Assembly (NCBI RefSeq): GCF_003334335.1
Contig: NZ_QOWQ01000185.1
Direction: 5' to 3' (one strand)
Source of the DNA: Escherichia coli
Lineage (GTDB): Bacteria > Pseudomonadota > Gammaproteobacteria > Enterobacterales > Enterobacteriaceae
Length of the DNA stretch: 480 bases
Part shown: positions 1 to 480 of the stretch, piece after piece
Numbering within the stretch: position 1 is the first letter of the stretch
Layout of the letters: every line of letters begins with the position of its first letter
The notes under the pieces: model-generated
Told to the model about the DNA's origin: nothing
The model's input: the letters and a program-made list of their open reading frames with translations, nothing else
Database searches by the model: none
Program-made: the position numbers and the translations under genes

Positions 1-395
1 CCCAGTGCCTGTACCAGACGTTCCGTGATAAGGCGGTCTGCCTTGCTGGGTGTGACTTCACCGGACGGGTGATTGTGTGCCAGCACCACAGCAGCGGCAT
101 TGTGATACAGGGCGCGTTTAATCACTTCACGGGGATGGACTTCCGTGCGGTTGATGGTGCCGGTGAAGAGGGTTTCACCGGCAATCAGCTGATTCTGGTT
201 GTTCAGATACAGCACCCGGAACTCTTCACGCTCCAGTCCCGCCATGTTCAGAATCAGCCATTCTCGTGCCGCACGGGTGGAGGTGAAGGCCACGCCGGGT
301 TCATGAAGATGGCGGTCCAGGGTTTTCAGGGCCCGTTGAATGAGGCTGCGCTCGCCGGGCGTCATCGCGCCGGGCAGAAAGGAAAGCTGTTGCAT
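1..395 (-). CDS. yeeS: RadC-like JAB/MPN-domain protein (UPF0758 family), N-terminal 131 codons; C-terminus lies beyond position 1
   Basis: Minus-strand ORF starting at ATG (plus coords 393-395) and open to the window edge. Translation: MQQLSFLPGAMTPGERSLIQRALKTLDRHLHEPGVAFTSTRAAREWLILNMAGLEREEFRVLYLNNQNQLIAGETLFTGTINRTEVHPREVIKRALYHNAAAVVLAHNHPSGEVTPSKADRLITERLVQAL(G). It contains the JAMM signature H-x-H-x7-S-x2-D (HNHPSGEVTPSKAD) typical of RadC/JAB proteins. A GGAGAG Shine-Dalgarno lies 7 nt upstream of the ATG. From memory the sequence closely resembles E. coli YeeS, but the paralogs YkfG and YfjY are very similar and I cannot tell them apart without a search, so the symbol is tentative. 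An alternative in-frame ATG at 408-410 would add MERST to the N-terminus. Confidence 0.85.
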   Translation of the reverse strand, partial: MQQLSFLPGAMTPGERSLIQRALKTLDRHLHEPGVAFTSTRAAREWLILNMAGLEREEFRVLYLNNQNQLIAGETLFTGTINRTEVHPREVIKRALYHNAAAVVLAHNHPSGEVTPSKADRLITERLVQAL

Positions 396-402
396 TGTAC
401 TT

Positions 403-408
403 CTCTCC
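403..408 (-). promoter_or_regulatory. Shine-Dalgarno / ribosome-binding site for the RadC-like CDS
   Basis: Minus-strand GGAGAG (plus-strand CTCTCC at 403-408), followed by a 7-nt spacer (AAGTACA) and then the ATG at 393-395. Sequence and spacing are canonical. Confidence 0.7.
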
Positions 409-410
409 AT

Positions 411-480
411 TCAGTCGATGATGCGCATAATGGCGCTGCATTCCGGATGCTGCAGGGCGTAATCCCGCAGCCGGTAATAA
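411..480 (-). CDS. 3' end of upstream co-directional gene; probably an antirestriction protein of the KlcA/ArdB-like YfjX/YafX family (assigned by synteny)
   Basis: Minus-strand frame is open from the window edge to a TGA stop at plus coords 411-413. Translation of the tail: YYRLRDYALQHPECSAIMRIID*. It is in the same orientation as the RadC-like gene and 15 bp upstream of its start. The family assignment rests on the conserved gene order antirestriction -> radC-like in CP4-57 and CP4-6 type islands (established knowledge), not on recognising these 22 residues. In K-12 CP4-44 the gene at this position is yeeR instead. Confidence 0.5.
   Translation of the reverse strand, partial: YYRLRDYALQHPECSAIMRIID

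Follow-up and report, generated by a model that had tools for sequence, protein, structure and literature searches.

Does the short RadC-like gene in this stretch of Escherichia coli DNA encode a working JAMM-type metalloenzyme, and if so, on what would it act? The window analyzed here (480 nt) had previously been read as carrying an intact JAMM/MPN+ metal-binding motif in a RadC-like protein. The gene, its family and the motif are already known from RefSeq, Pfam, NCBIfam and the literature from 2003 onward, when the JAMM paper noted the motif in RadC, then of unknown function. About 88% of E. coli genomes have a member of this protein family, as do thousands of conjugative plasmids; on its substrate there are one weak protease report and a long-standing nuclease hypothesis.

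Gene Organization

The window carries yeeS, a short gene of the RadC-like JAB/MPN+ type from a CP4-44-type E. coli integrative island, over five-sixths of its length from the 5′ end. Codons 1–131 of 158 occupy positions 1–395 on the minus strand, beginning with an ATG at 395–393 and running off the window at base 1; the product corresponds to RefSeq protein WP_001186711.1 (E. coli EC416). Upstream, on the same strand, positions 411–479 hold the last 22 codons (...YYRLRDYALQHPECSAIMRIID) and the TGA stop codon (413–411) of an antirestriction gene (WP_000849588.1), the frame of which was read from the sequence. The two genes are separated by an intergenic spacer of 15 nt (396–410, minus strand) with a Shine–Dalgarno-like GGAG at 408–405, 9 nt 5′ of the yeeS ATG. 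This spacing is equally tight in EC416 (L001), in L004 and in E. coli STEC388 (L011), and yeeS and the antirestriction gene are probably co-transcribed.

Only one public record, the E. coli EC416 chromosome, is 100% identical to the window. Its annotation lists the two genes as antirestriction protein and as yeeS, JAB domain-containing protein; the antirestriction CDS lies at L001 7585–8070, and its 3′ end maps to window position 411. The C-terminal 27 codons of yeeS fall beyond the window. In EC416, the frame stays open up to a stop codon that follows codon 158, and no frameshift interrupts it; for this record, the earlier concern that the unseen C-terminus might make the gene a pseudogene is thereby answered. 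The alignment of the full protein extends to the last residue in each of the two RadC profiles and in the RadC homologue structure 2QLC.

The JAMM Motif and the Predicted Catalytic Glutamate

The motif core, from H107 to D120, is found in the minus-strand translation at positions 36–77. Residues 107–120 (window 77..36) read HNHPSGEVTPSKAD, an exact fit to H-x-H-x7-S-x2-D, as the initial annotation had it in both coordinates and pattern. To assess conservation, we aligned 86 homologues with 41–54% identity to the query. Residues E57, F59, G79, R89, H107, H109, P110, S117, D120, D140 and H141 were invariant in all 86, and N108 was kept in 85. The HxHx7SxxD pattern was also retained in each of 89 representatives at 45–58% identity. 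Three RadC-family invariants fall outside the JAMM motif: R89 (codon 129–131, minus strand), which lies in an HPRE segment, and D140 and H141, which are encoded beyond the window (EC416 locus L001 8503–8508). Together, these three residues might mark out a substrate pocket specific to RadC or, alternatively, another metal site.

The glutamate of the motif was a point on which the initial annotation went astray. It had proposed the Glu in AGETLF (E74) or in RTEVHP (E85), and although the codon coordinates (176–174 and 143–141, respectively) were correct, E74 is Glu in 68 of the 86 homologues and E85 in only eight. The invariant glutamate is instead E57 (LEREEF; codon GAA, 225–227, minus strand). 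In the secondary structure of the model described below, strand 58–64 comes directly after helix 40–51 and has E57 at its N-terminal edge, while the His pair ends strand 102–108 and D120 opens helix 118–132. In AfJAMM, E22 is on β2, H67 and H69 on β4 and D80 on α2 (2003 JAMM paper), and a 2025 review places the Glu of the RadC-like domain at the N-terminus of β1, followed by the two His and by the Asp at the N-terminus of α2. The motif residues of YeeS thus occupy the canonical JAMM structural positions, in the sense of a match in topology rather than in distances. From its invariance and from a topology like that of AfJAMM E22 and of the reviewed RadC-like domain, we infer that E57 is the JAMM glutamate and the predicted general base. 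With this assignment, every JAMM residue (E57, H107, H109, S117 and D120) is present, as had been claimed.

The assignment of the glutamate was based on invariance and topology, rather than on a significant alignment or on geometry, because profile alignments recovered only the His-Ser-Asp segment. When the RadC-like alignment was compared by hhalign with the MPN domain of yeast Rpn11 (Rpn11 sequence exact against PDB 4ocl_B), just the HxH-S-D segment was matched, at a probability of 0.2%; the register of this low-probability match places the YeeS motif on Rpn11 H109/H111/S119/D122. When the PDB was searched with a profile, AfJAMM (1oi0) came up at no better than E 2.1, through the His-Asp segment only. 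A global alignment to Rpn11 forced for the purpose of placing the Glu was meaningless and was set aside. The Asn between the two His residues (N108) fits the 2003 JAMM paper, in which Thr or Asn replaces Ser at this position in distant JAMM relatives. That the glutamate is E57 rather than E74 or E85 matters to anyone designing mutants.

Family Membership and Fold

The RadC-like JAB identity proposed earlier was borne out by profile searches. In Pfam, the 131 residues in the window match the RadC-like JAB family (PF04002) at E 1.6e-33 and, weakly, Prok-JAB as well; PHROG 10276 is matched at E 1.8e-36. With the full protein, the NCBIfam profile for the RadC subfamily (TIGR00608) gives 149.6 bits, above its cut-off of 133.85. 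The equivalog profile for canonical RadC/YicR (NF000642) gives 159.8, below its cut-off of 180, and only positions 88–211 of 212, corresponding to the C-terminal half, are covered. As judged from these profiles, yeeS is a short island paralogue that lacks the helix-hairpin-helix (HhH) half, and not the core radC/yicR gene.

An AlphaFold2 model made from the 86 diverse homologues had a mean pLDDT of 90.4. It displays the MPN fold, shares its fold with the solved RadC structure and carries the complete E-x(n)-H-x-H-x7-S-x2-D motif. When the model was used as a Foldseek query, cytidine and DNA deaminases were also returned, with weak scores. No family in the PADLOC defence-system models was matched at E up to 0.1, and Rfam gave no match in the 6 kb around the gene.

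Distribution and Genomic Context

Of 5426 complete E. coli genomes, 4799 carry DNA that resembles the gene, at a median of three places per genome and a maximum of 13. Over 16 kb in EC416, the gene order is Ag43, a large hypothetical gene, IrmA, DUF905, DUF932, antirestriction, YeeS and YeeT (DUF987), followed by a YeeU-family antitoxin, a CbtA-family toxin, DUF5983 and DUF957. Just past the island end (L001 11253–12556), a gene for a phosphorothioated-DNA-binding restriction endonuclease persists in pieces, and an HNH endonuclease gene is intact. Both are what is left of a defence locus beside the antirestriction-bearing island, and nanS/nanM/nanC come after them.

The core module occurs three times in the cryptic elements of E. 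coli K-12, in CP4-44 (yeeS), CP4-57 (yfjY) and CP4-6 (ykfG). The order antirestriction, JAB, DUF987, YeeU-family antitoxin and CbtA-family toxin is found in EC416, in K-12 CP4-57 and CP4-6, and in STEC388. The STEC388 copy (L011 3786–4430) is the most diverged of the E. coli copies sampled, at 93% nucleotide identity; there, an extra gene annotated as “antitoxin of toxin-antitoxin stability system” lies between yeeT and the YeeU-family antitoxin gene, and an IS66 element truncates the upstream DUF932 gene. The description of these proteins as “prophage-borne” follows the K-12 names, in which CP4-6, CP4-44 and CP4-57 are cryptic prophages; in the 16 kb around the EC416 copy there are no phage structural genes.

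Homologues were also found on 2334 PLSDB plasmids, 1649 of which (71%) are typed as conjugative. On the IncL carbapenemase plasmid pOXA-48 (K. pneumoniae H53; L005 6433–7366), a JAB gene with 61% identity directly follows a DUF3085 gene, and an antirestriction gene lies about 6.6 kb beyond it. RadC often adjoins DUF3085 on broad-host-range plasmids, and a complex between the two has been predicted (2026 plasmid study). Around diverged homologues at about 52% identity, either the order DUF932-RadC-DUF987 is kept or a Toprim/DUF927 primase lies beside the gene. In one such case, on a metagenomic contig (L006 281–7065), the 52%-identical homologue comes after a MazE/PIN toxin-antitoxin pair and before a 922-aa Toprim/DUF927 primase-like gene, a mobile-element context different from that of the E. 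coli islands.

Proposed Mechanism and Substrate

The motif, its conservation and the predicted fold make it likely that YeeS is an active JAMM-type hydrolase, with both zinc binding and catalysis deduced from these features. YeeS would then be a single-domain zinc hydrolase: a Zn2+ ion, coordinated by H107, H109 and D120, would activate water for the reaction, and E57, braced by N108, would act as the general base. S117 would be the oxyanion-hole serine that helps to stabilize the tetrahedral intermediate. The enzyme and the antirestriction protein would come from one transcript, and the enzyme would serve the mobile element.

The initial annotation considered the biochemical activity of these proteins unproven. 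This no longer holds as worded for the family, since the K-12 paralogue YfjY, renamed LfgB, was reported to be a protease (Fernandez-Garcia et al. 2024), but the impure preparation and the lack of a catalytic mutant leave part of the caution standing. In that study, deletion of lfgB sensitized K-12 to H2O2, acid and heat, and the defect was complemented; MqsA bound the promoter of the lfgB operon; and purified LfgB degraded both the antitoxin MqsA and α-casein in vitro. The protein was of very low solubility, the incubation was overnight and no active-site mutant was included, and the authors stated that they could not strictly rule out an effect of contaminating proteases. RefSeq now lists yfjX as lfgA, “putative antirestriction protein”, and yfjY as lfgB, “CP4-57 prophage protease” (L003 7920–8869); these names follow the single 2024 paper, the protease assay of which had no catalytic-dead control. 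By analogy with LfgB and MqsA, our preferred reading is that YeeS cleaves a protein or peptide bond, to which we give somewhat less than even chances.

The same zinc site could also act on nucleic acids or nucleotides, YeeS being a nuclease or DNA-processing enzyme that works with the antirestriction protein on incoming or single-stranded DNA of the element. Iyer, Aravind et al. argued for a nucleic-acid role of RadC-type JAB domains, possibly that of a nuclease, and regarded the ubiquitin-tail groove as probably absent from these domains. They pointed to fusions with HhH, ArdC-N, DnaG primase and DinG helicases and to cases of displacement by a 3′–5′ exonuclease. RadC domains are fused across bacteria to HhH, ArdC-N, DnaG-primase and DinG/Rad3 helicase domains, and in the helicase fusions the RadC domain holds the position of a 3′–5′ exonuclease. 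The JAB fold itself is deaminase-like, i.e., of a nucleotide-handling type, in line with the weak Foldseek matches noted above, and a mutator phenotype has been reported for cells that overproduce YfjY. Nearby are genes of DNA entry (antirestriction and DUF932), joined by the Toprim/DUF927 primase in one diverged locus, and the RadC-specific invariants R89, D140 and H141 lie outside the protease motif. We regard action on nucleic acids or nucleotides as the main alternative, less likely than action on a protein, and the remainder of our expectation falls on some other substrate or on a non-catalytic YeeS.

Whichever bond a YeeS hydrolase would cleave, the constant company of DUF932, antirestriction, DUF987 and CbeA/CbtA genes, together with the frequency of homologues on conjugative plasmids, suggests a role in the establishment or counter-defence of the mobile element rather than in DNA repair for the host. 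A more specific and quite speculative proposal is that the RadC-like JAB enzymes of islands and plasmids are counter-defence or establishment factors that work with the adjacent antirestriction protein. The constant antirestriction/DUF932 linkage, the 71% of plasmids that are conjugative and the DUF3085-JAB pair on pOXA-48 are compatible with this. If it is true, these enzymes would act on a host immune protein or conjugate or else on incoming single-stranded DNA, and the intact site in yeeS would be the sign of an anti-defence enzyme that is very widespread among conjugative and integrative elements.

Selection and Intactness

When the window copy was compared with six further copies from E. 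coli and with the three paralogues in K-12, the ratio dN/dS (Nei–Gojobori) was 0.02–0.13, at dS values of 0.09–0.23 for the close copies and 1.2–1.5 for the paralogues. Relative to strain AMSCJX03, for example, there were 18 synonymous differences and one non-synonymous difference. These comparisons support purifying selection on the gene, both at the family level and in this lineage, and with the intact ORF they uphold the earlier view that the gene is under selection rather than decaying.

The opposite reading is that this copy is a decaying or non-catalytic remnant in a cryptic element, where the motif survives only for lack of time to lose it. In its favour, some strains have a degraded element, the first 10 codons are missing from K-12 yeeS, the Eco889 copy carries S117G in the motif, and many ORF calls in the protein database are truncated or fused. 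However, dN/dS is low although dS is substantial for close copies and paralogues alike, the catalytic residues are all invariant out to 41–54% identity, and the large database clusters, with thousands of members, consist of full-length 158-aa proteins. The dN/dS values, alongside an ORF that is intact in EC416, largely refute decay, which we consider very improbable. That the HxHx7SxxD pattern arose by chance in non-coding or other-frame sequence, for which there is nothing but its shortness, was rejected as practically inconceivable, since the pattern appeared in any of the six frames in just 58 of 20,000 shuffles of the window, the frame is open over 131 codons and RadC profiles match it at E 1e-33 to 1e-47.

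The S117G substitution (TPGKAD) was seen in one of the six sampled E. coli copies, that of Eco889 (L015 31–507), which is otherwise intact; thus, not every copy keeps all five residues. Many of the longer database ORFs fuse RadC with DUF987 (PF06174), Antirestriction (PF03230), YeeU (PF06154) or unrelated domains (among them proteins P0022, P0025, P0034, P0037–P0039 and P0041). Rather than real architectures, these fusions are probably the product of frameshifts, assembly errors or miscalled starts in individual genomes.

Comparison with Known Systems

The closest known relative is YeeS of E. coli K-12 (b2002, CP4-44), with 99% amino-acid identity to the window copy across the shared 148 residues; the genes differ at one non-synonymous and 10 synonymous sites. 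The K-12 and EC416 copies have the same downstream neighbours (yeeT, cbeA/yeeU and cbtA) and Ag43 upstream. In CP4-44, however, the IrmA-DUF905-DUF932-antirestriction block present in EC416 (L001 3253–8562) is missing, and yeeS is 10 codons shorter at its 5′ end and adjoins yeeR (L002 8309–8755). K-12-like records match bases 30–477 of the gene only. K-12 YeeS looks like a truncated version of the island gene, produced by the deletion that removed the IrmA-to-antirestriction block.

YfjY/LfgB (b2644, CP4-57) and YkfG (b0247, CP4-6) are more distant, at 73% and 82% identity, respectively, and with dS above 1 they are paralogues of the window copy. In both, the JAMM core and the equivalent of E57 are identical to those in the window copy, and their operons have the same composition of antirestriction protein, JAB protein, DUF987, type IV antitoxin and toxin. 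The degradation of MqsA and the protection against stress were reported, weakly, for YfjY rather than for the window copy.

Compared to canonical RadC/YicR (PRK00024; 2QLC from Chlorobium tepidum), YeeS lacks the N-terminal, HhH-containing half, in place of which residues 13–31 are predicted by the model to form a single helix. Canonical RadC/YicR is a single core gene, whereas yeeS is island-borne and present in multiple copies. The JAMM/MPN+ isopeptidases (AfJAMM, PfJAMM1, Rpn11, CSN5, BRCC36, AMSH/Sst2, CBASS Cap3 and BilC) share 11–20% identity with YeeS. They differ in genomic company, since a partner gene of the Ubl type is missing beside yeeS (Ubl, E1 and E2-like genes were all absent from the 16 kb around it and from the diverged loci), and in the site itself: where they have Ser or Thr between the two His residues, YeeS has Asn, and it adds the family-specific invariants R89, D140 and H141.

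Follow-up and report, generated by a model that had tools for sequence, protein, structure and literature searches.

The junction between an antirestriction gene and yeeS in Escherichia coli, which lies in the stretch of 480 nucleotides analysed here (the window), is very probably an ordinary operon junction led by a Shine-Dalgarno (SD) sequence, where yeeS would start at the ATG at 393-395 and the ATG abutting the upstream stop codon would be incidental. Judging from the sequence comparisons, selection does not maintain the stop-adjacent ATG as a start codon, and MERST, the "peptide" of the spacer, is not a conserved one. The junction as such is already known and correctly annotated, and the current start annotation of yeeS (MQQ..., 158 aa) is confirmed as sound. 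The case shows that a start codon touching a stop codon need not imply reinitiation or isoforms.

On the minus strand, the junction reads ...ATG CGC ATC ATC GAC TGA ATG GAG AGA AGT ACA ATG CAA CAG CTT TCC.... One frame runs through the upstream open reading frame (ORF), the spacer, and the downstream ORF, with the translation ...IMRIID*MERSTMQQLSFLPG... (also given, in a single frame throughout, as ...IMRIID*MERSTMQQLSFLPGAM...). The sequence-only reading had described TGA, ATG, GGAGAG, and ATG as lying in one frame, and this description is exact to the base. The coordinates are collected in Table 1.

Table 1. Features of the window at and around the junction.
Feature	Position	Strand	Remarks
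Antirestriction gene, 3′ end (KlcA/ArdB-like, Pfam Antirestrict)	411..480	-	Last 22 codons, ...YYRLRDYALQHPECSAIMRIID, plus TGA stop at 411-413; the PGAP CDS WP_000849588.1 ends at 411
Intercistronic spacer, 15 nt, ATGGAGAGAAGTACA	396..410	-	Non-coding; holds the yeeS ribosome-binding site
Stop-adjacent in-frame ATG	408..410	-	Judged incidental; in 8/27 junctions; no SD upstream; never the annotated start in the records examined
Shine-Dalgarno GGAGAG	403..408	-	Spaced 7 nt from the yeeS ATG; shares its first G with the stop-adjacent ATG
yeeS start codon (RadC-like JAB protein, MQQLSFLPG...)	393..395	-	PGAP start in 10/10 RefSeq records; ATG invariant in the alignment
yeeS coding sequence, codons 1-131 of 158	1..395	-	Gene continues beyond the window
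Internal ATG (Met11)	363..365	-	Start codon annotated for the shortened YeeS of E. coli K-12

The upstream protein matched the profile of the antirestriction family in Pfam (PF03230, E 3.2e-37, residues 66-161); Pfam alone gave a match, and no NCBIfam model was matched. YeeS matched the RadC-like JAB domain in Pfam (PF04002, E 1.7e-44, residues 38-157) and scored 149.6 bits against TIGR00608, which is above the cutoff of 133.85. It is not the canonical chromosomal RadC, because its score against the equivalog NF000642 (159.8) falls below the cutoff of 180. E. coli EC416 is 100% identical to the window, and PGAP there ends the antirestriction gene at 411 and starts yeeS (JAB domain, 158 aa) at 395. 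The neighbours in EC416 are Ag43, an IrmA-family gene, DUF905, DUF932, the antirestriction gene, yeeS, yeeT (DUF987), a CbeA/CbtA-type toxin-antitoxin pair, DUF5983, and DUF957. The locus is a CP4-44/CP4-6/CP4-57-type island cassette, with the order DUF932, antirestriction, RadC-like JAB (yeeS), DUF987 (yeeT), and then the CbeA/CbtA toxin-antitoxin pair. The window was matched at 12,887 places in 4797 of the 5426 complete E. coli genomes (~88%), the median copy number per genome being 2.

With regard to the translation of yeeS, the proposed mechanism is a simple one. The antirestriction gene and yeeS would be read from one mRNA, and YeeS translation would begin at ATG 393-395, placed by the GGAGAG in the 15-nt spacer, as conservation and annotation suggest. 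Ribosomes may load de novo at the yeeS SD, or they may be aided by ribosomes that terminate 15 nt upstream. The ATG that touches the TGA would have arisen in one E. coli/E. albertii cassette lineage as TGA-AT-GGAG, simply because A and T by chance occupy the two unconstrained positions that separate the stop from the SD.

The downstream ATG has the expected ribosome-binding determinants. The best duplex with the anti-SD (the 3′ end of 16S rRNA) before ATG 393-395 has an energy of -6.4 kcal/mol, with a gap of 7 nt between GGAGAG and the ATG. This ATG is invariant among 27 homologous junctions, and an SD lies 5-8 nt 5′ of it in all 27, with duplex energies of -6.0 to -10.8 kcal/mol. No favourable anti-SD duplex was found in the 20 nt preceding the stop-adjacent position in any of the 27 junctions, the window included. 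It had been claimed that the downstream ATG carries an SD at a working distance and that the upstream ATG lacks one, and both statements hold; the downstream ATG is also the start in every annotation examined.

Among E. coli RefSeq records, the PGAP start is the downstream ATG in 10/10 (EC416 with 100% and nine others with 92.7-98.5% identity). E. coli B, which carries the stop-adjacent ATG allele (derivative, L094 3068-3088), is likewise annotated from the downstream ATG. The best 120 protein clusters (at 90% identity) were taken from a search of 5.8 billion proteins. An N-terminal motif, M[QK]Q[LI]xFLPG, was present in 101 of these best 120 clusters, of which 99 begin with the motif (MQQ/MKQ). 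The motif-first clusters rest on gene calls from NCBI, ENA, and Logan, and those from ENA and Logan include clusters with thousands of members. A MERST start was seen in one of the best 120, a 284-aa metaclust protein with a second Pfam domain, PF13708. In a collection of 15 billion proteins, the exact 163-aa MERST protein was absent and the exact 158-aa protein was found on 992 contigs. Annotation pipelines had been expected to disagree on the start; since 99 of the 101 motif-bearing top clusters as well as all ten RefSeq records agree on MQQ/MKQ and the 163-aa form is absent, the predicted disagreement was not observed.

The 27 junctions, all of the same gene pair, comprise 11 of the E. coli/E. 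albertii yeeS type, yafX-ykfG of K-12, and 15 from other genera (Citrobacter, Kluyvera, Buttiauxella, Leclercia, Siccibacter, Tenebrionibacter, Yersinia, and Enterobacter). The stop-adjacent ATG is found in eight of them, every one of the E. coli/E. albertii yeeS type, and is missing from both K-12 paralogues and from all 15 non-Escherichia junctions. The other 19 have CCG, CCA, ACG, ACA, AAA, AAG, or GCA at this place, which makes eight triplets overall with ATG. The chance of any given triplet being ATG is about 1/64, and the stop-adjacent ATG does not exceed chance expectation.

The spacer is the most variable part of the alignment. Along with the window allele ATGGAGAGAAGTACA, the E. coli spacer alleles include ATGGAGAGAAGCACA, ATGGAGGCAGGGACA, ATGGAGGCAGAGACA, and AAGGGGGCCGGAACA. 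Two further E. coli alleles, AAGGGGCCGGAACA and GCAGGAGAAGTACA, have spacers of 14 nt, which break the frame; thus, neither spacer length nor frame is kept. The 25 junctions with 15-nt spacers yield 13 different spacer "peptides", including MERST, MEAGT, MEAET, KGAGT, PEEQR, PKEQQ, TEGQR, and PEV*R, the last of which (Yersinia, L014) has an in-frame TAA stop inside the spacer. In the upstream gene, codon positions 1/2/3 have entropies of 0.20/0.13/0.52 (mean pairwise nucleotide difference 0.13); the values are 0.27/0.17/0.69 for yeeS (0.17) and 0.96/1.13/0.77 for the spacer (0.42). Both flanking genes show third-position bias; the spacer is flat, without codon periodicity, and its variation is about three times higher. 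In the alignment, what is conserved of the spacer nucleotides is a ribosome-binding site and not a set of codons.

These results bear on the two N-terminal isoforms that had been proposed. As a real feature, they find no place in the comparison, given that the ATG is absent in 19/27 junctions, the MERST codons vary non-conservatively, and 14-nt alleles exist. The sequence-only reading had itself named divergence of the MERST codons around a preserved ribosome-binding site as the outcome that would speak against the upstream start, and this is what was found: the codons diverge, and a purine-rich SD is kept in 27/27 junctions.

A more distant branch of this gene pair (L018-L022 and L029, from Cedecea, Buttiauxella, Serratia, and Rahnella) has TAA followed at once by GGAG, in an 11-nt spacer, GATTAAGGAGTTTTGCCATGGAG. 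In this branch, the stop, the immediate SD, and the ATG are retained, and the spacer differs in length and is out of frame.

The frequency of the alleles in E. coli was assessed with 51-nt junction queries against the 5426 complete genomes. Both ATG-bearing types are common: the MERST-type junction was matched in 3357 genomes, with 1915 records whose best place is at least 99% identical, and the MEAGT-type in 2269 genomes, with 802 such records. The two ATG-less types were matched less often, the KGAGT-type in 877 genomes (no record at or above 99%; best 98%) and the ykfG-type in 479 (484 records with a best place at least 99% identical). An ATG-bearing allele is present in more than half of the complete E. 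coli genomes. The MERST-type and MEAGT-type spacers differ at 6/9 bases after the shared ATG. Between them, these two divergent alleles are matched in most E. coli genomes, so the ATG cannot count as a rare variant. ATG alleles coexist with ATG-less alleles of the same cassette, often within a species and sometimes within one genome.

The retention of the ATG in two divergent, common spacer alleles is one of the points in favour of dual initiation, by which ribosomes terminating in ATG-bearing alleles would restart on the abutting ATG and produce a minor YeeS longer by five residues (MERST- or MEAGT-extended). The TGA and the ATG are also contiguous and in frame. It was reported that reinitiation is most efficient at overlap or near-zero distance and falls steeply with distance (PMC10666635); zero being the most efficient geometry, some use of the ATG is mechanistically possible. 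However, the stop-adjacent ATG has no SD, and removal of the SD abolished reinitiation in one of five E. coli pairs and lowered it by 60-90% in another three (PMC6728339). The only SD sits immediately 3′ of this ATG, so the P-site of an SD-bound ribosome falls downstream of it. Moreover, the ATG is missing in 19/27 junctions and the extension peptide is not conserved, and depletion of RRF left coupling unchanged in E. coli (PMC7538156). The junction comparison gave no sign of selection for MERST-YeeS. Such a minor isoform is therefore unlikely, and it is just as doubtful that, as a part of the same reading, YeeS output would be coupled allele-specifically to the synthesis of the antirestriction protein. 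Reinitiation at the stop-adjacent ATG as a functional start, which had been suggested for the upstream ATG, is not supported, considering that this ATG has no SD and occurs in only 8/27 junctions. If the minor isoform were true, it would represent a small, probably neutral, allele-specific case of SD-less reinitiation at zero distance and one data point for the debate on post-termination reinitiation by E. coli ribosomes.

The paralogous K-12 junctions, yafX-ykfG and lfgA-lfgB (formerly yfjX-yfjY), have the same arrangement as the window, an antirestriction gene followed by a RadC-like JAB gene with an SD in a short spacer. In yafX-ykfG (K-12 CP4-6), there is likewise a TGA with a 15-nt in-frame spacer, but the stop is followed by CCG instead of ATG, and the junction reads TGA CCGAAGGAGCAACAG ATG. 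In lfgA-lfgB (K-12 CP4-57), by contrast, TAA and 8 nt precede ATGATG, and there is no stop-adjacent ATG. These CP4-57 paralogues, yfjX and yfjY, are now annotated as lfgA and lfgB (L084 5920-6869).

The window also resembles the short-spacer, SD-bearing polycistronic pairs described by Huber et al. 2023 (PMC10666635), in that the genes are co-oriented, the downstream gene has its own SD-led ATG, and the spacer has room for an SD but not for a terminator together with a promoter. Its genes are co-oriented across 15 nt, with a conserved SD 5-8 nt before the start; the spacers of that class measure +9 to +12 nt, compared with 15 nt in the window, for which co-transcription is inferred. Termination-reinitiation (TeRe) pairs with ATGA or TGATG overlaps (PMC6728339, PMC10666635) share with the window a start at or near the stop, the distance here being 0. 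In E. coli, however, TeRe starts typically follow an SD located within the upstream gene, in a conserved arrangement (PMC6728339, PMC10666635), whereas the stop-adjacent ATG of the window follows no SD, is lineage-specific, and has a separate start with its own SD 15 nt further downstream. Of the traits of TeRe starts, the stop-adjacent ATG thus has proximity to the stop and lacks an upstream SD and conservation. Genes with in-frame alternative starts, such as infB, clpB, and mrcB (Meydan et al. 2019, 10.1101/520783), resemble the window in having two in-frame ATGs, which in principle might yield two N-terminal forms; unlike in these genes, the added residues show no conservation at the protein level, and ribosome-binding determinants are lacking at the additional start. 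The same study mapped starts in E. coli BL21 by Ribo-RET (reference genome CP001509.3), with 36 upstream in-frame starts listed for this strain; its data are relevant to the junction in that E. coli B has the ATG allele. An extension conserved at the protein level with coding-type substitutions, as in dual-start proteoforms, was not found at the window junction.

The 15-nt gap without a visible promoter had been taken to suggest that the two genes are co-transcribed, and this fits with the present results. When L001 3700-8600 was scanned for consensus matches, the coding strand showed no sigma-70-like site, although the absence of a consensus match is no proof against an internal promoter. Between the antirestriction gene and yeeS, the scan detected no terminator-like hairpin. 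Terminator-like hairpins at L001 4634-4663 and 8563-8589 flank the block from DUF932 to DUF957, which suggests a putative eight-gene transcription unit spanning DUF932 to DUF957, the junction included. Both flanking hairpins are strong, with stems of 13 and 11 bp followed by T runs. The gap between yeeT and the antitoxin gene is 162 nt and could still house an internal promoter.

A parallel is offered by K-12, where, according to Wood and colleagues, yfjXY-ypjJ-yfjZF forms the lfgABCDE operon and MqsA co-represses lfgA and lfgB (PMC10846083). It was also reported that a polar effect of lfgA::kan on lfgB is suspected, because the lfgA phenotype could not be complemented and the lfgB phenotype could (PMC10846083). 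In addition, E. coli pairs with spacers of +9 to +12 nt carry SDs, and 194/201 of them are polycistronic (PMC10666635). A single transcript for the antirestriction gene and yeeS would be consistent with the spacer length, the scans, and, by analogy, the lfgABCDE work.

In 25/27 junctions, a single frame continues from the stop through the 15-nt spacer into yeeS, an arrangement that would also permit programmed readthrough of the TGA and an antirestriction-RadC fusion protein. A database protein of this composition exists, P0020 (275 aa, PF03230+PF04002), which runs ...IMRIIDRKGAGTMQQ...; it is, however, a singleton with Arg replacing the stop and thus reflects a mutation or a sequencing error, not readthrough. 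A second in-frame stop (TAA) lies in the spacer of Yersinia L014, two E. coli alleles have 14-nt out-of-frame spacers, and no readthrough-promoting structure was found with RNAalifold or an Rfam scan. Readthrough is scarcely credible on this evidence and was rejected, in view of the in-frame stop in L014, the 14-nt alleles, and the occurrence of fusion proteins as singletons only.

Over window positions 396-413, P0020 (from ENA) reads ...IMRIIDRKGAGTMQQISFLPGEM..., with an Arg codon at the position of the TGA. One base change is enough to fuse the antirestriction and RadC-like proteins, because the stop, the spacer, and yeeS share a frame. Other singletons with both PF03230 and PF04002 are P0038, P0047, P0061, P0086, and P0090. 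There is also a 46-aa ORF (MQRHYAHHRLNGEKYNATAF...) at 301-441 on the minus strand, in the +1 frame relative to the genes; it begins within the terminal part of the antirestriction gene and runs on across the junction in that shifted frame. Five proteins of 173-198 aa (P0067, P0071, P0083, P0091, and P0101) contain or begin with the peptide of this ORF and still carry PF04002; the peptide was probably joined to the RadC frame by frameshifted assemblies or miscalled starts.

The start at 393-395 leaves room for a further layer of control, in which a hairpin formed with codons 4-6, the pyrimidine tract CUUUCCUUU, would sequester the yeeS SD and start, so that YeeS would be made only after ribosomes finishing the antirestriction gene melt the hairpin. 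Such structure-mediated coupling would be compatible with the main explanation. In the minimum free energy fold of the window allele, GGAGAG pairs with CUUUCC (codons 4-5), and the SD purines pair with the pyrimidine tract in about 7/10 alleles. Furthermore, CTTTCCTTT (378-386, minus strand, yeeS codons 4-6) is nearly invariant across genera, synonymous sites included. On the other hand, the fold energies of ten alleles are no better than those of dinucleotide shuffles (z -1.47 to +1.25), and the RNAalifold consensus of 18 junctions reaches just -1.77 kcal/mol, mostly through G-U pairs, and its SD helix lacks compensatory substitutions. Any nearby pyrimidine tract will pair with a purine-rich SD. 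The predicted hairpin is accordingly improbable as a regulator of yeeS. The codons neighbouring CTTTCCTTT do vary synonymously.

A conserved RNA structure at the junction was rejected as evidence, with the consensus at -1.77 kcal/mol and folds equal to shuffles. The Rfam scan of the window returned one chance-level match (E 0.56, 13 bits versus a gathering score of 181).

In CP4-44 of K-12, a deletion took window positions 366-480, the whole antirestriction gene, and its upstream neighbours, and the K-12 matches (H38/H39) cover query positions 115-480 only. There, yeeR is joined directly to yeeS (L002 2960-3040), and the K-12 YeeS (148 aa) begins with Met11 (363-365), whose codon overlaps the yeeR stop as ATGA and is preceded by GAGGAGAG. 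By its sequence, this yeeR-yeeS overlap is a textbook reinitiation geometry that appears to be a product of the deletion. A GC-rich hairpin, CCGGCGCGAUGACGCCCGG, at 355-373 on the minus strand (yeeS codons 8-14) surrounds Met11. Only the E. coli yeeS-type alleles have this hairpin, whereas other genera read CCCGGCGAGATGACGCCACAGG at this place, and the K-12 deletion endpoint falls within it.

Follow-up and report, generated by a model that had tools for sequence, protein, structure and literature searches.

The CP4-type backbone has been seen in Escherichia coli K-12 and in many pathogenicity islands (PMC6480617, PMC6174562). The gene module carried on it has been described as multi-copy (PMC6480617) and ranks among the accessory gene blocks that are duplicated most often in E. 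coli, with descriptions from the elements CP4-6, CP4-44 and CP4-57. In CP4-57 (lfgABCDE, i.e., yfjX-yfjY-ypjJ-yfjZ-ypjF) and CP4-6 (yafX-ykfG-ykfH-yafW-ykfI) the genes stand in the same order: antirestriction protein, RadC/JAB protein, DUF987 protein, antitoxin and toxin. This five-gene operon adjoins the att site, and both elements are P4-integrase islands inserted at a tRNA or tmRNA gene, with the operon at their att end (PMC5371832), a layout that is repeated in strain EC416, described below. The pairs CbtA/CbeA, YkfI/YafW and YpjF/YfjZ are toxin-antitoxin systems of type IV that act on FtsZ (PMC5371832). The ArdB proteins of a uropathogenic E. coli island, of CP4-6 and of CP4-57 relieve all four families of type I restriction in vivo, without inhibition of EcoKI in vitro, and ArdB activity has thereby been shown for YafX and YfjX (PMC2836571). 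CP4-44 of K-12 (yeeP-flu-yeeR-yeeS-yeeT-cbeA-cbtA-yeeW) carries a deletion and is devoid of irmA, the DUF905 and DUF932 genes and ardB (PMC6480617). At the leuX site, two islands, PAI-S88-leuX and PAI-ED1a-leuX, are described with Fec and Ag43 cargo, sizes of ~39-57 kb and 50% GC (PMC7545054).

The window, i.e., the whole stretch of 480 nucleotides analysed here, belongs among these systems as an unremarkable piece of the known multi-copy module. We give a probability of about 0.9 to the reading that an ardB-type antirestriction gene and a yeeS-type radC/JAB gene, following it in the same orientation, meet in the window, and that both are part of the conserved operon at the distal end of a tRNA-associated E. 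coli island of the P4-integrase ("CP4-like") kind. An earlier reading made from the sequence alone had named a putative antirestriction gene followed by a RadC-like JAB gene. The pair is real: frame 1 of the minus strand contains the C-terminal part of the antirestriction gene with its stop codon, a 15-nt spacer and then the 5' part of the RadC-like JAB gene, and the full-length proteins match Pfam families PF03230 and PF04002, respectively. For the Pfam analyses the full-length proteins were taken from the 100%-identical locus of E. coli EC416. The features of the window are as follows.

1..395, minus strand: yeeS-type RadC-like JAB/MPN gene, 5' 395 nt (ATG and codons 2-131 of 158); from translation, RefSeq and Pfam.
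36..77, minus strand: JAMM metal-site motif, codons 107-120, HNHPSGEVTPSKAD; read from the sequence.
396..410, minus strand: intergenic spacer of 15 nt, ATGGAGAGAAGTACA as read on the minus strand; from the sequence and the RefSeq gene ends.
411..480, minus strand: antirestriction gene of the ArdB/KlcA family (161 aa), 3' end; from translation, RefSeq and Pfam.

The antirestriction gene is represented in the window by one partial codon and its last 22 codons, YYRLRDYALQHPECSAIMRIID (479..411 with the stop), ending with TGA at 413..411. RefSeq has an "antirestriction protein", WP_000849588.1, at the identical locus. The Antirestrict family PF03230 was found at 3.2e-37 on the full-length protein, of which only the last 22 codons are inside the window. 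In comparison with PDB, the protein matched 2WJ9, which we take to be the structure of ArdB from CFT073, at 2.8e-100, and KlcA (2KMG) at 4.6e-21.

The yeeS gene begins with ATG at 395..393 and its frame, MQQLSFLPGAMTPGERSLIQRALKTLDRHL...HNHPSGEVTPSKAD...QAL, runs off the window edge, with 82 nt of the gene remaining beyond position 1. Under the 100% match RefSeq annotates yeeS as "JAB domain-containing protein" WP_001186711.1. The protein matches RadC PF04002 at 1.7e-44 over residues 38-157, scores 149.6 bits with TIGR00608 (cut-off 133.85), and matches the RadC homologue 2QLC in PDB at 3.3e-25. The H-x-H-x7-S-x2-D motif, the metal-site motif of JAB/MPN+ domains, occupies residues 107-120 (window 77..36) and is intact. 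Among K-12 proteins, identity is 99.3% to YeeS, 81.6% to YkfG and 77.9% to LfgB/YfjY; the same JAMM motif has been described in LfgB, a YeeS paralogue (PMC10846083). The housekeeping RadC (YicR) was considered as an identity for this protein and ruled out, because the equivalog model NF000642 gave 159.8 bits, under its cut-off of 180, and only model positions 88-211 of 212 were matched, the N-terminal part being missing. Repeats inside the window were just short ones at chance level, and a promoter-like scan gave sites no more numerous than in shuffled sequence.

Nucleotide searches were made against collections of E. coli genomes, plasmids and phages. Among 5,426 complete E. coli genomes the only 100% match was in strain EC416 (NZ_AP027404.1, 4,883,767-4,884,246). 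This match is taken as the place where such a sequence resides, not as the origin of the window copy, and the anatomy of the island was read from the identical EC416 copy. There, the island is ~51 kb long and lies at the tRNA-Leu(CAA) gene leuX, which is ~47.7 kb from the window. On the minus strand, starting from leuX, the order is a tyrosine integrase of 422 aa, dptFGH and dndBCDE, fecIRABCDE and IS66, followed by an AlpA-like regulator, a YfjI helicase-like protein, a YeeP-like GTPase and an IsrC/IS102-type sRNA. After the sRNA come agn43, a 2.5-kb hypothetical gene, irmA and the DUF905 and DUF932 genes, then the antirestriction gene, yeeS, yeeT (DUF987) and the genes for the YeeU/CbeA antitoxin and the CbtA toxin. 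Behind cbtA come the DUF5983 and DUF957 genes and then two pseudogene fragments; a degenerate copy of the leuX 3' end closes the island. An Rfam scan reaching ~5 kb to one side and 10 kb to the other gave just one family, the IsrC/IS102 RNA upstream of agn43. The integrase starts 200 nt from leuX and has the Arm-DNA-bind_3, Phage_int_M and Phage_integrase domains of the P4 type; its identity to IntA of CP4-57 is 39% over 402 aa, at full length (E 4e-91).

The sequence-only reading had placed the window in a CP4-like island, and this placement was supported, since all markers proposed for it are present at the identical EC416 locus. Indeed, the DUF987 gene and the CbeA/CbtA pair, which had been expected downstream of yeeS, follow it directly on the minus strand (DUF987 at 1.7e-40, CbeA_antitoxin at 5.6e-53 and CbtA_toxin at 1.1e-61 in Pfam). 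A search for an integrase, a flanking tRNA gene and direct repeats had been proposed; the P4-type tyrosine integrase adjoins leuX, and the other end of the island carries an imperfect copy of the leuX 3' end. One expectation failed, namely that strain-specific cargo would be found beyond position 1. The region there is the conserved end (yeeT, yeeU, cbtA, DUF5983 and DUF957), and the variable cargo of EC416 (Dnd/Dpt, Fec, IS66 and Ag43) occupies the stretch beyond position 480 that separates the module from the integrase.

The distal repeat (L001, ~17,310-17,465) starts ~480 nt after the DUF957 gene ends and reads TTTGAGTCCGGCCTTCG-CACC-TTCGCACC-TTCGCACCA. It consists of an exact 14-nt core, GAGTCCGGCCTTCG, with ~130 nt resembling the sequence downstream of leuX, and its mean column identity to the leuX 3' end is 80% in an alignment of 186 columns. 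The repeat is degenerate, with the TTCGCACC unit triplicated. Because this triplicated unit interrupts the repeat, probes of 23 nt and 17 nt from the leuX 3' end, with up to three mismatches allowed, gave no match for a distal att site, and it was a k-mer scan that found the 14-nt core. From the position of the repeat, the far boundary is ~2.5 kb below window position 1, which gives the island its size of ~51 kb. Beyond the repeat lie an HNH endonuclease gene and the pseudogene of a phosphorothioate-dependent restriction enzyme. Since the similarity runs past the tRNA end and these two genes lie behind it, the repeat may be the junction with a remnant of an older island, two islands having followed one another, rather than a clean attR. 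Integrase-mediated recombination into the leuX 3' end would have brought the island in, with duplication of the att core. The module would then be kept, and multiplied over tRNA sites, by travelling with elements of this kind.

Comparison with the described islands showed likeness in gene order combined with differences in allele, site and cargo. Positions 1-366 of the window are 97.3% identical to yeeS of CP4-44, and the similarity ends at 366 because K-12 yeeS is truncated at its 5' end and abuts yeeR. CP4-44 shares with EC416 the downstream genes yeeT, cbeA/yeeU, cbtA and yeeW (DUF5983) and, upstream, Ag43, the GTPase and an IsrC-like RNA. However, it is located beside cobU and lacks a tRNA gene at its edge, whereas the EC416 module is at leuX, and unlike the deleted K-12 element the window has an intact ardB-yeeS junction. 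The CP4-44 site is empty in EC416. The window DNA is 75.9% identical to yafX-ykfG of CP4-6 and 71.6% identical to lfgA-lfgB of CP4-57, and the proteins of these two elements have identities of 78-82% (JAB) and 67-69% (ArdB) to those of the window genes; they are thus paralogues, representing different alleles. The EC416 island as a whole belongs to the leuX-associated Fec/Ag43 islands. Judged by the published description, the S88 and ED1a islands resemble it in site, Fec, Ag43, size class and GC (PMC7545054), while EC416 has in addition the DndBCDE/DptFGH phosphorothioation modification-restriction genes and IS66.

Copies of the window were found in 4,797 of the 5,426 complete E. coli genomes and were missing from 629, as counted from the best copy per matching record at no less than 90% identity. 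The number of copies per genome had a median of 2 and a maximum of 13. Of the 12,887 places in these genomes, 12,880 were chromosomal and 7 were on plasmids. The eight-gene module of 3.8 kb, from the DUF957 to the DUF932 genes, was present in 4,279/5,426 E. coli genomes (~79%) when at least 80% coverage in a single place was required; genomes with any match had a median of 3 matching places, and up to 16. The sites occupied by the module are leuX in EC416 and, in K-12, places beside cobU, at ssrA and at thrW. Two copies that are 99.6% identical, those of E2865 and DA33133, were inspected, and both also lie in the leuX/yjh region. The layout in E2865 is that of EC416, while in DA33133 cbtA is truncated and is followed by different genes.

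Outside E. coli, one pass was made over a collection with one genome per species. The order ArdB-YeeS-YeeT-YeeU-CbtA occurs in Escherichia albertii with a YeeS identity of 99%. At YeeS identities of 56-82% the same order from ArdB to CbtA was seen in Citrobacter, Kluyvera, Buttiauxella, Leclercia, Siccibacter and Tenebrionibacter, as well as in Yersinia, Serratia, Rahnella, Cedecea, Kosakonia and Enterobacter. Around RadC-like homologues of ~50% identity, from Betaproteobacteria and others, the module neighbours were not found at the sensitivity used.

The composition of the window had been put forward as a sign of acquisition. The hand count of 279 G+C in 480 nucleotides, given as about 58%, was exact on recount (58.125%), and local values lie between 54 and 63% in 120-nt sub-windows. 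The host background had been put at roughly 51%, and the EC416 sample agrees: windows of 480 nt drawn from 150 kb, at three arbitrary places of the EC416 chromosome, have a mean of 51.1% GC with an sd of 4.15%. On this scale the window is at z = 1.7, the 96th percentile. It had also been allowed that a host with a background similar to that of Klebsiella would remove the compositional argument; this does not apply, because the EC416 background is ~51% GC. The excess over the host is real but modest, in the upper tail of host values without being anomalous, and it is weak evidence for an island, because 3.8% of host windows have at least 58.1% GC (10% in one ordinary 50-kb stretch of core), the codon usage of yeeS is host-like and the island as a whole averages 49.6% GC. 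Within this island, windows of 1 kb range from 31 to 61% GC, the backbone from the DUF957 to the GTPase genes has 54.4%, and yeeS has 58.5% with a GC3 of 65%, a GC3 value that is equalled or exceeded in 4% of host ORFs.

A comparison of codon usage with the host chromosome had been suggested as a check, and its outcome was divided. The single yeeS gene is like the host, with a codon bias B of 0.424 against 0.436 +/- 0.110 for length-matched host segments. With the eight genes of the module concatenated, the deviation is modest, B being 0.279 against 0.171 +/- 0.034, a value reached by 1% of the null. Composition as decisive proof of transfer was consequently rejected, given the 96th percentile and the non-distinctive codon bias of the single gene. 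The source of the excess is visible across species. In 20 species of Enterobacterales the radC-like gene has ~51-60% GC and the rest of its locus 43-59%, and in 19 of the 20 it is the GC-richer part. Likewise, the K-12 paralogues yeeS, ykfG and lfgB have 58.2, 58.5 and 54.2% GC in elements of 46-52%. The elevated GC thus goes with the radC-like gene family and its module, and not with the whole island. Carrier islands are mosaics that average about the GC of the host, and GC alone would not have sustained the placement in an island. The island is identified by gene context and variation in copy number, not by composition.

A rival explanation is that the window is ordinary core chromosome with a native GC-rich repair gene of the radC (yicR) type, without any transfer; the 3.8% of host windows that are equally GC-rich and the host-like codon usage of yeeS speak for it. 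Against it, 629 of the 5,426 genomes have no copy of the sequence and others have as many as 13, an integrase, a tRNA gene and an att repeat flank it, and its protein scores 159.8 bits against the 180 of the RadC equivalog model with a match to positions 88-211 only; we regard this explanation as hardly credible. Another possibility is a source in a plasmid or in a host with higher GC, such as Klebsiella, so that 58% GC would be uninformative. PLSDB has 17 matching records, one of them a 29-kb plasmid of Klebsiella oxytoca with 97.7% identity to the window, seven places are on plasmids of complete E. coli genomes, and the module is present in many Enterobacterales. However, the best plasmid match is 99.4% as against 100% for the EC416 chromosome, several of the "plasmid" records are 0.8-4.9 Mb in size and are mislabelled replicons, nearly all E. 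coli places (12,880/12,887) are chromosomal, and protein identity is at most 82% outside Escherichia, which makes such a source very unlikely. A phage origin was also considered and rejected, as the phage collection gave just one unannotated record of 3.2 kb, at 95%.

The island placement leaves room for a different origin of the element. It could be a remnant of an ICE or a mobilisable island instead of a degraded P4-like prophage, with DUF932-ArdB-RadC as an early-entry anti-defence cassette similar to those of plasmid leading regions. ArdB and KlcA are antirestriction proteins of plasmids and ICEs (PMC2836571), and no phage structural (capsid) genes are annotated across the ~51-kb island. 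On the other hand, annotated relaxase, oriT and type IV secretion genes are likewise absent from the island, and the integrase, the AlpA-like regulator and the YfjI helicase-like protein constitute a P4-type set. Moreover, phage genomes also encode ArdB, the RadC-like protein and DUF932, as shown by their PHROGs families. We hold the ICE origin as a tentative alternative with the odds against it.

Within this P4-integrase island, the spacing of the two window genes suggests how they may be expressed. The spacer is 15 nt long and a Shine-Dalgarno sequence, GGAGAG, is located at 408..403, 7 nt ahead of the yeeS ATG, which suggests that ardB and yeeS are co-transcribed and translated in close succession. 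A scan by consensus pattern found no terminator-like sites on the minus strand from the DUF932 gene to the DUF957 gene; together with the 15-nt spacing, this would fit a single operon from the DUF932 to the DUF957 genes.

The intact JAMM site and the 78% identity to LfgB indicate that YeeS is most likely a zinc-dependent hydrolase, one that would be expressed together with ArdB. By analogy with LfgB, it is probably a zinc protease. LfgB (YfjY) was reported to degrade MqsA and casein and to protect from oxidative, acid and heat stress, with the remark of its authors that contaminating proteases were not strictly excludable in the assay (PMC10846083). For RadC-type JAB domains, a nucleic-acid substrate was proposed instead by Iyer et al. 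(PMC5512222). The gene may be more than a passenger: it starts 15 nt after ArdB, directly upstream of the DUF987 gene and the type IV toxin-antitoxin pair, and the order is kept in at least 20 species of Enterobacterales. One conceivable role, which we rate as a long shot, is that of a dedicated zinc protease that would cleave the YeeU/CbeA antitoxin and so arm CbtA, or would cleave host defence or regulatory proteins at entry, comparable to the action of LfgB on MqsA. The mode of activation of type IV toxins has been stated to be unknown (PMC5371832). With a YeeS protease of this kind, the whole operon would act as one entry-and-retention cassette.

The yeeS-type module of EC416, the E. coli strain with the sole 100% match to the window, is located at leuX and not at the CP4-44 site as in K-12. 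Two features define this comparison:
L005 39,557-40,325 (EC416 record 2,539,557-2,540,325), tmaR-cobU interval, the CP4-44 insertion site
L008 14,308, K-12 yeeR/yeeS junction in CP4-44, compared with window part 366-395
In EC416 the tmaR/cobU site was empty save for a single hypothetical gene and an EutP/PduV-like fragment of the yoeF type. K-12 yeeS, a copy truncated at its 5' end that overlaps yeeR, resembles the window no further than position 366, and irmA, the DUF905 gene, the DUF932 gene and ardB are deleted from K-12 relative to the intact arrangement.

Three further features lie in the EC416 leuX island, at its distal border or just past it:
L001 28,487-28,723, minus strand, IS102/IsrC sRNA (Rfam match), between the GTPase gene and agn43
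L001 17,310-17,465 (EC416 record about 4,881,076-4,881,231), repeat of the leuX 3' end at the far boundary, some 2.5 kb below window position 1
L001 15,248-17,230, HNH endonuclease gene and restriction pseudogene fragment, in the stretch from truncated nanS to the distal repeat
The sRNA scored 73.9 bits, where the gathering score is 46, and its position is that of K-12 isrC, upstream of flu. Within the distal leuX copy an 8-nt unit is triplicated (TTCGCACC x3), followed by approximately 130 nt similar to the DNA downstream of intact leuX; taken together, these suggest tandem accretion of two islands, the older of which has lost its integrase. Past the island boundary are found a gene for an HNH endonuclease and a fragmentary pseudogene for a restriction endonuclease that binds phosphorothioated DNA; the island itself contains a complete dndBCDE/dptFGH phosphorothioation system, so that this one locus may hold two generations of phosphorothioate-related defence.

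Base composition was compared for the radC-like gene lying near position 10,001 in loci L011-L049. Its GC content was 55-60% (GC3 60-69%) across most Enterobacterales hosts, even where the locus had only 43-47% GC, as in Yersinia and Enterobacter. The exception was Kosakonia, both copies of which had a GC of about 51% (GC3 about 47%).

Near-identical copies of the ardB-yeeS junction were also found in a small plasmid record and a very short 'phage' record:
NZ_LR890315.1 20,117-20,596 (match H35), 29-kb Klebsiella oxytoca plasmid record, 97.7% identical
OR844783.1 (match H48), unannotated 3.2-kb record named 'Escherichia phage ECO111 5-P', 95.0% identical

The naming of the K-12 paralogues has changed in part:
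L009 22,920-23,869, lfgA/lfgB of K-12 CP4-57, formerly yfjX/yfjY
Current K-12 annotation gives lfgA/lfgB the product 'CP4-57 prophage protease', while yeeS and ykfG retain their y-names. The protease claim for lfgB is not transferred in annotation to the yeeS-type paralogue, which is closer to the window.

Follow-up and report, generated by a model that had tools for sequence, protein, structure and literature searches.

Junction of ardB and a RadC-family JAB gene in a common Escherichia coli genomic-island operon: probably independent items of a carry-on kit

The window analysed here, i.e., the whole 480-nt stretch of DNA, is the place where ardB meets yeeS in a genomic-island operon that is very common in E. 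coli. The two genes are indeed paired there, yet this is already annotated and known. In the loci that we compared, the JAB gene (yeeS) kept company with the DUF987 and CbtA-type toxin cassette more persistently than with ardB. We consider that ardB and yeeS are probably co-transcribed members of a carry-on kit that function independently of each other. The junction is an ordinary, annotated one at which two old open questions meet: the role of RadC-family JAB proteins and the means by which ArdB and KlcA block restriction without DNA mimicry.

The window was 100% identical to the chromosome of E. coli EC416, where the match lies inside a complete CP4-44/Ag43-type island, and full-length genes and proteins were read from that chromosome (locus L001). 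Both the ardB-type gene and the JAB gene lie on the minus strand of the window, and the features are as follows:

414-479, minus strand: last 22 codons of the ardB-type anti-restriction gene (...YYRLRDYALQHPECSAIMRIID), from the translation and full-length matches; base 480 is the final base of the preceding codon
L001:14585-15070: the full ardB-type gene, 161 aa
411-413, minus strand: ardB stop codon TGA, identical in L005, L006, L007 and L010
396-410, minus strand: intergenic spacer of 15 nt, with the ribosome-binding site GGAGAG at 408-403, 7 nt before the JAB ATG
1-395, minus strand: yeeS-type short RadC-family JAB gene, codons 1-131 of 158, with its ATG at 395-393; it runs off the window at base 1
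243-359, minus strand: two predicted N-terminal helices of the JAB protein (residues 13-31 and 40-51), from an AlphaFold model with pLDDT 88
126-128, minus strand: Glu90 codon of the HPRE motif, the putative catalytic Glu of the JAMM site, read from the sequence and conserved in at least 90% of 32 homologues
36-77, minus strand: zinc-site motif H107-N-H109-PSGEVTP-S117-KA-D120 (HxH-x7-S-xx-D), from sequence and alignment

Since the window carries just 14% of the upstream gene, that gene cannot be identified from the window alone. A sequence-only reading of the window had supposed it to be of the KlcA/ArdB type, and full-length analysis bore this out, showing the gene to be an antirestriction homologue. 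The full-length protein matched the Pfam family Antirestrict (PF03230; E 3e-37, model positions 1-92 of 92), the ArdB of CFT073 (PDB 2WJ9; E 3e-100 over residues 1-161, with few mismatches), KlcA (2KMG; E 5e-21), and phrog_10132, "anti-restriction protein" (E 1e-63). It is small and acidic (161 aa, pI 4.74, with a DDDDDE run), and we counted its length as agreeing with the ~135-160 aa of the family. An NCBIfam search of the ArdB, DUF932, DUF987, and DUF905 proteins assigned no family. ArdB_CFT, YafX, and YfjX, each expressed singly, showed anti-restriction activity (Type I) in vivo, and ArdB did not inhibit EcoKI in vitro (PMC2836571). By likeness to the near-identical ArdB_CFT orthologue and to YafX and YfjX, the ArdB of the window would be expected to have anti-restriction activity.

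The JAB protein matched Pfam RadC (PF04002; E 1.7e-44, model positions 2-121 of 121) and TIGR00608 (149.6 bits, above the cut-off of 133.85), and was 99.3% identical to K-12 YeeS, 81.6% to YkfG, and 73.1% to LfgB/YfjY. All five residues of the zinc motif (E90, H107, H109, S117, and D120) fall within the window. In an alignment of 32 sequences with ~40-50% identity (A1), H107, H109, S117, and D120 were invariant and E90 was present in at least 90%. With its E...HxH-x7-S-xx-D motif complete, the protein is predicted to be catalytically intact, as had been proposed. Its AlphaFold model closely matched the RadC structure 2QLC (Foldseek E 3.5e-14, TM 0.89, rmsd 1.6 Å).

In EC416, ardB and yeeS belong to a same-strand operon of ~3.9 kb with the order DUF932, ardB, yeeS, yeeT (DUF987), cbeA-type antitoxin, cbtA-type toxin, DUF5983, and DUF957; the genes from ardB to the CbtA-type toxin, with the RadC-JAB, DUF987, and YeeU-type antitoxin genes between them, span L001:14585-16841. 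Strong terminator-like hairpins at L001:13634-13663 and 17563-17589 bound this one predicted 8-gene operon, and no comparably strong hairpin was found between L001:13663 and 17563. Within the CP4-44/Ag43-type integrative islands of E. coli, the operon occupies the outer end, and the genes past DUF957 in the EC416 copy are pseudogene fragments. In K-12, the paralogues form the lfgABCDE operon, in which an lfgA::kan insertion is polar on lfgB (PMC10846083), and yafX-ykfG-ykfH-yafW-ykfI is seemingly a single operon (PMC5371832). The 15-nt spacer with its own ribosome-binding site, the lack of a strong internal hairpin, and the K-12 paralogue operon together support the earlier claim that the linkage is tight and probably co-transcribed. 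A sigma-70 consensus scan of the gene strand over L001:12700-18000 returned no promoter-like site, so the operon promoter was not located; in CP4-57, the MqsA-binding site of the operon promoter region was reported ~245 bp upstream of lfgA (PMC10846083). Scanning L001:12700-18000 against Rfam with E values of up to 1 allowed gave one far sub-threshold chance match and no RNA element.

The ardB-JAB junction is no chance feature. Of 5,426 complete E. coli genomes, 4,422 (81%) matched a 125-nt probe spanning it, at 11,921 places in total and with up to 12 copies per genome. Both genes are under purifying selection (dN/dS ~0.09-0.26). The length of the spacer is conserved though its sequence diverges, with 15 nt and a purine-rich ribosome-binding site also found in E. 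albertii, Yersinia, and Enterobacter loci, so that the 15-nt spacing holds over four genera; in K-12 the spacer is 15 nt in CP4-6 and 8 nt in CP4-57. The two genes share a reading frame, and both domains occur together in a few database proteins. We rejected stop-codon readthrough or a natural ArdB-JAB fusion, since the two-domain database proteins are singletons (stop-to-Arg changes, in-frame deletions, and frameshifts) and the Yersinia spacer holds an in-frame TAA.

The sequence-only reading had named co-occurrence of RadC-like JAB genes with antirestriction genes across mobile elements as a check, and for ArdB the link was confined to one clade. ArdB was adjacent in 13 of the 14 loci whose JAB protein was at least 58% identical to the query (the enterobacterial YeeS/YkfG/LfgB clade), in 2 of 90 more distant short-RadC loci, and in none of 54 housekeeping RadC loci. 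The distant context was obtained from an exhaustive representative search and two locus scans; word-indexed protein searches returned close E. coli relatives only. An ArdB HMM rebuilt with KlcA, L019, and L145 revealed no additional ArdB neighbours. Elsewhere, the partner of short RadC was DUF3085, DUF2787, ArdC, or nothing recurrent. On a PromA-type plasmid radC lies 1.4 kb from ardC, and on IncF plasmids no RadC is annotated within 8 kb of the ArdB-family gene. Plasmids positive for RadC numbered 2,334 and those positive for ArdB 4,649. The clade-specific link argues against reading a RadC gene beside an anti-restriction gene as a general signature of anti-defence.

The tie to the toxin cassette was the more persistent. 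The 14 closest loci held CbtA in 14, YeeU in 13, DUF987 in 13, and ArdB in 13. At 50-55% JAB identity, three loci (L012, L098, and L099) had the order RadC-YeeU-CbtA without ardB. At L009, where ardB is also missing, a CbtA-like gene directly followed the JAB gene. In K-12 CP4-44, ardB was lost and yeeS-yeeT-cbeA-cbtA was kept. The JAB-DUF987 junction occurred at 12,834 places in 4,796 E. coli genomes, i.e., in more genomes than the ardB-JAB junction. This more persistent tie, together with the clade-specific link to ardB, narrows the search for the substrate of the JAB enzyme. Database proteins that one source names YeeU-type antitoxin are annotated with the Pfam family PF06154.

These counts bear on a reading in which the JAB enzyme works with the downstream type IV toxin-antitoxin cassette (DUF987, CbeA, and CbtA), e.g., as a protease or hydrolase controlling the antitoxin level, and ardB is a passenger. 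The persistence of the cassette beside the JAB gene, including in K-12 after the loss of ardB, favors it, as does the paralogue LfgB, for which degradation of the host antitoxin MqsA (in the context of a stress response) and peptidase action on casein have been reported (PMC10846083). Against it, co-expression of three upstream genes left the toxicity of YkfI and YpjF unchanged (PMC5371832), 87 of the 90 distant short-RadC loci have no CbtA-type gene, and the LfgB protease evidence is weak: digestion was overnight, the protease section describes no catalytic mutant, and its authors state that contaminating proteases were not strictly ruled out (PMC10846083). We therefore regard this reading as unlikely. 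The same report bears on the earlier suggestion that the JAB protein processes a host protein. A precedent for it does stand, in that the 73%-identical LfgB was reported to degrade MqsA, but the setting was one of stress and contaminants are possible. The sequence-only reading had gone further, proposing that ArdB and the JAB protein act together when the element enters a new host. Such a device for anti-restriction or establishment would have two parts, with the JAB protein processing some protein, of the host or of the element, on which ArdB depends or acts. The near-invariant adjacency of the genes in E. coli, their conserved spacing and co-transcription, the RadC-ArdC fusions of Firmicutes and fusobacteria (PMC3239186), and the proximity of radC to ardC on the PromA-type plasmid are all in its favor. 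However, the linkage is limited to one clade (13 of 14 loci vs. 2 of 90), cloned ArdB and KlcA work alone (PMC2836571), and R64 ArdB directly inhibits BlihIA in vitro (PMC12429846). Furthermore, the JAB gene is kept without ardB at some loci and has other partners elsewhere, the IncF homologues of ArdB have no RadC annotated nearby, and the pOXA-48 genes lie 6.6 kb apart with the JAB gene paired to DUF3085. An AlphaFold model of an ArdB-linker-YeeS fusion had a pTM of 0.49 with both domains individually confident, a crude result from six paired sequences and no inter-domain error map. A direct ArdB-YeeS complex was thus rejected as a candidate on what is a weak negative from modelling only, and joint action of the two proteins in such a device appears improbable to us.

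Two further readings concern the JAB fold and the state of the element. If YeeS were a JAMM isopeptidase stripping ubiquitin-like conjugates, it might counter conjugation-dependent defence (e.g., CBASS-type or Bil/Bub-type), and both the intact JAMM zinc motif and a weak fold likeness to the JAB subunits of BubCD, Rpn11, and CSN5 (E 3e-3 to 2e-2, TM 0.37-0.44) would be in keeping with this. We consider it very unlikely, considering that the sole strong structural match is RadC 2QLC, that RadC-type JAB domains are reported to be without a groove for the ubiquitin tail (PMC5512222), that no ubiquitin-like, E1, or E2 gene occurs among the 34 annotated features in 30 kb, and that PADLOC matched none of the 10 module proteins. 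A reading of the pair as the decaying, now functionless remains of a cryptic element would accord with the naming of these elements as cryptic prophages, with the loss of ardB and the shortening of yeeS by 10 codons in K-12 CP4-44, and with the pseudogene fragments after DUF957 in EC416. This we find scarcely credible, given dN/dS values of ~0.1-0.26 for both genes, the intact motif, the thousands of intact copies, and the complemented stress phenotypes of an lfgB deletion (PMC10846083).

We thus favor co-transcribed, functionally independent items of a kit, which would comprise an anti-restriction gene, a zinc hydrolase, a toxin-antitoxin pair, and a methylase-like gene, and which would be common to islands and conjugative plasmids. 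ArdB may handle host restriction upon arrival of the element, and YeeS may be a separate zinc-dependent hydrolase with an unsettled substrate. One report, that of the paralogue LfgB degrading antitoxin MqsA, would suggest a protein, and domain fusions and a multicopy mutator phenotype would point to a nucleic acid; in evolution, YeeS would be bound most tightly to the DUF987 and CbtA-type toxin genes downstream rather than to ardB. The 30 kb of island examined showed neither a relaxase gene nor transfer genes, so use on arrival in a new host is a putative role only. Against independence, the near-invariant E. coli junction and the 15-nt spacing in four genera could also be expected of two genes that function as a pair. 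ArdB was assayed in vivo in K-12-type hosts, and as K-12 carries yeeS, ykfG, and lfgB, a resident RadC-type protein may have been present; likewise, the failure of ArdB against EcoKI in vitro leaves room for a cofactor. It is conceivable, though we would give it little credence, that the short RadC-type JAB protein acts on products of its own operon, either as the in vivo cofactor of ArdB or as a hydrolase removing the CbeA-type antitoxin to release CbtA. A JAB cofactor would explain why Type I restriction is blocked in cells but not with purified EcoKI.

Comparison with known systems places the window among close relatives. The K-12 pairs lfgA-lfgB (yfjX-yfjY) of CP4-57, already so named (PMC10846083), and yafX-ykfG of CP4-6 share with it the gene order ardB, RadC-like JAB, DUF987, antitoxin, and toxin, at 68-70% identity for ArdB and 73-82% for the JAB protein. 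Unlike these pairs, the copy in the window belongs to the CP4-44/Ag43 island lineage, in its complete form; in the CP4-44 of K-12, a deletion took ardB and the first 10 yeeS codons. Compared with the ArdB (ORF14) of pathogenicity island II of E. coli CFT073 (2WJ9), the upstream protein is near-identical from residue 25 onward and differs markedly solely in its Ser/Thr-rich N-terminal 24 residues. The JAB protein shares the JAB core and zinc motif with housekeeping RadC/YicR (PRK00024; structure 2QLC), but it scored 159.8 bits, under the PRK00024 equivalog cut-off of 180, and its predicted N-terminal helices occupy the place of the helix-hairpin-helix domain, with an HMM of the housekeeping N-terminal domain finding no match in it. 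Moreover, housekeeping RadC adjoins dfp, rpmB, and rpmG, whereas the JAB gene of the window lies on a mobile element among island genes.

On transmissible elements, RadC-type JAB domains have been linked with anti-restriction and with DNA entry (PMC3239186, PMC5512222), and in Firmicutes and fusobacteria they are fused to the ArdC anti-restriction module (PMC3239186). In contrast to the ArdC-RadC association, the JAB protein of the window stands alone beside an ArdB-type protein, with no fusion, on a non-conjugative integrative island. The leading regions of plasmids hold anti-defence islands with klcA, toxin-antitoxin genes, and methylases (Samuel and Burstein, 2024; PMC11541004), in the main text of which report RadC does not occur. 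The gene cluster around the window would resemble these in part, with a toxin-antitoxin pair and a methylase-like gene on the strand of its ArdB/KlcA anti-restriction gene; what the island carries on one strand is the anti-restriction gene, the toxin-antitoxin pair, and a DUF4942 remnant. As a further likeness, on an IncF conjugative plasmid SSB and PsiB share a same-strand region with DUF905 and a gene of the ArdB family. The cluster differs in that no SSB, PsiB, oriT, or relaxase lies near the operon in the 30-kb segment. The entire module is found on the conjugative IncHI1B/FIB plasmid p_b127b_NDM1, at 61% amino-acid identity. Finally, the DUF3085-RadC pair of pOXA-48-like and other broad-host-range plasmids likewise joins a short RadC-type JAB gene, on a conjugative plasmid, to a small upstream partner gene (PMC12826799), but that partner is DUF3085, not ArdB, and in the pOXA-48 family klcA lies ~6.6 kb away.

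The minus strand of the window carries the end of the ardB-type gene and the beginning of the JAB gene.

Features of the window
479..414, minus strand: last 22 residues of the ardB-type gene by translation (...YYRLRDYALQHPECSAIMRIID)
413..411, minus strand: stop codon TGA of the ardB-type gene
410..396, minus strand: 15-nt intergenic spacer, with GGAGAG seven bases ahead of the JAB-gene ATG
395..393, minus strand: start ATG of the JAB gene, 131 codons from the ATG and open at the window edge

Plus-strand ORFs of the window were rejected as short antisense artefacts, and an Rfam scan of 5.3 kb around it returned no RNA elements. A purine-rich ribosome-binding site and the exact 15-nt stop-to-start distance were found in E. 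coli, E. albertii, Yersinia and Enterobacter loci, the spacer sequence itself varying. In K-12 the spacer measures 15 nt in CP4-6 and 8 nt in CP4-57, and a conserved 72-aa ORF of unassigned function separates the two genes on the IncHI1B plasmid (L003:5741-5959) and in one Enterobacter copy (L008:3311-3529); the tight junction is therefore not universal even inside the module (ardB, JAB, DUF987, antitoxin and toxin genes). The two genes share one reading frame, with the TGA plus five codons between them (396-413). The few two-domain ArdB-JAB proteins in the database were discounted, all being singletons produced by a stop-to-Arg change (P0025), in-frame deletions (P0047, P0059 and P0084) or frameshifts (P0039). 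Since the Yersinia spacer holds an in-frame TAA, readthrough is not a conserved feature.

The sequence-only reading hinged on an antirestriction gene upstream, and full-length matches bear out the KlcA/ArdB type that it had supposed. The encoded protein (161 aa, pI 4.7) matches Pfam Antirestrict end to end (E 3e-37), the crystallised ArdB of CFT073 (2WJ9, E 3e-100), KlcA (2KMG, E 5e-21) and the PHROG 'anti-restriction protein', and shares 70% identity with LfgA/YfjX and 68% with YafX. The JAB protein (158 aa) matches Pfam RadC (E 2e-44), scores above the TIGR00608 cut-off and below that of the housekeeping RadC equivalog, is without the helix-hairpin-helix domain found in housekeeping RadC, and shares 99.3% identity with K-12 YeeS, 81.6% with YkfG and 73.1% with LfgB/YfjY. 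Its zinc motif, also called intact from the window, is so by alignment: 32 homologues (about 40-50% identity) show no variation at H107, H109, S117 and D120, and at least 90% of them keep E90, all five residues lying inside the window. A confident model of the protein (pLDDT 88) gave a strong structural match only to RadC 2QLC (TM 0.89), ubiquitin-type JAB proteases and deaminases reaching marginal scores only. RadC-type JAB proteins have been argued to be without a ubiquitin-tail groove and more likely to be nucleic-acid-processing enzymes (PMC3239186, PMC5512222), and a 2025 review describes RadC catalysis as still uncharacterised (PMC11981726).

At 100% identity, the window matches the E. 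coli EC416 chromosome, where it belongs to a complete CP4-44/Ag43-type island. One strand there encodes a GTPase, Ag43, an 840-aa protein, IrmA, DUF905, DUF932, an 'antirestriction protein', yeeS (JAB domain-containing protein), yeeT (DUF987), a YeeU-family antitoxin, a CbtA-family toxin, DUF5983 and DUF957, followed by pseudogene fragments and the core nan and fim genes. One annotated fragment 3' of DUF957 (within L001:17620-17873, EC416) is a match to DUF4942, a methylase-like family with intact members in other module copies (L005, L009, L012, L096 and L097). In K-12 CP4-44 (L172) everything between yeeR and codon 11 of yeeS is deleted, the irmA-to-ardB segment included, and yeeS (6309-6755) is a truncated copy without its first 10 codons that overlaps the yeeR end. 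Strong terminator-like hairpins lie just before DUF932 (L001:13634-13663) and after DUF957 (17563-17589), with none comparable between 13663 and 17563. Published data on the K-12 paralogues fit a single transcription unit. The promoter region of the 'lfgABCDE operon' contains an MqsA-binding site some 245 bp ahead of lfgA, and inserting a kanamycin marker into lfgA has a polar effect on lfgB (PMC10846083); Wen et al. treated yafX-ykfG-ykfH-yafW-ykfI as what seems to be a single operon (PMC5371832). In EC416 (L001:13664-17900), CP4-6 (L170) and CP4-57 (L171) the operon lies at the extreme end of its island, with transcription directed outward; next to it are, respectively, the core nan/fim genes, thrW (about 380 nt off) and the annotated prophage end (about 190 nt off). 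An unannotated 37-codon ORF (L001:15846-15959; MFRHPENEYDWLSSDAAVDEVLLINEYTFTEAGLRAG), whose start codon shares the final base of the yeeT stop (TGATG), occupies some of the 162 nt between yeeT and yeeU; a search of all the compared loci gave one weak relative (L093, 51% identity).

Probes were matched against 5,426 complete E. coli genomes. A 125-nt probe across the ardB-JAB junction hit 11,921 places in 4,422 genomes (median 3, maximum 12 copies per genome), the 480-nt window, mostly JAB, 12,887 places in 4,797 (median 2, maximum 13), and a JAB-DUF987 junction probe 12,834 places in 4,796 (median 2, maximum 14). Some genomes, e.g., H175 (NZ_AP045773.1), carry 11-14 junction copies, so that the module forms a sizeable family of dispersed repeats in a single chromosome. 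The sole junction match in the phage collection, at 95% identity, was OR844783.1 (H43; 'Escherichia phage ECO111 5-P'), an unannotated 3,236-bp GenBank record. Values of dN/dS were 0.09-0.26 for ardB and the JAB gene; in the unsaturated Yersinia/Enterobacter pair each gene gave 0.10.

The pairing of ardB with a JAB gene is thus real, and is already annotated and partly studied as lfgA/lfgB, yafX/ykfG and ardB/yeeS. Co-occurrence, the check that the sequence-only reading had proposed, was gauged by searching one genome per species, and separately viral contigs, with a profile built from short RadC homologues (80 loci returned each); ArdB-family genes were sought within 8 kb using an ArdB/KlcA HMM, to which KlcA and the two distant matches were later added. 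The genome loci comprised 54 long housekeeping RadC genes, which have the N-terminal domain and either lie beside dfp/rpmB/rpmG or share a conserved Comamonadaceae context, and 26 short ones without the helix-hairpin-helix domain; 78 of the 80 viral loci had the short form. An ArdB-family gene accompanied 13 of 14 short loci whose JAB protein was at least 58% identical to the query, all of the enterobacterial module, vs 2 of 90 more distant short loci (a Steroidobacteraceae ArdB-DUF932-RadC arrangement and one opposite-strand case) and 0 of 54 long loci, an association specific to the close clade. Partners at the distant loci were AlpA (9), DUF2787 (6), DUF932 (4), CbtA/YeeU (3), DUF4942 (3), ParB (3), DUF3085 (1) and ArdC (0), none recurring often. 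Vibrionaceae short RadC genes (L044, L045, L047, L080 and L081; about 7,600-9,400 in each) have a different fixed context: a divergent AlpA-type excisionase/regulator upstream in 4/5 (not called in L081) and two tandem DUF2787 genes downstream, the first overlapping the RadC stop by 4 nt in 4/5. Among plasmid records, mostly conjugative, 2,334 had RadC homologues and 4,649 ArdB/KlcA homologues. pOXA-48 has DUF3085 and then a JAB gene, klcA lying about 6.6 kb off in that family; a PromA-type plasmid has radC near ardC; and no RadC annotation lay within 8 kb of an ArdB-family gene on the IncF plasmids examined. The entire module, at 61% identity, is also found on a conjugative IncHI1B/FIB plasmid, where two small ORFs are inserted, one of them between ardB and radC.

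Joint action of ArdB and the JAB enzyme on entry into a new host, as the sequence-only reading proposed, is not supported by these loci, by the literature on ArdB alone or by modelling. ArdB_CFT, YafX and YfjX, proteins of this module type, each alone alleviate all four Type I families in vivo, with no inhibition of EcoKI in vitro (PMC2836571); R64 ArdB directly inhibits another Type I enzyme in vitro (PMC12429846). An AlphaFold model of ArdB(25-161)-(GGGGS)6-YeeS, built with six paired rows plus unpaired homologues, gave confident individual domains and an overall pTM of 0.49, weak negative evidence regarding a fixed complex. For the JAB partner, K-12 tolerates peroxide, acid and heat less well when LfgB/YfjY is deleted; purified LfgB broke down casein and, overnight, MqsA, other proteases not being strictly excluded by the authors, who report very poor solubility and whose protease section describes no catalytic mutant (PMC10846083). 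Multicopy yfjY has been cited as a mutator. Taken together, the two genes are taken to be co-transcribed, with functions that are probably independent.

The JAB gene is still joined to the downstream cassette without ardB in K-12 CP4-44, Yersinia (L009), Pectobacterium (L012) and two viral contigs (L098 and L099), and therefore DUF987 and the CbtA-type toxin cassette, not ardB, are its most persistent partner. No ArdB-family gene was found in the Yersinia and Pectobacterium versions, where the upstream position (L009:7221-7712 and L012:7090-7650) is taken by a gene whose 163-186-aa product starts with a signal-peptide-like segment, matches phrog_3429 (unknown function) and has no Pfam domain. 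In Yersinia (L009:7944-8832) a CbtA-like toxin gene comes 88 nt after the JAB gene, with no recognisable YeeU-type antitoxin or DUF987 gene between them. For the toxins YkfI and YpjF, co-expression of the three upstream genes brought no neutralisation (PMC5371832). A functional tie of the JAB enzyme to the toxin-antitoxin cassette is the main alternative and seems unlikely to us; independent functions within one transcript remain our preferred reading. The broader part of the original proposal holds up better: the operon may reasonably be regarded as an anti-defence, establishment or stabilisation kit, in keeping with its presence on a conjugative plasmid and its likeness to the leading-region anti-defence islands of plasmids.
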